In this document: piece after piece, positions 1 to 64,000 of the stretch
Position numbering within the stretch: the stretch's first letter is position 1
How the letters are laid out: every line of letters begins with the position of its first letter
Assembly: GCA_041689365.1 (NCBI GenBank)
Contig: JBDNGJ010000188.1
Location: forward strand, 3,150-67,149
DNA: 64,000 nucleotides
Reading direction: 5' to 3'
Origin: Virgibacillus sp.
GTDB taxonomy: Bacteria; Bacillota; Bacilli; Bacillales; Amphibacillaceae
The notes under the pieces: generated by a model
Seen by the model: only the letters and a program-made list of their open reading frames with translations
Databases searched by the model: none
What the model was told of the DNA's origin: nothing
Position numbers and translations under genes: made by a program

Positions 1-297
1 CTGGATTTCGCATTACGTATACAACGAAGTGGACGGACAGGCTGGTATTTTCGAGTGCTGCAGGAAGGATATGCTGAAGCGGGACTTGAGCTTGAATTAA
101 TCGAACGGCCATATCCCCAGTGGACAATTGCTGCCTGTAACGAGGTCATGCATGTGAACAAGGAAGATTTGAAATTAGCTGATGAACTTGCTTCATGTGA
201 GTTGTTGTCCGATAATTGGAAAAAGGCGCTAAATAAGCGGCTGAGAGGTAAGCATTCATCAGTTGAAAAGCGTGTGTTTGGGCCGAATAAAGGCTAA
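1..297 (+). CDS. MOSC-domain protein (YiiM-like, with 3-alpha tail), 5' end outside window
   Basis: Frame 1 is open from base 1: LDFALRIQRSGRTGWYFRVLQEGY..ERPYPQWTIA; GRTGWYFRV-x-EG resembles the YiiM/MOSC C-terminal motif. Confidence 0.75.
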   Translation: MDFALRIQRSGRTGWYFRVLQEGYAEAGLELELIERPYPQWTIAACNEVMHVNKEDLKLADELASCELLSDNWKKALNKRLRGKHSSVEKRVFGPNKG

Positions 298-728
298 TCT
301 TCCTCTACTATTTGGACATTTACTTTATTCCGACCACTTTCATCCGATATGAGTCTATGCAGCTGAATAAATACTAGGCCATCTTTATATGTTGCGTTTA
401 CTTTATCTCTTCGTACGGGAAATGGTAATGTTATTTCACGTTCAAACACACCTTGAAGTATCTCTTCTTTGACCACAGTACCTCCTGTATAGGAAATGTC
501 TATAGCACCTTTAAGTTCCAGTCTTGCGTAATCTACATAGATATCAACTTTGTTTAAATCGGTTAGACCTGGGATATTAACAATGCATATAAGTTCATGA
601 TCATACTGGTAGATGTTAATCTGTGGAATCGTGGGTTTTATAACCCCTTCAAATTCATTCCAGAATTGTTCACCAAAAAAATGATCCATGTTCTTTCGCC
701 AATCAGCCATTTGTTTAAAAGGATCCAT
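294..728 (-). CDS. Hsp20/alpha-crystallin family small heat-shock-like protein
   Basis: IPQINIYQ..NIPGL..GVFEREITLPFPV..NATYKDGLVFI matches the alpha-crystallin domain layout. Confidence 0.8.
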   Translation of the reverse strand: MDPFKQMADWRKNMDHFFGEQFWNEFEGVIKPTIPQINIYQYDHELICIVNIPGLTDLNKVDIYVDYARLELKGAIDISYTGGTVVKEEILQGVFEREITLPFPVRRDKVNATYKDGLVFIQLHRLISDESGRNKVNVQIVEED

Positions 729-844
729 TAAGACACCTCGTTTAAAGTTGGATAGAATTACTTTATAATGTATGCATTAGCTAGGCGTTAGGTGAGTATT
801 ATGAAAGTAGACGTATTTCTGCAGTAAGAGATCTAGGAGGGTTA

Positions 845-1471
845 ATGTTGCTGGAAAATGCATATATCATGGTGGCAATCATTCTTATCATAAATATTGT
901 GTATGTATCGTTATCAACGATTCGCATGATTCTGACACTAAAAGGACGACGGTATATAGCTGCATTTGTTAGTATGTTTGAAGTGGTTATTTATGTAGTA
1001 GGACTAGGACTGGTCTTGGATAATTTAAATGAAATACAAAACCTTATAGCGTATGCGCTCGGTTTTGGAATTGGCGTTATTGTCGGTACAAAAATTGAGG
1101 AAAAGCTTGCATTAGGCTATATTACCGTTAATGTTATTTCATCCGATCCGAATATCGAGTTCACCAGAAAGCTTAGGGATAAAGGGTATGGCGTGACAAG
1201 TTGGTTTGCCTATGGAATGGAAGGCGATCGACTCGCAATGCAAATACTGACACCAAGAAAATATGAGCTGATATTATATGAAACAATTAAAGAAATAGAT
1301 CCTAAAGCATTTATCATTTCATATGAGCCGAAACAGATTACCGGCGGTTTCTGGGTTAAGCAAGTACGTAAAGGTCGGTTGTTTAATCAGAAAAAGGATT
1401 ATCCAGGTGAAGTCAAGCCACAAGAGGAACAACAACCTCCAAAGCAAGATAATGAGAATCTAAAAGAATAA
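845..1471 (+). CDS. yebE: DUF2179/UPF0316 membrane protein (YebE-like)
   Basis: [31 protein letters not shown]; RBS AGGAGG; position upstream of pur as in B. subtilis. Confidence 0.85.
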
Positions 1472-1476
1472 TAAGC

Positions 1477-1513
1477 AGATAATAGAACAGGTTGCATCCT
1501 GTTCTATTATCTG
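1477..1513. terminator. Perfect inverted repeat / intrinsic terminator after yebE
   Basis: CAGATAATAGAACAGG-ttgcat-CCTGTTCTATTATCTG. Confidence 0.7.
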
Positions 1514-1639
1514 TCTATAACCATAATCGATTCCTGACTGAAAAAAGTGTCATCTTATTGTAAATTTTTTTAATACAGTATTGTAAAAGTTTGTTGCTAT
1601 TGATATAAACTGCGAAGTAACATGATTGTTGAGTGCTAT

Positions 1640-1850
1640 GACATCGCTTCGGAAATACACTGCGCACACCTAGGGCGGCTGATGAGCCTTCTTGCTCCTA
1701 CGTCGTTTCGTAGTCTCATCTAGGCCTCAGCTCCCACAGGAGTCTACGTGAATTTCCTCCGCTGGATGGTACTCACTATATTTTAAACCAACAGTAGGAA
1801 TATGCTTAGGCTCGTGGTGAGCCCACGGAAAAGCGAGTATATTCCAACTG
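1640..1850. repeat. Degenerate Bacillaceae-type intergenic repeat (ctcccRcaggagtc family), one copy plus an oppositely oriented end fragment
   Basis: GGAAATACAC..GGGCGGCTGATGAGCC..GTCTCA..CTCCCACAGGAGTC at 1650-1745; reverse-oriented end GCCCACGGAAAAGCGAGTATATTCC at about 1821-1845; related fragments at 21972 and 60648. Confidence 0.55.
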
Positions 1851-2085
1851 CGTGGTCAGCGAGCCATACTAAATACTACGAATCGGTTTAGGAGTCTTAT
1901 ATCAACTACTTATGAAGCTTCATTGCCGGATACAAACAACAATTTATTTGAATATAGCTTTTTAATGCCACTTTTTATGTCGCTCATTCGATATTAGTTA
2001 TACAAAGGGGAGATTCAGCGAACACCTACCTCCAGAACAGAATAAAGTACATCAAATGTTCGATTAATTAGGTGGAGTGCTTTCA

Positions 2086-2961
2086 ATGAACAATCAACAA
2101 GATGGAAATACCTTTCCGCCCCAACACCAGGACCAACAGCCAGGTATAGAGTCACTTATGGTGCCTGAACCGAATGTGGAGGATCCGGACTATACTGGTG
2201 CTAATAAGTTAACAGGAAAGGTTGCTATTATAACTGGTGGAGACAGTGGAATTGGAGCAGCTGCCGCAATAGCTTTTGCAAAGGAAGGCGCAAATATTGT
2301 TACTGCGTACTATTACCATTATGAGGATGGGGACGCCTACAGAACAAACCGGCGTATTGAGCAGCTTGGACAACGGTGTCTTTTAATTGTAGGCGACTTA
2401 CGTGATCAGCAGCATTGTCAGAACGTTGTACAACAGACAATCGACCATTTTGGTAAAATAGATATTTTAGTCAATAATCATGGAGTACAGTTTCCTCAGG
2501 ATAGTTTGCTAGATATATCAGCGGATCAATGGGATGCTACGTTTCAAACGAATATTTACGCATTCTTTTATATGACAAAAGCTGCCTTGCCATATTTAGG
2601 TGAAGGAAATACAATTATTAACACTGCATCTGTAGTAGCCTATGAAGGAAATGAGAAGTTAATCGACTACAGTGCCACAAAAGGTGCAATCGTTGGCTTC
2701 ACACGTACTTTGTCACAAAATATTATTGGCCAAGGAATCCGTGTAAATGCAGTAGCACCTGGACCGATTTGGACACCGCTAATACCATCAAGTTTTTCAG
2801 CTGAGTACATTGCAACGACATTTGGCACTGATGTACCTATGAAACGAGCTGGCCAACCGTATGAACTAGCACCTGCATATGTTTATCTAGCTTCTGATGA
2901 TTCTTCCTATGTTTCTGGTCAGGTTATTCATGTTAACGGCGGAAAAATGGTCAGTTTTTAA
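2086..2961 (+). CDS. SDR family oxidoreductase (YhdF/YdaD-like)
   Basis: TGGDSGIG Rossmann motif, YSATK catalytic YxxxK, NAVAPGPIWTPLIP. Confidence 0.9.
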   Translation: MNNQQDGNTFPPQHQDQQPGIESLMVPEPNVEDPDYTGANKLTGKVAIITGGDSGIGAAAAIAFAKEGANIVTAYYYHYEDGDAYRTNRRIEQLGQRCLLIVGDLRDQQHCQNVVQQTIDHFGKIDILVNNHGVQFPQDSLLDISADQWDATFQTNIYAFFYMTKAALPYLGEGNTIINTASVVAYEGNEKLIDYSATKGAIVGFTRTLSQNIIGQGIRVNAVAPGPIWTPLIPSSFSAEYIATTFGTDVPMKRAGQPYELAPAYVYLASDDSSYVSGQVIHVNGGKMVSF

Positions 2962-2974
2962 GTCAGTTATTGAT

Positions 2975-3020
2975 AAAAACCGAACATTTAATAATATTTA
3001 TTTACTATTGTTCGATATTT
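2975..3020. promoter_or_regulatory. Pair of inverted PurBoxes (PurR operator)
   Basis: AAAAACCGAACATT (2975-2988) and inverted ATTGTTCGATATTT (3007-3020) match the AWWWCCGAACWWT consensus, directly upstream of the pur promoter. Confidence 0.85.
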
Positions 3021-3022
3021 TA

Positions 3023-3052
3023 TTGACATTTTAGAAGCTGGTTTGATATGCT
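3023..3052 (+). promoter_or_regulatory. SigA promoter of the pur operon
   Basis: TTGACA 3023-3028; extended -10 TGaTATGCT 3044-3052. Confidence 0.75.
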
Positions 3053-3075
3053 AAGATCAACAAATAAATACGGTT

Positions 3076-3142
3076 CCTCATATATTTTTGAGAATATGGC
3101 TCAAAAGTTTCTACCAAGCACCATAAATGCTGGACTATGAGG
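3076..3142 (+). ncRNA. Purine (guanine-sensing) riboswitch aptamer
   Basis: CCTCATATA..AATATGG..GTTTCTACC..CCATAAA..GACTATGAGG; P1 CCTCATA/TATGAGG; C at the discriminator position (GACTA) indicates guanine. Confidence 0.95.
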
Positions 3143-3187
3143 GAGGATGAATCGTTGTATAGCAACGGTCCGTTTTAAGATGTCGTG

Positions 3188-3242
3188 AAAAAAGTCTATT
3201 CATCTTCTCTCAAGTTTTTGAGGGAGAGGAATAGACTTTTTT
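3188..3242 (+). terminator. Riboswitch expression-platform terminator
   Basis: AAAAAGTCTATTC...GAATAGACTTTTTT. Confidence 0.8.
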
Positions 3243-3370
3243 AGCAGTTAAGAAAGTATAACTCCTTTCTTACTGCATAAGTGCAACTAAGGCAATTCGC
3301 CCAAAGGCTTGGCGAATGCCAAGTTTTCTAATTTAGCAGTTAAGGTTTGGCGATAAGCTAACTTTTCTAA
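3241..3370 (+). mobile_element. MITE-like element (91 nt, TTAG...CTAA) followed by a 38-nt internally deleted copy
   Basis: 3241-3331 is nearly identical to the reverse complement of 53419-53510; 3333-3370 keeps both ends only. Confidence 0.75.
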
Positions 3371-3389
3371 TTAGGGAAAGAGGGATTTG

Positions 3390-3881
3390 ATGGTTCAAGT
3401 TGGAGTGATAATGGGAAGTATATCAGATTGGCAAACAATGCAGCATGCCTGCGATATGTTAAGTAAGCTCGACATTCCATATGAGAAGGATGTGATTTCA
3501 GCTCATCGTACGCCAGAAGAGATGGCTACGTATGCCAAATCCGCACGCGAACGTGGTTTGAAGGTAATCATTGCTGGAGCAGGTGGTGCAGCACATTTAC
3601 CTGGAATGATAGCAGCTCAAACGACGTTACCTGTTATTGGTGTTCCTATCCAAAGTAAAGCACTTAATGGTCTTGATTCGCTTCTTTCTATCGTGCAGAT
3701 GCCTGGCGGTGTGCCAACTGCAACGGTTGCAATTGGTGATTCAGGTGCGAAAAATGCAGGAATTATTGCCGCCCAAATTATTGGGTCTTTTGAAGATAAA
3801 GTAGCGGAAAGACTGGAGACATATCGTAAAGAATTACAGGCAAATGTAGCAGAAATGAGGGAAGATCTTGCAAAAGAATAA
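3390..3881 (+). CDS. purE: N5-carboxyaminoimidazole ribonucleotide mutase
   Basis: [39 protein letters not shown]. Confidence 0.97.
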
Positions 3882-4998
3882 GGTAATCCTCCCACCCCAA
3901 ACAATCGGAATCATTGGCGGCGGACAGCTTGGGCGTATGATGGCAATTGCAGCAAAATATATGGGATATAAAATTGCGGTCCTTGATCCGACACCAAATT
4001 GTCCGACTGTTCAGGTAGCAGATCAGCAAATTACTTCGCCCTACGATGATATGAATGGTATTAAGAAGTTATCGGAACTAAGTGATGTTGTGACATATGA
4101 ATTTGAAAATGTTGATCTTGATGCTGCGGGATATATCGAGCGGCAAGGTAAGCTGCCACAAGGAGCATACCCTTTGGAAGTCACCCAAAACCGGGAAAAA
4201 GAGAAAAGAATCATGAAGAATGCAAATTTACCAGTACCTGATTTTTCAATAGTCTCAAATGGTGAAGATGTGAATAAAGCTTTGGAAACTATGCCATTTC
4301 CAGCGGTAATTAAAACATGCAGCGGCGGTTACGATGGCAAAGGACAGCTTAAACTAAATTCAATGGACGATATTCCAGCTGCTTGTGAATTTGCTGATCA
4401 AAATAGCACATGCATTATCGAACAGTGGATACCGTTTGATAAAGAGATTTCAGTCGTTTTCACCCGTACAAAGTCAGGTGATATTACTTTTTTCCCAATT
4501 GCAGAGAATAAGCATCAAGACCACATTTTATATCAAACAACGGTACCGGCATTAATTAGTGAAACCGTTAATGAAAAAGCTGTCGATGCAGCAAAAGTAC
4601 TTGCGGAAAAAATGAACATCGTCGGTACATTTGCGCTTGAAATGTTCGTTAAGGATGGAGAAATTTTTCTCAATGAAATGGCACCAAGACCGCACAATTC
4701 TGGACACTACACCATTGAAGCATGTAATATTTCACAATTTCAGCAGCATATTCGAGCAATTTGCGGATTAAGCCTAATGCCAATTACATTGCTGCAGCCT
4801 GCTGGAATGGTAAATATACTTGGTGACGATATGAATGATGTTTTACGAATGTTGCCTGGATTGAATAACGGCTTTATTCATTTGTACGGGAAAGAAGGCG
4901 TGAAGGTCAAACGTAAAATGGGGCACATTACGTTTATTGCAAAAACACAGGAAGAAGTTCGTGCAAGACTTACTGCATACGAGGAGGCAAAACAATGA
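3868..4998 (+). CDS. purK: N5-carboxyaminoimidazole ribonucleotide synthase
   Basis: [39 protein letters not shown]. Confidence 0.97.
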
Positions 4999-6296
4999 TT
5001 GAACGCTATACGCGAGAAGAAATGGGTGCAATATGGACAGAGGAAAATAAATTCAACGCATGGCTTGAAGTAGAAATTTTAGCATGTGAAGCCTGGAGTG
5101 AATTAGGTGTTATTCCGGCTGAGGATGTGAAAAAGATTCGTCAACATGCATCATTTAACCTTGAGCGGATTTATGAAATTGAACAGGAAACACGACATGA
5201 TGTAGTTGCATTTACGCGTGCGGTTTCCGAAACGCTTGGAGATGAACGCAAATGGGTCCATTATGGCTTAACCTCCACAGATGTAGTCGATACGGCACTA
5301 TCCTATCAATTGAAACAAGCAAATGAAATTATCCGAAAAGACCTTCATACATTTATTGAAATACTGAAAAATAAAGCTATCGAACATAAACATACTGTCA
5401 TGATGGGAAGAACACATGGCGTCCATGCTGAGCCTACAACATTTGGCTTGAAATTGGCTCTTTGGTATGAGGAGATGACACGGAATTTGGAGCGCTTTGA
5501 AATGGCTGCAAAAGGCGTGGAGTTTGGGAAACTTTCAGGAGCAGTTGGAACGTATGCAAATATTGATCCATTCGTTGAACAGTATGTCTGTGAAAAACTT
5601 GGGCTGACTCCAGCACCTGTCTCAACGCAGACATTACAGCGTGATCGTCATGCTGCATATGTATCTGCACTCACGCTTGCTGCAACTTCAGTTGAAAAAT
5701 TTGCCACTGAAATCCGTGGCCTGCAGAAGACAGAAACACGCGAGGTTGAAGAGTTCTTTGCTAAAGGCCAAAAGGGATCTTCCGCAATGCCGCATAAACG
5801 CAACCCAATTGGATCGGAAAACATGACCGGGGTGGCCCGGGTATTACGTGGCCAAATGGTAACAGCATTCGAAAATGTTTCATTGTGGCATGAACGCGAT
5901 ATTTCCCATTCTTCGGCAGAACGCGTTATTTTACCAGATACAACAATCGCTTTGAACTATATGCTGAATCGTTTTTCCAGCATTGTTAAAAAGCTAACTG
6001 TTTTCCCGGAAAACATGAAACGAAACATCGATAAAACACATGGCGTTATTTTTTCACAGCGTGTGCTTCTGGTATTAATTGAAAAAGGTATGGCTCGTGA
6101 AACTGCTTATGACATTGTACAGCCAAAGGCAATGCATGCATGGGAGACAGAAACTCATTTTAAACAGTTGGTTGAGGATGACGAACAAATTAGTACGAAA
6201 CTGTCGCAGGCTGAAATCGATAATTGTTTTGATTATACGTACCACCTTAAAAATGTGGATGCAATTTTTAACCGAATCGGACTTGAGGTGAAATGA
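4995..6296 (+). CDS. purB: Adenylosuccinate lyase
   Basis: [25 protein letters not shown] signature. Confidence 0.98.
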
Positions 6297-7009
6297 TGAA
6301 AGCTGATCTGTTATACGAGGGTAAGGCAAAGCGTGTCTACCAGGCAAAGGATAAGCCAGGTCAACTAGTGCTGGCTTACAAAAACGATGCAACAGCTTTC
6401 AATGGAGAGAAGAAGGCGTCGTTTACAGGTAAAGGGCAATTGAACAATGATATATCGTCACTTATTTTTCCACTTCTTCATGACAAAAATATTCAGACTC
6501 ATTTTATTGAAAGATTAAGTGAAACAGAACAGCTTGTCCATCAAACAGAAATCATTCCATTGGAAGTTGTTGTACGTAACTTGGCTACAGGAAGCATTAC
6601 AAAGCGCCTGGGGATTGAAGAGAGAACAGCGTTTAACCCACCGATTATTGAACTTTTTTATAAAGATGACGCATTGGGTGACCCGTTAATTAATGATGAG
6701 CATGCGCTTTTCTTAAGTGATGTCACAACCTCTGAATTACAGGAAATTAAAGAGAAAGCATTGGAAATAAACAAGCAGTTAACTGCAGTATTCAAGGAAA
6801 TAGAAGTTGAATTGGTAGATTTTAAACTTGAATTTGGGCGCTTAGCAAGTGGGTGTATTGTGCTTGCAGATGAAATTTCACCCGACACATGCAGACTTTG
6901 GGACAGTACTACACATGAAAAATTGGATAAGGATGTATTTCGCCAAGGCACTGGTGATTTACTCGAAGTATATCAGGAAATTTTTCAGCGATTGGAGGCA
7001 AAATCATGA
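6296..7009 (+). CDS. purC: SAICAR synthase
   Basis: LYEGKAK, DDATAFNG-like, LVDFKLEFG, LADEISPDTCRLWD. Confidence 0.97.
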   Translation: MKADLLYEGKAKRVYQAKDKPGQLVLAYKNDATAFNGEKKASFTGKGQLNNDISSLIFPLLHDKNIQTHFIERLSETEQLVHQTEIIPLEVVVRNLATGSITKRLGIEERTAFNPPIIELFYKDDALGDPLINDEHALFLSDVTTSELQEIKEKALEINKQLTAVFKEIEVELVDFKLEFGRLASGCIVLADEISPDTCRLWDSTTHEKLDKDVFRQGTGDLLEVYQEIFQRLEAKS

Positions 7010-7257
7010 AAAAAGTTACGGTGCACGTTACGTTAAAACAAGGTGTACTCGACCCTCAGGGGAAGGCAATTCAAACATCGTTACATTCGTTAGGTTTTCC
7101 GGAAGTAGAAGAAGCCCGGGTAGGTAAGTACATTGAATTGACCATGGAGGACGACGCTGATATTGAAGCACGTGTCAAAGCGATGTGCGACAAACTCCTG
7201 GCAAATCCGGTAATTGAAGATTATCGATTTAATGTGGAGGAGGCTGTCCAATCGTGA
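7006..7257 (+). CDS. purS: FGAM synthase subunit PurS
   Basis: [17 protein letters not shown]. Confidence 0.97.
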
Positions 7258-7937
7258 AGTTTGCTGTAATCGTTTTTCCGGGGTCGAATTGTGATCGTGA
7301 TATGTATCATGCTGCAAAAGATGTTCTGAAAGCAGATGCTGATTTAGTCTGGTATGAAAATAGCAATCTCGAAAACTATGATGGAGTTCTTTTACCTGGT
7401 GGATTTTCGTATGGAGACTACCTTCGCTCAGGTGCGGTTGCTTCAACGTCAAATGTGATGCAGCAGATTAAAGCACATGCTGAAAAAGGCAAGCCGGTTT
7501 TAGGCGTTTGTAATGGATTTCAAATTTTACTCGAAGCAGGACTTTTGCCAGGTGCAATGCTCCGCAACAAGAATCTGGCATTCATGTGCCATCAGGAGCC
7601 ATTGGTTGTAGCGAACAATAAAACACAGTTTACTACGGGATATGGTAAGGGAGAAATCGTCCGTTTTCCAATTGCTCATGGTGAAGGAAACTATTTTTGC
7701 GATGAACAGACATTAGCAGATTTAAAAGCAAATGATCAAATCGTCTTCACGTATGAAAATAATCCAAATGGATCGGTTGCAGATATTGCTGGAATTATTA
7801 ATGAGCAAGGCAATGTTCTTGGCATGATGCCACATCCGGAGCGGGCCGTTGAAGAGCTGCTTGGCAGTGATGATGGTCTTAGATTATTTCAGTCAGTAGT
7901 CAAAAATTGGAGGGAATCCTATGTTGTTAACAGGTGA
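7254..7937 (+). CDS. purQ: FGAM synthase glutaminase subunit
   Basis: [33 protein letters not shown]. Confidence 0.98.
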
Positions 7938-10149
7938 AATCAGTCCAGAGAGAATCGAACAGGAACAGTTATACCTGGATATGGGGTTAAGTGACCAAGA
8001 GTATGACATGGTCAAAAATATTCTGAAACGTAGACCGAACTTTACTGAGGCTGGAATATTTTCTGTCATGTGGTCTGAACATTGCAGCTATAAAACGTCA
8101 AAGCCACTATTAAGTAAATTTCCAACTAAAGGTCCGCATGTTCTGCAAGGGCCTGGTGAAGGTGCTGGTGTTATCGATATTGGGGATGAGCAGGCGGTTG
8201 TTTTTAAAATAGAAAGCCATAATCACCCATCAGCAGTTGAGCCATACCAAGGTGCTGCCACTGGAGTTGGCGGTATTATCCGAGATGTATTTTCGATGGG
8301 AGCGCGACCGATTGCTTTGATGAACTCATTGCGCTTTGGCAATTTGACAACGGACCGTGTTAAGTACCTGTTCCAGGAAGTCGTTCATGGCATTGCAGGT
8401 TATGGCAACTGTGTTGGTGTCCCAACAGTTGGTGGAGAGGTACAGTTTGATGATAGCTATGAGGATAACCCGCTTGTAAATGCCATGTGTATCGGATTGA
8501 TAAGTCATGATGAAATCCAAAAGGGCATCGCAGCAGGTGTCGGGAATACAGTGATTTATGCTGGAGCGGCAACAGGAAGAGACGGCATCCATGGCGCAAC
8601 ATTTGCTTCAGGTGACTTAGCGGAGGATTCGGATAAAGATCGTCCGGCAGTTCAGGTTGGCGATCCGTTTATGGAAAAGCTATTAATTGAGGCATGCCTG
8701 GAAGTGATTCATTCCGATGCATTAGTAGGAATGCAGGATATGGGAGCGGCAGGACTTACATCGTCGGCAAGTGAAATGGCGAGTAAGGCTGGTACTGGAT
8801 TGGAAATGAATTTGGACCTTGTACCGCAGCGCGAGCAAAATATGAATGCATATGAATTAATGCTTTCTGAATCCCAGGAACGGATGCTGCTTGTTGTGAA
8901 GCAGGGACGTGAACAGGAAATTATTGATATATTCGAAAAATACGGACTTGAGGCAACTGCAGTTGGTGAGGTTATCAAGGAAAAGGTGTTTCGCCTTAAA
9001 CAGCATGGCTCACTTGTTGCAGATATTCCAGTTGATGCACTTGCAGAGGAAGCCCCAGTTTATCTGATGCCATCAAAGGAAGCGGCATATGTGAAAGCAT
9101 TTCAGGAAATGGAAAACGAAATTCCCTTAGTCGATAACCATGCCGAAATGCTAAAACAACTTCTGCAGCAGCCTACTATCGCAAGCAAAGAATCTGTGTA
9201 TGACCAATATGACTCAATGGTTCAAACGAATACAGTTGTAATGCCTGGATCGGATGCAGCAGTTGTACGTATTAAAGGAACAGATAAAGCCTTGGCGATT
9301 ACGACTGATTGTAATTCCCGTTATATTTACCTTGATCCAGAAACTGGCGGGAAAATTGCAGTTGCAGAGGCGACTCGGAACTTAGTTTGTTCAGGAGCAC
9401 GGCCACTGGGATTAACAGATGGTTTAAATTTTGGGAACCCAACTAATCCGGAAGTTTTTTGGCAAATGGAAAAGAGTGTTGAGGGGATGAGTGAAGCTTC
9501 CCAAATTCTTGATACGCCAGTTATAAGCGGCAATGTATCATTATATAACCAGTCTAAAGGAAATTCAATTTTTCCGACACCAGTTGTTGGAATGGTCGGA
9601 TTAATTGAATCACTTGATCATCTAACGCCAAGCTTTTTCCAGGAAGCTGGGGATGTTATTTATTTAATTGGTGAAACAAAGGCTGAGTTTGGCGGCAGTG
9701 AAATGCAGAATATTATCCAAGGAAAATACGAAGGAAAAGCGCCATCAATTGATTTGCAAATAGAGGCGGAACGACAGAAGCAGTTGCTGAAAGCTATCCG
9801 GCAGGGAGTTGTTCAATCAGCCCATGATTTGGCTGAAGGTGGATTAGGCGTAGCGCTAGCTGAAGGAACTTTTAACGGAAAAGGACTCGGGATAAATGTG
9901 GAAGTCTCTGGGAATCCAACTGCTGCATTATTCAGCGAGTCACAATCGAGATTTCTTGTCACGGTCAAAGCTGAAGATAAAGAGCAGTTTGAAAACATAA
10001 TTGATCATGCAACAGAGATTGGCTTTGTAACCGGTAATAATGAATTTTTTGTCCGGACCAATGACAGGGTTGTTATTGAGGAAGATGCTAGAGCACTTCA
10101 CGAATTATGGAAAGGAGCTATTCCATGCTTGCTGAAATCAAAGGCATAA
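7921..10149 (+). CDS. purL: FGAM synthase large subunit
   Basis: [29 protein letters not shown]. Confidence 0.98.
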
Positions 10150-11531
10150 ACGAAGAATGCGGTGTATTTGGAATTTGGGGTCATGAAAAGGCAGCAGAAC
10201 TTACGTATTATGGACTGCATTCGATGCAACATCGCGGGCAGGAAGGTGCCGGGATTGTTGTAAATGATGGCATGGAATTAAAAGCCCATAAAGGGTTAGG
10301 TTTAGTCAATGACGTGTTCAAGCATGCGAATTTTTCCGAGCTGACCGGGAATGTGGCTGTTGGGCATGTTCGTTACTCCACACAAGGTGGAAAGGGAATT
10401 GAAAATGTCCAGCCACTACTGTTCCGTTCGCAGACTGGCAGTATGGCTTTAGCACATAACGGGAATCTCATAAACGAACAAAAACTGCGAGGAGAGCTTG
10501 AAGACGAGGGGAGTATTTTACAAACTTCTTCCGATACAGAAGTACTTGCTCATCTAATTAGACGGAACGGTATGGAAACAAATGAGGAATCTATCTCCAG
10601 CGCGCTTAATAAAGTTGTTGGAGCATATGCTTATTTAATTTTAAAAGAAGATAAGATGTTTGCCGCGCTTGACCCAAGCGGGATTAGGCCATTATCGATC
10701 GGAAAACTTGGAGATGCTTATGTTGTTGCTTCTGAAACATGTGCATTCGATCAAATAGGAGCTACTTTTGTGCGTGAAGTTTTACCAGGGGAACTCGTAA
10801 CAATCAGTGAAAAAGGGATTGAATCAACACGTTTTGCAATGCGTGAGCAACGGAGAATGTGTGCGATGGAGTATGTTTATTTATCGAGACCAGACAGCGA
10901 CTTAAATGAAGTGAATGTTCATGCTTCCAGAAAGCGAATGGGAATGGAGCTTGCCAAGGAGTCTCCTGCTGAGGCAGATATGGTAATTGGTGTTCCGGAT
11001 TCCAGTATTTCTGCTGCGATTGGTTTTGCCGAGGAAATCGGACTTCCTTATGAGATGGGAATTATCAAAAACCGTTATGTGGGAAGAACGTTTATCCAGC
11101 CCTCCCAGGAGCTGCGTGAACAAGGTGTGAAAATGAAGCTTGCACCAGTACGTGGAATTGTTGAAGGAAAGCGGATTGTGATGATAGATGATTCAATTGT
11201 TCGTGGAACGACAAGCAGGCGAATTGTTCAAATGCTGAAAGACGCCGGTGCCAAAGAGGTTCATGTTCGAATTGCTTCACCTTCTATTCAAAACCCGTGC
11301 TATTACGGTATAGACATGTCAACACGAAAAGAATTAATTGCAGCGAACAACTCCATTGATGAAATTTGTGAAATAATCGGTGCTGAAAGTGTTTCTTATT
11401 TATCGGTTGATGGATTGGAAAAAGCAATCATAAAGGATAAAACACTACATCAAGGAATTTGTGCTGCATGTATGACAGGAAATTATCCTGTGAAAGAAAA
11501 CGAGCAAAGTGAAATTTTTTATACGAGATGA
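10125..11531 (+). CDS. purF: Amidophosphoribosyltransferase
   Basis: Propeptide [11 protein letters not shown]|[20 protein letters not shown]; RBS AAAGGAG places the start at 10125. Confidence 0.98.
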
Positions 11532-11561
11532 TAACAATTTCTACTGGAGGATGTGTCAAAC

Positions 11562-12575
11562 ATGTCAAACGTTTATAAAGATGCCGGTGTCGATGTTGAT
11601 AAGGGGTATGAAGCCGTTGAGCGAATGAAAAAGCATGTTGCCAAAACATCCCGGCCGGAAGTACTGGGCGGAATTGGATCGTTTGCTGGTTTGTTTGAGC
11701 TATCCTCATTCAATTTCAAAGAACCTGTTATGGTTTCAGGGACGGATGGCGTCGGAACCAAGCTAAAACTGGCCTTCCAATTAGGAAAGCATGATACAGT
11801 TGGCGAAGATCTTGTTGCAATGTGTGTCAATGATATCGTTGCACAAGGTGCACAGCCATTATTTTTCCTAGATTATATAGCATGTGGTAAAAACAACCCC
11901 GAAATGATCGAGCAAATTGTTGCTGGAATTTCCAATGGATGTGTTACTGCAGGTGCAGCGTTAATTGGTGGTGAAACTGCTGAAATGCCTGGTATGTATA
12001 GTGATGATGAATACGACTTGGCCGGTTTTACAGTAGGCATTGCTGAAAAGTCCCGCTTAATTACAGGGGACGAAATTACGGCTGGTGATGCCGTTATCGG
12101 ATTGGCATCAAGTGGAATTCACTCGAATGGCTATTCATTAGTAAGAAAACTGGTAGAGGATCTTGATTTAACGAAAACATATGAAGGGTTGTCGAATTCA
12201 CTAGGAGACACACTTTTAACCCCTACCAGGATTTATGCAAAGGCAGTTTCTGCTGTTATGAAAAAAATATCAATCAAAGGAATTTCACATATTACAGGTG
12301 GAGGATTTTACGAAAATCTGCCACGCATGTTGCCTGAAGGACTTGGAATAGAGATTAATCATTCAAGCTGGCAACGTCCCGCAATATTTTCCTTTTTGCA
12401 AAAACAGGGCGACATACCTGATGAGGATATGTACAGCGTATTTAACATGGGAATTGGTATGGCAATCGTCGTTGGCCAGGAAGATGTTGCCGACGTATTA
12501 AATTGCTTACAAGGGGAAACAGCCTCCGTTATAGGGAAGGTTACATCAAACGAAGGAGTGTATTTTACATCATGA
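11562..12575 (+). CDS. purM: AIR synthase
   Basis: [31 protein letters not shown]. Confidence 0.98.
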
Positions 12576-13132
12576 AAAAAATAAGGGCGGCTGTATTCGC
12601 ATCAGGTGCGGGCAGTAATTTTCAGGCTATCATGGAAAATAACGACCTTCTATGTGAAGTTGCGCTTCTCGTTTGTGACAAACCTGGTGCCAGTGTCCTT
12701 GAGAAAGCGAAGAAGTTTGGTGTCCCAACGCTCGTTTTTGATTCAAAGGAGTATGCATCAAAATCTGATTACGAAAAGGAGCTAGTCCGCAGGCTGCAAC
12801 AAGCAGATATTTCATGGATATTTTTAGCAGGGTACATGCGAATAGTCGGACCAACACTACTGCACGCCTATAAAAATAGGATTATTAACATTCATCCATC
12901 AATGCTGCCGGAATTCCCAGGTAAAGATGCAATTGGACAGGCCTTTAAGGCAGGAGTCAGTACGACTGGTGTAACTGTTCACTATATAGATGAAGGAATC
13001 GATACAGGACCAATAATCGCACAGGAATCGGTAGAAGTTTTCAGCGATGATACAGCGGAAACGTTGAAAGAGCGAATCCAGCAAGTGGAGCACAAATTGT
13101 ACCCTATAGTTATCAATCGGCTGATGAAGTGA
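12572..13132 (+). CDS. purN: GAR transformylase
   Basis: [27 protein letters not shown]; ATG 12572 overlaps the purM stop. Confidence 0.97.
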
Positions 13133-13139
13133 GGATGTA

Positions 13140-13482
13140 AACTCGCGCGACAACAGGGGGAACTCGCGCGACAAGTCGAAAACTCGCGCGATAACAGCCG
13201 GAACTCGCGCAACAAGTCAAAAACTCGCGCGACAACAGGTGGAACTCGCGCGAGCGGCACCGAAACTCGCGCGACAACAGGGAGAACTCGCGCGAGCGGC
13301 ACCGAAACTCGCGCGACAACAGGGAGAACTCGCGCGACAGCGTCCCAACTCGCGCGATAGCGGCCGAAACTCGCGCAACAATCACGGAAACTCGCGCGAC
13401 AAGTCGAAAACTCGCGCGATAGCGGCCGGAACTCGCGCAACAAGCACCGAAACTCGAGCGACAGCAGCCAGAACTCGCGCAA
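13140..13482. repeat. 17-unit tandem array, core AACTCGCGCRA with 9-10 nt variable spacers, between purN and purH
   Basis: Cores start at 13140,13161,13181,13202,13222,13243,13264,13285,13306,13327,13347,13368,13389,13409,13430,13451,13472 (period 20-21). Confidence 0.95.
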
Positions 13483-13530
13483 CGACCACCCAAAACAAAC
13501 ATAATATCCAAACAGTGAGGAGTATTCCAC

Positions 13531-15054
13531 ATGAAAAAACGAGCACTAATTAGCGTTTCTGACAAAGCCAACATTACCGAGTTTGCCGATGGACTTGTTG
13601 AATTAGGTTATGAAATTATTTCAACAGGTGGTACGCTGAAAAAATTAACTGAAGCAGGTATTCAAGCTATAGCAGTAGAAGATGTAACAGGTTTCCCGGA
13701 AATGCTTGGTGGCCGTGTTAAAACATTGCATCCGATAATTCATGCGGGGTTACTTGCAAAACGCGATAATGATGATCATCAGAAGCAGCTTGCAGAAAGT
13801 GGCATTCATCCAATAGATATGGTAGTTGTTAACCTTTATCCATTTAAGCAAAAGCTTAATCAATTGGATGTAACGGAAGAGGAAATCGTAGAAAACATTG
13901 ATATTGGCGGTCCTACAATGTTACGTGCAGCAGCAAAAAGTTTTGCTGATGTAACGGTTGTTGTTGATCCGGCTGATTATAACAGCATTTTGGAGTCATT
14001 ACAGGAAAATAGTCTAAACAAAACAGAACGGAAAAAGCTTGCTGCAAAAGTATTCAGCCATACAGCGCAATATGATTCAATGATTGCTAGTTATTTTACC
14101 GAGGATGCTTTTCCTGAGAATTATACCGTAACATATGAAAAGGCGCAGACCTTACGTTATGGAGAAAACCCACATCAAACTGCCGCATTTTATAAAAATC
14201 CAACTGAAACCATAATGAGTCTGGCTTCAGCAAAACAATTGCATGGAAAAGAACTTTCCTACAACAATATCCAGGATGCAAACGCAGCTCTTGAAATAAT
14301 TGCTGAATACGAGAGCCCTACTGCAGTCGCCGTGAAACACATGAATCCATGCGGAATTGGTGTTGCAGAAGGGATAAATCAGGCTTTTTCCAAGGCATAT
14401 GAGGCTGATTCTGTTTCGATTTTTGGCGGGATTGTTGCTTGCAACCGCAAAATTGATGTTGAGTTAGCGCATCAATTAAGCGAGATTTTTCTAGAAATTG
14501 TTATTGCGCCGGAATTTACCGAAGAAGCATTAGTAGTTTTGACGAAAAAGAAAAATATAAGATTGCTTGAATTGGCAATGGTTAATGAGCAGTCAACCTA
14601 TCACAAGCTGACAACGGTAAAAGGCGGCGTGTTAATTCAAAGTAATGATGACGCAGAAGTCGATCAAAAGGACCTTACATTTCCAACGGATAAAAAACCT
14701 TCTGAGGATGAAATCAAGGATCTGTTATTTGCCTGGAAAGCCGTAAAGCATGTGAAATCGAATGCTATCGTCCTGGCTAAAGGAATGCAGACGGTTGGTG
14801 TTGGTGCAGGGCAAATGAATCGTGTAGGGGCAGCAGGAATTGCGCTTGAACAGGCTGAAGAAAAGGCAAAAGGTGCAGTACTGGCATCCGATGCATTTTT
14901 CCCAATGCCAGACACAGTGGAGATAGCTGCAAAGGCTGGTATATCAGCGATTATTCAGCCAGGCGGATCTAAGCGTGACCAGGACTCGATTGATATGTGT
15001 AACGAGTACGGAATTTCCATGGTTTATACGGGGATGCGGCATTTTAAACATTAA
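13531..15054 (+). CDS. purH: Bifunctional AICAR transformylase/IMP cyclohydrolase
   Basis: RALISVSDK, GRVKTLHP, LRYGENPHQ, ASDAFFP. Confidence 0.98.
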   Translation: MKKRALISVSDKANITEFADGLVELGYEIISTGGTLKKLTEAGIQAIAVEDVTGFPEMLGGRVKTLHPIIHAGLLAKRDNDDHQKQLAESGIHPIDMVVVNLYPFKQKLNQLDVTEEEIVENIDIGGPTMLRAAAKSFADVTVVVDPADYNSILESLQENSLNKTERKKLAAKVFSHTAQYDSMIASYFTEDAFPENYTVTYEKAQTLRYGENPHQTAAFYKNPTETIMSLASAKQLHGKELSYNNIQDANAALEIIAEYESPTAVAVKHMNPCGIGVAEGINQAFSKAYEADSVSIFGGIVACNRKIDVELAHQLSEIFLEIVIAPEFTEEALVVLTKKKNIRLLELAMVNEQSTYHKLTTVKGGVLIQSNDDAEVDQKDLTFPTDKKPSEDEIKDLLFAWKAVKHVKSNAIVLAKGMQTVGVGAGQMNRVGAAGIALEQAEEKAKGAVLASDAFFPMPDTVEIAAKAGISAIIQPGGSKRDQDSIDMCNEYGISMVYTGMRHFKH

Positions 15055-15072
15055 ACATGAAGGGTGTTCTGA

Positions 15073-16317
15073 ATGAATATATTAGTTGTCGGACGAGGTG
15101 GACGTGAACATAGTATCGCAATGAATCTAGCCGAAAGTAATACTATTAATCAGTTATATGCGGCACCAGGTAATGGAGGAATTGCCGAAGTGGCCACATG
15201 TGTGGAAATTTCAGAAATGGACATCGATCGTTTAGTAGGATTTGCTAAAGAAAATACGATAGATCTCACAATTGTCGGACCAGAGAACCCATTGCTGGCA
15301 GGGATTGCTAATCGGTTTCAGGAAGAAAATCTAGCTATTTTTGCTCCGACTAAGGAAGGAGCCTTATTAGAAGGAAGTAAACGTTTTGCGAAATCATTTA
15401 TGCAAAAATATGACATTCCAACAGCTGACTATGCTAGCTTCACCGATCCTGACGATGCTAAGGAATATATTGAAGCAAAAGGCGCACCGATTGTAGTGAA
15501 AGCGGATGGACTTGCAGCTGGCAAGGGGGTTGTTGTTGCTGAAACAGAAAAAGAGGCAATCGAAGCTGTTGATGATATGCTGGTCAACAAGGCTTTTGCT
15601 GATGCTGGTGCAACAATAGTAATTGAAGAATGCCTAATCGGAAAAGAATTCTCGTTAATGGCATTTGTCCATGAAAAAAGTGTGTACCCGATGATTCCTG
15701 CTCGTGACCACAAACGTGCATACGACGATGATCAAGGACCGAACACAGGAGGCATGGGCGCTTATGCCCCGGTACCAGATATCTCCCAGAAAACCCTAGA
15801 CTATACAGTTGATAAAATTCTTCAAAGGACCGCCGATGGTTTAATGAATGAAGGGCGACCATTTACAGGAATTCTATATGCAGGGCTGATAATGACAGGA
15901 AATGGCCCAAAAGTAATCGAGTTCAACACACGTTTTGGTGATCCTGAAACACAAGTAGTTCTGCCGCTGCTGGTAAATAATCTTATCCAGGTTTTCTGGG
16001 ATGTGATGAACGGAACTGATCCAGATCTCGAATGGGATGAAAAGTACTGCGCCGGAGTAGTAGTTGCGGCGAAAGGCTATCCTGCTTCATATAAGAAGGG
16101 AATTCCACTAATGGAAATACAGCAATATACTGACGGATTTGTTGTTCAAGCGGGAACAAAGCAAACTGAGACAGGGCTAGTATCTGATGGTGGCAGGGTC
16201 CTACTGGCAGGGGCGAAGGGCTCTACTATATCTAAAGCTGCCGAAATTTCATATGAAATTCTGGGACCTTATGGTGTATCGAATGATTTTTACTACCGGA
16301 GAGATATTGGTAAATAA
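15073..16317 (+). CDS. purD: Phosphoribosylamine-glycine ligase
   Basis: GRGGREH, KADGLAAGKGV, GPNTGGMG, EFNTRFGDPE. Confidence 0.98.
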   Translation: MNILVVGRGGREHSIAMNLAESNTINQLYAAPGNGGIAEVATCVEISEMDIDRLVGFAKENTIDLTIVGPENPLLAGIANRFQEENLAIFAPTKEGALLEGSKRFAKSFMQKYDIPTADYASFTDPDDAKEYIEAKGAPIVVKADGLAAGKGVVVAETEKEAIEAVDDMLVNKAFADAGATIVIEECLIGKEFSLMAFVHEKSVYPMIPARDHKRAYDDDQGPNTGGMGAYAPVPDISQKTLDYTVDKILQRTADGLMNEGRPFTGILYAGLIMTGNGPKVIEFNTRFGDPETQVVLPLLVNNLIQVFWDVMNGTDPDLEWDEKYCAGVVVAAKGYPASYKKGIPLMEIQQYTDGFVVQAGTKQTETGLVSDGGRVLLAGAKGSTISKAAEISYEILGPYGVSNDFYYRRDIGK

Positions 16318-16331
16318 TAGTAATGGTATAT

Positions 16332-16365
16332 TGAGCCCGGGACGATATATTCGGTCCTGGGCTTT
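16332..16365 (+). terminator. Probable terminator after purD
   Basis: GAGCCCGGGAC...GTCCTGGGCTTTG hairpin. Confidence 0.55.
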
Positions 16366-16420
16366 GATCCTGTTTAGGAATCTATAATTTTTAGTGCTTA
16401 GGATTACTTTACTTCCAATC

Positions 16421-16590
16421 CAGCAACGTCCAGCGACTAGTGGATTTCCTTCACATCCCTACGATAAGTCAAGTTCAGCTAATTCTATGGAAGAAAGATT
16501 GACTAAGCCATCCCTTTTGCGGCAACGTCGACCCAACTGCAGCGCTGAGCGCAATCGATACTCGCTAAACGGGGGCTAGCGCTTTTGATC
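16421..16590. repeat. Dispersed intergenic repeat, copy 1 (same family as 38461-38617)
   Basis: Shared left part CAGCRACGTC..CTAGTGGAYTT..CTACGATAAGTCAA and right end CGCTRAAC.GG.GCT.GCGCTTTTG. Confidence 0.75.
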
Positions 16591-16591
16591 T

Positions 16592-18025
16592 TTACTCAAG
16601 AAATTCGTTAACCCATTGTGTATACTTTTCTTTATCATAACTTTTATACAATTCGCTGGATAGTATCGCTGGGTTTCCAAAGAAGAACCTTTCATATTGG
16701 GTCTGCCGAGTTCCAAATGCGCTCATTGTTAAGTCCCAAGCTAACCGAAATAGTTTAACCCGGTCATCTGCATCCCTTGACTTGCACTGCAAATATTGGT
16801 CTAAGTCTCCTCTGATTTCGGAGTTAAAATCCTCTTCTGTTGGTATCGAAATCATTCCACTAGATCCAAGTAGTTGCACTATCTCTATTAATCTTGGATA
16901 AACCTTTGGGAAAGAACTCATAGCCACCTGGAGTGGTTGTTGTTCTGGTCGCATTAATCCAAATTTGTCTATCGAGGCATTTTCTTCAGCCTTGGTTAAT
17001 AGAGCTTTCATTGTTTCCAAAGAGGTAATTATTTCGGAAACCTTTTCATGTACGTTTTGATATTCACCAATGTTTATGGCGTCTATAATTGATTGTGCAA
17101 CGCCCAGAACAAATTCAACTTTAACAATTTGTCTTGATACCACTTGATGAAGTGTAAATGGAAGAAATGCGCTATTTTCTTTAAATGAATTAGCAACCTT
17201 AAGATTTTTGTAAAAAAACACACGCTCCCATGGTACAATTACATTATCAAAAACAACAATTGAATCCATCTCTTCAAAGCGTGAACTCAGGGGATAGTTA
17301 AATTTAGAATCACCTTTAACAAATGATTCTCTGCAGATAAATTTTAATCCGTTTGTATGGCTGGGTATGGAAAATGCAAAGGCATTTGCCTTGTCTGTAA
17401 TGCCCCCGGGTGAGAAAACAAGCACCTCATCCGTGATTCCACCTTGGGTAGCAAGTAGGCGTGCCCCTTTAACTACTATTCCAATGTCGTTATCATCAAC
17501 AATCTTTGCAGCTATTGGTTTATCCGAGGATTCGAAATAGAGTTGTGAACGATTCACCTGAGGGTCTATGAATGTATGTGTAAAGGAAAGATCTTGTTCT
17601 CTAGCCTTTTCGTAAAACGCGGTAAGATGTTCTGGAAAACAGTTTTCCTGTCCTTCCAGTATTTGTACTGATGAAGCGAATGCCATTAATATTGTATTCA
17701 TATAATCCGGACTTCTTCCAAGCATGCCAGCGTTTGTTTTGGCCCATTGCTGAATCATATTACGACGTTTAATAAGATCATCTTTCGTTTTTGGTTGCAA
17801 ATAAGATGTACCTATTCTTTTACCCGTTGTTGGCGAAATATAGGTCATGAGGTCTTTAAGTTTATTATCTTGCTGTACGTCATATAAGGCTGCTTGGGAC
17901 TTAATTGCCCCCTTAAAAGCGGTATGCTCTGAAATATTTCCTTTAACCATTTCGCCAGTACACCAAACATCTGATTCTAATTGATTAATACGATTAACAT
18001 ACTCTTCCCCAGTTATTGTTGGCAC
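16592..18025 (-). CDS. hpaB: 4-hydroxyphenylacetate 3-monooxygenase oxygenase component (HpaB/YoaI-like)
   Basis: GRSPDYMN, HTFIDPQVNR, LSSRFEEMDS, RLAWDL..FGTRQTQYERFF; RBS AGGGGTGG favours GTG at 18025. Confidence 0.85.
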   Translation of the reverse strand: MPTITGEEYVNRINQLESDVWCTGEMVKGNISEHTAFKGAIKSQAALYDVQQDNKLKDLMTYISPTTGKRIGTSYLQPKTKDDLIKRRNMIQQWAKTNAGMLGRSPDYMNTILMAFASSVQILEGQENCFPEHLTAFYEKAREQDLSFTHTFIDPQVNRSQLYFESSDKPIAAKIVDDNDIGIVVKGARLLATQGGITDEVLVFSPGGITDKANAFAFSIPSHTNGLKFICRESFVKGDSKFNYPLSSRFEEMDSIVVFDNVIVPWERVFFYKNLKVANSFKENSAFLPFTLHQVVSRQIVKVEFVLGVAQSIIDAINIGEYQNVHEKVSEIITSLETMKALLTKAEENASIDKFGLMRPEQQPLQVAMSSFPKVYPRLIEIVQLLGSSGMISIPTEEDFNSEIRGDLDQYLQCKSRDADDRVKLFRLAWDLTMSAFGTRQTQYERFFFGNPAILSSELYKSYDKEKYTQWVNEFLE

Positions 18026-18237
18026 TGATACCACCCCTAACAAAAAAGATTAACGTCTAAAGGGAAATTCAATATATACCCATCTTATTTGAGTATTTAT
18101 CATTATGTTCCTTATTCTAGCTAGCAAGTAAAATAACGATATGTCACAAAACTTTCATTTTAATATACAAAAACTTTACAGTACTAAAGCGAAAAATATG
18201 TTAAGATGGAAAAAATTACACATTGGAGCGTTGCTAT

Positions 18238-19980
18238 ATGCTACAAAATGGATACTACTGGAGAAACCGTGAACTAAGGGAACATGTTGCTGTTATTGAT
18301 GGAAAAGTAGCACCAACAATTCTTTTGAAAAACGGAACATATTTAAACACATATACGAAGCAATGGTTACGTGCGAACATCTGGATTTTAAATGACCGCA
18401 TCGTGTATGTAGGGGATAAGCTTCCTGAAAATACTAAAACTACCGAAATGATAGACTGCGAGGGCTTATTTCTTGTGCCTGGGTACATGGAACCGCATGC
18501 ACACCCATTCCAGCTGTATAACCCCGAATCACTTGCTATGCATGCCGCAAAATTTGGAACAACTACATTGATAAATGATAACTTAATGTGGAATTTTTTA
18601 TTAGACAAAAAGAAAGCGTTTTCGCTGCTGGAGGAGTTCAATAGATTTCCTGTTTCAATGTATTGGTGGGCAAGATTTGATTCGCAAACAGCACTGCAGG
18701 ATGAGGGAGAACTTTTCAGTACCGAAAATGTGCTGTCCTGGTTGAATCATGAGTCAGTAGTACAAGGCGGAGAGCTGACATCATGGCCAAGTCTGCTCGC
18801 TGGCGATGACCGTCTGCTGTATTGGATTCAAGAGGCGAGGAAATCAGGCAAACCGATTGAAGGACATTTACCGGGTGCTTCCGAAAAGACTCTAACAAAA
18901 ATGAAATTGCTAGGTATATCAGCAGAACATGAAGCAATGACAGGAAAAGAAGCGATTAAACGACTACAGCTTGGCTATCAGGTTGGTCTGCGATATTCAT
19001 CGATACGCCCTGACTTACCAAATCTAATAGAAGAAATTCTTGAAGAAAACCTGCAAACCTTCGATAATATTACCATGACAACTGATGGAGCAACACCGTC
19101 ATTCTATGAAAATGGTGTCATGAACATGTGCATTGAGATTGCCATTGAAAAAGGTGTTCCTATTGCTGACGCATATCGTATGGCCTCGTTTAATGTTGCT
19201 AAGCATTATGGACTGCACGAGGAACTAGGAAGTATTGCACCGGGCAGAATTGCAAACATTAACTTTATCAGGCAAAAGGAAAACCCAAACCCAGTCAGTG
19301 TTCTGGCAAAGGGAGAATGGATTGTAAAAGATAATGTGGAACAGCACACTACGTTTAAAATAAACTGGGGAAAATATGATATAGAACCACTTACATTCGA
19401 CTGGGATCTGAATATGGAGGACCTGCAATTTTCTGTTCCAATCGGCCTTGAGATGGTAAATGAGGTAATTATAAATCCATACCCAATTGAAACTGACGTG
19501 ACGCTTGATTTTATACCAAGTAAATATGATGACGCGTTTCTTTTATTAGTAGATAGAAACGGGAAATGGCGTGTAAATACTGCGATTAAGGGATTCACAA
19601 ATCAGTTGGGTGCCCTGGCAAGCTCATTCTCGACGACAGGTGATCTCGTTTTTATCGGTAAAAGTAAACCTGATATGCTGATTGCCTGGGAACGTATGAA
19701 GGAACTTGGTGGAGGCCTTGTATTGGTGCATGAAGGTAAAATCATTTTTGAACTACCACTTAAGTTGGCTGGAAGTATGTTTGCCGGCGACATGAAAGAA
19801 TTGATGGAGAAAGAAAAACAGCTTAAAAGCTTGCTGAAAGAATTTGGCTATCATTTTACTGACCCAATTTATTCGATATTATTCCTGTCTTCAACCCATC
19901 TTCCATACATTCGAATTACGCAACAAGGAATTATGGACGTTAAGAAACGTGAAGTCCTCTTTCCAGCTAACATGCGATAG
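18238..19980 (+). CDS. yerA: Adenine deaminase-like amidohydrolase (YerA)
   Basis: PGYMEPHAHP metal motif, GSIAPGRIAN, C-terminal LSSTHLPYIRIT; synteny with yerB-yerC. Confidence 0.85.
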   Translation: MLQNGYYWRNRELREHVAVIDGKVAPTILLKNGTYLNTYTKQWLRANIWILNDRIVYVGDKLPENTKTTEMIDCEGLFLVPGYMEPHAHPFQLYNPESLAMHAAKFGTTTLINDNLMWNFLLDKKKAFSLLEEFNRFPVSMYWWARFDSQTALQDEGELFSTENVLSWLNHESVVQGGELTSWPSLLAGDDRLLYWIQEARKSGKPIEGHLPGASEKTLTKMKLLGISAEHEAMTGKEAIKRLQLGYQVGLRYSSIRPDLPNLIEEILEENLQTFDNITMTTDGATPSFYENGVMNMCIEIAIEKGVPIADAYRMASFNVAKHYGLHEELGSIAPGRIANINFIRQKENPNPVSVLAKGEWIVKDNVEQHTTFKINWGKYDIEPLTFDWDLNMEDLQFSVPIGLEMVNEVIINPYPIETDVTLDFIPSKYDDAFLLLVDRNGKWRVNTAIKGFTNQLGALASSFSTTGDLVFIGKSKPDMLIAWERMKELGGGLVLVHEGKIIFELPLKLAGSMFAGDMKELMEKEKQLKSLLKEFGYHFTDPIYSILFLSSTHLPYIRITQQGIMDVKKREVLFPANMR

Positions 19981-20027
19981 CGTATAATAGAAAAAGATAA
20001 AATTTATAAGTTGAAAGAGGTGTGGGT

Positions 20028-21086
20028 TTGAAGAAATTATTTTATTTCCTATTATTAATAATGGTTGTATTACTTGCAGCTTGCTCAGACGATGATAAGC
20101 AGGAAGCTGGAGACAATGAAACAAAGGAAAATGCAGTGGAAGAAAAAGATCAAGTGCAAGCTCCTGAAAAGCTAAATACATTCCCGTTAACAGGTATTAA
20201 AACTGATCAAAAAGTTAATGATCGGATTGTTAGTGTCATGGTAAATAACCATACAAAAGCAAGACCGCAATCTGGACTATCGAAAGCGGACCTTGTTTTT
20301 GAATTTCTGGCGGAAGGACAAATCACTCGATTTCTGGCTATGTTTCAGAGTGAGAAACCAGATGTTGTTGGTCCAGTAAGAAGTGCACGCGAGTACTATT
20401 TTGAGATAGCAGACAGGTATGATGCGTTATATATTTATCACGGAGCAGCGAACTTTGTAAATGATATGATTAAGAACCGCGGTATTGAACACTTGAATGG
20501 CTCTATTTATGATAATGATGGCCACTTATTTAAACGTGAATCCTTCCGCAATGCACCACATAACTCATACTTACAATTTGGAGCAGTTTATGATGTAGCA
20601 TCTCAAAAAGGATATGAAGTCACACATCCTTATGAGCCACTGCCATTTTTATCAGAAGATGAAGCAAAAAACATCTCAGGCGATGCAGCAAACCATGTCG
20701 AAATCGTGTATTCTGACAACAGTCCGATGGAAATTGTCGAATATGAATATGATGAAACAAGTGAAAAATATACACGATACAGCGATCAGAAAAAAACAGT
20801 CGAATTGAACTCTGAAGAACCGATACAGGTAGACAATATATTTATTGTTGAGACGTACCATGAAGTTATTGATGACGCAGGTCGACGTGAAATCGATATA
20901 ACTTCAGGAGGAAATGGATACCTAATTCAAAAAGGGAAGGTTCAGCAAGTCAAATGGGAGAATCGTGATGGGCGAATAATTCCTGTGAAGGATGGGAAGC
21001 CAGTTGAATTTGTACCTGGTAAAACATGGGTTAATGTTGTGCCGTCAAGTCCGGGAATTGGGCAATCTGTAAATATTTCGAATTAG
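20028..21086 (+). CDS. yerB: DUF3048 lipoprotein (YerB)
   Basis: Lipobox LLAAC; NNHTKARPQSGL, GPVRSAR. Confidence 0.85.
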   Translation: MKKLFYFLLLIMVVLLAACSDDDKQEAGDNETKENAVEEKDQVQAPEKLNTFPLTGIKTDQKVNDRIVSVMVNNHTKARPQSGLSKADLVFEFLAEGQITRFLAMFQSEKPDVVGPVRSAREYYFEIADRYDALYIYHGAANFVNDMIKNRGIEHLNGSIYDNDGHLFKRESFRNAPHNSYLQFGAVYDVASQKGYEVTHPYEPLPFLSEDEAKNISGDAANHVEIVYSDNSPMEIVEYEYDETSEKYTRYSDQKKTVELNSEEPIQVDNIFIVETYHEVIDDAGRREIDITSGGNGYLIQKGKVQQVKWENRDGRIIPVKDGKPVEFVPGKTWVNVVPSSPGIGQSVNISN

Positions 21087-21107
21087 TATGAACCAGGAGG
21101 TTTCGTT

Positions 21108-21407
21108 GTGCAAATTGATAAATTACGCGGAAAACAGTTAGATCAGATGTTTGATGCTATTCTGTCACTTAAAGATCGTGAGGAATGCTATAAATTTTTT
21201 GATGATATTGCAACAATGTCAGAAATACACTCTATTGCCCAGCGATTGCAAGTTGCAAAGATGTTAACAGAAGGTCACACATACAATGTTATCGAAAATG
21301 AAACGAATGCCTCAACCGCTACTATATCACGTGTCCGGCGATGTATTAACTTTGGCAGTGATGGCTATCAGTTGGTTTTAGGTCGTATTATGGACGAGGA
21401 AGAATAA
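21108..21407 (+). CDS. yerC: TrpR-like protein YerC/YecD
   Basis: QRLQVAKML, ASTATISRV. Confidence 0.9.
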   Translation: MQIDKLRGKQLDQMFDAILSLKDREECYKFFDDIATMSEIHSIAQRLQVAKMLTEGHTYNVIENETNASTATISRVRRCINFGSDGYQLVLGRIMDEEE

Positions 21408-21410
21408 AAC

Positions 21411-21445
21411 AATGACGCTATCTCGTTGAGATAGCGTCATTTTTC
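21411..21445 (+). terminator. Intrinsic terminator after yerC
   Basis: AATGACGCTATCTC-gtt-GAGATAGCGTCATTTTT. Confidence 0.85.
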
Positions 21446-21589
21446 TCTAAACTCCTTATACTTAGGAGTGCGAGCTATACCTGCAGTTATGTAGTAAGAA
21501 ACCAACTTGGCTACCAAATGTGCAGCCGCCATCTATCAAGAAAGATTTGTAATCGAATTAGAGCTTTCACATAGCCAACTTGAGGTTTT

Positions 21590-21770
21590 GCGGACACCAG
21601 AGCCCTTATATGGCGGAAATCCATAAAATGGACTTGTTGGCGGACACCAGGGACCCTATTTGGCACAAATGCCCCCTATTTACCATGATATATGTAAAAT
21701 AAGGGCTTTTGTGTCCGGATAAGTTCGAAAAGGTCACTTATTTATAGAAATAGCGTCTCCTGTGTCCGCA
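21590..21770. repeat. Nested direct/inverted repeat cluster (GCGGACACCAG x2, then reverse-type TGTGTCCG x2)
   Basis: Forward copies at 21590 and 21640; reverse copies ending near 21717 and 21769; CCCTTAT/ATAAGGG arms. Confidence 0.75.
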
Positions 21771-21971
21771 AAAATATATTTAAGATTCTGCTAACCTTTT
21801 AGAGAATTAAAGAAAACCCGTCCGTCTGCCTGTGAAAAAATGATTGAGTTCTAGAACACCGCATACAAAATGCACTACGCTTTCCTTTTCTTCGTTGGTA
21901 TTGTGCTTTTTAATCTCATTACAATTATTTGTTGCTTGATTAAATCACAATAATTATTTACTTTCGTGATG

Positions 21972-22032
21972 GTTGATTGGAATGGAGGGCGTCGACTCCT
22001 GCGGGAAGCGACTACCCGCAACGGAAATCAAT
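21972..22032. repeat. Internally deleted fragment of the 1640-type repeat family
   Basis: GGAATGGAGGGCG.CGACTCCTGCGGGA..CGCAACGGAAATCAA; GACTCCTGCGGGA is the reverse complement of the 1733-1745 motif. Confidence 0.5.
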
Positions 22033-22282
22033 CTAGCACTTACTTTGCAGTTATATCAACTACTTAAAATTGCATAGGAAAAACAACATTCCTCTAGAAA
22101 AACAGCTATAATAAAAGAGTCTTCTCAAAGCGAGATTCCCCATTATTAGCCACCTTCTTAAAAAACCATAAAAACATTAAACTTTATCCTAATTTCCTTG
22201 CCTGATTTTTGGTATACTTTAAGAATGAAATAATATAACGCTGAAATGAACTGATCCAATTTTTGAAAATGGAGGATTAACG

Positions 22283-22975
22283 TTGAATCAAATATTGAAC
22301 GAATGGAAGCACTTATTTAAACTGGATCCTGCCAAAGAAATATCGGATGAGCACCTTGACATGATTTGTGAGTCAGGGACTGATGCGGTTATTGTTGGTG
22401 GGACTGATAATGTTACATTGGATGGTGTGCTGGATTTACTCTCACGAATTCGTCGTCATACAGTCCCATGTGCCCTGGAAATATCCAACATGGATGCTGT
22501 CACACCAGGATTTGATTTTTACTTCATTCCAATGGTTGTCAACAGTACCGAGAAAAAATGGATGATGGATATACAGCATCAAGCAATCAAAGAGTATAAG
22601 GATATTATGGACTGGAATGAAATGTTCGTTGAAGGCTATTGTGTATTAAACCAGGAATCCAAAGCTTTTTCGAAAACAGACTGCGAAATGCCGGATGAAG
22701 ACGATGTGACAGCATATGCCTACATGGCTGAGCGTGTTTTCCATTTGCCAATCTTTTATATGGAATACAGCGGCACATATGGCGATCCGTCACTTGTTAA
22801 AAAAGTGAAGGAACAATTGAGTAACACGAAGCTCTTTTATGGTGGAGGTATTGAAAACAATTTCCAGGCTCGTGAAATGAAAGAACACGCAGATACAATA
22901 GTAGTAGGAAACAGTATTTATACAGACATAAAAAAAGCACTAAAAACTGTTAAAGCAGTTAACGATATAGATTAA
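22283..22975 (+). CDS. pcrB: Heptaprenylglyceryl phosphate synthase
   Basis: KLDPAK, SGTDAVIVGG, YMEYSG, FYGGGI. Confidence 0.95.
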   Translation: MNQILNEWKHLFKLDPAKEISDEHLDMICESGTDAVIVGGTDNVTLDGVLDLLSRIRRHTVPCALEISNMDAVTPGFDFYFIPMVVNSTEKKWMMDIQHQAIKEYKDIMDWNEMFVEGYCVLNQESKAFSKTDCEMPDEDDVTAYAYMAERVFHLPIFYMEYSGTYGDPSLVKKVKEQLSNTKLFYGGGIENNFQAREMKEHADTIVVGNSIYTDIKKALKTVKAVNDID

Positions 22976-22987
22976 GGTGGTGTCATT

Positions 22988-25210
22988 GTGAGTCAAATGA
23001 TGGGTGACTTACTAAGTGGATTAAACAAGGAACAGCAACAAGCAGTTAAACATACAGACGGACCATTACTTATTATGGCTGGAGCGGGAAGTGGAAAAAC
23101 ACGAGTGCTTACACACCGCATAGCCTATTTGCTTCGTGAAAAAGAAGTTTCGCCAAAAAGTGTCCTAGCGATTACATTTACAAATAAAGCTGCACGCGAA
23201 ATGAAGGACCGTGTACATAAACTTGTTGGAATGGGAAGCGGTCAAATTTGGGTATCAACCTTCCACTCAATGTGTGTGCGTATTTTACGAAGAGATATTG
23301 ATCGGATTGGTTATAGCAAAAATTTCACAATTCTTGATAGTAGCGACCAATTATCAGTTATCAAACAAACTTTAAAAGACCTTAATATTGACCCGAAAAA
23401 GTTCGAGCCGCGTGCTATGCTTGGGGCTATTAGCACTGCAAAAAATGAATTAATCACACCTGAGGAATACAGCAGGAATGTCGGTGACTTTTTCGAACGG
23501 CAAGTCTCACAGGTATATGACAAGTATCAGAAAACCCTGCAAAAAAACCAATCACTCGATTTTGATGATTTAATAATGCAGACAATCCATTTATTCAAAA
23601 GGATTCCGGAAGTATTGGAATATTACCAGCGCAGATTCCAGTACATTCATGTGGATGAGTATCAGGATACGAATCATGCCCAATACTATTTAGTACAGCA
23701 GCTGGCAAACCGTTTTCAGAACCTATGTGTTGTCGGTGATTCTGATCAGTCCATTTATGGCTGGCGTGGGGCTGACATTGCGAATATCCTGTCCTTTGAA
23801 AAAGATTATCCTTCAGCAAGAACCGTTTTCCTTGAACAAAATTATCGTTCGACTAAATCGATTCTTTCTGCAGCGAATAAAGTGATTGAGCATAATTCAG
23901 GACGGAAGCCGAAGAACCTCTGGACTGAAAATGCAGAGGGAAAGAACATCCATTATTTCCAAGGTGGAACCGAACAAGAGGAAGCATTGTTTATAACGGA
24001 TAAAATCCAGGAGTTAATACGTGAAGAAGGCTTTTCAGCGAATGATATAGCCATATTATACCGAACAAATGCCCAATCACGTGCCGTTGAAGATACTTTC
24101 ATGAAGTCGAATATTGCTTATCAAATGGTGGGCGGAACAAAGTTCTATGATCGGAAAGAAATTAAGGATATGGTCGCCTACTTAAGGCTAATCACAAATC
24201 CTGATGATGACTTAAGCTTTGAACGTGTGGTTAATGCACCAAAACGTGGTATTGGAAAAACTTCAGTAGAAAGATTGCGTGCCTATTCCGCACAGCATGA
24301 TATATCATTTTATCAGGCAGTAAAAGAGGTTGATTTTACCGGTGTACCTAAAAAGGCTGCAAACGCGTTAGCAGAATTTGGTAATTTGATTAAAACGCTG
24401 ACCCAGCAACAGGAGTTTTTAACGGCGACAGATATGGTTGAAGCAATTTTACAACGTACAGGTTATGAACAGGTGCTGAAAAATGAACGAACAATCGAAT
24501 CACAAAGCCGTATCGAAAACTTGGAAGAATTTAAGACCGTAACACAGGACTTCGAAAAGGTAAGTGAAGATAAAACACTTGTTGCATTTTTGACTGACTT
24601 AGCCTTAATCGCTGACTTAGATCGTGTTGATGATGACGAAGACTCCGAAAATAAAGAAAAAATTACTATGATGACATTGCATGCTGCCAAAGGACTGGAA
24701 TTTCCTGTTGTCTTTTTAATTGGCTTGGAAGAGAATGTGTTTCCACACAGCAGGTCGATGTTTGATAATGAAGAAATGGAAGAAGAGCGACGTTTAGCAT
24801 ACGTTGGAATTACACGAGCTGAACAGCAGCTTTACTTAACACACGCTAAAATGCGTACCCTGTATGGTCGGACAAATATGAATCCAATCAGCCGATTCAT
24901 CAATGAAATTCCGGAAGAACTCGTCGACGGTATTGAGCAGGCCCGATCTACAATGTATGGTTCTATTTCTAAATCACCAGATAAACCATCACCTGTGAAA
25001 AAACGACGTGCCGAAAAAATGCAGAGCACAACTGGTGCCGAGAGTGAATCATGGGGACCAGGTGATAAAGCAAAACACAATAAGTGGGGTGTTGGCACTG
25101 TTGTTAAGGTGCGGGGTGAAGGAGAAGCAATGGAAATGGATATCGCCTTTCCAGCGCCAACAGGAATTAAACGTGTGTTAGCCAAATTTGCTCCAATTAC
25201 GAAAGAATAA
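22988..25210 (+). CDS. pcrA: ATP-dependent DNA helicase PcrA
   Basis: [34 protein letters not shown]. Confidence 0.98.
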
Positions 25211-27229
<2,019 letters not shown>

Positions 27230-27243
27230 GGGAGTGGAGCGTT

Positions 27244-28458
27244 GTGAAAAAAGTTATTGTTGGGTTGTTAGGCACGCTATTGTTCTTAACGAGCTGTAGC
27301 CCAAGTATCAATGATGATGAGGTTATCAAACAAGAGGATGAACCAGAACAGAATACATCAATCGTCTCAAGCAACCAATTCTCTAAAGAGGATTACCGAA
27401 CAATACTTCCATATCGACCAAGCGCATCCCGTGGAGTTATCGTCAACCAAATGGGTAACAGGTTGGATATAGATGAAATGGAACAAGGTTTAAGACGACT
27501 TTCTAAAGAATACTATGACCCGGAAAAGTACTTTTTTGAAGAAGGTCAGTATTTAGAAAAGGATATGATGTACAACTGGCTTGAGCGAGAAATGACAGAA
27601 CAACAGTTAGCGGTCACAATCGAAAACTACAAAGAAAATAATGTAGCTAAGAGTAAAATCGAAGAACTCAAACATGAGAATACGTTGGCACTTAACCCGA
27701 CAATTAAAGATGATGAATCAGTAAAACAACAAAAAGACAATCCAAAATATCTAACCCATATTCTGGAGCAGAACTTTCTGAAAAAGAATGAAGATAATTC
27801 TGTTGAACTAGTAGGGATGTCCATTGGTATTGCAATGAAATCGGAATATACATTTCAAATAGAAGATTTCGGATCGAGTTACCATCATGAAATACCAAAA
27901 TCAACGATGCTTAAAAAAGGAAAAAAAATTGCACAAACTGTTCTTGAGCGAATCCGCAAAATGGAGGGACTAAGTGAAATCCCTATTCTTATCGCCTTGT
28001 ACAGAGAAGAAGACCAAGGGTCACCTGTACCTGGGAGCTTTGTTGCAAAAACAGGTGTAAAAGGTAGTGACATGTCGATAGGAGAATGGGAAACAGTAAA
28101 TGAGGAAAATATCCTTTTCCCTTCAGATGAAGGGAAAGAAAAATATTATGATCAGCAACAATTAATACAAGATTTCGGTAAAAAGATAGAAGAATATTTT
28201 CCGAATTATGTTGGTGTTATCGGTGAAGGTTTCTACATTAATGAAGAACTAAAGAAATTAACACTGGAAATCCCGCTGGAGTTTTACGGAAAAGGTGAAG
28301 TTATAGGTTTTACACAGTATACGTACCAGTTAATCACAGAAATGTTTCCAGACTATTATGATCTTGAAGTCAAAATAAAATCCAACAATAAGATGGAGAG
28401 TATTATATACCGGAGTGCAGGAGAAGAAAAACCAGAAGTTCACATTTTCGATAAATAA
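27244..28458 (+). CDS. CamS-family lipoprotein (YerH-like)
   Basis: Lipobox FLTSC; YRTILPY..SRG, YFFEEGQYL; follows ligA as in B. subtilis. Confidence 0.85.
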   Translation: MKKVIVGLLGTLLFLTSCSPSINDDEVIKQEDEPEQNTSIVSSNQFSKEDYRTILPYRPSASRGVIVNQMGNRLDIDEMEQGLRRLSKEYYDPEKYFFEEGQYLEKDMMYNWLEREMTEQQLAVTIENYKENNVAKSKIEELKHENTLALNPTIKDDESVKQQKDNPKYLTHILEQNFLKKNEDNSVELVGMSIGIAMKSEYTFQIEDFGSSYHHEIPKSTMLKKGKKIAQTVLERIRKMEGLSEIPILIALYREEDQGSPVPGSFVAKTGVKGSDMSIGEWETVNEENILFPSDEGKEKYYDQQQLIQDFGKKIEEYFPNYVGVIGEGFYINEELKKLTLEIPLEFYGKGEVIGFTQYTYQLITEMFPDYYDLEVKIKSNNKMESIIYRSAGEEKPEVHIFDK

Positions 28459-28586
28459 ACTAGATTCATTGAAGTGTTTGGGTGATTCGGTTAAAATAAG
28501 GGATGGGAAAGCTCCAGCCCTTATTTTGTGTAGAATATGAAAACGCAATCATGGAGTGAATGCAGAATTTTAAAGGAGGTTTTTTC

Positions 28587-30134
28587 ATGGTAGTACCGTA
28601 CAAGCATGAACCTTTTACAGACTTTACCGTAGAAGAAAATAGAACGGCGATGCTGGAAGCACTTAAGAAGGTTGAAGCTGATCTTGGTAAAGAATACCCA
28701 TTAATCATTGGTGGGGAGCGCATTACAACAGAAGATAAGATTAAATCGTATAACCCTGCAAAAAAAGATGAAGTTGTGGGTTATGTCTCAAAAGCTAATC
28801 AGGAACTGGCTGAACAGGCAATGAAAGTTGCTGATACAACATTTGAAACGTGGAGAAAGTCAGATCCGAAATTTCGTGCAGATATTCTCTTCCGTTCGGC
28901 AGCAATTGTTAGACGACGCAAGCATGAATTTACTGCACACTTAGTAAAAGAGGGTGGAAAGCCATGGAAAGAAGCGGATGCTGATACAGCAGAAGCAATT
29001 GATTTCATGGAATATTACGGCCGTCAGATGCTCAAATTTAAAGATGGCGTTGAAATTAATAGCCGTCCAATCGAGTATAACCAATATAATTATATCCCAT
29101 TAGGCGTTGGCGTGGTTATTTCACCATGGAATTTCCTTTTCGCAATTATGGCAGGTACAACTGTTGCTTCAATGGTTTCGGGTAACACTGTATTACTGAA
29201 ACCAGCTAGCACAACCCCTGTTATTGCATATAAATTGATGGAAGTACTTGAGGAAGCAGGAATGCCTGCAGGTGTAATTAACTATATTCCTGGGCCAGGA
29301 AGTGAAGTTGGTGACTATCTTGTAGATCATCCGCGGACACGTTTCGTAAGCTTCACTGGCTCTCGTGATGTCGGCACCCGTATTTTTGAACGTGCTGCAA
29401 AAGTACAGCCAGGACAAAAGTGGCTTAAGCGTACCATCATCGAAATGGGCGGTAAGGATACTATCGTTGTCGATAATGAAGCAGATCTTGAACTTGCTGC
29501 ACAATCGATTGTTCAATCAGCATTTGGCTTCTCTGGCCAAAAATGTTCAGCATGTTCACGTGCTGTAATACACGAAGATGTATATGATCAAGTGAAAGAT
29601 CGCGTAGCAGCATTAACAAAAGAAAAGTCTGCTGGTGATCCACATGATAACTCACACTTTATGGGGCCAGTTATTGACCAGGGTGCATATGATAAAATTA
29701 TGAGTTATGTTGAGATTGGTAAGAAAGAAGGTAAACTTCTTGCTGGTGGAGATGGTGATGATAGTAAAGGCTGGTTCGTAAATCCAACTGTATTTGCTGA
29801 TCTTGATCCAGATGCACGCATTATGCAGGAAGAAATCTTTGGACCAGTTGTTGGGTTAACAAAAGCAAAAGATTTCGATCATGCAATCGAGATTGCCAAT
29901 AACACTGAATACGGTCTGACTGGTGCAGTAATTACCAACAACCGTGTTCACCAGGAGAAGGCGCGTGAAGACTTCCATGTCGGAAATCTTTACTTCAACC
30001 GTGGCTGTACAGCTGCTATTGTTGGTTATCAGCCATTTGGCGGCTTCAACATGTCAGGTACAGACTCAAAAGCAGGTGGTCCGGACTACCTAATCCACCA
30101 CATGCAAGGTAAGACAACATCAGAAATGTTCTAA
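28587..30134 (+). CDS. pruA: L-glutamate gamma-semialdehyde (P5C) dehydrogenase
   Basis: [40 protein letters not shown]. Confidence 0.95.
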
Positions 30135-30156
30135 GTAATTAGACTTACAAATTTCG

Positions 30157-30200
30157 ACAAAGCCCTTTTTTGCGCTTAAATGTGCAAAAAAGGGCTTTTT
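30157..30200 (+). terminator. Terminator after pruA
   Basis: AAAGCCCTTTTTTGC...GCAAAAAAGGGCTTTT. Confidence 0.8.
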
Positions 30201-30368
30201 ATATCAAACTTTCCTCATTTCAGGAAAGTTAGCAAGTTTTTTGGGCGTTTATCGCAATATAAACCCCTCAACTTTCCCAATATGAATTATTTGAAAATAT
30301 GTTATTATAGAAATATAGAAACTTTAACTAATTTATGTTTAAAATCAGCTAGTGAGGTGGGTATAAAG

Positions 30369-31641
30369 ATGGAAATAGGTCCATATATCAAATTACACCG
30401 CATTAAACAGGAAATGACCCAGGCGGAGCTAGCTGAGGGAATTGTCTCTTTTGCATATTTATCAAAAATAGAGAACCAAAAAACAGAGGCAAGCTCAAAT
30501 GTAATAAGCCTCTTGTGCACCCGTCTTGGAATTCAGCTCAACAATGAAACAGACGAGACAATTAGGGACAAGTGCCAGCAGTGGTATGAAATGCTGTTTG
30601 AGGTTAACGACAAAGAAGAGATCATCAAAACATATAAAGAATTAAATGAACTTATGTATGAACATCACTCTGACAGTCTAATAATGTTTGAGATTCATAA
30701 GATAAGGTATTTTTTAATACTAGGCGAATACGAAAAAGCATTAACTCAGATTAATAGACTCGCTGATATGTCTGGAACCTTTGATAGCTTGCACCAATTC
30801 TATTGGTATAAGTTTAAAGGGAACTACAGTACTGCTAAAACCGAATTTAACCAGGCGATGCGGATGTATAAGATTGCAGAGGAAAAATTAAATCAACTAG
30901 AATTATCAGAAGAAAAAATTGCAGATTTACAGTATACAATTGCCGTTACACACAGTAAGTTACATAATACACTTGAGGCAATTGAATACTCTGATAAAGC
31001 TATTGATATCTTTCGAAAACAGTACAACTTTATCCGCTGTGCCCAATGCCATGTTTTACTGGGGATTTCATATCGGAGAATTAGAATGTATGATAAGTCA
31101 ATAAAGAACCATAATTTAGCAAAACATTTGGGTGAGCTGAGCAAGAACAGGCAAATCATTCAGCTGACAGCTGACAAACCAGAATTTGGGTTATTTGCAC
31201 TCTACAAAGGGTGACAGGAAGCAGGCAATTCATTACTATGTAGAAGTACTAAACGACCCTGAAGTTGAACTAAATGCTAGATTGACCGCGGTTACATCAC
31301 TAATTAAGGAATATTATTCGATTTATGATTTTGATAAAACAAAAGAAATGGTTGATAGAGGGATTGAAATGTTAGACAACATAAAGAATAAAGAAGCTTT
31401 TAGAATTCATTACTATGTTATTAATTCCTACAACTATGTTATCAACCAGGATAATGAGAACTTTGAGATGCTGGTAATTAATGAATTTATTCCTTATTTA
31501 CAAAAGCATAAAGATTTTGCTAATTTAGTTGATTATGCAAAGATGCTTGGCAGGCACTTTGAAAAGTTAAATAAGTATAAGGATTCTGTTAAATACTATA
31601 AATTAGCAAATGTTACTTATGAAGAATTGATTAATCTGTAA
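30369..31641 (+). pseudogene. RRNPP-family (NprR-like) HTH-XRE + TPR regulator, frameshifted by a 7-nt duplication
   Basis: N-terminus IKLHRIKQEMTQAELAEGIVSFAYLSKIEN; TPR-like helices span two ORFs; CAGCTGA x2 at 31161-31174; removing one copy gives a single 421-aa ORF. Confidence 0.85.
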
Positions 31642-31655
31642 AGGAGGGGAGATAA

Positions 31656-31793
31656 ATGAAAAAAGTAATTGCTACATTATCACTAGGTACACTTCTAGTA
31701 GCAGGCTTCCTATTCGCACAAGAGCCAGCAGAGCTAGCATCAGACTTGGAACCAAGTGTATTTTCAATCAGCCATGACTCAAGTCTCTTGTAA
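31656..31793 (+). CDS. 45-aa secreted signalling-peptide precursor (NprX/Phr-like), absent from ORF track
   Basis: RBS AGGAGG; MKKVIATLSLGTLLVAGFLFAQEPAELASDLEPSVFSISHDSSLL; basic N-terminus plus hydrophobic core; 14 nt after the regulator stop. Confidence 0.8.
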   Translation: MKKVIATLSLGTLLVAGFLFAQEPAELASDLEPSVFSISHDSSLL

Positions 31794-31846
31794 GTTCTTG
31801 AGAAGTGCAAGTAATTTTTTTACCCTATTACTATATGATGAACTTG

Positions 31847-31884
31847 CCTGAAATAGTGTGGAAGCTATTTCAGGCCTTTTTTTG
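31847..31884 (+). terminator. Terminator after the peptide gene
   Basis: GCCTGAAATAG..CTATTTCAGGC followed by a T-run. Confidence 0.75.
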
Positions 31885-32301
31885 TTGTAAGTATTTGAAC
31901 ATATTTGCATAAGGCAAGGAATATCATTAGAAAAACAAGACATCAACAGAAGAACGCAAACATCAACATACGGTTACAACATTAACAAAAAGGCGAATGA
32001 TATCAAAAAACATCTCCTAATTCTACTAAATTCCGCATTATATAAACCCAATATATTCCAATAAATCCCTACTTGAGTAAAAATTATTGTATATAACAAT
32101 CTAAAATCTGTAATTTTTTTCATATTTTAAAATGCTCTATAAGTCCTATGGTATCAATGCATCAAAAAGATAACACAATTATCTAAAGGTTTAGAATTAA
32201 CCTAGCACTGTTGTAAAAAATATTATGGTGTGAAAGTATTATATTTGTGCTATTATTGAAATGTAGCATAATTAAAAAAATTCAGAAAGGGGAGTGCGCC
32301 A

Positions 32302-32409
32302 ATGGAATACGCTATTTCGGGTGCATCATGGCTTTGGTTATTTATACCTATGCCGATTTTAATTATACTGTCGATTATTACAATGTTCACAGAAGGGGGG
32401 AAAAAGTAA
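32302..32409 (+). CDS. 35-aa single-TM membrane peptide upstream of putP, absent from ORF track
   Basis: RBS GAAAGGGGAG; MEYAISGASWLWLFIPMPILIILSIITMFTEGGKK; stop TAA directly abuts the putP ATG. Confidence 0.7.
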   Translation: MEYAISGASWLWLFIPMPILIILSIITMFTEGGKK

Positions 32410-33930
32410 ATGGGCCTTGAAACACTGATTACGTTTATTGTTTATTTAATAGGTATGCTAATTATTGGTATTGTAATGTACCGTATGACAAACAATTTAT
32501 CTGACTATGTACTAGGTGGACGCTCACTTGGACCAGGCGTCGCAGCATTAAGTGCGGGTGCCTCGGATATGAGTGGTTGGTTACTGCTTGGTTTACCGGG
32601 TGCTGTTTATGCATCAGGAATGGGATCAGCGTGGATTGCAGTCGGATTGGCAATTGGTGCTTACTTAAACTGGCAATTTGTTGCGAAACGTCTTCGAATT
32701 TATACAGAGGTTTCCAATGACTCTATTACAGTTCCAGACTTCTTAGAGAATCGCTTTAAAGACAAGTCTCACGTACTACGCGTTATCTCTGCTTTAGTCA
32801 TTTTATTATTCTTCACTTTTTATACTTCATCAGGAATGGTGGCCGGAGCGAAACTATTTGAAGCATCATTTGGTTTATCTTATAACTCAGCTTTATGGAT
32901 TGGTACACTAGTAGTTGTTTCATATACATTATTAGGTGGTTTCCTAGCTGTTACTTGGACTGACTTTATTCAAGGTATCTTGATGTTCTTAGCACTAATT
33001 CTGGTTCCGATTGTTGCCCTTAATGAAATGGGCGGCTGGAACGCTGCAGTAAATGCTGTAGGACAAATCAACCCTGACCATCTGACAATGGTTCAAGGTG
33101 TTGGTATTATGGCAATTATATCTTCTTTAGCTTGGGGACTTGGTTATTTTGGACAGCCACATATACTCGTCCGTTTTATGGCATTGCGTTCACATAAGGA
33201 TGTTCCAAAAGCACGCTTTATCGGTACGACATGGATGATTCTTGGGCTTTATGGTGCAATATTTACAGGTTTTGTCGGATTGGCATTTATTCATACACAA
33301 GACGTTGGCGTTTTATCCCAATTTGGGATTAATGTCATTACTGAAAATGGATTCCAAATGCTTGAGGATCCGGAGAAAATCTTTATTGCATTTTCCCAGA
33401 TTTTATTCAACCCAATTATTGCGGGTATCTTATTAGCTGCGATCCTTTCAGCTATTATGAGTACAATTGACTCGCAGCTGTTAGTATCATCATCAGCTGT
33501 TGCAGAAGATGTTTACAGAGCTCTTTTCCGTCGTGACGCTTCTGACAAAGAACTTGTATGGATTGGCAGATTCGCTACGCTTGGAATTGCTCTAATTGCA
33601 GCACTGATTGCTATGAACCCAGACAGTTCTGTACTAGAGCTTGTAAGTTATGCATGGGCTGGATTTGGTGCAGCATTCGGACCAACTATCATCCTAGCAC
33701 TATTCTGGAAAAGATTTACTCGAAATGGTGCATTAGCAGGTATTATAGTTGGTGCTGTTACAGTTATCGTTTGGGGTGAATTCCTGGCAGGTGGAGTATT
33801 CGACCTTTATGAAATCGTTCCTGGTTTCATACTCAACTTAATTGTTGCAGTATTAGTTAGTAAAGCAGGAAAGCCTTCACCAGAGATTGAAGCTGATTTT
33901 GATAAAGCTGAAGCTACATTTAATGAATAA
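32410..33930 (+). CDS. putP: Sodium/proline symporter
   Basis: ALSAGASDMSGWLLLGLPG, GYFGQPHILVRFM, AAIMSTIDSQLL, AWAGFGAAFGP. Confidence 0.93.
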   Translation: MGLETLITFIVYLIGMLIIGIVMYRMTNNLSDYVLGGRSLGPGVAALSAGASDMSGWLLLGLPGAVYASGMGSAWIAVGLAIGAYLNWQFVAKRLRIYTEVSNDSITVPDFLENRFKDKSHVLRVISALVILLFFTFYTSSGMVAGAKLFEASFGLSYNSALWIGTLVVVSYTLLGGFLAVTWTDFIQGILMFLALILVPIVALNEMGGWNAAVNAVGQINPDHLTMVQGVGIMAIISSLAWGLGYFGQPHILVRFMALRSHKDVPKARFIGTTWMILGLYGAIFTGFVGLAFIHTQDVGVLSQFGINVITENGFQMLEDPEKIFIAFSQILFNPIIAGILLAAILSAIMSTIDSQLLVSSSAVAEDVYRALFRRDASDKELVWIGRFATLGIALIAALIAMNPDSSVLELVSYAWAGFGAAFGPTIILALFWKRFTRNGALAGIIVGAVTVIVWGEFLAGGVFDLYEIVPGFILNLIVAVLVSKAGKPSPEIEADFDKAEATFNE

Positions 33931-34085
33931 TTGATTAAGTCAAAAGCCACTTTCCTCCTTAACGAGGGAAGTGGTTTTTCTGTTTAGTTGATTACACAAG
34001 GCAATTTCTGCTATTATCAATAGTGTCTTTTAAAATATAAAATCGATTAAAATAATAAAAACTACCTTTCATGGAGGTGTCATTA

Positions 34086-34376
34086 ATGGCAGATATTTCA
34101 AAGGAACAAGTGAAGCATGTTGCCCACTTAGCAAGATTAGCAGTTACAGAAGATGAGGCAGATCTGTTTACCGACCAGCTTAGTTCGATCATAGATTATG
34201 CTGAACAACTAAATGAACTGGATACAGAAGGTGTGGAGCCTACGACACATGTTATGGATTTGAAAAATGTTCTTCGTAAGGACGAGCCTAAAGAATGGAT
34301 ATCAAAAGAGGATGCATTAAAGAATGCTCCTGATAAGCAGAATGGTTATTTTCGTGTACCATCGATTTTGGAGTAG
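34086..34376 (+). CDS. gatC: Asp/Glu-tRNA amidotransferase subunit C
   Basis: [19 protein letters not shown]. Confidence 0.97.
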
Positions 34377-34388
34377 GGAGGGAACAGC

Positions 34389-35855
34389 ATGTCGTTATTT
34401 GAACATAGCATAAAAGAATTAGAAACAATGCTACATAATAAAGAAATATCAGTAGAAGACCTGATTGACACGTCATATGACCGTATTAATGAGGTCGATG
34501 ATAAGGTACAGGCCTTTTTGACATTGGATGAAGAGCATTCACGCAGTCAGGCAAAGCAATTGGATGCTGCCCCGGATGAAACAGCGCGTTTATTTGGTAT
34601 CCCAAGCGGTATTAAGGATAATATTGTAACCAAAGGATTGCGTACAACATGTGGAAGTCAATTTTTAAAAAACTTTGATGACCCGCTTTACAATGCAGAT
34701 GTTGTTGAGAAGCTGAACAATGAAAAGGCTGTAACAATTGGTAAGCTGAATATGGATGAATTCGCGATGGGTTCATCAAATGAAAATTCAAGCTATATGC
34801 CAACTCGCAACCCATGGAATACTGATCATGTTCCAGGTGGTTCAAGTGGTGGATCAGCAGCATCTGTAGCTGCAGGAGAAGTGTTGTTCTCTTTAGGTTC
34901 TGACACAGGTGGTTCAATCCGTCAGCCTGCTGCATTTTGTGGGGTTGTTGGATTAAAGCCAACATATGGGAGAGTATCGCGTTTCGGATTGGTGGCATTT
35001 GCATCGTCTCTTGACCAAATCGGCCCAATCACGCGAAACGTTGAAGATAATGCACGCGTACTGGAAGTTATTTCAGGACATGACAAGATGGATTCAACCA
35101 GCGCTGATATTGATGTCCCTGCATACACCGAGGCACTGACTGGTAATGTGAAAGGTCTTAAAATCGCTGTGCCAAAAGAATACCTTGCTGAAGGTGTTGA
35201 ACCTGAGGTGAAGGAATCTGTCATGAACGCGCTAAAAGTATACGAATCCCTAGGCGCTGAATGGGAAGAGGTATCATTACCACATTCTAAATATGCAGTT
35301 GCGACCTATTACTTAATAGCATCATCAGAAGCATCCGCAAACCTTGCACGATTCGATGGTGTTCGATACGGTGTACGCTCGGAGAATTCCAATAATATGA
35401 TTGATATGTTCAAGAATTCCCGCAGTGAAGGGTTTGGAGAAGAAGTGAAACGCCGTATAATGCTTGGAACATTTGCATTAAGCTCAGGCTACTATGATGC
35501 ATACTATAAAAAAGCACAAAAAGTCCGTACATTAATTAAAAATGACTTTGATAAGGTTTTTGAAGAATATGATGTTGTTATTGGGCCAACTACCCCAACA
35601 TCTGCTTTTAAAATTGGTGAAAAAGTTGATGATCCATTAACAATGTATGCAAACGATATTCTGACCATACCAGTAAACCTTGCTGGTGTTCCCGGAATTT
35701 CTGTACCATGTGGGTTCTCGGAAAAAGGACTTCCATTTGGCCTGCAAATTATAGGGAAGCATTTTGATGAAAGTACCGTTTATCGTGCGGCATATGCATA
35801 TGAACAAGCTACAGACCATCACACAAAACGACCTCAACTTGGAGGTGGAAAATAA
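34389..35855 (+). CDS. gatA: Asp/Glu-tRNA amidotransferase subunit A
   Basis: [31 protein letters not shown] amidase signature. Confidence 0.98.
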
Positions 35856-37285
35856 TGAATTTCGAAACAGTTATCGGTCTAGAAGTACATGTTGAATTAA
35901 AAACAGACTCCAAAATTTTCAGTCCAAGTCCAAATGCATTTGGTGCAGAGCCGAATTCAAATGTTAATCCAATTGATCTTGGGTATCCTGGTGTTCTTCC
36001 GGTATTAAATGAAGAAGTGGTCAATTTTGCTATGAAAGCTGCACTTGCACTTAATTGTGAAATTGCAACAGATACAAAATTTGACCGTAAGAACTATTTC
36101 TATCCGGACAATCCAAAAGCATACCAGATTTCCCAGTTTGATAAGCCAATCGGTGAAAACGGCTGGATTGAAATTGAAGTAAATGGAGAAAAGAAACGCA
36201 TTGGTATTACCCGTCTTCACATTGAAGAGGATGCAGGTAAACTAAATCACCAGGATGATGGCTACTCATTGGTGGACTTTAACCGCCAAGGCACCCCATT
36301 AGTGGAAATTGTGTCCGAGCCAGACATGCAATCACCAGAAGAGGCGTATGCATACTTGGAAAAATTGAAAAACATTATTCAATATACCGGTGTTTCCGAC
36401 TGTAAAATGGAAGAAGGATCACTAAGGTGCGATGCCAATTTATCCATCCGTCCAATAGGGCAGGAGGAATTCGGCACAAAGTCAGAATTGAAAAACCTGA
36501 ACTCCTTTAATTTTGTCCAAAAAGGACTGGAATTTGAAGAAAAACGTCAGGAGAAGGTTCTTTTAGCTGGTGGTGAAATTTTACAGGAAACACGTCGTTA
36601 TGATGAAAAATCAAAAGAAACAGTTCTAATGCGAGTTAAAGAAGGTTCGGATGATTATCGTTATTTTCCAGAGCCAGACCTTGTACCACTATATATTGAT
36701 GAAGCATGGAAAGAACGGATTCGCAAGGAGATTCCCGAGTTGCCAGGTGCACGGAAAAAGCGCTATATAGATGAGCTTGGATTACCGGAATACGATGCTG
36801 AAGTGCTGACCAATTCCAAGGAAATGTCCGATTTCTTTCAGGTAACAGTGGATCATAATGCAGATGTTAAACAAGCATCAAATTGGCTGATGGGCGAAGT
36901 GTCGGGATATATGAATAAACATGCAAAAGAATTAAATGAACTTGCCTTAACACCAGAATCGTTAGCTAAAATGATTGAACTCATAGAAGATGGAACGATT
37001 TCATCTAAAATCGCCAAGAAAGTTTTTGCGGAATTAGTTGAAAATGGTGGCGACCCGGAAAAGATTGTAAAGGAGAAAGGTCTTGTACAAATTTCCGATG
37101 AAGGTCAGTTAACTGAGATTATCACGAAAATCCTTGATGAAAATGAACAGTCAATTATCGACTACAAGAGCGGTAAAGAACGTGCGAAGGGCTTCCTTGT
37201 CGGACAGGTAATGAAGGCTACCAAAGGACAGGCAAATCCGCCTATGGTCAACAAGATTCTAGCAGCCGAATTGGATAAAAGATAA
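35855..37285 (+). CDS. gatB: Asp/Glu-tRNA amidotransferase subunit B
   Basis: [27 protein letters not shown]. Confidence 0.98.
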
Positions 37286-37452
37286 TACGACTTGCATATA
37301 GACTACTGTCAAATGGGTGACAGTAGTCTATAATATTTCGTTAAACCCCTTTTCAAAATGGCTAAAAAGGGCTATGATAAATGTTGATGTATTTTAAAAA
37401 TGTACTCATAAATATAGATTAGTTTTGGAACAGCAGGGGGGAGGGATCCACA

Positions 37453-38379
37453 ATGAAGACAGCCCGGATCATTTATAATCCAACATCAGGTCGTGAAGCA
37501 TTTAAAAAGGAATTAGCGCCAGTATTAGAACGCTTTGAAGTTGCTGGCTATGAAACATCCACACACGCTACAACTAGTGAGGGTGATGCTATAAACGCAG
37601 CGAGAACTGCCATAGAACGAGGCTATGACTTAATTGTAGCTGCAGGCGGTGACGGTACCATAAATGAAGTCATAAATGGAATGGCAGAACAGGAATACCG
37701 CCCAAAGCTTGGAATTATTCCGATGGGGACGACAAATGACTTTGCCAGGGCATTGTGTATCCCTCGTGATATCAAAAAAGCAGTTGATGTTATCTTGAAC
37801 GATCAATCCATGCTGCTGGACATTGGTCGTGTGAACGATCAATACTTCATGAATATTGCAGGTGGCGGTAAGCTTACTGAATTAACCTATGAGGTTCCAA
37901 GCAAATTAAAAACGATGCTCGGTCAGATGGCCTATTATATGAAGGGAATCGAGATGCTTCCTTCTTTGAAGCCGATACGGGCAAAAATAGAGTATGATGG
38001 AAATATTATTGACGAAGAAATTATGCTTTTTCTAATTTCCAACTCCAATTCGGTTGCTGGCTTTGAAAAGCTTGCCCCAGATGCCAAGCTTGACGATGGT
38101 TATTTTGACTTGCTGATTTTGAAAAAGGCGAACTTGGCGGAGTTTATTCGGATAGCAAGCCTGGCCTTGCGCGGTGCACATCTTGAGGACAGCCATGTAA
38201 TTTACGTGAAGGCAAAAGAAGTAAAAGTCGATACGGATGAGAAAATGCAGTTAAATATAGACGGTGAATTTGGTGGAATGCTGCCAGGGGAATTTAAGAA
38301 TCTCCAACAGCATATTGAGTTTTTTGTACCGGATAAGTTTGTAGAATCACAAACTGAGCAAAAAAGGTTAGACCCTTGA
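37453..38379 (+). CDS. dagK: Diacylglycerol kinase (YerQ/DagK)
   Basis: NPTSGRE, GGDGTINEV, GTTNDFARAL, NIDGEFGG. Confidence 0.92.
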   Translation: MKTARIIYNPTSGREAFKKELAPVLERFEVAGYETSTHATTSEGDAINAARTAIERGYDLIVAAGGDGTINEVINGMAEQEYRPKLGIIPMGTTNDFARALCIPRDIKKAVDVILNDQSMLLDIGRVNDQYFMNIAGGGKLTELTYEVPSKLKTMLGQMAYYMKGIEMLPSLKPIRAKIEYDGNIIDEEIMLFLISNSNSVAGFEKLAPDAKLDDGYFDLLILKKANLAEFIRIASLALRGAHLEDSHVIYVKAKEVKVDTDEKMQLNIDGEFGGMLPGEFKNLQQHIEFFVPDKFVESQTEQKRLDP

Positions 38380-38460
38380 TGTCCTTTGAAGACGTCAAGG
38401 GTTTTATAACTGTTAGGAAATTATAAAATTTAAGTACTGTGGATAACCGGACTTCCGAAT

Positions 38461-38617
38461 CAGCGACGTCTAGCTCCAGCGCCTAGCGCCTAGTGGACTT
38501 CCCTCCCGTGTCTACGATAAGTCAACATCGAATCGCTTACGCTCTTCGTGTATCCTTTATCTCACACGGGTCAGTCCAGTCCATACGGCGCTGAACAGGC
38601 GCTTGCGCTTTTGTTCT
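38461..38617. repeat. Dispersed intergenic repeat, copy 2 (same family as 16421-16590)
   Basis: CAGCGACGTC..CTAGTGGACTT..CTACGATAAGTCAAC..CGCTGAACAGGCGCTTGCGCTTTTG. Confidence 0.75.
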
Positions 38618-38681
38618 GTAAAAGTTCAATCAGGATATGATAAGATAATAACCACATACAAGAACGTAAAGGAAGGTACCA

Positions 38682-40055
38682 ATGGCTAAACAATCAGCTC
38701 CAGTGGAAAAGAATGAAACAATTACGCTTAACTTCGAGGATCTCACCCATGAAGGGAATGGTGTCGGAAAAATTAATGGCTATCCATTATTTGTTCCACA
38801 AGCCCTACCAGGAGAAGAAGGGAAAGTAAAAGTTGTTAAGGCAAATAAAAATTTTGGTTTCGGAAAATTACTTGAACTGACAAAAGAGAGTCCAGAACGG
38901 ATCGAACCTGTCTGCCATGTCCATTGTAATGGATGCGGTCTCCAGCATATGAGCTATTCGCTGCAGCTTGAAATGAAACAAAATCAAGTGAAAAATGCGA
39001 TGAAAAAAATTGCACATCTTGAACATGTCCTCGTAAAACCAATTATTGGCATGGAGGACCCATTACATTATCGAAACAAGGTGCAAATTCCAGTTGGCGA
39101 AAAAAACGGTGAACTCATTACAGGATTTTATCAAAAACGCAGTCACCGAATCATCGAAAACACGGAAACATGTGTAACACATAATGAAGTGATTAATGAC
39201 GTTGTGAAAACTGTAAGAGACATTGCCAATCGACTTGGCATCCAAGCTTATAACGAGCAAGAGCATAAAGGGGTTCTTCGCCATATCATGGTCCGCACGG
39301 GTGAGGAAACGAAGGATATTATGGTTGTCCTTGTCACGCGGACAGATAAATTGCCACATCAGGACAAGTTGGTGGAGGAGCTTACCAGTGAGTTTCCCCA
39401 TATAAAATCTGTCATTCATAATGTTAATCATAAAAGGACCAATGTCATCATGGGGGATAAGTCAAAAGTAATCTGGGGCGATGAATATATTCACGATAAA
39501 ATTGGTGAAATCACCTTTGCCATTTCAGCAAAATCATTTTATCAAGTAAACCCATCACAAACTAAGAAACTCTATGATAAGGCACTGGAATATGCTGATA
39601 TTGGAACAAAGGATACTGTGATCGATGCTTATTGCGGTATTGGGACGATTTCGCTATTTATGGCCCAAAAGGCGAGAAAGGTATACGGTGTTGAAGTTGT
39701 ACCAGAAGCAATCAGCAATGCCAAAAAGAACGCTAAACTTAACGGAATTACGAACGCAGAATTCTACGTTGGTGAAGCAGAAAAAGTCATGCCATGGTGG
39801 AAAATGCAAGGGTTAAACCCGGATGTCATCGTAGTCGATCCACCACGAAAAGGCTGTGATGAAGAGCTTCTTAAAGCAATGACAGAAATGCAGCCAAAGC
39901 GAATTGTATATGTATCCTGTAACCCATCAACATTAGCACGAGATTTACGCGTGTTGGAGGATAGAGGGTATGCAACACAAGAAGTACAGCCAGTTGATAT
40001 GTTCCCTCAGACAGGGCATGTTGAGTGTGTTACAGTGTTGGAACAGAGATTATAA
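38682..40055 (+). CDS. rlmD: 23S rRNA (uracil-C5)-methyltransferase RlmD/RlmCD
   Basis: TRAM N-terminus, SFYQVN, DAYCGIGT, DPPRKG, VSCNPSTLARD, DMFPQTGHVE. Confidence 0.95.
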   Translation: MAKQSAPVEKNETITLNFEDLTHEGNGVGKINGYPLFVPQALPGEEGKVKVVKANKNFGFGKLLELTKESPERIEPVCHVHCNGCGLQHMSYSLQLEMKQNQVKNAMKKIAHLEHVLVKPIIGMEDPLHYRNKVQIPVGEKNGELITGFYQKRSHRIIENTETCVTHNEVINDVVKTVRDIANRLGIQAYNEQEHKGVLRHIMVRTGEETKDIMVVLVTRTDKLPHQDKLVEELTSEFPHIKSVIHNVNHKRTNVIMGDKSKVIWGDEYIHDKIGEITFAISAKSFYQVNPSQTKKLYDKALEYADIGTKDTVIDAYCGIGTISLFMAQKARKVYGVEVVPEAISNAKKNAKLNGITNAEFYVGEAEKVMPWWKMQGLNPDVIVVDPPRKGCDEELLKAMTEMQPKRIVYVSCNPSTLARDLRVLEDRGYATQEVQPVDMFPQTGHVECVTVLEQRL

Positions 40056-40448
40056 ACATGTGGCTGAAATAAAATAATAATTGCTAGTCCGACCCTAATT
40101 TCGTAGTAATATTTATATGCGAATTCGGGTCTTTTTGTGCCCAAACCATTGTCATATCATGATTTTCTTTAACTTCCTTTTCTTGCTATTTTACAAACGG
40201 CAATTTTTTTAACGAAAAGTGTTAAAATAGGGATTTAGAAAACTCTATTTTATCTCCAAAGGCAGAATTTAGATGGAGATTTGGGAGAGTTTATTTCGGT
40301 GTACAGCACGTGTCTGGTTAAAATATACATTTTTGACCAGTTTGATATAAAGTGCTTAAGCATGATATAAGTGTAAAAGAAGCAGGTATTTTTTGATTTT
40401 TAATTTTGCAGGATAAGGGTTTGACCTTGTATTCTATAGTGAGAGGAT

Positions 40449-41447
40449 TTGAATAAAGATATGATAGATAACTTTTGGCGTGATTTACCACGACCGTTTT
40501 TTATATTGGCGCCAATGGAAGATGTAACGGATGTTGTTTTTCGCCATGTAGTAAGCGCGGCAGCCAGACCTGATGTGTTTTTTACAGAGTTTACAAATAC
40601 AGATAGTTATTGTCACCCTGAGGGGATCCAGAGTGTGCGTGGGCGTTTGACTTTTACAGAGGATGAGCAACCAATTGTAGCTCATATATGGGGAGATAAG
40701 CCTGAATACTTTCGACAAATGAGTATTGGTATGGCGAGACAAGGATTTAAGGGCGTAGATATCAATATGGGCTGCCCTGTGCATAATGTGGCAAAGAAGG
40801 GGAAGGGATGTGGCCTGATCCATCGTCCAGAAGTTGCTGCAGATATAGTACAAGCAGCAAAAGCGGGTGGATTGCCCGTAAGTGTGAAGACAAGACTTGG
40901 ATACACTGATGTAGACGAATGGCGCGACTGGCTAACACACATCTTGAAACAAGATATTGTTAATCTTTCTATTCATCTACGTACAAAAAAGGAAATGAGT
41001 GATGTAGATGCTCATTGGGAACTAATCCCGGAGATTAAGAAACTTCGTGACGAAGTGGCACCAGATACACTTTTGACGATTAATGGGGATATTCCTGACC
41101 GACAAACTGGCTTGAAGCTCGCTCATCAATACGGTGTTGATGGGGTTATGATCGGGCGTGGTATTTTTAAAAATCCATTTGCTTTTGAAAAGCAGCCAAA
41201 AGATCATAGTAGTGAGGAATTACTTGATCTCTTAAGGTTGCATCTGGATTTTCATGATAAATATTCAAAATTAGAACCACGGCAGATCAAGCCTCTTCGT
41301 CGATTTTTCAAGGTATATGTCCGTGGGATACCAGGGGCTGGTGAGTTGAGAAATCAATTAATGAGTACAGAGTCAACAGATGAAGTGCGTGCATTGCTCA
41401 ATAACTTTGAACGAAAGAATGTTGAGGTGACGGGGTCTCAAGAGTGA
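40449..41447 (+). CDS. tRNA-dihydrouridine synthase family protein
   Basis: [34 protein letters not shown]. Confidence 0.92.
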
Positions 41448-41590
41448 GAAAAACTCACTGTAAACCATTTGGAGATTACTACTATAATGAGATCCTTGAA
41501 TGATTATTGAAATGGTAACCATAATTTAGAACTGGTTGAAAAAACATTGAGACATGGGGTCAGGGGATATATCCCTTTCTAAACAACAAA

Positions 41591-41620
41591 CTGGGACGAT
41601 GAACCTGTCCCCTTTGTCCC
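41591..41620 (+). repeat. REP-like hairpin copy 1 of 5 (CTGGGAC-N9-GTCCC..TGTCCC)
   Basis: CTGGGACGATGAACCTGTCCCCTTTGTCCC; other copies at 43634, 43918, 44207, 47624. Confidence 0.8.
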
Positions 41621-41642
41621 TACATAGCAAAGAGGTGATTGG

Positions 41643-42224
41643 TTGAAGTTATTTATTGATATATTATTTTTAATTGTTATTGGGTACTATAGCTATAAGT
41701 TTATTCAAGTCATGATAAAAATGAGGCAAGACATTATTTTACCTACAACCAATGAAGAGATTGCATCCATTAGAAAATATCCTCAAAAAGTAGTGAATTA
41801 CCCGATATATTCTAAACAAAAGATAGGAATCATTGTTTACTCTCTTAATCTCGTGTTTGTGATCGCCATGTTTTTCTTAGGAATGTTTTTAAGTGGGATT
41901 AATTGGTCTCTCTATCCATTGATGACCATTCTTCTTATTAATTCATATAGTTTTCTAAATTTATTCGCGGTAATTGGTGAAGGTGTACTTTGTGGTAGTC
42001 GCTTTGTTGCTTGGAAAAAAGTAAAGTCGTTTCAATTTCTCCCTATTGATTTGAACCACAGATACTTTGGTGCCTCCAAAGAGGTTAATGATAAGTATGA
42101 ATTGAGGATTAAGACAAAATTCCATTTTATAAGCTGTATTGTTACCACAAGTGAAATGAAAGAGAAGCTGAACATGATTTTAAGTGAGCATATAGCAGTG
42201 AATGAAAAAGAGTCGGCGTTTTAA
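41643..42224 (+). CDS. Hypothetical membrane protein
   Basis: RBS AGAGGTG; three hydrophobic segments followed by a soluble PH-like tail. Confidence 0.65.
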   Translation: MKLFIDILFLIVIGYYSYKFIQVMIKMRQDIILPTTNEEIASIRKYPQKVVNYPIYSKQKIGIIVYSLNLVFVIAMFFLGMFLSGINWSLYPLMTILLINSYSFLNLFAVIGEGVLCGSRFVAWKKVKSFQFLPIDLNHRYFGASKEVNDKYELRIKTKFHFISCIVTTSEMKEKLNMILSEHIAVNEKESAF

Positions 42225-42376
42225 AAATCCGAAGTGAAAAATAATTGGATAGAAGGTTAAAAGTATTGTTGCGGAGCAGAAATAATGGCTGGGTATTGGG
42301 CATATATCCGGTTTTATAATTAATGATTGGTGGGATGAGCGAAATTGTTAACTCATCCCTTGAGAGGAGATTTTAA

Positions 42377-43591
42377 ATGAGTGATGATAAGGTGGGCAAA
42401 ACTTTACTGAAAGCCCTAGAAAGTATGCAGGCTCATGGAAGAGAGCGTGAATATAAAAGGCAAAAAGAAGTTTGGAAGAATATTGAGGCTCCATGCACAC
42501 TTACTGATGCATTAGTAAATTTAAAGAAGCATGAGCTGGATCAAATTCGTAAAAATCTCGATCTTAAAAATTTAAGTTCCTTGAAAAAGGGCGAACTAGC
42601 CAGAGAGTTAGTTCAGTTAATACCGTCACGGTTTGAGCATGTCTTATACATACTGGATAAAGAACGCTACGATATTATTAAGAAAGCTATAAATAACTCA
42701 GGGGCTTCCATTGTAGATAATACTTTTCCGTTCAGAAAGGTAGAGTCACTAAGAGACTATGGTATTTTATTTCCCGGTGTTCATAAGAATCAGTATGTTC
42801 TGTCCATGCCTTCGGAGTTGATAACTGTTTTTGACCAACTTGATGGAAATGAAATTCAAAATATTGTAGAGCGTAATACTGAATGGATACGCTTAACCCA
42901 AGGGCTGCTTTATTATTATGGTGTTATGGATTTATATGCTGTGATCGACAAGGTAGCAGAATTAACAGGACAAAAGGTAGCGGTATCAGAATTTATCAAT
43001 ATAATCTCCCATTCCCAATACTATTATCGTCAACTTACTTTCTCCAGTTTTGGGCTAAAGCATCAAAAAGTTTTAAATGCCGGAGAGATAATAACGGAAC
43101 AGGAAAAAAGACAAGATATAGATTATTATCCTTTTACTAAGAAACAGTTGATGGCTGCGGGGGAAATGGGATATATAGACAGATCCCAGGCTATGAACAG
43201 TTTCACTCAATTTCTTTTAGATTACTATGATTTACCAAATGATGAATTGAATGAAATTGCTATAAAGATTACAGATATGATTAAAGAAAATAAAAAGCCG
43301 GAGATGTTGATTAAGTTTTTAGAAAGTAAACTTGAGTTTCCTTCTGCTGCTTTTGTGAATCAGTTAATGCAGAAGTTAATGGAATTACATAACAACACTC
43401 CTATGTGGGTTTTAAAAGGCAATACACCTAATGTTTTATCTCCGGTTGAACATGAGCATTTAAAGTCTGAATCCTCAGGAAGTGACAAGGAGTCAAATGT
43501 GATCCCGATAACAAAGAATATCAAAGTTGGCCGTAATGAGCCATGTATATGTGGAAGTGGCAAAAAGTATAAAATATGCTGTGGAAAATAG
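42377..43591 (+). CDS. SEC-C motif (zinc-binding) domain protein
   Basis: C-terminal KVGRNEPCICGSGKKYKICCG. Confidence 0.85.
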   Translation: MSDDKVGKTLLKALESMQAHGREREYKRQKEVWKNIEAPCTLTDALVNLKKHELDQIRKNLDLKNLSSLKKGELARELVQLIPSRFEHVLYILDKERYDIIKKAINNSGASIVDNTFPFRKVESLRDYGILFPGVHKNQYVLSMPSELITVFDQLDGNEIQNIVERNTEWIRLTQGLLYYYGVMDLYAVIDKVAELTGQKVAVSEFINIISHSQYYYRQLTFSSFGLKHQKVLNAGEIITEQEKRQDIDYYPFTKKQLMAAGEMGYIDRSQAMNSFTQFLLDYYDLPNDELNEIAIKITDMIKENKKPEMLIKFLESKLEFPSAAFVNQLMQKLMELHNNTPMWVLKGNTPNVLSPVEHEHLKSESSGSDKESNVIPITKNIKVGRNEPCICGSGKKYKICCGK

Positions 43592-43633
43592 AAGAGACAT
43601 GTGGGAAGGGGATATACCCTTTCAAAATAACAT

Positions 43634-44625
43634 CTGGGACAAAGAGTGAACCTGTCCCTTTATTCCCCTTACCGTATCGCTTATAGCGGTACGCGATATG
43701 GACGACTCTGTCCTTCTGTAAAGCCTGATTGCGGGGCGGTCTGGATTCTTGAAAAAATAAGTTTGGTTTTAAAATTCCTCAAGAAAAGTGCTAGTTGACT
43801 TTTTTCATATGTATCATATCGCTGGGCGATATGATACAAAATCTCTTCGGAAAATTCATAATTTAATAGATATGGTAATCCGATATATACATGGTAGCTA
43901 AACCCGCAACTAACCATTTGGGACGGTGAACCTGTCCCTCTTGTCCCTCTTGTCCCTCATCGTATCGCTTATAGCGGCACCGCGCTATGGATGAGTTTAT
44001 CCCTTGTAAACCCCAGGTGCGGGAAGGTATGGACTATTGGACAAGAAGATCGGTTTTTAAAAAATGCCTCAATAAACATGTTAGTCGACTCTATTTATAT
44101 GTGTCGTATCGCTACCCGATATGAACATCAACTCTTCAAGAACCTCATAATTTAATAAGTAAGGGGTTCAGATATATAATCCGATGATACGCCCGGAACT
44201 AACCATCTGGGACGATGAACCTGTCCCTATTGTCCCTCCATATCGTTAGGCGATATACTTGCAAATTTTTCGAAAAACCTTCATATTTGATAGATAAGAA
44301 GATTCGGTATAATACATGATGTATACGTTAGAATAGTTGTTTATTATCTTCCAAAAGAGTAGTAGTTATAGTCCTTAATTGCTAGAAATCTTGGTTGAAT
44401 CAAAGGGCGACATATGATATATAGGGAGTTCAATATCTTCGTATCGCTTATAGCGGCACGCGATATGGACATAAAAAGTGTGAGTCGGAGTGGCTAAGTA
44501 TAACGTTAGTCTTTATTATATTCTTCAAAGTATTAGCCTGCCGTGTATGTGCTTCGTATCGCCAGGCGATATACCTTGTAATTTTATCGAAGAACTTCAT
44601 ATTCTACTAGAAAGGAGATCCGATA
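43634..44625. repeat. Iterated degenerate leader modules with TATCGC/GCGATA palindromes, separated by REP-like hairpins
   Basis: Alpha motif at 43675, 43963, 44442; beta motif at 43817, 44107, 44241, 44557; two 288-290-nt tandem units. Confidence 0.85.
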
Positions 44626-45329
44626 TGCGACATGATATACAGCCAAATGAACGATCTTTCACCACGAAGGAAGTAGCAGACGAATTGGAAATCGCAACAC
44701 CTACTGTTAGAAAGTATGGCCAAATTTTAGAGCGAAATGGATATGAGTTTTTTAAAGATGGTGACCGGCGTATTTTCGTTCGTTCTGACATTGAATCGCT
44801 TATAGCGATACGCGATACGGACAAGCCCATAGACGAAACAGCTACATACCTTGTAAATCAACAAAAATTAAGATTAGATGAATTCAATGAAACAGAGATA
44901 ACGATACCTGATTCACCTGGTAATTCACCCCAAGATCTCGGTCAATTAAAAGAATCTTTAATGTTTTTAGCTAATGAATTAGCAGCTACACGTGAAATGA
45001 ATGTTCAGCTGACAAATGATATGTCTCAACTTAAAACTACGGTTTCCCAGCTCCAGCAAGATCATCATGTTATAAGTTCTGGTATCGGAAACTCAGCACA
45101 AAGAACTGCAAGAATTGAGAAATTAACGGAACAACAAAATAATCACTATGAGACGTTGCTGCAACAGGAAAAAGAAAAAAGCGAATTCTTGCAAAAAGAA
45201 ATACAAAATATGCGGGACGAACAGAAAAAAGAATGGCGATTACAAAGTGATTTTAACAAACGTTTAGAAAAATCGATGAAAAAACCTGCAGGAAATTTGG
45301 GTAAGTTCTTGTCCTTGTTTCGTAAATAA
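44625..45329 (+). CDS. MerR-type wHTH + coiled-coil protein with amphipathic C-terminal tail (RacA/pSK1 Par/DUF3967-like architecture)
   Basis: RBS GAAAGGAG before ATG 44625; TTKEVADELEIATPTVRKY HTH; Q/E/K-rich coiled coil; tail LGKFLSLFRK. Confidence 0.7.
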   Translation: MRHDIQPNERSFTTKEVADELEIATPTVRKYGQILERNGYEFFKDGDRRIFVRSDIESLIAIRDTDKPIDETATYLVNQQKLRLDEFNETEITIPDSPGNSPQDLGQLKESLMFLANELAATREMNVQLTNDMSQLKTTVSQLQQDHHVISSGIGNSAQRTARIEKLTEQQNNHYETLLQQEKEKSEFLQKEIQNMRDEQKKEWRLQSDFNKRLEKSMKKPAGNLGKFLSLFRK

Positions 45330-45389
45330 GACCATCGCGATTGTCCCCTGTTGTTGCTGAAGGAGTAATAATAGTAAAGGAGTAGGAAA

Positions 45390-46028
45390 ATGGATCTTCT
45401 AGATAAATATTTTAATTTCAGAGAGACACTACTAAGATTGCACTCAAAAATATTAGATGAATGTGTTAATGCTGACGATTTTAATAAATCTGTTGAAATT
45501 TTGGACATAGTTAAAAATAATGAGGTCATACTAGAATCTCAATCGGAAGAAGAATTACTTTTAGATTTTAATGTTTATGAAAATTTAAGGAATGGTGAAA
45601 ATGCGATATTTGAATATATGAAAAAAGATATAGAGAATACCGAGCAAGAAAAATTACTACTAAATGCAATGAGTGAGTCAGAACATTCACTTTATAAGAT
45701 TATCGATATTCAAAGAGAAAAGTGCATAATTACTTTAGAAGATATGCTAAAAAATAAGGATCCTGTCAAGGTTGTAGATAGAGGCTTAAGTAATACTACA
45801 AATAAAAATATCCTTATTTATACAAGGTTGTTAGATTTAGGTGAGTTTAACATTACATCAGGAATGGGTTTTACTTTTTCTCTGGATCATAAAGATTATT
45901 TGATTAAAAGAAGTCGTAAGCTAATGAAAAAAGTTAAGCACGATAATTCTTCAGTCAGCAGGTTTATCGCTTTTTTCAAGCTTAATAGAACAGATGGATT
46001 GCCTATGGCTTCTGAGAGATTCAACTAG
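45390..46028 (+). CDS. Hypothetical protein (AT-rich gene)
   Basis: 212-aa ORF with RBS AAGGAG/AGGA; no motif recognised with confidence. Confidence 0.65.
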   Translation: MDLLDKYFNFRETLLRLHSKILDECVNADDFNKSVEILDIVKNNEVILESQSEEELLLDFNVYENLRNGENAIFEYMKKDIENTEQEKLLLNAMSESEHSLYKIIDIQREKCIITLEDMLKNKDPVKVVDRGLSNTTNKNILIYTRLLDLGEFNITSGMGFTFSLDHKDYLIKRSRKLMKKVKHDNSSVSRFIAFFKLNRTDGLPMASERFN

Positions 46029-46135
46029 TAATATAAACTGCGAATAATTGTTTTTATTTAATAGAAATCAATTTTTTGGTTCTGTTTCTTAGCAGTGCTT
46101 AATGGTAGAAACCAGAAAGACGGTAAACTTGTCCC

Positions 46136-46627
46136 TTATAATGGTTTTAAACTAAAATAGTCTAACGCCTGATTTACGTCGTGGATATTGTATACCTTTT
46201 TCTCAAGACAGAACTGAATAACCAGATCGTAGATGTCACTTTCGGACAGCGAGTAACCGGCAGAGCTTAACAGCTTGTCGGTTTCTTTTTTATTTAGTTC
46301 AAGTGCTAAGGCAAGAGCGATAACGGTGTTTTTTCCAACCTGGTAATCCGGATTGGATCGTATTTTTGAAAAATGCCTGCGATCAATTCCAGCTTTTTTA
46401 TAGATTTCCGAGTCACCAGTGTCTTTTTCGTCGATAAAGTTAAACAGCACTTCTTTAAGTTTTGGCTTACGGTTATCTTCAATAAAGTCTTCTAATTCAA
46501 CAAGTTCTATTTCTTTATGAATACTGTAATCAGCCATCTCGGAGGATTCACAAACATCAACTGGAATTATATCTATATGATTCTCTACATAATTCTGCAT
46601 TTCCAGAAAAAACTTTTTATCAATCAC
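46136..46627 (-). CDS. XRE-like HTH protein
   Basis: IYKKAGIDRRHFSKIRS..KNTVIALALALEL; RBS GGAGGTG before GTG 46627. Confidence 0.7.
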   Translation of the reverse strand: MIDKKFFLEMQNYVENHIDIIPVDVCESSEMADYSIHKEIELVELEDFIEDNRKPKLKEVLFNFIDEKDTGDSEIYKKAGIDRRHFSKIRSNPDYQVGKNTVIALALALELNKKETDKLLSSAGYSLSESDIYDLVIQFCLEKKVYNIHDVNQALDYFSLKPL

Positions 46628-46725
46628 ATTATTCACCTCCCCAATATGTCGCTTATTAGGCGACCAAAACACGTATAATCTCAGTTAATATTATAACAGA
46701 TTAAAAATTTAAGGAGATGATAATT

Positions 46726-47319
46726 ATGAATAGGAATGTAACAGAAATTATTTTCCTGTTGGATAGAAGTGGGTCAATGGCAGGACTTGAAAGTGATACC
46801 ATTGGCGGGTTTAATGCTTTCATTGAGAAGCAGTGCAAACTTGAGGGCGAAACGATTCTCACCTCAGTCTTATTTGATGACAAGTATGAAGTGTTATGGA
46901 ATGGTGTTGATGCTAAAAGTGTAAGGCTCACAGAGAGCAAGTATTATGTAAGAGGGACGACAGCGTTATTGGATGCAGTGGGAAAGACAATTTTGGATGT
47001 GGGTTACAGGTTATCGAGACCTCGAGAAGAGCAGGTTACGGACAATGTTATAGTTGTCATTACAACCGATGGTATGGAAAATGCAAGCCGTGAGTTTTCC
47101 TATAAAAAAGTAAAAGAACTGATAAAATACCAGCAGGATAAATACAACTGGGAATTTATCTTTATGGGTGCAAACATTGATGCTGTAAAAGAAGCAGATA
47201 ATATTGGGATTGTTGAACAAAATGCATATAACTTTGAAGTTTCTGAAAAGGGTGTTGAAAGTATGTATGATATGGCTTCTGAGGTGGTGTCAGAGAATAG
47301 AAGGAAAAAACAGTACTGA
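46726..47319 (+). CDS. vWA (MIDAS) domain protein
   Basis: FLLDRSGSM (DxSxS), GTTALLDA, VITTDGMENAS, FMGANID. Confidence 0.88.
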   Translation: MNRNVTEIIFLLDRSGSMAGLESDTIGGFNAFIEKQCKLEGETILTSVLFDDKYEVLWNGVDAKSVRLTESKYYVRGTTALLDAVGKTILDVGYRLSRPREEQVTDNVIVVITTDGMENASREFSYKKVKELIKYQQDKYNWEFIFMGANIDAVKEADNIGIVEQNAYNFEVSEKGVESMYDMASEVVSENRRKKQY

Positions 47320-47409
47320 TTTTTACTGTCGGACAATTTTTATTGGCTATACCCGGTATGAATAAATTTTCTTCACTATTCTCATTTTAAGTATAGGAGG
47401 TGCTTAAAA

Positions 47410-47550
47410 ATGGGAAGAGATCGTCAGGAAAAAAAGCTGAAACAAAGCGGACGCGTCGAATCAGACCGGGATGTAGGTCTTCGATATAAAGGCTCAACAA
47501 AAATGGCAAGCCCTGAAGAAGTTGAAAAGTTAAACGATGGCAAAAAATAG
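47410..47550 (+). CDS. ypzI: YpzI-family small protein (46 aa), absent from ORF track
   Basis: RBS AGGAGG; MGRDRQEKKLKQSGRVESDRD resembles the YpzI N-terminus; terminator AACAAGCGA..TCGCTTGTT follows. Confidence 0.75.
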   Translation: MGRDRQEKKLKQSGRVESDRDVGLRYKGSTKMASPEEVEKLNDGKK

Positions 47551-47623
47551 AATTAACAAGCGATCATCCTAAGGGTGGTCGCTTGTTATGTTGCTGCGAC
47601 TAATTTATAAAGATAGCGACAAT

Positions 47624-47659
47624 CTGGGACGATGAACCTGTCCCCTATGTCCCTGTCCC
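47624..47659 (+). repeat. REP-like hairpin copy 5
   Basis: CTGGGACGATGAACCTGTCCCCTATGTCCCTGTCCC. Confidence 0.8.
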
Positions 47660-47710
47660 TCAATCTCTTCGTATGTTATAATTAAAAAAAGCGATTAGGG
47701 AGTGTGCGAT

Positions 47711-49105
47711 ATGGATAGGGATCAATTTTTAATTTATGATCAGCAGAAACAGATCCGAGTGCAGCCAGAGAGAATTTCGTTGTATATGCAAAGTGAAATT
47801 ATTGAAGCGATAAATGAGAACAATGAGATGTACTACCTGTTCTTTTATAAAAACAATTTCCTCACTGCAGCAAAAGCAAAGCGGCTGCGTCGAAAATCAT
47901 TCATCGAGAGCGCATTTAAAAGAGGTATTGTTTACAACGCCCCACACCCGTTTATCAACATGCTGTTTTCATTCAATCATCCATGTAAAATTATCGGTTA
48001 TAAGCCATTGCTAAAGAAACTCGAAACAAACTATACTCCGCAAGAAAAAGCTTTTATTCTCACCTTCTTTGAATCATTTATTCCAAAAAAACAACTTTTT
48101 GAAGAAATTAAATCAATATTTTATGTTTATCGCCGCAATGGCCAAGGATTCCTGGGCTACCGGATTATCCGTATTTTAATGGATTTTGCACCGAAGCACA
48201 GTTTCGTGACACAGGTTTCTAATGATCCTATTTTTAAAAAGTATGATGACCAGTATAACAACCAGTCAGACGATCTGTTAGCAAAGGATTTAATCTTTGC
48301 TGAAAAAATTCTTTACTCCCTTAAAGATGATAATCAGCGGTTTCAACAGCTAATCGACCTTTTGGAAAAAGAAGCACGATGGACTGATATGATTGCTTTG
48401 TATTGTTACAAATTATCAATCACCCCTACAACCGCCTACTACAGTTCTCTGGCCAATTTACTGAAACAGCATTTAAACGAAATTGAAGCGGAATCTATTT
48501 TAGAACGTTTAGACAGCCAGTTACCAGGTTTCCTCCCACTACAGCAAGATTTATTTAATAAATATGTAAAAACCCACCAAATCGAAAAAGTTTTCCATAT
48601 GATGCAGAATCGTGAATTTAAACTTAGTAATGATCAGATTCAAACTTTTGGAGAATTGCTTGAGCATCTTGATTCAAGAACATATTCTTCACATCCAGAA
48701 ATGCTTAATACTATATTAGAATCAGTTATTCACACGTCCCCTGAAAAAGCTGAAAAACTTCTTAATAAATATGTTGTCTCGTTATTGGAGAACCATGAAG
48801 TAGCGTATATTAAGGAATTACTAAAACCTTTTAAGGGAAATCATGGAAGTCTGGAGATTATCAGAAAAATCGATACCATGGAAAGGCTAAGTGATGATCT
48901 GGACCAAATGCAAACGCTTGGAGAGTTATATTATGAATTTAATCTATTGGATAAGGCAATTGAATGCTTTAGCTGGGAAATGGAGCTGAAACCAACCCAG
49001 CCAAAACCACTTCAATGGTTATCTAAAGCCTATCGGGATAAAGGGTTAAATCACGAATCCGACGCCTATCAGCAGCTGTGTATTAACCTCCAAAAAAACG
49101 CATAA
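47711..49105 (+). CDS. Hypothetical helical protein with C-terminal TPR
   Basis: C-terminus LGELYYEFNLLDKAIECFSWEMELKP..LSKAY fits a TPR pattern. Confidence 0.7.
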   Translation: MDRDQFLIYDQQKQIRVQPERISLYMQSEIIEAINENNEMYYLFFYKNNFLTAAKAKRLRRKSFIESAFKRGIVYNAPHPFINMLFSFNHPCKIIGYKPLLKKLETNYTPQEKAFILTFFESFIPKKQLFEEIKSIFYVYRRNGQGFLGYRIIRILMDFAPKHSFVTQVSNDPIFKKYDDQYNNQSDDLLAKDLIFAEKILYSLKDDNQRFQQLIDLLEKEARWTDMIALYCYKLSITPTTAYYSSLANLLKQHLNEIEAESILERLDSQLPGFLPLQQDLFNKYVKTHQIEKVFHMMQNREFKLSNDQIQTFGELLEHLDSRTYSSHPEMLNTILESVIHTSPEKAEKLLNKYVVSLLENHEVAYIKELLKPFKGNHGSLEIIRKIDTMERLSDDLDQMQTLGELYYEFNLLDKAIECFSWEMELKPTQPKPLQWLSKAYRDKGLNHESDAYQQLCINLQKNA

Positions 49106-49330
49106 TTGGTATGACCTATTATGTTAATCACTGCAAAAATAAACAGATATCCTATTCCAGGTTCCGTAACCTGATAAACACATTAAAAGAAATGACCATC
49201 ATTTGCATGCTAATTTGATGGTCGTTTTTAATTGAGCTAACTTTTATTGATGTTTTTTATACTCATTTTATTGAATACTGAAACATATTTAAGAAGTTAT
49301 TCGTATTTATACATAATCCAATAAGGGGGG

Positions 49331-49603
49331 ATGATTTTGCAATTCTTTTTAAATATAATCGTATACTTATTTTCAAGTAAAAAGACACTGGTCTATACTA
49401 CTATAAAACAACAAGATTATTATAAGGTTGTTTCCCTCTTAGAATCGGAACTTATTAAGTAAAGAGTGTCTATAACATCGAATACCAATGCAACAGTCGT
49501 TGGTTCTTACAGTACTTTTGGAGAGGTTTATAAAATTTATGTGAAAAAGAATGATAAAAGTAAGGCACTAAAAACAATCAATAAAGCGGGGAGCAAGAGT
49601 TAA
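49331..49603 (+). pseudogene. Small (90-codon) hypothetical gene with an in-frame stop
   Basis: RBS AAGGGGGG; MILQFFLN..ELIK*RVSI..YKIYVKKNDKSKAL; TAA at 49460-49462 and the frame continues to TAA 49601-49603. Confidence 0.6.
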
Positions 49604-49791
49604 AAAAGAAGGTCGAGATTTTAATTTTTTACTTGTTTACCGGTTCAAAATATTATGATTTCAATTGCGCATCTGGAAGGTTATGTTAATTATACATAGT
49701 GAGTTTTATCGTGTTAATGAAACAGGTTTAGTTAAATTAAAGTTAAATTTTTCGACTTATATTTGAAGAGCAATTTTAAGGAGGTAACTTC

Positions 49792-50520
49792 ATGGAAAGA
49801 CCCAAAGTAATGGTTTTAGGAACGTTTCATATGCGATATACACCTGATTTATATCGGATCAATGTGGCAGATTTATTGAATGATAATAGGCAACAGGAAA
49901 TTAGAGATGTTATAGAGAAAATAAAGGCTTTCAAACCTACAATGTTAGCATTTGAGGTGATTAAGGGTGAACAAGAAGAATTAAATAAAGAATATAAAAA
50001 GTATTTGAATAATGAAATAAAATTGAAAGTTGATGAGGTTCATCAATACGGCTTCAGAATTGCCTCTGAGCTGAAACACTCTCAGGTTTATGCGATTGAC
50101 TGGATGGAATCAATCGGAAACATGGGAATTGGTCAGGTGTTTGAATGGGCTAAAGCAAATCAACCTGAATTATATGACTACATTGACAAAAAATATCGCT
50201 CAGATAGAGATTTTAACTTAACGGATAAAAGTATAGTAGATCTAATGAGAGAATCAAATAGTGAAACTAACATTAGAAAAGGGCACGAAATGAATATGGC
50301 AATTGCACGAATCGCAAGTGAAGAGGATTATGTGGGAATTGACTGGCTTAGATGGTGGTATCAAAGAAATCTAATAATCTATTCTAACCTGGCTGAGATA
50401 TCGAATTCGTCCTCGGATAGAATCATTTTAATAATTGGTCACGCACATGTATATTTAATTTCTCAATTTTTGAGAGAAAGTGGAATGTTTGATGTTGAAT
50501 CAGCAATGAGCTATCTTTAA
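49792..50520 (+). CDS. DUF5694-like protein
   Basis: KVMVLGTFHM, EVHQYGFRIA, WWYQRNLIIYSN, IIGHAH. Confidence 0.7.
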   Translation: MERPKVMVLGTFHMRYTPDLYRINVADLLNDNRQQEIRDVIEKIKAFKPTMLAFEVIKGEQEELNKEYKKYLNNEIKLKVDEVHQYGFRIASELKHSQVYAIDWMESIGNMGIGQVFEWAKANQPELYDYIDKKYRSDRDFNLTDKSIVDLMRESNSETNIRKGHEMNMAIARIASEEDYVGIDWLRWWYQRNLIIYSNLAEISNSSSDRIILIIGHAHVYLISQFLRESGMFDVESAMSYL

Positions 50521-50771
50521 TTTTGCTACTGCCTGTTTAAGAATTAATTATAGAATACATACAAGATAAATCTCAGTTAACTGAACTGAGATTATTTTAA
50601 TGCCACTGCAAAAGGACAGGGACAGTTGTGCATATAAATAGTGTCTTGGCAGGAAACGGCCCATGTTAGAATCCCTACTGTTTTTAAGATTATAGTTTTC
50701 ATCCATGTGATTGGTTATGATAAATGTTAAAATGAATTAGATGTAATTGAAGGCTTGGGAGGAAACTGTAA

Positions 50772-51689
50772 ATGAAGAAAGATGATAAAACTATTATATC
50801 GCCTCAACAAAATCCCAATACTTTTCTGTCTGATTTAAAAGAACTTTTTAAGGCGGTAGTGTTAATTTTCAATGTACTCCCTGTTTTTGCCGGGTTCTGG
50901 CTTGCACTTTATTTTACGAACTCGATCTTTACTGCAAATTGGGATTTATTCCTGTTAACAATGGCAGGCAGTACATGCGTTATGGCTGGCGCACTTATCC
51001 TTAATAACTGGTACGATGTTGACATTGATATGATCATGGAACGAACAAAGAACCGCCCTACAGTAACTGGGAACCTATCGTTAAAAGCTGTTTTAATAAT
51101 GGGGATTATTTTTTCGGTAGTTGGTTTAATACTGTTACTGTTCACAACGATAGAAGCAGCTTTATATGCTTTCATTGGCTGGTTTTTATATGTGTTTCTG
51201 TATACGATATGGTCGAAACGTAAATATACGCTTAATACTGTAATTGGAAGTGTTTCTGGAGCAGTAACACCTTTAATAGGCTGGGCTGCATTAGAACCTG
51301 CTAATCATACTGTTCCGATTATCATGTTTCTTATCTTATTTATCTGGCAAATCCCCCATACGTTTGTCATCGCCATACGAAAATATGATGAATATAAGGA
51401 TGCAGGGGTGGCAATGCTTCCGGTGGTGCATGGACTCGAAGTTACTAAACGGCAAACAGTTATTTACATTGCCTGTTTACTTCCGTTACCATTTTATCTT
51501 GCCTCATTGGGAACAACATTTATGGTGATTGCAACCTTGTTAAATATTGGGTGGCTGACACTTGGGATTAGCGGTTTCTTTACCAAGGATGATTTGAACT
51601 GGGCCAACAAGATGTTTTTGTACTCCGTGAATTATTTGATGATCATCTTTGTTGTTATGATTATCGTTACTGTCCCTTCGTTTGGTTAA
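50772..51689 (+). CDS. ctaB: Heme O synthase (protoheme IX farnesyltransferase) paralog
   Basis: NNWYDVDID..MERTKNRP, NTVIGSVSGA..PLIGW, WQIPHT, EYKDAGVAMLPV. Confidence 0.88.
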   Translation: MKKDDKTIISPQQNPNTFLSDLKELFKAVVLIFNVLPVFAGFWLALYFTNSIFTANWDLFLLTMAGSTCVMAGALILNNWYDVDIDMIMERTKNRPTVTGNLSLKAVLIMGIIFSVVGLILLLFTTIEAALYAFIGWFLYVFLYTIWSKRKYTLNTVIGSVSGAVTPLIGWAALEPANHTVPIIMFLILFIWQIPHTFVIAIRKYDEYKDAGVAMLPVVHGLEVTKRQTVIYIACLLPLPFYLASLGTTFMVIATLLNIGWLTLGISGFFTKDDLNWANKMFLYSVNYLMIIFVVMIIVTVPSFG

Positions 51690-51782
51690 TCCTGTTTAGC
51701 TATACAATAAATTGCATACCATATGCGCTAGAATGAGTATATGAACATACAAAGTGCATATAAAAGTATGGAGGTAGAGGCT

Positions 51783-52256
51783 ATGGGAAGGCTGGCAAAA
51801 TATCAGCGGTATACAAAGAAAACTAAACTTGAAGCAGTTCGGCGTGTACTTGAAAAAGATGAACCCGTTCAGGCAGTGTTGAACGATTTAGGAATTCGTC
51901 ACAGAGATAATGTGTATGTGTGGATTAAGAAATACCAAAAGGAAGGTGCCCCTGCATTTGACCGGAACATTGGTCATCCTCAGAGTTCACCATCACCGGA
52001 TAAATTGATTGAGGAATTATCGTCAGAATTAGACATACTAAAAAAGTTTATAGGTATGTCTCAACTTAGTATTGAAGAAATGTATCAAGCAATTGATGCT
52101 CTTCAAGATCAATATCCTTTAGCTACTATTTGCAAGACACTGGGAGTTTCGGAGATTGGTTTCAAGCATTATAAAAAATGCCAGCAACTCGGGTTGGACG
52201 AGCGATACAGCAATTCTGATTCCGTTTATTTTCAAGCTTCAACATGTCAGCGATAA
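51783..52256 (+). mobile_element. IS3-family transposase remnant (OrfA HTH fused to the first helices of OrfB, no DDE domain)
   Basis: YTKKTKLEAVRRVL..VYVWIKKYQKEG; A6G slippery motif at 52040-52046; YPLATICKTLGVS resembles the OrfB start. Confidence 0.6.
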
Positions 52257-52412
52257 CCTTCTGCTTCGATATAGCATCCAGTTTTTGGCTGGAGGTTTAT
52301 CGAAGTTTTTTTCTATGATGGCCCGAGGTTGTGATTAAAAAGTTGTCAGGGTTACACTTCTTCGCTTTTTCTAATATAATAGGTTAAGAGGAAACTTGAA
52401 GAGGGATATGTT

Positions 52413-53060
52413 ATGCAGAAAATGGCGAAAATAGCATATGAGAGTATTATGATTCTGCTCGTTATGCTGACAATCATTACATTATGGACTGAAAACACGT
52501 ACAGTTCAACAATCAATTGGATTGTATGGGGAGTCTTTTTTGTCGATTTCTTCTTTCGGTTACTGACTGCAAAGAAGAAGTGGGACTTCATAAAACAAAA
52601 TCCATTTCTTCTAATAGCTATTATCCCGTTTGATCAATTCTTCCAGGTTGCCCGGGTAGTAAGGGTCATCTACTTATTCCGAATCAAAACCATTGCAAAG
52701 TACTACATTGCGCCGTATGTGGAAAAGCTGACTTTTCAATCCAAATCATTAATTGTATCAATACTTCTTTCATTGATGGTTGTAGCATCTTTTGTTATTT
52801 GGAACCTGGAAAGCTCGATTGTCGCGTACTATGATGCATTGTATGTAATTATTGGATATCTGCTGTTTTTCGGTCATCGGGTCTTTGAAATTGAGGGTCA
52901 GGTTTCGATATGGATCTTAACAGGAATATCCATAATAGGGATTGCAATGCAAGGTTTAGCACTGCAGTGGGCATTTAATAAGCTGGAAGTACTATTTAAT
53001 AATTTTAAGAAAAAGAAGCAATCGGTATCACAGGAACATAATTCAGAGGAGGTTAATTAG
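52413..53060 (+). CDS. Ion-transport (voltage-gated channel-like) membrane protein lacking a K+ filter signature
   Basis: VFFVDFFFRL, IAIIPFD, ARVVRVIYLFR (S2-S4-like); no TVGYG. Confidence 0.6.
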   Translation: MQKMAKIAYESIMILLVMLTIITLWTENTYSSTINWIVWGVFFVDFFFRLLTAKKKWDFIKQNPFLLIAIIPFDQFFQVARVVRVIYLFRIKTIAKYYIAPYVEKLTFQSKSLIVSILLSLMVVASFVIWNLESSIVAYYDALYVIIGYLLFFGHRVFEIEGQVSIWILTGISIIGIAMQGLALQWAFNKLEVLFNNFKKKKQSVSQEHNSEEVN

Positions 53061-53338
53061 TGACTGCAATTAAAAAAGGTAATAACAAATTTTATGTCGG
53101 TGAAGATGAACAGAATCCACTAGGTGAAATCACATTTGAGCCATCAGGTGACAATATATTAATAGTTGACCATACGTATGTATCTGATGAGCTACGTGGA
53201 CAAGGTGTAGCAGGGAAACTCGTAGATAAAGTGGTTACGTATGCACGGGCAGAGGGAAAGAAAATTAACCCAACATGTTCATATGCCAAAGATAAAATGG
53301 AGAAAACGCCTGCATATCACGATGTGCTGGCAGGTTAG
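53060..53338 (+). CDS. GNAT N-acetyltransferase (YjdJ-like)
   Basis: VDHTYVSDELRGQGVAGKLV, PTCSY. Confidence 0.85.
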   Translation: MTAIKKGNNKFYVGEDEQNPLGEITFEPSGDNILIVDHTYVSDELRGQGVAGKLVDKVVTYARAEGKKINPTCSYAKDKMEKTPAYHDVLAG

Positions 53339-53349
53339 GAGAAGAGAAC

Positions 53350-53857
53350 ATGGATTTAATCGACGAGTTAATTGATGATATTTGTACAACGACTTTGAAA
53401 TAAAATATGTATTGGATATTAGAAAACTTGGCTTATCGCCAAGCCTTAATGGCGAAAGCCTTAGTTGCACTTATGCAGTAAGAAAGGATCTATACTTTCT
53501 TAACTGCTAAATAACGGACAAGTTCTAATGGATGCCCCTGAATCAATAACTGGAGAACCAGAGATTGACTGGGATGATGAGGACGCGACGGAAAATCTTT
53601 TACCAGTTCCACAAATTACGTCAAGTGAAGCATATGATTCAATGGTTAGATTTGCAGAAAAACAGGAACCTACTACAGCTGAAAAATTGATTGATGTACT
53701 GAACCGTAGAAAGCCATTTCGAAATTTCAAAGACAAAATTATTGAACTTGGGATTGATGATGAATGGTATGCCTTTGAACAAAATGATGCAAAGGAAGCT
53801 ATTATCGATTGGCTGAACGAACTCGATATATCCTATGAAAAGATTAATCAAAAATAA
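53350..53857 (+). pseudogene. UPF0158-family gene disrupted by a frameshift and a MITE-like insertion
   Basis: RBS AGGAG, ATG 53350; one base missing near 53377; insertion 53419-53510; C-terminus RRKPFRNFKD..DEWYAFE. Confidence 0.75.
53419..53510 (-). mobile_element. MITE-like element, 92 nt
   Basis: Reverse complement matches 3241-3331 (first 53 nt differ at 2 positions); termini TTAG/CTAA. Confidence 0.8.
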
Positions 53858-53882
53858 AATCACTGAAAAGGGAATTACTAAT

Positions 53883-54113
53883 ATGTACTTAACCATCGAA
53901 GAAACAGCCGAGTATTTATCAATCGAAGAATCAAAAGTCAAAACGTTTGTACTGCAAGGCAGAATACGTTCTGTTTATGATGGAGACAGATACCTTATTA
54001 ACAAGGAACAATTTAGTACACATCTCGAGCAAATGGATAATTATAAAAAGATGCTACAGGATTACCTGAATGAGCCACTTCCGGAAGATCCCGATGTGAA
54101 GGATGAAGATTAG
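53883..54113 (+). CDS. Excisionase-like HTH_17 DNA-binding protein
   Basis: MYLTIEETAEYL..GRIRSVYDG..YLINKEQF. Confidence 0.8.
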   Translation: MYLTIEETAEYLSIEESKVKTFVLQGRIRSVYDGDRYLINKEQFSTHLEQMDNYKKMLQDYLNEPLPEDPDVKDED

Positions 54114-54143
54114 CTATTAAATACATTAGAGGAGTATATGTAT

Positions 54144-55046
54144 ATGCCTAAAAACCAGCAAACCACGAAAGACGAGAAATCACTTGTATACACAGTGGAG
54201 GAGCCGATTGAGCTTCTAAAATTTTTGATAAAAGTCATGCCCAACCGTAGCAGGAACTCGGTTAAGTCAATTCTAGCGCGTGGTCAGGTAACTGTCGATG
54301 AGCACATAGAAACACAGTATAACTATGCACTTCACCCAGGACAATCCGTTACTATTTTAAAAAATAAGGCTTCCGTTAAAGAGAGCGCACTAATTGGTAT
54401 GTGTATTGTCCATGAAGATGAAGATATCATCGTCATCAACAAAGAAGCTGGATTACTCTCTATTGCCACCGAAAAAGAAAAGGAACGAACGGCACACCAT
54501 CAATTGATGGAGTATGTGCGACACGAAGACCCCAAAAATCGAATCTTCGTCGTGCATCGCCTTGATAAAGATACATCAGGTATTATGATGTTTGCAAAGA
54601 ACGAGAAGGTTAAGCGGACCCTGCAGGATGCCTGGAAGGAAAGCGTTAAAGAACGTACATATGTTGCACTGGTTGAAGATGAAGTGAAAAAAGCGAAAGG
54701 CTACATATCATCGTGGCTGAAAGAAAGCAGTACACATTTGGTATATTCCAGTTCGAATAAGAATGACGGGCAGCATGCAATTACACATTATAATGTAATT
54801 CAATCAAACAAAAAGTTTTCATTAGTTGAAATTCAGCTGGAAACCGGGCGGAAAAATCAAATTCGCGTTCATATGCAGGATCTTGGTAATCCGGTTGTAG
54901 GTGATAAAAAGTATGGATCCAAAACAAATGAAATCAGGAGGCTTGGCCTTCATGCAAAGGTATTGTCCTTTAATCATCCAACGTCTGGTAAGTTACTGCG
55001 GTTTGAAGCAGAAGTTCCAGGGTCATTTATTGCAATATCAAAATAG
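54144..55046 (+). CDS. RluA-family pseudouridine synthase
   Basis: INKEAGLLS, VHRLDKDTSG, LETGRKNQIRVH, VVGDKKYG. Confidence 0.93.
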   Translation: MPKNQQTTKDEKSLVYTVEEPIELLKFLIKVMPNRSRNSVKSILARGQVTVDEHIETQYNYALHPGQSVTILKNKASVKESALIGMCIVHEDEDIIVINKEAGLLSIATEKEKERTAHHQLMEYVRHEDPKNRIFVVHRLDKDTSGIMMFAKNEKVKRTLQDAWKESVKERTYVALVEDEVKKAKGYISSWLKESSTHLVYSSSNKNDGQHAITHYNVIQSNKKFSLVEIQLETGRKNQIRVHMQDLGNPVVGDKKYGSKTNEIRRLGLHAKVLSFNHPTSGKLLRFEAEVPGSFIAISK

Positions 55047-55061
55047 CATTTCATAGGAGGT

Positions 55062-55589
55062 GTGTTTCACATTTTACAAATACAATGCACGAAAAAGTTA
55101 GCCGATGAATTAAAAATAAAAACATCTAAGGAACAGATAGTAGACAACGAACCACTGTACTCATGGCATGCACATTTGTTTTATTATAATCGAAAAAAAT
55201 ACTGCATCGTTATGAATAACAGCACACGTTATAACTTCATTATAGGAAGTCTCAGAAAAAAAGAATTTAGCCAGTTTTCTTCACTAGTGAAAGAAGGAAT
55301 ACGTGAAAACCTATTGGCTGAAGGCTTTGCTGAAAATGTTGTAGAAACATATATGAAAAAATGTGATGACGTGAATTATGCTCCAACAAGTGAGCGTCCT
55401 ATTATTTCTCAAATAAATGAAATGATAAGTGCAACAAAATACTTCCAGGAGAATAATGAAGCACATACCATTGAAGACAAACTAGATGAAATAAATCGCT
55501 ATAACAATAAATTCGTTATGCTGACATTACCAGAAACTTATTCAGCTGAATCTATGAAGAAAGCATTAATCAAAGAGGTTCTTTTATAA
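55062..55589 (+). CDS. Hypothetical protein (DUF6933-like)
   Basis: IQCTKKL..LYSWHAHLF..NNSTRY pattern; start codon uncertain. Confidence 0.6.
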   Translation: MFHILQIQCTKKLADELKIKTSKEQIVDNEPLYSWHAHLFYYNRKKYCIVMNNSTRYNFIIGSLRKKEFSQFSSLVKEGIRENLLAEGFAENVVETYMKKCDDVNYAPTSERPIISQINEMISATKYFQENNEAHTIEDKLDEINRYNNKFVMLTLPETYSAESMKKALIKEVLL

Positions 55590-55644
55590 AAGAGCCTCTT
55601 TATAATTAACAACAGGATATAAGCGAAATCGATAAAGTTCACAA

Positions 55645-56634
55645 TTAACGAAGCGGTGCTTTCTCTACAAATCGTCCACTTCGTCCTTCTGTTGTTTCAG
55701 CATTTTTCAGCGAGCTAATAACGGCTTCTTCAGTCACTTCAATGACTGCTTGAAATAGTTTATTCATAATAGGATGGTCATCACGAATAAAAGACATGCT
55801 CTCAAGCTCGGCGGTTGCGTTATGATCATATGTATTCGCTGTAGAAAAAGCGATTGCTATATCACCGCTGCCATTGTCGATATGACTTCCTGTTCTGCCC
55901 AGTCCAGCTGCACAACGCTTAGCAAGTCGTTTCAGCTGCCGGTCATATAGTGGTGCATCAGTTGCCACAACCATCATAATTGATCCATCAGGTGTATCCA
56001 ATTTTACGTTGCTTCCGAAATCTGCAAATAAGGCATCATCCCGTTTGCCGAAATTACTTAATACTAGACAGCCGACAGTGTACGTTTCTACAACTCGTGA
56101 CGCTGTGCCGATTCCACCTTTATACCCGAAGCAAACCATCCCTTTTCCTGCGCCAACCGCACCTTCTTCAACAGGATTACTGTTAGCGCCCTCTATCGCT
56201 TGAATCGCATGCTCTGGTTTTACAGATTGCAGTCGAATTGAATTCAGATAGCTGTCATTACATTCCCCTACCACAATATTGAGTGAACTAGTAGAGTCGC
56301 CGATTTCTTTATTTTCATGGAGCATATATTGGAGTGTCCCTTGCCAAACGGATCCTACACTGAGGGTATTGGTAAGCATAATTGGTGATTCAAGTAAGCC
56401 TAACTCTTCTACTTGTACAAGACCTGCCGTTTTTCCATATCCATTAATAACGGAGCTTGCTGCACGAATCTTGTTCGAGAAAACATTACCTGCATGGGGC
56501 AATATAGCTGTAACGCCAGTACAAACCGTATCTTGTTCATTCAATTCCCCGTACAACGTTACATGTCCAACCTGTACACCCCCAACATCGGTAATGCAAT
56601 TGGATTTTCCTTTAGGTAACTGCATCTGAACCAC
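55645..56634 (-). CDS. DmpA/P1 (S58) family aminopeptidase
   Basis: NCITDVGGVQVGH, GVTAILP, NGYGKTAG, VGAGKGM, NGSGD autoprocessing site. Confidence 0.88.
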   Translation of the reverse strand: MVQMQLPKGKSNCITDVGGVQVGHVTLYGELNEQDTVCTGVTAILPHAGNVFSNKIRAASSVINGYGKTAGLVQVEELGLLESPIMLTNTLSVGSVWQGTLQYMLHENKEIGDSTSSLNIVVGECNDSYLNSIRLQSVKPEHAIQAIEGANSNPVEEGAVGAGKGMVCFGYKGGIGTASRVVETYTVGCLVLSNFGKRDDALFADFGSNVKLDTPDGSIMMVVATDAPLYDRQLKRLAKRCAAGLGRTGSHIDNGSGDIAIAFSTANTYDHNATAELESMSFIRDDHPIMNKLFQAVIEVTEEAVISSLKNAETTEGRSGRFVEKAPLR

Positions 56635-56800
56635 TCCTTCTATTTCTGTTATTTTACCAGTATTATAGCAGATGTATGTATTGCGTGATTATTTGTATAA
56701 ACTCCAAATAGAATTGTTTCAAGAAAAATTCATTATTTCATCAAACTTTCACAAAATTTCTTTATAATTAATATAGAAATGGAAACATGGAGGTCGTACT

Positions 56801-57448
56801 ATGCCATCAGCTTGGGTGTTAACTAATGTTGCAATCATTGTAGTAAGTGTTCTTGCAGGATTAATGCTTTTTTACATAATCAGCCCGTTAACAAAAACAA
56901 CGACAAAGCAACATTTGGAAGAAATAATATCATTACTTATTAATTTTGTCATTTTTATATGGGTTGGAAAGATTCTCTTAAACTTAGCTGTATTTGTAAA
57001 AGATCCACTCGCCATTCTAGCGTATCCAAGTAATTCACATGCATTTTATGTCGCAGCTTTCCTTCTACTGCCAAACGTTGGCTATAATGCAAAGCGCAAT
57101 AAGATCGATATAATTCCTATACTGGCATCGTTTGTTCCAGTTTTCTTAGGTGCATCGTTCGTTTATGAATTTATCGAGATTACCTGGAACGGAAGTAACT
57201 TAGCATGGGGACACCTGTTATTACTAACGGTGTTGATTTTCATCTATATATTTGTGCATGAGAGGTTATCAGCTCGTGTGACAGTGGGTGGATTCTTTGT
57301 TGGCTGGAGTTTGGGGCAATTGCTTTTAACCTTCCTCCTGCCATTTACAACGTTATTTGGCTATATGATGGCTCGCTGGTTTTTAATCGCTTTTTTTTTA
57401 ATGAGCTTTGCATTGCTGAATTACCATAATAGAAAGAAGGTGTCATGA
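56801..57448 (+). CDS. Hypothetical multi-pass membrane protein
   Basis: RBS GGAGG; multiple TM segments; overlaps the ccdA start. Confidence 0.7.
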   Translation: MPSAWVLTNVAIIVVSVLAGLMLFYIISPLTKTTTKQHLEEIISLLINFVIFIWVGKILLNLAVFVKDPLAILAYPSNSHAFYVAAFLLLPNVGYNAKRNKIDIIPILASFVPVFLGASFVYEFIEITWNGSNLAWGHLLLLTVLIFIYIFVHERLSARVTVGGFFVGWSLGQLLLTFLLPFTTLFGYMMARWFLIAFFLMSFALLNYHNRKKVS

Positions 57449-58191
57449 TGGGTGCTGCTGCGGATTTGACAATTTGGCTGGCGTTGGGAGCTGGGGTTCT
57501 ATCATTCCTCTCTCCTTGTACACTGCCGATTTTTCCGGCATATCTTTCTTACATTACCGGGATGAGTGTGAAAGAGCTGGAAAATAACAAAGATATCAAG
57601 ATTAGAAGTAAACTATTGATTCATTCTTTGTTCTTCTTATTAGGTGTATCAACGGTATTCATAGGTTTAGGTATTGGGGTTTCGTTTTTGGGTCAATGGA
57701 TTCAAGGAATGCTGACAGGAGAATCCGGATTATTCATCCAGCGAATTGCAGGTATATTTATCATTGTAATGGGGCTTTTTGTTGCTGGGTGGCTTAATAT
57801 TACATCATTTATGAAAGAAAAGAGACTTCGCTTTACGAAAAAACCAGTTGGCTATCTAGGAACTGTTTTTGTTGGCATGGGGTTTGCGGCAGGTTGGACA
57901 CCGTGTATTGGTCCTATTTTTGCATCAATATTGGTTGTTGCAGCAAGTAATCCAGCACAGGGATCCCTTTATACGATTATGTATGTAATTGGTTTTGCAC
58001 TGCCATTTCTGATTTTAACGTTTTTCCTTGGGTCAACACGCTGGATTGTTCGCCAAAGCCAAAAGATAATGAAAGCTGGAGGAGCAATCATGATTCTTAT
58101 GGGGGTACTTCTGTTTACTGGTCAGATGACACGTATTTCAAACTTTCTGCTTAAGCTCGTTCAGGATACGTGGTTAGCTAATTTAGGATAG
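57445..58191 (+). CDS. ccdA: Cytochrome c biogenesis CcdA/DsbD-family protein
   Basis: SFLSPCTLP and GWTPCIGP cysteine motifs. Confidence 0.9.
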   Translation: MMGAAADLTIWLALGAGVLSFLSPCTLPIFPAYLSYITGMSVKELENNKDIKIRSKLLIHSLFFLLGVSTVFIGLGIGVSFLGQWIQGMLTGESGLFIQRIAGIFIIVMGLFVAGWLNITSFMKEKRLRFTKKPVGYLGTVFVGMGFAAGWTPCIGPIFASILVVAASNPAQGSLYTIMYVIGFALPFLILTFFLGSTRWIVRQSQKIMKAGGAIMILMGVLLFTGQMTRISNFLLKLVQDTWLANLG

Positions 58192-58210
58192 GAATTGGAG
58201 GTGTTATCAT

Positions 58211-58810
58211 ATGAAAAAAACAATTATAATCGTTATTATTACCGGAATGTTTGCCTGGGCAGTATACGATGTAATAAACAGCTCTAAAGATACTGCTAAT
58301 AGTGGAGATTATATTGTAGAGGAAGATACAACAGAGGAAGATATGAATGAGGATAGCTCAAATGAGGATAGTGCAGATAATAATAAGGTAGGACTTGAAG
58401 TAGGGAATATCGCTCCAGATTTTGAACTTACCACGTTAAATGGTGATACTGTAAAGCTATCTGATTATCGTGGTCAGCGGGTAATGGTGAACTTTTGGGC
58501 GACTTGGTGTCCGCCGTGTCGCGCGGAGATGCCTGATATGGAGAAGTTTCATCAAAATAAAGATATTACAATTTTAGCGATTAATCTTACTGAAACAGAA
58601 AGCGCGAAAAGTGATGTCACAGAGTTTGTCGAAAAATTTGAACTGACATTTCCGGTATTAATGGATGAAACAGTAAAAGTAGCAAATCAATATCAGATAC
58701 AACCTATTCCTTCATCATTTATGATTGATTCGAACGGCAGAATTCAGTATAAGGCATTAGGTGCCATGAATTATGAACTAATGGTTCAGGAATTTGAAAA
58801 GATGAAATAG
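58211..58810 (+). CDS. TlpA/ResA-like membrane-anchored thiol-disulfide oxidoreductase
   Basis: APDFEL, NFWATWCPPC. Confidence 0.9.
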   Translation: MKKTIIIVIITGMFAWAVYDVINSSKDTANSGDYIVEEDTTEEDMNEDSSNEDSADNNKVGLEVGNIAPDFELTTLNGDTVKLSDYRGQRVMVNFWATWCPPCRAEMPDMEKFHQNKDITILAINLTETESAKSDVTEFVEKFELTFPVLMDETVKVANQYQIQPIPSSFMIDSNGRIQYKALGAMNYELMVQEFEKMK

Positions 58811-58849
58811 ATCCTCTTTATAGCTTAAAATAGACAAGAGGTGTTTTAG

Positions 58850-59533
58850 ATGAAACAAAGTATTCTAGTCGTAGAAGACGATCCAATGATCCGTGAACTG
58901 GTAAAAATACACTTGGAAAAAAATGATTATGACGTGATAGAAGCAGCTGATGGTGAGGAAGCGAAGGGTGTTTTCTTAGAATACCATCCTTGCTTGGTTA
59001 TCCTTGATTTAATGTTGCCCAAAGTAAGTGGCGAAGATTTCTGTGCATGGGTTCGAGAACAGGAGCGTAATGAAGTTTCCATTATTATGCTGTCAGCGAA
59101 AGCAAAGATTGAAGATAAGATTGAGGGACTGAAAATGGGCGCAGATGATTATGTCACGAAGCCATTTGACCCGGATGAACTCATGGCACACGTCGAAGCG
59201 GTATTGCGACGGACAGGTCAATTTTGCCAAAAAATTGCCTATGAAGGATTGTGTATCAAGCCGCGAAAAGGTGAAGTGCTTCTTTACGATACATCAATTA
59301 AGCTAACGAAATATGAATTTAATCTGCTGTATTTATTCATGCAAAACCCAAATATGGTACTCAGCCGTGAGCAATTAGTCATGCAAATCTATCCATATGC
59401 AGATCATACAGTGCTGGACCGTACGATAGATGCACACATCAAAAAGCTGCGGGAAAAGATTGAGGTTAATACCTCCAAACCAAAGCGCATCCAGACTGTT
59501 CGGGGAATGGGGTATAAGTTTGTCAATACGTAA
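58850..59533 (+). CDS. OmpR-family response regulator
   Basis: LVVEDD, ILDLMLP, GADDYVTKPF, IQTVRGMGY. Confidence 0.95.
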   Translation: MKQSILVVEDDPMIRELVKIHLEKNDYDVIEAADGEEAKGVFLEYHPCLVILDLMLPKVSGEDFCAWVREQERNEVSIIMLSAKAKIEDKIEGLKMGADDYVTKPFDPDELMAHVEAVLRRTGQFCQKIAYEGLCIKPRKGEVLLYDTSIKLTKYEFNLLYLFMQNPNMVLSREQLVMQIYPYADHTVLDRTIDAHIKKLREKIEVNTSKPKRIQTVRGMGYKFVNT

Positions 59534-60605
59534 TCAGATCAAATCAAGATTACCAAAAGGATTTCTTTGGCGCTTATCTGCGTTGAATTTTCTTGTTGTT
59601 GCTTCTGCAATTGTCGTCAGTGGACTTGCAATTTATAATACGGCATGTTTTTTAGTGGATGCCATGGGTGGGCTAGAAGAACAACGTCAGGAACAATTCA
59701 ATGCAACATTATTCAATTATTTGTGGATATTTATTATTACAGCGATTGTTACGGGTAGTTTATTACATTTTTATATGACCAAGAAACTGATTAAGCCAAT
59801 TCGCAGCTTAATAGAATCTACGAAGCAATTAAAAAAAGGCAACTATCCCGATCCCGTTGAGGTGACATCCCAAGATGAAGTAGGCGAGCTTGCTGTCCAG
59901 TTTAATGCCCTAATTCAACAGTTGCATATGAATGAGCAGAACCGTCAAAAGCTTGTTTCTGATCTATCACATGAATTTCGAACACCATTAACTAATTTAA
60001 ATGGATATCTTCAATCCTTGGAGCAAGGTGATATCGAGGGGAACCAGAAGCTGTACAAGTCATTATATCAGGAGTCACAGCGTTTAACAGGTATGATGGA
60101 GCAACTGGAAAAACTTAAGGAATGGGATTTTGCCACTTCGCAAACCTATACCAAAAATAGAGAAGTCGATATTGCCACTGTAGTTGATCAATGTGCTGCC
60201 ATGTTTAACTTGCAATTGGATGAAAAAGATATTGCCTTGTCTGTAGATGTCCCCTCATGTACGTTACAAATTCATGAGGAAGGCATTCAGCAAATTATCA
60301 GTAATCTCTTGGAGAACGCTATCCATTACTACAATGGCGAAGGGGCAATTACTGTTTATGGCAAACGGCAAAAGTCTGACTATCAAATTGCTGTTAGTGG
60401 TCCAAGTAGTTTTATCCCAGAACATGAACAGGAAAATATATTTGAACGTTTTTATCGATTGGACACATCCAGAAGCCGTGATACAGGTGGCAGCGGCCTA
60501 GGGCTTGCGATAGCCAAAGAAATAGTAGACCGACATGGCGGAGAAATTGGTGTAATCTCTGGGAAAGATAAAAATACTTTCTGGTTTACGTTGCCACTGG
60601 CGTAA
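59520..60605 (+). CDS. HAMP sensor histidine kinase
   Basis: DLSHEFRTPL H-box, NLLENA, FERFYRLD, GSGLGLAIAK; short extracellular loop. Confidence 0.93.
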   Translation: MSIRNQIKSRLPKGFLWRLSALNFLVVASAIVVSGLAIYNTACFLVDAMGGLEEQRQEQFNATLFNYLWIFIITAIVTGSLLHFYMTKKLIKPIRSLIESTKQLKKGNYPDPVEVTSQDEVGELAVQFNALIQQLHMNEQNRQKLVSDLSHEFRTPLTNLNGYLQSLEQGDIEGNQKLYKSLYQESQRLTGMMEQLEKLKEWDFATSQTYTKNREVDIATVVDQCAAMFNLQLDEKDIALSVDVPSCTLQIHEEGIQQIISNLLENAIHYYNGEGAITVYGKRQKSDYQIAVSGPSSFIPEHEQENIFERFYRLDTSRSRDTGGSGLGLAIAKEIVDRHGGEIGVISGKDKNTFWFTLPLA

Positions 60606-60723
60606 AGGGGGTAATGGGTGAAACGAATTGTTGGCTTGTTGAGATGGACTGCGGGGTCTCGCCGATCCGTTTTTTCACGGGATCCCCATAAAATACCATC
60701 CAATCATAGATCAGAAAGGTCGG

Positions 60724-60845
60724 ATTCAGTCTTCCCGGCGATTATTCAGTTTTTATCGGTTATTTGAGGAATAATTCAGTATCCAGCCAAGCCTATTCAG
60801 TCTTCAACTAAGTTTATTCAGTTTTCATCAGATTTTTTTCAGTTT
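60724..60845. repeat. Short phased array, core ATTCAGT
   Basis: Cores at 60724, 60744, 60774, 60795, 60816, 60837. Confidence 0.65.
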
Positions 60846-60894
60846 TCAGCAGTTATTTTATTGTATGAACTTCCCCGGAAAGATAGGACATTCC

Positions 60895-61908
60895 CTACCA
60901 CTTCGCGTTATGTTCTTCAATACACCCAAGCAGGCCATCAACGACCAGCGTTTCGTCATTATTAAGTGAAACCTCTCCATAATAATGACCCACAACCTGA
61001 TGAACTTCTGATTTCACGACTAGCACATTAGACTTGGCGGTCCGTTCAGAAAAGGGTTTGAAAGTAAGGCGGACACTGTCTGACTGAATCCCCCAAGGCT
61101 TCATATAATCATTGGAATTATAGATGAACGTTACATCTTCACTTATTTTTGTGATGTTGCCATTTAAAATAACGGCATTCTCTGTTGAACCGGTATGATC
61201 TGTCCATTGTCCACCAAAATTCAATCCAATTACATCCTGACCCTGTCGCCCGGATGCCATTCCCCAGTTCCATGTACTTTTTCTTGGCCAGACACCGCGA
61301 CCGTAATCCAGTACAGCAAAATCTGATTCAGGATTAAAGGTCCATGTTTTATCACCGACAGAGAAGCTTCCTTCAGCAGGAAGACAATGTTGCTTTGCAG
61401 TGAACTGAAACTTATCATCACTCCAAGGAACTACAACATTTAACGTGTCCAAGTTTTCGGGGTAATTAATTTTTATATCCGCTTTTAATTCTTCACCACC
61501 GAAGTCAGTGCTGCTAGCTTTTAATGTTACATGATCTTTATTCCATATGAAGAATAGTCCCATGTCTTTATGTATAGCCTCAACAGAATCTTGAACTTCT
61601 TCAGGCATTGTATAGTTCTTTCCAAAGGGTACTAAAAAAGTTTTCTCATAAAAGTTGTTTGTTTCATATTCTAAGAAATAGACAAAACACACTACGGCAT
61701 AATCAAGATGGCTGATTGTAGCTGAAAACATGACTTCCTTGCCAAAAACACACCAATAATTCCACTTTTTCTTTCGCATATAGTGTCCTGATAGATTTGA
61801 AGTAATCAATGGTTTTCTTGCCCATCCAATACTCTCTTTATTTAATCTTCCATTTTCATCACAAAGTAAAACGGGTTCAGTAATTTCTCTTTCGTTATTG
61901 CTAGTCAT
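60895..61908 (-). CDS. DUF2804-like protein
   Basis: IGWARKP, KKWNYW, AVLDYGRGVWP..WNWG, GSTEN. Confidence 0.75.
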   Translation of the reverse strand: MTSNNEREITEPVLLCDENGRLNKESIGWARKPLITSNLSGHYMRKKKWNYWCVFGKEVMFSATISHLDYAVVCFVYFLEYETNNFYEKTFLVPFGKNYTMPEEVQDSVEAIHKDMGLFFIWNKDHVTLKASSTDFGGEELKADIKINYPENLDTLNVVVPWSDDKFQFTAKQHCLPAEGSFSVGDKTWTFNPESDFAVLDYGRGVWPRKSTWNWGMASGRQGQDVIGLNFGGQWTDHTGSTENAVILNGNITKISEDVTFIYNSNDYMKPWGIQSDSVRLTFKPFSERTAKSNVLVVKSEVHQVVGHYYGEVSLNNDETLVVDGLLGCIEEHNAKW

Positions 61909-62100
61909 GTCAAACACTCCTTTTATAAATAGTTCGGCATTTTGAGCAGTTTTCCTGCAAAAATTTTCTATATGTGTAGTTCTACTCTCACAATCGAATC
62001 ACAGACTAAAAAAGTGGCATTCATTTTTTAAAAATTTAATGCCACTTTTCACAATTTGCGTACGATTATAGTGGTAAGAAGTATACGGTAAGCTATATTT

Positions 62101-62130
62101 TTGCATTTCCAAAATGTTCAGTGCTATACT
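62101..62130 (+). promoter_or_regulatory. SigA promoter of the rib operon
   Basis: TTGCAT 62101-62106; extended -10 TGcTATACT 62122-62130. Confidence 0.65.
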
Positions 62131-62153
62131 ATCCTTGAAACTAAATACGTAAT

Positions 62154-62297
62154 ATTCCTTCGGGGTCGGGTGAAATTCCCAATCGACGGTGATGAAGTAC
62201 ATACTTCTTAGTCCGTGACCCGTGCGGTTTTTAAACCAAGCGGTGGATCTGGTGAAACTCCAGAGCCGACAGTTATAGTCTGGATGGGAGAAGGAAT
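62154..62297 (+). ncRNA. FMN riboswitch (RFN element)
   Basis: ATTCCTTCGGGGTCGGGTGAAATTCCC..GGATCTGGTGAAACTCCAGAGCCGACAGTTATAGTCTGGATGGGAGAAGGAAT upstream of ribD. Confidence 0.95.
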
Positions 62298-62346
62298 TTT
62301 TCAGGTAGTTCGCATGTTTCACTAAAAATGATTAGGCAATGTTATG

Positions 62347-62423
62347 TGACAGTTAAGAAAGTCTGAATACTTTCATACTGCATCAGTGTAACTAAAAGCT
62401 TGTCAACAAGCCAAGTTTTTTAT
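62347..62423 (+). mobile_element. Degenerate copy of the MITE-like element in the rib leader
   Basis: CAGTTAAGAAAGT..CTTTCATACTGCAT.AGTGTAACTAA..AAGCCAAGTTTT aligns to 3241-3331 with an internal deletion. Confidence 0.65.
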
Positions 62424-62481
62424 TGTATTCATTTTTAGTCAAACATTTTGAAGATGCGCTATACTAAAAATTCTACCCTTT

Positions 62482-62512
62482 TGCCTCTGAAGCTTATTCA
62501 GAGGCATTTTTA
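62482..62512 (+). terminator. FMN riboswitch terminator
   Basis: TGCCTCTGAA..TTCAGAGGCATTTTT. Confidence 0.8.
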
Positions 62513-62539
62513 ATTGGTTATTATAGGGAGGATCCAGAT

Positions 62540-63649
62540 ATGAACGATGAATATTATATGAATATTGCTTTAAATCTTGCAAGAACAGTATCTGGTCAAA
62601 CAAGTCCTAATCCTCCAGTGGGCTCTGTAGTTGTCAAAAATGGAGAAATGCTAGGATTTGGTGCACATCTAAAAGCGGGTGAGGCTCATGCAGAAGTGCA
62701 TGCACTTCATATGTCAGGTGATAAGGCAAAAGGTGCGACGATTTATGTCACCCTTGAACCTTGCAGTCACCATGGCAGAACACCGCCTTGTGCTGATCTT
62801 ATTGTTGAAAAAGGAATTAGTCGGGCAGTTATAGCTGTTACAGACCCGAATGAAAAAGTTGCTGGACGCGGGATTGAAAAGCTGCAGGCTGCCGGTATAG
62901 AAGTGGAAGTTGGTGTCGCCGAAAAAGAAGCTGCACAAATAAATAGTGTTTTCTTCCATTATACTAATACCAAAACACCATATGTCACAATGAAGTCAGC
63001 TGTGAGTTTAGATGGAAAAACAGCCACTGTAACTGGTGACAGCAAATGGATAACTGGAGAAGCGGCAAGACTCGATGTGCATCACTATCGCCATACACAT
63101 GATGCAATTCTTGTTGGTGTGGAAACTGTCATTGCTGATAATCCAAGTCTTACAACGCGTATCCCAAACGGTGGGAAGAATCCAACACGAGTTATTCTGG
63201 ATACATCACTCCGCACACCATTAGATGCTGCTGTTTTAAATGATCAAGCAGCAGATACATGGCTTTTCACCGGGAAGAGTGTCACGGAGAAAGCTATCGC
63301 GCCTTTTAAGAAGAAAAGCGGAGTTGACGTTATTCAATTGGAGTTATTAACTATTGAAAATGTACTGTATGATTTAGGGTCTAAAGGAATAATGTCATTG
63401 TTTGTGGAAGGTGGAGCTACGGTTAATGGTTCTTTTTTGGAGGAACGGCGAATTAATCAATTGATAACCTATATGGCACCGAAGCTAATTGGTGGTAAAA
63501 CAGCTCCAACTTCCATTGAGGGTAATGGATTTCAATCGATGGCAGATACGTTTTCCTTGGATATTACGAATGTAGAAATGATTGGTCAGGATATAAAAAT
63601 TATTGCCGAACCGCGAAAGGAAGAAGCAGATGTTTACAGGAATAATTGA
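62540..63649 (+). CDS. ribD: Riboflavin biosynthesis deaminase/reductase RibD
   Basis: PNPPVG, HAE, TLEPCSHHGRTPPC, SLDGK, VEGG. Confidence 0.97.
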   Translation: MNDEYYMNIALNLARTVSGQTSPNPPVGSVVVKNGEMLGFGAHLKAGEAHAEVHALHMSGDKAKGATIYVTLEPCSHHGRTPPCADLIVEKGISRAVIAVTDPNEKVAGRGIEKLQAAGIEVEVGVAEKEAAQINSVFFHYTNTKTPYVTMKSAVSLDGKTATVTGDSKWITGEAARLDVHHYRHTHDAILVGVETVIADNPSLTTRIPNGGKNPTRVILDTSLRTPLDAAVLNDQAADTWLFTGKSVTEKAIAPFKKKSGVDVIQLELLTIENVLYDLGSKGIMSLFVEGGATVNGSFLEERRINQLITYMAPKLIGGKTAPTSIEGNGFQSMADTFSLDITNVEMIGQDIKIIAEPRKEEADVYRNN

Positions 63650-64000
63650 AGAAATGGGCACCGTTGAAAAAATGAAACGTGTTTCTGAGCAGTCAGTGGA
63701 GATGACGTTAAGTTCAGCTAAAATTATGGAAGATGTTCATGTTGGCGACAGTATTTCAGTAAATGGAATCTGTTTAACAGTCACAGATTATTCTTCAACT
63801 AATTTTCAAGTCGATGTTATGCCCGAAACAATAAAATCGACTTCATTAAATGCGTTAACAGAAGGTTCAAAGGTTAACCTGGAGAGGTCAATGGCTGCTA
63901 ATGGCAGGTTTGGCGGACACTTTGTATCTGGCCATGTTGATGGCACTGGAAAAATCACCCGGAAACAAAAGCAGGAAAATGCTATTTATTATGATATTGA
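63630..64000 (+). CDS. ribE: Riboflavin synthase alpha chain, runs off the window end
   Basis: MFTGIIEE, GDSISVNGICLTV, VNLERS, GGHFVSGHVDG; ATG 63630 overlaps ribD. Confidence 0.95.
   Translation, partial: MFTGIIEEMGTVEKMKRVSEQSVEMTLSSAKIMEDVHVGDSISVNGICLTVTDYSSTNFQVDVMPETIKSTSLNALTEGSKVNLERSMAANGRFGGHFVSGHVDGTGKITRKQKQENAIYYDI

Follow-up and report, generated by a model that had tools for sequence, protein, structure and literature searches.

What is a GC-rich repeat array doing inside the purine operon of a Virgibacillus genome? In the window, which is the whole stretch of 64,000 nt that was analysed, the junctions from purL to purD overlap or measure 18-21 nt, except for the one between purN and purH, where the gap is 398 nt. 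The original prediction placed 17 cores at 20-21 nt spacing in this gap and proposed that they act either as a protein-binding lattice on one face of the DNA or as an mRNA element that tunes purH and purD. The analysis shows that the block is one locus of a lineage-wide interspersed minisatellite family. Of the two proposals, the protein-binding lattice is still a live rival explanation, while a pur-specific mRNA or regulatory role is not supported. An even chance is given to the reading that the family is a self-maintaining DNA-level minisatellite, similar to STAR or MIRU elements, which is tolerated by the pur operon and is not a regulator of it.

The array between purN and purH

The pur operon is headed by a purine riboswitch, its known regulator, and its genes were assigned with Pfam as purL, purF, purM, purN, purH and purD (Table 1). 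The listed TTG start of purN overlaps purM, and the true start may be later. The TGA stop codon of purN (13130-13132) lies 7 nt ahead of the array. On the other side, the Shine-Dalgarno sequence of purH, GAGGAG (13517-13522), is located 8 nt 5' of the ATG. The PurH protein is 96% identical to that of Virgibacillus sp. L01 and 91% identical to that of V. subterraneus. The window also contains an FMN riboswitch at 62152-62299 (RF00050, 116.5 bits).

Table 1. Coordinates of the features in and around the pur array (window positions unless a contig of the source genome is given)
Feature	Position	Strand	Basis or remark
Purine riboswitch aptamer, operon head	3058..3157	+	Rfam RF00167, 84.5 bits, E 2.7e-14
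purN (GAR transformylase)	12503..13132	+	ORF list; Pfam Formyl_trans_N, E 1.8e-55
AGTGAGGA, left copy of 8-bp direct repeat, includes purN stop codon	13128..13135	+	sequence
Array, 17 units of 20-21 bp	13140..13482	+ (sense, leading)	core AACTCGCGCRA(C/T/G)A + ~8 variable bases; 59% GC
Exact 42-bp two-unit duplication	13243..13326	+	unit listing; TRF period 41-42
A/C-rich non-repeat tail, last core to purH ribosome-binding site	13483..13513	+	sequence
AGTGAGGA, right copy, overlaps purH Shine-Dalgarno	13514..13521	+	sequence
purH (AICAR transformylase / IMP cyclohydrolase)	13531..15054	+	Pfam AICARFT_IMPCHas, E 5.5e-125, + MGS
Spurious ORF over array	12982-13530	-	ORF list
Spurious ORF over array	13113-13574	-	ORF list
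Spurious ORF over array	13239-13553	+	ORF list
GGTTGATATA arrays in the source genome (G000)	C62:79842-79962, C62:70802-71482, C50:19431-19853, C188:2300-2440, C120, C181, C198, C240		

A pattern search found the 17 predicted cores, all of the form AACTCGCGCRA, where 1.1 would be expected by chance, and none of 100 shuffled sequences reached this number. The division of the cores is also as predicted: 12 carry AACTCGCGCGA, four carry AACTCGCGCAA (at 13202, 13368, 13430 and 13472) and one carries AACTCGAGCGA (at 13451). Neighbouring cores are 21 bp apart in 12 cases and 20 bp apart in the other four. TRF gives periods of 21, 41 and 62, in agreement with the dimer structure noted originally, and units 6-7 (13243-13284) are repeated exactly as units 8-9 (13285-13326), which points to slippage or an unequal exchange in the recent past. 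The segment is GC-rich, with a GC content of 0.58-0.59 compared with about 0.40-0.45 in its flanks and 0.379 in the genome as a whole. Its + strand contains few T residues, and the AT skew rises to +0.6. The existence of an array at purN|purH is supported by arrays at the same site in five other assemblies; it is 343 bp long with internal exact repeats, longer than a short read, and its copy number is that of the assembly.

The longest repeat flanking the insertion is AGTGAGGA (p about 0.02 against shuffled sequences), which duplicates the region of the purH ribosome-binding site. Since a copy is present on both sides of the insertion, purH retains a ribosome-binding site of its own. The A/C-rich tail that follows the last core is kept in the Virgibacillus orthologues. 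The array is free of stop codons in all frames of both strands, giving spurious ORFs of 104-182 aa, and gene callers may therefore annotate hypothetical proteins here. The only ORF over the array on the + strand is in a different frame from purH. A coding repeat was rejected: 20- and 22-bp units break the frame, the conservation of the spacers has no 3-nt periodicity and a stop codon precedes the array. On the + strand, the array yielded neither a promoter-like nor a terminator-like site. The antisense strand was considered as an intrinsic terminator and rejected, a simple scan giving none on either strand. A known RNA family was also rejected, as Rfam has no match at E <= 1 on 13050-13600; its matches in the rest of the window are the purine and FMN riboswitches and no others.

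Units, sites and distribution of the 21-bp family

The source genome contains 142 exact cores, compared with two for a reversed control, at 14 contig sites with 5 to 46 units each. Synteny with Virgibacillus sp. L01 identifies the sites on contigs C296 and C78, and likewise those on C35 and C141, as halves of one split array, which reduces the number to about 12 unrelated loci. All four of these sites are at contig ends, where the family breaks the assembly. Past the C35 array, a stretch of 195 nt matches the sequence beyond the C141 array at about 95% identity, short of 100%, which suggests that a segment was duplicated or that the assembly mixes strains. The genes beside the arrays are housekeeping genes with no common pathway; they encode an aldo-keto reductase, a BCCT transporter, MenA, an oligopeptide-binding protein, an LD-carboxypeptidase, an RND pump, Fic, LigD, MntR, ribonucleotide reductase, an ABC-F protein and GalE. 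With so many unrelated loci in this genome and about 90 arrays in about 20 species, several of them beyond intrinsic terminators at convergent gene pairs, where transcription should be low, the proposed role specific to purH and purD is not tenable.

The unit, as defined from 19 species, is 21 bp long and consists of a 13-nt core, AACTCG-N-GCGA(G/C)A, followed by about eight variable bases that are GC-rich and T-poor. T makes up only 8.8% of the unit. The core is a short dyad, (C)TCG.NG.CGA(G). The two-turn phasing that was noted for the pur array is general, since 851 of 903 spacings between neighbouring cores (94%) are 21 bp, while 36 are 20 bp and 11 are 22 bp; gaps of 42 and 63 bp are in-register units with a defective core. 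Compared over about 90 arrays, core positions 1-6 and 8-11 are 0.79-0.99 identical from one array to another, position 7 reaches 0.47 and the spacers 0.29-0.47; within an array, spacer identity is 0.57-0.75. Because array detection leans on the core, 130 in-register units that fail the core pattern were inspected separately. These units retain A2 in 128 cases, T4 in 129, G6 in 125, C9 in 126 and G10 in 125. Since the core is kept even in units found without reference to it, the core is truly constrained and the spacers are free, as had been proposed. The most common defect is a change of C5 to T at the CpG of AACTCG (63 of the 130 off-consensus units), which may reflect cytosine methylation or a single variant that was amplified within arrays.

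The dyad centre at position 7 depends on the species. It is A in most species, C in 131 of the 154 units of the source genome, A (40) or C (36) in Virgibacillus sp. L01, and T in L. kapialis (131 of 132) and in L. jeotgali. The perfect palindrome TCGCGCGA is therefore peculiar to the source genome, and the 8-bp palindrome emphasized in the original prediction is not the selected feature. Genomes G013 and G004 have a dimeric subfamily in which AACTCGCGCGAAAA alternates with AAGTCGCGCGGCCC at a 41-42-bp period. In G013, its short arrays are spread over the chromosome (C1; for example, at 617400, 824387, 1104090, 1644234 and 2456311) more widely than the 21-bp arrays of the A-type, which crowd into 1.05-1.57 Mb.

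The purN|purH site carries an array in six assemblies: the source genome, Virgibacillus sp. L01, Virgibacillus sp. JSM 102003, V. subterraneus, L. salicampi and L. kapialis. The unit counts at this site are 17, 9, 14, 10-11, 22-23 and 7, and the spacers differ considerably. The left junction is identical within Virgibacillus. Other sites are shared in the same manner. Arrays lie between the oligopeptide-binding protein and LD-carboxypeptidase genes in seven assemblies, between the dicarboxylate symporter and LigD genes in six, and at the ABC-F | epimerase, BCCT | MenA and GalE | HAD sites in several assemblies each. Sites are retained at 61-80% identity of the flanking proteins and across two named genera, with 3 to 47 units per site in the family as a whole. 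In L. halophilus, the purN|purH site has no array. In a single-gene PurH tree, L. kapialis and L. halophilus are the neighbours of the source clade (support 99/98) and V. oceani falls outside this group, which fits a single ancestral gain at this site and a later loss in L. halophilus. Classical transposition was rejected, because a flanking repeat like AGTGAGGA, or a target-site duplication, is not consistent among arrays.

Across 185,579 species genomes, tandem pairs of cores are present in Virgibacillus (at least 10 species) and Lentibacillus (at least 9), with a few pairs in Oceanobacillus halotolerans, Cerasibacillus and Tigheibacillus, and single matches at chance level in GC-rich phyla. 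Tandem pairs are present in 19 of the 25 genomes of one GTDB genus, the Lentibacillus plus Virgibacillus clade of the source genome, with up to 182 per genome. Outside this genus, there is one match in 12 sister genera and none in 24 other families. Within the genus the family is dispensable, since about six genomes have no pairs or only one or two at chance level (G010, G011, G019, G021 and G022, with pairs barely present in G003 and G006). Both named genera fall within this GTDB genus, the arrays of L. jeotgali and L. sp. CBA3610 being those of G016 and G017. The family is thus confined to the Lentibacillus / Virgibacillus-subterraneus clade. A plasmid or phage origin was rejected, as those collections gave no match in a BLAST search whose low-complexity filter may have hidden some of the query. 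The core occurs in the literature only as chance primer matches and a keyword search gave nothing relevant. The 21-bp intergenic repeat family has apparently not been described before.

A second, unrelated arrayed family is present in the same clade. Its core, RGTYGATAT(A/T) (GGTTGATATA), and the roughly 10 variable bases after it recur strictly every 20 bp, with dimers of 40 bp. There are eight such arrays in the source genome, with three to at least 35 units, and the one at C188:2300-2440 is about 700 nt ahead of the start of the window. One of them abuts a GC-rich array at the oligopeptide-binding-protein site, both here and in Virgibacillus sp. L01. This family is found mostly in the Virgibacillus/Lentibacillus clade, with single matches in a few other taxa.

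The window contains another palindromic repeat at 43634-45329. It is of the ATCGC...GCGAT type, with units of about 280 bp, and surrounds a RacA/Par-like gene (44490-45329). The pur cores had been thought to echo the palindromes at 43.6-44.8 kb, which turn out to belong to this different repeat. A link of the arrays to the RacA/Par-like gene was rejected, as the gene is missing in the array-rich genomes G004, G013 and G015.

Orientation and maintenance of the arrays

In the source genome, seven of the 12 loci lie between convergent genes, four between co-directional genes (all in the sense orientation) and one between divergent genes. In the relatives, where genes were taken as simple long ORFs, 62 loci divide into 30 sense, 4 antisense, 22 convergent and 6 divergent. 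Convergent sites are over-represented in both sets. Five arrays of the source genome start 8-50 nt past the terminator hairpin of the upstream gene and two sit before a terminator, while others, including the pur array, fill gaps within one operon. The arrays are therefore located in both transcribed and probably untranscribed DNA.

All arrays on a contig have the same strand (49 of 49 arrays, on 12 contigs from nine species), and this rule covers convergent, divergent and antisense contexts. In G013, dnaA lies at 1.924 Mb; on its left the - strand carries at least 26 arrays, with one exception, and on its right four of the six arrays are on the + strand. In G017 (dnaA at 3.214 Mb), the arrays at 2.32-2.56 Mb are on the - strand and one at 0.549 Mb is on the + strand, so that five of five are leading. 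In G024 (dnaA at 2.713 Mb, on the - strand), all six arrays, at 3.16-3.30 Mb, are on the + strand and leading. The A-rich AACTCG strand is thus the leading strand in these three complete genomes, apart from the exceptions in G013. Most of their arrays are 0.35-0.9 Mb from oriC, in the arm upstream of dnaA. Local GC skew (107 of 124) and the coding majority (102 of 124) do not by themselves separate transcription from replication. The polarity tracks the replichore and not the neighbouring genes. Orientation set by transcription was rejected on this ground, and an RNA-level explanation of the orientation is not supported. Since the property common to the copies is a DNA-level one, asymmetric with respect to the fork, a pur-specific regulator is excluded and a general RNA function is unlikely.

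If the family is a self-maintaining minisatellite, the reading ranked first, its arrays would grow and shrink in steps of 21 bp (or 42 bp) through replication slippage or unequal exchange, while the core would be fixed by a DNA-level constraint that is asymmetric relative to the replication fork. In the most economical version, units with an intact dyad core would be duplicated or retained, adjacent cores would pair as a hairpin in single-stranded DNA, and arrays in the reverse orientation would be lost. The pur array would then be a passenger, transcribed as an untranslated spacer in a riboswitch-controlled operon. The hairpins between neighbouring cores are predicted at -6 to -9 kcal/mol. 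A core-dependent slippage drive finds no direct support, since the A-type core, which pairs most weakly, is the commonest, and A-type arrays reach 47 units, as long as the C-type arrays with a perfect palindrome. The predicted stability of the single-stranded DNA differs little by strand, and the complement is more stable in 11 of 14 arrays. As for the seeding of new loci, the arrays gave neither a consistent target duplication nor a matching transposase pattern. The sites shared across genera and the extreme conservation of the core exceed what is to be expected of a purely selfish tandem repeat that is prone to deletion and fit functional selection, and the one-arm clustering could indicate a domain function. 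Both points argue against the minisatellite, and its ranking above its main rival, a protein-binding lattice, is not secure.

The lattice explanation is tentative. It supposes that a lineage-specific protein would read the 10-13-bp dyad core, polymerise along the arrays and serve a chromosomal function of the host. The two-turn spacing would place successive sites on one face of the helix, and the arrays would mark or organise the domain near oriC, through compaction, anchoring or segregation, in the manner of matS/MatP, ram/RacA or plasmid centromere arrays. A 21-bp period that is held across the 19 species although the spacers are free favours such a lattice. Against it, the four 20-bp units of the pur array add up to a phase shift of about 0.4 turn from one end to the other. 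The dyad is kept also in the core-blind units, with variation tolerated at its centre only. However, an AA flank on the 5' side alone, together with the strict polarity, is more than a symmetric dimer site needs. The retention of sites across genera and the clustering in the same arm of three complete genomes also point to a host function, but about six species of the genus have no arrays or chance-level pairs, the sister genera have none, and the number of units at a site varies from 3 to 47. The architecture recurs in the second core-plus-spacer family of this clade. A candidate protein did not emerge, the RacA/Par-like gene showing no co-occurrence with the arrays.

A more specific form of this idea is somewhat doubtful. 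Here the Lentibacillus/Virgibacillus clade would have a chromosome-organising system that has so far escaped recognition, with the arrays as its cis sites. A putative protein would read the dyad core, polymerise along the two-turn-phased arrays and so mark about 0.5 Mb of one arm as a replication-polar domain, as a Firmicute counterpart of matS/MatP or ram/RacA. Under such a scheme, the second, 20-bp family may be a sister system.

A function at the RNA level is unlikely. Transcribed on the sense strand, the arrays would serve as U-poor, GC-rich spacers or 3' UTRs whose pairing cores stabilise or partition polycistronic mRNAs, much as REP or STAR-UTR elements would, or titrate an RNA-binding protein, and at the pur locus purH and purD would be tuned relative to purN. 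Between co-directional genes the sense orientation does prevail (30 of 34 in the relatives, four of four in the source genome and 10 of 10 in G002), but the polarity follows the contig and replichore even at convergent, divergent and antisense sites. About a third of the co-directional arrays span the whole gap and must be co-transcribed, yet several arrays lie downstream of terminators. The sense strand has 9% T and is without terminator-like sites or stop codons; its fold, however, is marginally above that of shuffled sequences (z -2.4) and has no dominant structure, and the antisense strand folds equally well. In the available part of one preprint, STAR repeats are reported to be active in a 3' UTR (bioRxiv 10.1101/2023.05.16.541063). 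For the present family, there is no Rfam match and the flanking genes have no pathway in common.

Still less probable is a REP-like element moved as single-stranded DNA by an HUH/Y1 transposase of the RAYT or IS200/IS605 type. HUH/Y1 transposases act on the lagging-strand template. The strict replication polarity and the missing target-site duplications would follow from such action, and the coexistence of subfamilies at many loci (A-, C- and T-type, and the 41-42-bp dimer of G013 and G004) is what would be expected from master elements. However, Y1_Tnp (PF01797) is present in 29 of 37 genera regardless of arrays, is missing in the array-rich G020 (91 pairs) and in G024, and is only a fragment in the source genome. 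The arrays are direct repeats with a loop-less dyad, unlike the self-folding alternating REP hairpins, and their sites are old and syntenic, with no recent scatter. HUH/RAYT mobilisation was rejected, as it has no phyletic link to the arrays.

A neutral VNTR or an assembly artefact with an unconstrained core is scarcely credible and is largely refuted, because the breaks at C78/C296 and C35/C141 are outweighed by an array at purN|purH in six independent assemblies and by the conservation of the core, which exceeds that of the spacer at least threefold, whether one array is compared with another or units picked without reference to their core are considered.

Recognition of the family removes the misreading of the array as a purine-operon regulator and explains recurrent contig breaks and spurious ORFs in annotation. 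The arrays are also ready VNTR markers for the typing of halophiles from food fermentation and saline environments. Four traits are unusual among bacterial 'junk' repeats when taken together: a core that stays fixed from genus to genus with randomised spacers, a strict two-turn period, a strict co-orientation with the fork and the retention of one-arm sites over genus-level divergence. Whether a binding protein or fork-asymmetric slippage is responsible, the family is a tractable system for the persistence of tandem repeats in deletion-biased bacterial genomes.

Relation to known repeat systems

STAR elements of Staphylococcus were reportedly described by Cramton in 2000, and MIRUs, the mycobacterial interspersed repetitive units, reportedly by Supply in 1997. 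The 21-bp family resembles STAR in being made of GC-rich short direct repeats at many intergenic loci of an AT-rich Firmicute genome, with locus-specific spacers, local expansion and contraction, no sign of homogenisation between loci and so far no assigned function (PMC3532100). The STAR signature is 14 bp long, T(G/A/T)TGTTG(G/T)GGCCC(C/A) (Purves 2012, PMC3532100), and in S. aureus and S. lugdunensis its spacers are at least 40 bp long and its loci are not conserved between species (PMC3532100). The core of the present family does not match this signature, its spacers of about 8 nt impose a two-turn phasing that the STAR spacers do not have, and its arrays keep their sites across genera. 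Replichore polarity and one-arm clustering, which are shown here, are not described for STAR in the available part of that paper (PMC3532100).

Like MIRUs, the arrays are tandem minisatellite units of variable copy number (VNTR) with sites inside polycistronic operons. MIRU units are 40-100 bp long, occupy about 40-50 intergenic loci and contain small ORFs that overlap the neighbouring genes for translational coupling (PMC3184786). In the present family, the units are 21 bp long, the purN stop codon lies ahead of the array and the 20-bp units break the frames, so that no such ORF overlap is found; the phylum and the sequence are also different.

REP/BIME elements of enterobacteria and pseudomonads are self-folding imperfect palindromes of about 35 bp in alternating orientation, linked to RAYT (PMC3184786). 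Their partners at the DNA level are gyrase, IHF and Pol I, and they also have effects at the RNA level (PMC3184786). The 21-bp family shares with them GC-rich, dyad-bearing extragenic repeats, convergent and operon sites and hundreds of copies. Replichore polarity is not described for MIRU or REP/BIME in the available part of the source (PMC3184786). Unlike REP/BIME, all units of the present family are direct repeats with a loop-less dyad of 8-10 bp, so that only neighbouring units can pair and the REP palindrome is not found. There is also no co-occurrence with RAYT, PF01797 being unrelated to the arrays.

Plasmid iterons and centromere arrays (F sopC, R1 parC and pSK41 parC) are helically phased direct repeats of about 20 bp with a short protein-binding core that often has a dyad, and each is a single array beside its own rep or par genes on a plasmid. 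The present arrays are likewise tandem repeats in the 17-22-bp range that are phased by helical turns, but there are dozens of them in the chromosome, next to housekeeping genes and not to rep or par genes. CRISPR arrays have repeats of at least about 23 nt, unique spacers of about 30 nt and cas genes. In contrast, the core here has 13 nt, and the 8-nt spacers are related within an array. From its sequence and architecture, the family may be filed among the bacterial interspersed intergenic repeat arrays, as one that departs from STAR, MIRU and REP/BIME in the features by which each of these is defined.

Follow-up and report, generated by a model that had tools for sequence, protein, structure and literature searches.

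The locus and its heptamer sites

We analyzed a 64,000-nt stretch of DNA, here called the window, from the 4.2 Mb draft genome assembly of Virgibacillus sp. (GCA_041689365.1, contig JBDNGJ010000188.1, positions 3,150-67,149 of the forward strand). Coordinates are positions in the window, all features described lie on the + strand, and motifs were counted genome-wide in the draft assembly. The gene under study (44625-45329) encodes a 234-aa protein. Its open reading frame, a family alignment and a structure model point to a MerR-type winged helix (residues 11-64), a helix (69-89), a linker, a long helix (105-219) and a terminal helix (224-233). The comparison set comprised 80 loci from ~25 Bacillaceae genera, and 79 homologues were aligned. 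The alpha, beta and heptamer "sites" discussed below are predicted binding sites, read from the sequence.

An earlier note on this DNA had reported four alpha and four beta palindromes around the gene, and we found all of them where it had placed them. Alpha-1 (43673-43703) reads GTATCGC TTATA GCGGTAC GCGATAT, with one inverted and two direct heptamers, and is 93% identical to the alpha in the coding sequence (CDS) over 28 nt. Beta-1 (43810-43838) is a perfect palindrome with 13-nt arms (TGTATCATATCGC tgg GCGATATGATACA) and an exact TATCGC-N3-GCGATA core at 43817. Alpha-2 (43961-43991; GCGGCACCGCGCTAT) is a degenerate variant with an indel (repeat family D1, 65%). Beta-2 (44105-44121) reads GTATCGC tac CCGATAT with one arm mutated, and its core at 44107 (TATCGCTACCCGATA) has 1 mismatch. 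Beta-3 (TATCGTTAGGCGATA, 1 mismatch) opens a tract (44241-44323; TTGCAA ... CATATT ... TTCGGTATAATACATGATG) in which promoter, leader and start are all copied and which matches 44557-44639 at 78% identity over 85 nt. Alpha-3 (44440-44470; repeat family D1, 97%) lies at -182 from the ATG, and an alpha near -200 is also found in Halalkalibacter and Halobacillus loci. Beta-4 (44556-44572; GTATCGC cag GCGATAT, exact, core at 44557) is a putative operator adjoining the promoter, found at -69 in the majority of the 80 loci. Alpha-4 (44792-44822) lies within the CDS at codons 57-66, with GCGATAC GCGATAC at 44805-44818. The occurrences of both palindromes are thus as previously described, but the view that they are distinct types did not hold: a single heptamer, GCGATAY, is the basic unit of both, arranged in one way in alpha and in another in beta.

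Downstream of beta-4 we place a putative promoter, TTGTAA N16 CATATT (44576-44603; family consensus TTGCAA N17 CATATT). We call it putative because it was read from the family alignment and a generic promoter/terminator scan did not call this conserved promoter-like tract; promoter-like matches in the region were no commoner than chance. A ribosome-binding site (RBS), GAAAGGAG, follows at 44610-44617. As the note had observed, only the last copy of the leader carries this GAAAGGAG RBS and the ATG at 44625, and that ATG is the start codon in all 79 aligned homologues. A heptamer-like run, CCGATAT GCGACAT GATATAC (44620-44640), crosses the start codon. The site that the family has at +274 (consensus GCGATAC CCGATAC) is degenerate here (44901-44914; ACGATAC CTGATTC), and a small palindrome, ACCATCGCGATTG (45330-45345), lies 3' of the stop, where 36 of the 79 homologues carry a second beta.

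The sites are found only at the locus of the gene itself. The pattern ATCGCTTATAGCG has 4 matches in the 4.2 Mb Virgibacillus genome and exact beta has 2, all at this locus, and the density of GCGATA is 7.2 per kb over 43600-45400 versus 0.37 per kb genome-wide (~20-fold enrichment). The earlier note had suggested such a genome-wide scan and named equal density elsewhere as the result that would count against its reading; alpha and beta occur at this locus alone. Across nine complete genomes carrying the gene, nearly all exact beta sites were at the gene's own locus (a reversed control pattern gave 0 matches), and among the family loci GCGATA density has its maximum between -250 and +1250 of the gene. 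We rejected a dispersed regulon, or sites of the ram or ricS kind, because the composite sites are essentially restricted to their own locus.

Conservation and selection on the sites

The same sites occupy the same positions in the 80 loci from ~25 Bacillaceae genera, so that homologues in other Bacillaceae do share the upstream palindromes, a point that the note had left to be checked. In the layout common to these loci, beta adjoins the putative -35, heptamers run across the start codon, an alpha under strong synonymous constraint lies at +170 in the CDS, and a second beta often lies 3' of the stop. Codons 59-64 are almost invariant as CTT ATA GCG nnn CGC GAT in the 79 homologues, with the spacer codon free, and the lowest synonymous entropy among 59 comparable codons is found at codons 61, 60 and 63. 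Codons 2-8, which hold the start-codon heptamer run, rank among the gene's two most synonymously constrained stretches. The rare Ile codon ATA is used almost only inside heptamers (I5, I60 and I94). This codon usage indicates that selection acts at the nucleotide level within the CDS.

We also considered whether the palindromes might be RNA stems. The arms show 486 one-sided versus 46 compensatory changes, and we rejected RNA stems because covariation is absent. The palindromes are best regarded as DNA sites, because their arms lack compensatory change and because beta also lies upstream of the promoter.

The protein and its relatives

The N-terminal domain was modelled with a pLDDT of 89.8 as a MerR-type winged helix. 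It superposes on DNA-bound RacA (5i44_G) with a TM-score of 0.78 and an rmsd of 1.4 A over 67 columns. The Foldseek match to pSK1 Par on its centromere (8csh_A) has a TM-score of 0.61, an rmsd of 3.1 A, a probability of 0.91 and an E-value of 0.16; BldC (6ama) matches with TM-scores of 0.64-0.66, and MerR family proteins match as well. There is no sensor domain C-terminal of the winged helix, and the long helix extends over ~115 residues. The predicted winged helix and long helix thus agree with the MerR-type fold and long coiled coil that the note had proposed. The C-terminal tail GKFLSLFRK is conserved, helical in the model, and resembles the MinD tail of the host (GMFQKVKSFFGMRS). The note had called this tail amphipathic. 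A terminal helix is indeed predicted at residues 224-233, but its amphipathicity is only moderate, with a hydrophobic moment not above that of shuffled sequences.

Likeness to RacA, and less clearly to Par, for which the note had recommended structure and HMM searches, extends to fold and architecture but not to family membership by sequence. Alignment of the family profile with RacA 5i41_B using hhalign gave a probability of 18% over 22 columns, and PDB sequence searches with the full profile and the N-domain (E up to 10) and with the remote-homologue profile returned neither RacA nor Par, only marginal MerR matches. True RacA orthologues coexist with the family in Metabacillus, Priestia, Peribacillus, Neobacillus and Fictibacillus. 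The Pfam MerR HMM scored at E 0.03-0.08, under the cut-off, and the PADLOC profiles did not match the protein. DUF536 gave no match in the protein, and DUF3967 (PF13152) none above the Pfam threshold in the protein or in the homologues scanned with it (P0036, P0053 and P0089, ~75% identical; P0002, 91% identical).

Remote homologues were found by HMMER with E-values of 1e-19 to 1e-6. Alignment of the family with these DUF3967/MerR-like proteins by hhalign has 99.8% probability (E 4.5e-29) over residues 1-81. They have the same architecture and MinD-like tails (e.g., KKKGFWQRLFG), and some have DUF3967, the motif being present in P0153 and P0170. The N-domain is thus homologous to that of DUF3967 proteins, but the C-terminal DUF3967 motif was not detected in the protein itself. 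A 1250-aa repetitive protein from the remote search (P0155) was set aside as a likely spurious match. The orthologous family has a mean column identity of 87%. The gene belongs to no curated family and is a small, uncharacterised Bacillaceae gene.

The upstream tandem array

Upstream of the gene lie two tandem units of 288-290 nt that are 75-78% alike, in agreement with the diverged units of this length described previously. The tract 3' of each beta resembles the gene's own leader and start (44098-44175 versus 44546-44626, 70% identity). The left edge of the array is a REP-like hairpin, GGGACAAAGAGTGAACCTGTCCC, with a TGTCCC-like tail (43636-43669). Unit 1 holds a leader/start relic (43852-43895; CATAAT ... 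TCCGATATATACATGG) that lacks an RBS or ATG and of which 43852-43886 is 77% identical to 44593-44626. A second REP-like hairpin, followed by three overlapping copies of the 9-nt repeat TCTTGTCCC, spans 43920-43958. Unit 2 holds a promoter/leader relic (44122-44190; TGAACA N18 CATAAT ... TCAGATATATAATCCGATGA), and a third hairpin lies at 44209-44238. The REP-like hairpins that the note saw closing each unit are real, but they are not specific to the module: those at 43636, 43920 and 44209 belong to an unrelated dispersed element, a 27-copy genome-wide family (GGGAC..CCTGTCCC..TGTCCC). The hairpin at 43636 was carried along when the unit was duplicated.

The reading of this region as an iterated array of the gene's own leader stands, with the correction that it is one case of a partial 5' tandem duplication seen across the family. 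Partial tandem copies of the 5' part of the gene (-120 to +450) recur in many lineages; paralogous fragments family-wide span this same interval, with coverage peaking at beta and alpha, and the Virgibacillus units are trimmed versions of such copies. We rejected the possibility that the units in the window are decayed copies of the whole gene, since only the beta-leader-start segment and alpha are recognisable in them; genuine N-terminal pseudo-copies exist in other genera. In five Virgibacillus arrays, sites are more similar than spacers, both between orthologous units (92% versus 77% identity) and between paralogous units (85% versus 61%), and this retention was matched by 0 of 500 random blocks, in a test whose site columns were partly picked after the alignment was seen. 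These comparisons show the array to be a tandem series of trimmed copies of the 5' region that bears the sites, in which coding and promoter parts have decayed and alpha, beta and the start-region heptamers have been retained. The sites of unit 2 are degenerate, and part of the array may therefore be decaying.

Genomic context and exchange between genera

The gene is chromosomal in all 10 complete genomes, and its distance to dnaA is 2.8-19.3% of genome length in all 10. B. subtilis 168 is not known to carry a member of the family. This proximity to the origin may partly reflect shared ancestry of the location. There are no conserved partner genes; neighbours vary, with few recurrent contexts, and we found no recombinase, transposase, integrase or plasmid genes beside the gene. 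A collection of 72,556 plasmids holds no close homologue, only distant N-domain paralogues that are 28-51% identical over parts of the protein, and a phage collection gave no match. The distant paralogues occur on Bacillus, Priestia and Geobacillus plasmids, where they are annotated as MerR or DUF3967. One lies on a plasmid-like contig (C138) of the Virgibacillus genome itself, beside a MobQ-type relaxase, and no repeats of the alpha or beta kind were found near it.

Across genera, identity at four-fold degenerate third positions is 0.68-0.87 for the gene versus 0.32-0.48 for dnaA, and is uniform along the gene. The gene tree intermixes genera, and some genomes have several copies. Where sister loci lie in differing contexts, homology ends near -93 and +710; the module is 87% identical versus 65-78% in shared flanks. 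We searched Virgibacillus genomes without the gene for an empty site and found no clean boundary: other DNA fills the space from dus to the downstream gene. A search upstream of the gene for circular permutation or a remnant of the 3' end found neither. Judging by the divergence, the tree and the homology boundaries, the module is exchanged horizontally among Bacillaceae genera.

A proposed self-binding module and its alternatives

The explanation that we prefer, to which we give about an even chance, is that the gene and its sites form a self-binding, autoregulated nucleoprotein module at an origin-proximal locus, possibly tethered to the membrane. We infer binding of the protein to the sites, autoregulation, complex formation and membrane tethering from the features described above. 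The protein would be a dimeric or higher-order binder of the MerR-type winged-helix and coiled-coil class, and its cognate sites would be the GCGATAY heptamers. Beta would be an inverted pair with 3 bases between the heptamers; alpha, the +274 site and the start-codon run would each consist of neighbouring direct pairs, to which an inverted third heptamer may be added. Cooperative binding to the clustered sites on and around its own gene would have two effects. It would repress the gene's own promoter, as the position of beta directly against the -35 and of heptamers across the start codon suggests, and it would build a single large nucleoprotein complex at the origin-proximal locus. The conserved C-terminal helix may fix this complex to the membrane in the manner of pSK1 Par, RocS and RicO, and the copies in the upstream array would supply extra sites for the platform. 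The note had put forward both tethering of the locus and, as an alternative, autoregulation through decoy operators.

A more specific version is tentative and, in our judgement, rather doubtful. On this view a single gene makes up a chromosomal "centromere or anchor" cassette, with its sites written into its own promoter, start codon and CDS, and with a platform grown by duplicating its own 5' half. Such a cassette would have spread or been converted among genera and, always origin-proximal, would tether a single locus to the membrane via its MinD-like tail.

An ordinary autorepressor acting only on its own promoter could be sufficient, with the units, and the downstream pseudo-copies of other genera, as functionless by-products of recurrent unequal crossing-over at repeats. 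The pseudo-copies do decay, with broken frames and identities of 34-89%; in the Virgibacillus window the alpha and beta of unit 2 are mutated and the units are without RBS and ATG; and copy number varies among close species. We nevertheless think this account unlikely, since sites are retained much better than spacers across species, and alpha-only and beta-only fragments persist where the remainder has been lost. A regulator of itself alone would also have no evident purpose, and simple repression needs neither a long coiled coil nor a conserved tail. The evidence for exchange bears on another account, in which a ~0.8-kb beta-promoter-gene unit moves or converts between genomes, the palindromes are crossover points and the protein is an accessory DNA-bending or directionality factor. 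The high third-position identity relative to dnaA, uniform along the gene, the mixing of genera in the tree, the end of sister-locus homology near the module's edges, the higher identity of module than flanks, the second beta 3' of the stop in 36/79 loci and the multiple copies in some genomes would all fit. Against these stand the lack of a linked recombinase, transposase or integrase amid varying neighbours, of a close plasmid or phage homologue in the collections searched, and of a clean empty site. The 3' end is never found upstream, and there is hence no sign of circular permutation. A 3-bp spacer also falls short of the known tyrosine-recombinase cores. We judge the account quite improbable.

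Very improbable, in our view, is that the gene descends from one for plasmid partition or maintenance, akin to pSK1 Par or DUF3967, which was domesticated together with its centromere-like repeats and which now has no function beyond, at most, silencing itself. The distant MerR/DUF3967 paralogues on plasmids, including the one beside a MobQ-type relaxase in the host, and the homology of the N-domains would be expected under such descent; however, the family is strongly conserved (87% mean column identity) and chromosomal in every complete genome examined, it has no adjoining plasmid genes, and its plasmid relatives are just 28-51% identical over parts of the protein. That the repeats act as RNA, either as unit-derived small RNAs ending at the REP hairpin or as alpha and beta stem-loops affecting mRNA stability or translation, seems to us far-fetched. 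The units do retain a -10-like CATAAT and a hairpin at the end, and alpha falls inside the mRNA. But Rfam covariance models gave no match in 43000-45800 at E up to 1, the arms lack compensatory substitutions, the gene's beta is upstream of the -35, the -35 is lost in the units, and the hairpin, a dispersed element of a generic kind, lacks a strong T-run.

If the self-binding module is the true reading, the family would be a separate, widespread and unannotated branch of winged-helix/coiled-coil/amphipathic-tail proteins. Proteins of the RacA, RocS, RicO and pSK1 Par type are emerging as the means by which Firmicutes attach DNA to the membrane or pole. In its minimal layout the module is like one for plasmid partition, although it is chromosomal and coexists with RacA. 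It offers a clear case of synonymous-site selection for a predicted protein-binding site inside the binder's own gene, and partial self-duplication may be a way to enlarge a predicted binding platform. Given the low synonymous divergence across genera, one may ask by what route, and to what end, the gene passes between them. With a small gene and short, specific predicted sites, the predictions lend themselves to direct tests in tractable Bacillaceae.

Comparison with known systems

The DUF3967 (PF13152)/MerR-like proteins of Bacillaceae plasmids share a homologous N-domain, equal length and architecture, and a basic and hydrophobic tail, whereas the Virgibacillus protein falls below the DUF3967 model and identity is 28-51%. 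DUF3967 proteins are uncharacterised, and a literature search found the name in a single paper. BldC (Streptomyces, 6ama) has a MerR-like DNA-binding domain and attaches to direct repeats in a head-to-tail arrangement, which offers a precedent for the recognition of direct as well as inverted heptamers by this fold. It regulates development through many targets and, unlike the Virgibacillus protein, has neither coiled coil nor tail. A parS site inside spo0J/parB places the site of a segregation protein within its own CDS, as alpha-4 may do; ParB has a different fold and spreads in a CTP-dependent manner, and parS occurs elsewhere too.

RacA of B. subtilis (5i41, 5i44) resembles the family in its DNA-binding fold, coiled-coil C-domain, origin-proximal action and 7-bp half-sites. 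Its ram site is TGACGCC/GGCGTCA, with 7-bp half-sites, and clustering of sites enhances binding (PMC4914108). The ram sites are GC-rich 14-bp palindromes dispersed round the origin, whereas the GCGATAY sites of the family are at one locus, and RacA is without a terminal amphipathic helix (bioRxiv 10.64898/2026.03.06.710092). In the published descriptions of the origin-membrane tethers RicO (S. aureus) and RocS (S. pneumoniae), a small helix-turn-helix is joined through a coiled coil to a C-terminal amphipathic helix, an architecture that the Virgibacillus protein resembles. Near the origin, RicO recognises its own specific motif, and it links the DNA to the membrane (bioRxiv 10.64898/2026.03.06.710092; PMC11500499); its nine sites extend across ~700 kb, whereas in the Virgibacillus genome all sites are at the gene.

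pSK1 Par of S. aureus (8csh) has a central coiled coil and a short C-terminal tail, as predicted for the Virgibacillus protein, after an N-terminal MerR-type winged helix that the N-domain model may match. Direct and inverted repeats lie next to the gene of each; for the Virgibacillus gene the presence of such sites is known from sequence. The C-terminal stretch of pSK1 Par is described as almost identical to the MinD/RocS amphipathic helix (PMC11500499). There is no sequence similarity between the proteins, DUF536 was not detected in the Virgibacillus protein, and the Virgibacillus gene is chromosomal. In contrast to pSK1 Par, the family studied here also has sites in the CDS and 3' of the stop, and it has gained extra sites from partial duplication of the gene.

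Predicted sites cluster at the gene

The repeats that an earlier note had described around the gene (44625-45329, +) are present, and the observation is extended here. They lie in the 1-kb stretch 5' of this ORF and, for one copy, inside it. A repeat search of the window recovered alpha copies at 43673, 43961 (a variant), 44440 and 44792 (inside the CDS), and beta copies at 43817, 44107, 44241 and 44557. Both palindrome types share the heptamer GCGATAY, which forms an inverted pair, 3 bases apart, in beta and, in alpha, a direct pair that in Virgibacillus is preceded by an inverted copy. Each beta leads into sequence that repeats the leader of the gene and its first codons at 70-78% identity, and the RBS and ATG (44625) are confined to the last of these copies. 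The window holds two units of 288-290 nt that are 75-78% alike.

We searched the draft genome (4.2 Mb, 305 contigs, 38% G+C) for these motifs. All four occurrences of ATCGCTTATAGCG and both exact TATCGC-N3-GCGATA sites fall at the gene's locus, as do five composite sites with ≤1 mismatch; three further composite sites occur elsewhere. The density of GCGATA in 43600-45400 is 20 times that of the genome. This clustering is far from chance. Exact beta occurs 1-4 times per genome in nine complete genomes, with all but two sites at the gene's locus; a reversed control pattern gave 0 matches in the same genomes. Across 81 loci, the stretch from -250 to +1250 has a GCGATA density of 1-2.2 per 250 nt, up from ~0.1. 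GCGATA content also brought up two long tandem arrays with a 20/40-nt period in the draft genome (C171:11030-11720 and C282:1600-2190; GTTGATATCGCGTGTTCACG GTTGATATCCTGTATTTCAA and the reverse complement), which have no demonstrated link to the studied protein.

The GGGAC...GTCCC hairpins of the array are real, but the role first proposed for them was wrong: they are members of a dispersed family with 27 copies in the draft genome (GGGAC..CCTGTCCC then TGTCCC). The element reads GGGACnnGGnnCCTGTCCC, with TGTCCC 3-5 nt on. Five co-oriented copies (+) lie within 6 kb, at 41593, 43636, 43920, 44209 and 47626, and on other contigs (C202, C230) the element is sometimes found in facing pairs. In the units of relatives the hairpin is intact in some and decayed in others. 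It simply belonged to the unit at the time of amplification.

A MerR-fold coiled-coil protein

The ATG at 44625 is the start common to 79 of 79 aligned homologues, whose N-terminus is MRxDIQ; a longer GTG-initiated ORF from 44490 is unsupported. No Pfam or NCBIfam model matched the protein at cut-off. Family scans gave only weak helix-turn-helix signals (MerR, HTH_24, excisionase) and PHROG 3470, of unknown function, and did not detect DUF3967 itself. AlphaFold2 models predict a strand, helix, helix, wing and helix over residues 11-64 (N-domain pLDDT 89.8), a helix at 69-89, a disordered linker, a single helix at 105-219 and a terminal helix at 224-233. Using Foldseek, the N-domain matched MerR-family DNA-binding domains such as HiNmlR and MtaN, BldC (6ama), the RacA-DNA complex 5i44_G (TM 0.78 on target, rmsd 1.4 Å, 67 columns) and the centromere-bound pSK1 Par domain 8csh_A (TM 0.61). 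All E-values were 0.01 or worse, so these matches assign a fold and are not proof of homology. Neither profile nor single-sequence searches of the PDB retrieved RacA or Par, and hhalign against a verified RacA domain gave 18% probability. The suggestion that the protein is Par/RacA-like stands for its architecture and falls for family membership, with no sequence relation to either.

A search of 1.84 billion representatives returned 337 relatives. The more distant ones (180-230 aa) have the same layout, several with a C-terminal DUF3967, and their N-domains are clearly homologous to those of the family (99.8%, E 4.5e-29). Their tails (e.g., KKKGFWQRLFG, NKSVWKKLFGG, KKGLLKRLFNL) resemble a MinD membrane-targeting helix; the MinD encoded by this genome has the C-terminus GMFQKVKSFFGMRS. 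The protein itself ends in GKFLSLFRK, the family consensus being GLFSIFRK with little or no variation at F232, R233 and K234. This tail appears to fit the MinD-like pattern of the remote relatives, but its hydrophobic moment is not significant.

The module is conserved, its neighbours are not

We identified 772 close homologues, typically 75% identical, in Virgibacillus, Aquibacillus, Peribacillus, Metabacillus, Neobacillus, Cytobacillus, Fictibacillus, Halalkalibacter, Halobacillus and other genera. The gene is present in just 5 of 24 other genomes of the same genus. Cytobacillus citreus FJAT-49705 has three full-length copies (P0071, P0075, P0083), two of them on one 97-kb contig.

We compared 80 family loci, each with a 6 kb flank. 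No constant neighbouring gene was found among them, although a few contexts recur; what is conserved is the module of sites and gene. It opens with a small hairpin with a T-run, followed by beta at -69, a conserved tract TTGCAA N17 CATATT that we read as a putative promoter, the RBS, and a run CCGATAT GCGACGT GATATAC over the start codon. Alpha follows at +170 and, often, GCGATAC CCGATAC at +274; another small hairpin with a T-run comes after the stop. In 36 of 79 loci a second beta, flanked as the first, lies 3' of the stop.

In the window, a 404-aa protein with a C-terminal SEC-C motif (42377-43591) lies just 5' of the array; in two related genomes (L012, L014) it is reduced to 47-67 aa fragments in the same place. 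A 212-aa ORF without family match (45390-46028), between the gene and a conserved downstream gene, is absent at the syntenic loci of the closest relatives.

Sites inside the CDS are under nucleotide-level selection. Among 59 conserved codons with ≥3 synonyms, the lowest synonymous entropies are those of codons 61, 60 and 63; codon 62, in the alpha spacer, is free of synonymous constraint. Codons 2-8 form a second constrained stretch. Three Ile positions, I5, I60 and I94, lie within heptamers and use the rare codon ATA almost invariably. This codon is rare at the other conserved Ile positions I23, I34, I50 and I56, and its usage is mixed at I92, which adjoins the +274 site.

Partial duplication and exchange between genera

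Using tblastn, we found partial gene copies in 24 of 81 loci, all in the same orientation, upstream or downstream. Nearly all span residues 1 to ~146 and almost never include the C-terminal third; the gene's 3' end was never found upstream of the gene in family loci. The small ORFs 3' of the gene in Peribacillus, Cytobacillus and Rossellomorea are decayed copies of the first ~100 residues. Paralogous DNA fragments span -120 to +450, with coverage maxima at beta and at alpha; fragments with only alpha or only beta are common. The arrays of five Virgibacillus species (2-5 units of ~280 nt) are a trimmed form of this family-wide partial duplication; in the window units, a beta-leader-start segment and alpha alone are still recognisable. 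The array is older than the divergence of these species, since corresponding unit types are recognisable between them. In both L058 and L019 (Virgibacillus necropolis), a partial copy lies so closely 5' of the intact gene that the first tblastn match exceeds 1 kb; unlike the window array, that of V. necropolis retains recognisable coding remnants. Another locus, L031, has a further partial copy 6.2 kb downstream of the gene.

Genera are intermixed in the gene tree. Four-fold third-position identity of the gene between Virgibacillus, Metabacillus, Priestia, Peribacillus and Neobacillus is 68-87%, versus 32-48% (saturated) for their dnaA. This excess extends evenly over the whole gene and so reflects recent common ancestry, not constraint on the sites. 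Homology of sister loci in different contexts ends near -93 and +710, and in shared contexts identity is 87% for the module versus 65-78% for the flanks; in Fictibacillus and Sutcliffiella, module and flank divergence are equal. From these comparisons, we read the gene as an old resident whose ~0.8-kb module has probably also been exchanged between genera, by allele replacement or insertion.

Across 10 complete genomes, the distance between the gene and dnaA is 152-728 kb, or 2.8-19.3% of genome length; nine of them have the gene on dnaA's replichore and co-oriented with it. The 10 cases are not independent, though at least six different immediate contexts are represented. Eight of these genomes carry true RacA orthologues in addition to the gene, and the Bacillaceae carriers outside Virgibacillus have one RacA homologue each (172-208 aa). 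No homologue of the RacA DNA-binding domain was found at E ≤1e-3 in six Virgibacillus genomes (G000, G001, G005, G010, G012, G041). The family is thus not RacA, nor is it simply a substitute for RacA.

Interpretation

The best reading of these patterns is a self-contained module of a protein and what would be its own sites. A rival reading takes the repeats as RNA elements; we counted 486 one-sided and 46 compensatory arm changes, which indicates DNA sites and not RNA stems, and an Rfam search of the region gave no match. Another rival is a plain autorepressor surrounded by neutral duplication debris. Alpha, beta and the CCGATATATAAC tract are, however, conserved at 92% vs 77% for the rest of orthologous units, and at 85% vs 61% in paralogous units; 0 of 500 random blocks matched this site conservation, for which the choice of site columns was in part made after inspection. 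What keeps the sites is selection, or else conversion from the active copy. A further alternative is a mobile or conversion-prone cassette, to which the exchange between genera speaks.

The locus could also be a plasmid partition relic. Remote relatives annotated MerR or DUF3967 lie on Bacillus, Priestia and Geobacillus plasmids, and a plasmid-like 7.2-kb contig of the draft genome (C138; L010:1489-1977) encodes a paralogous winged-helix and coiled-coil protein beside a MobQ-type relaxase. This paralogue (163+ aa, cut by the contig end) shares 42% identity across residues 9-56, and its surroundings contain no heptamer repeats.

Under the module reading, the MerR-fold protein would bind the heptamer clusters on its own gene and so repress itself. 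Bound protein could form a single large complex at this origin-proximal locus, and its tail may reach the membrane. Of the interpretation in the earlier note, architecture and self-contained module are retained, and family membership and the hairpin's role are dropped. The family is unannotated and widespread, with several unusual, testable features.

Like pSK1 Par, the module pairs a single protein with repeats beside its own gene. RacA has 7-bp half-sites, clustered sites and a coiled coil (PMC4914108), and RocS and RicO, with a helix-turn-helix, coiled coil and amphipathic helix, link origin DNA to the membrane (PMC11500499; bioRxiv 10.64898/2026.03.06.710092). The module differs from all four in that its predicted sites are restricted to its own gene and lie partly within it, that the predicted platform grows through partial self-duplication, and that it is exchanged between genera.
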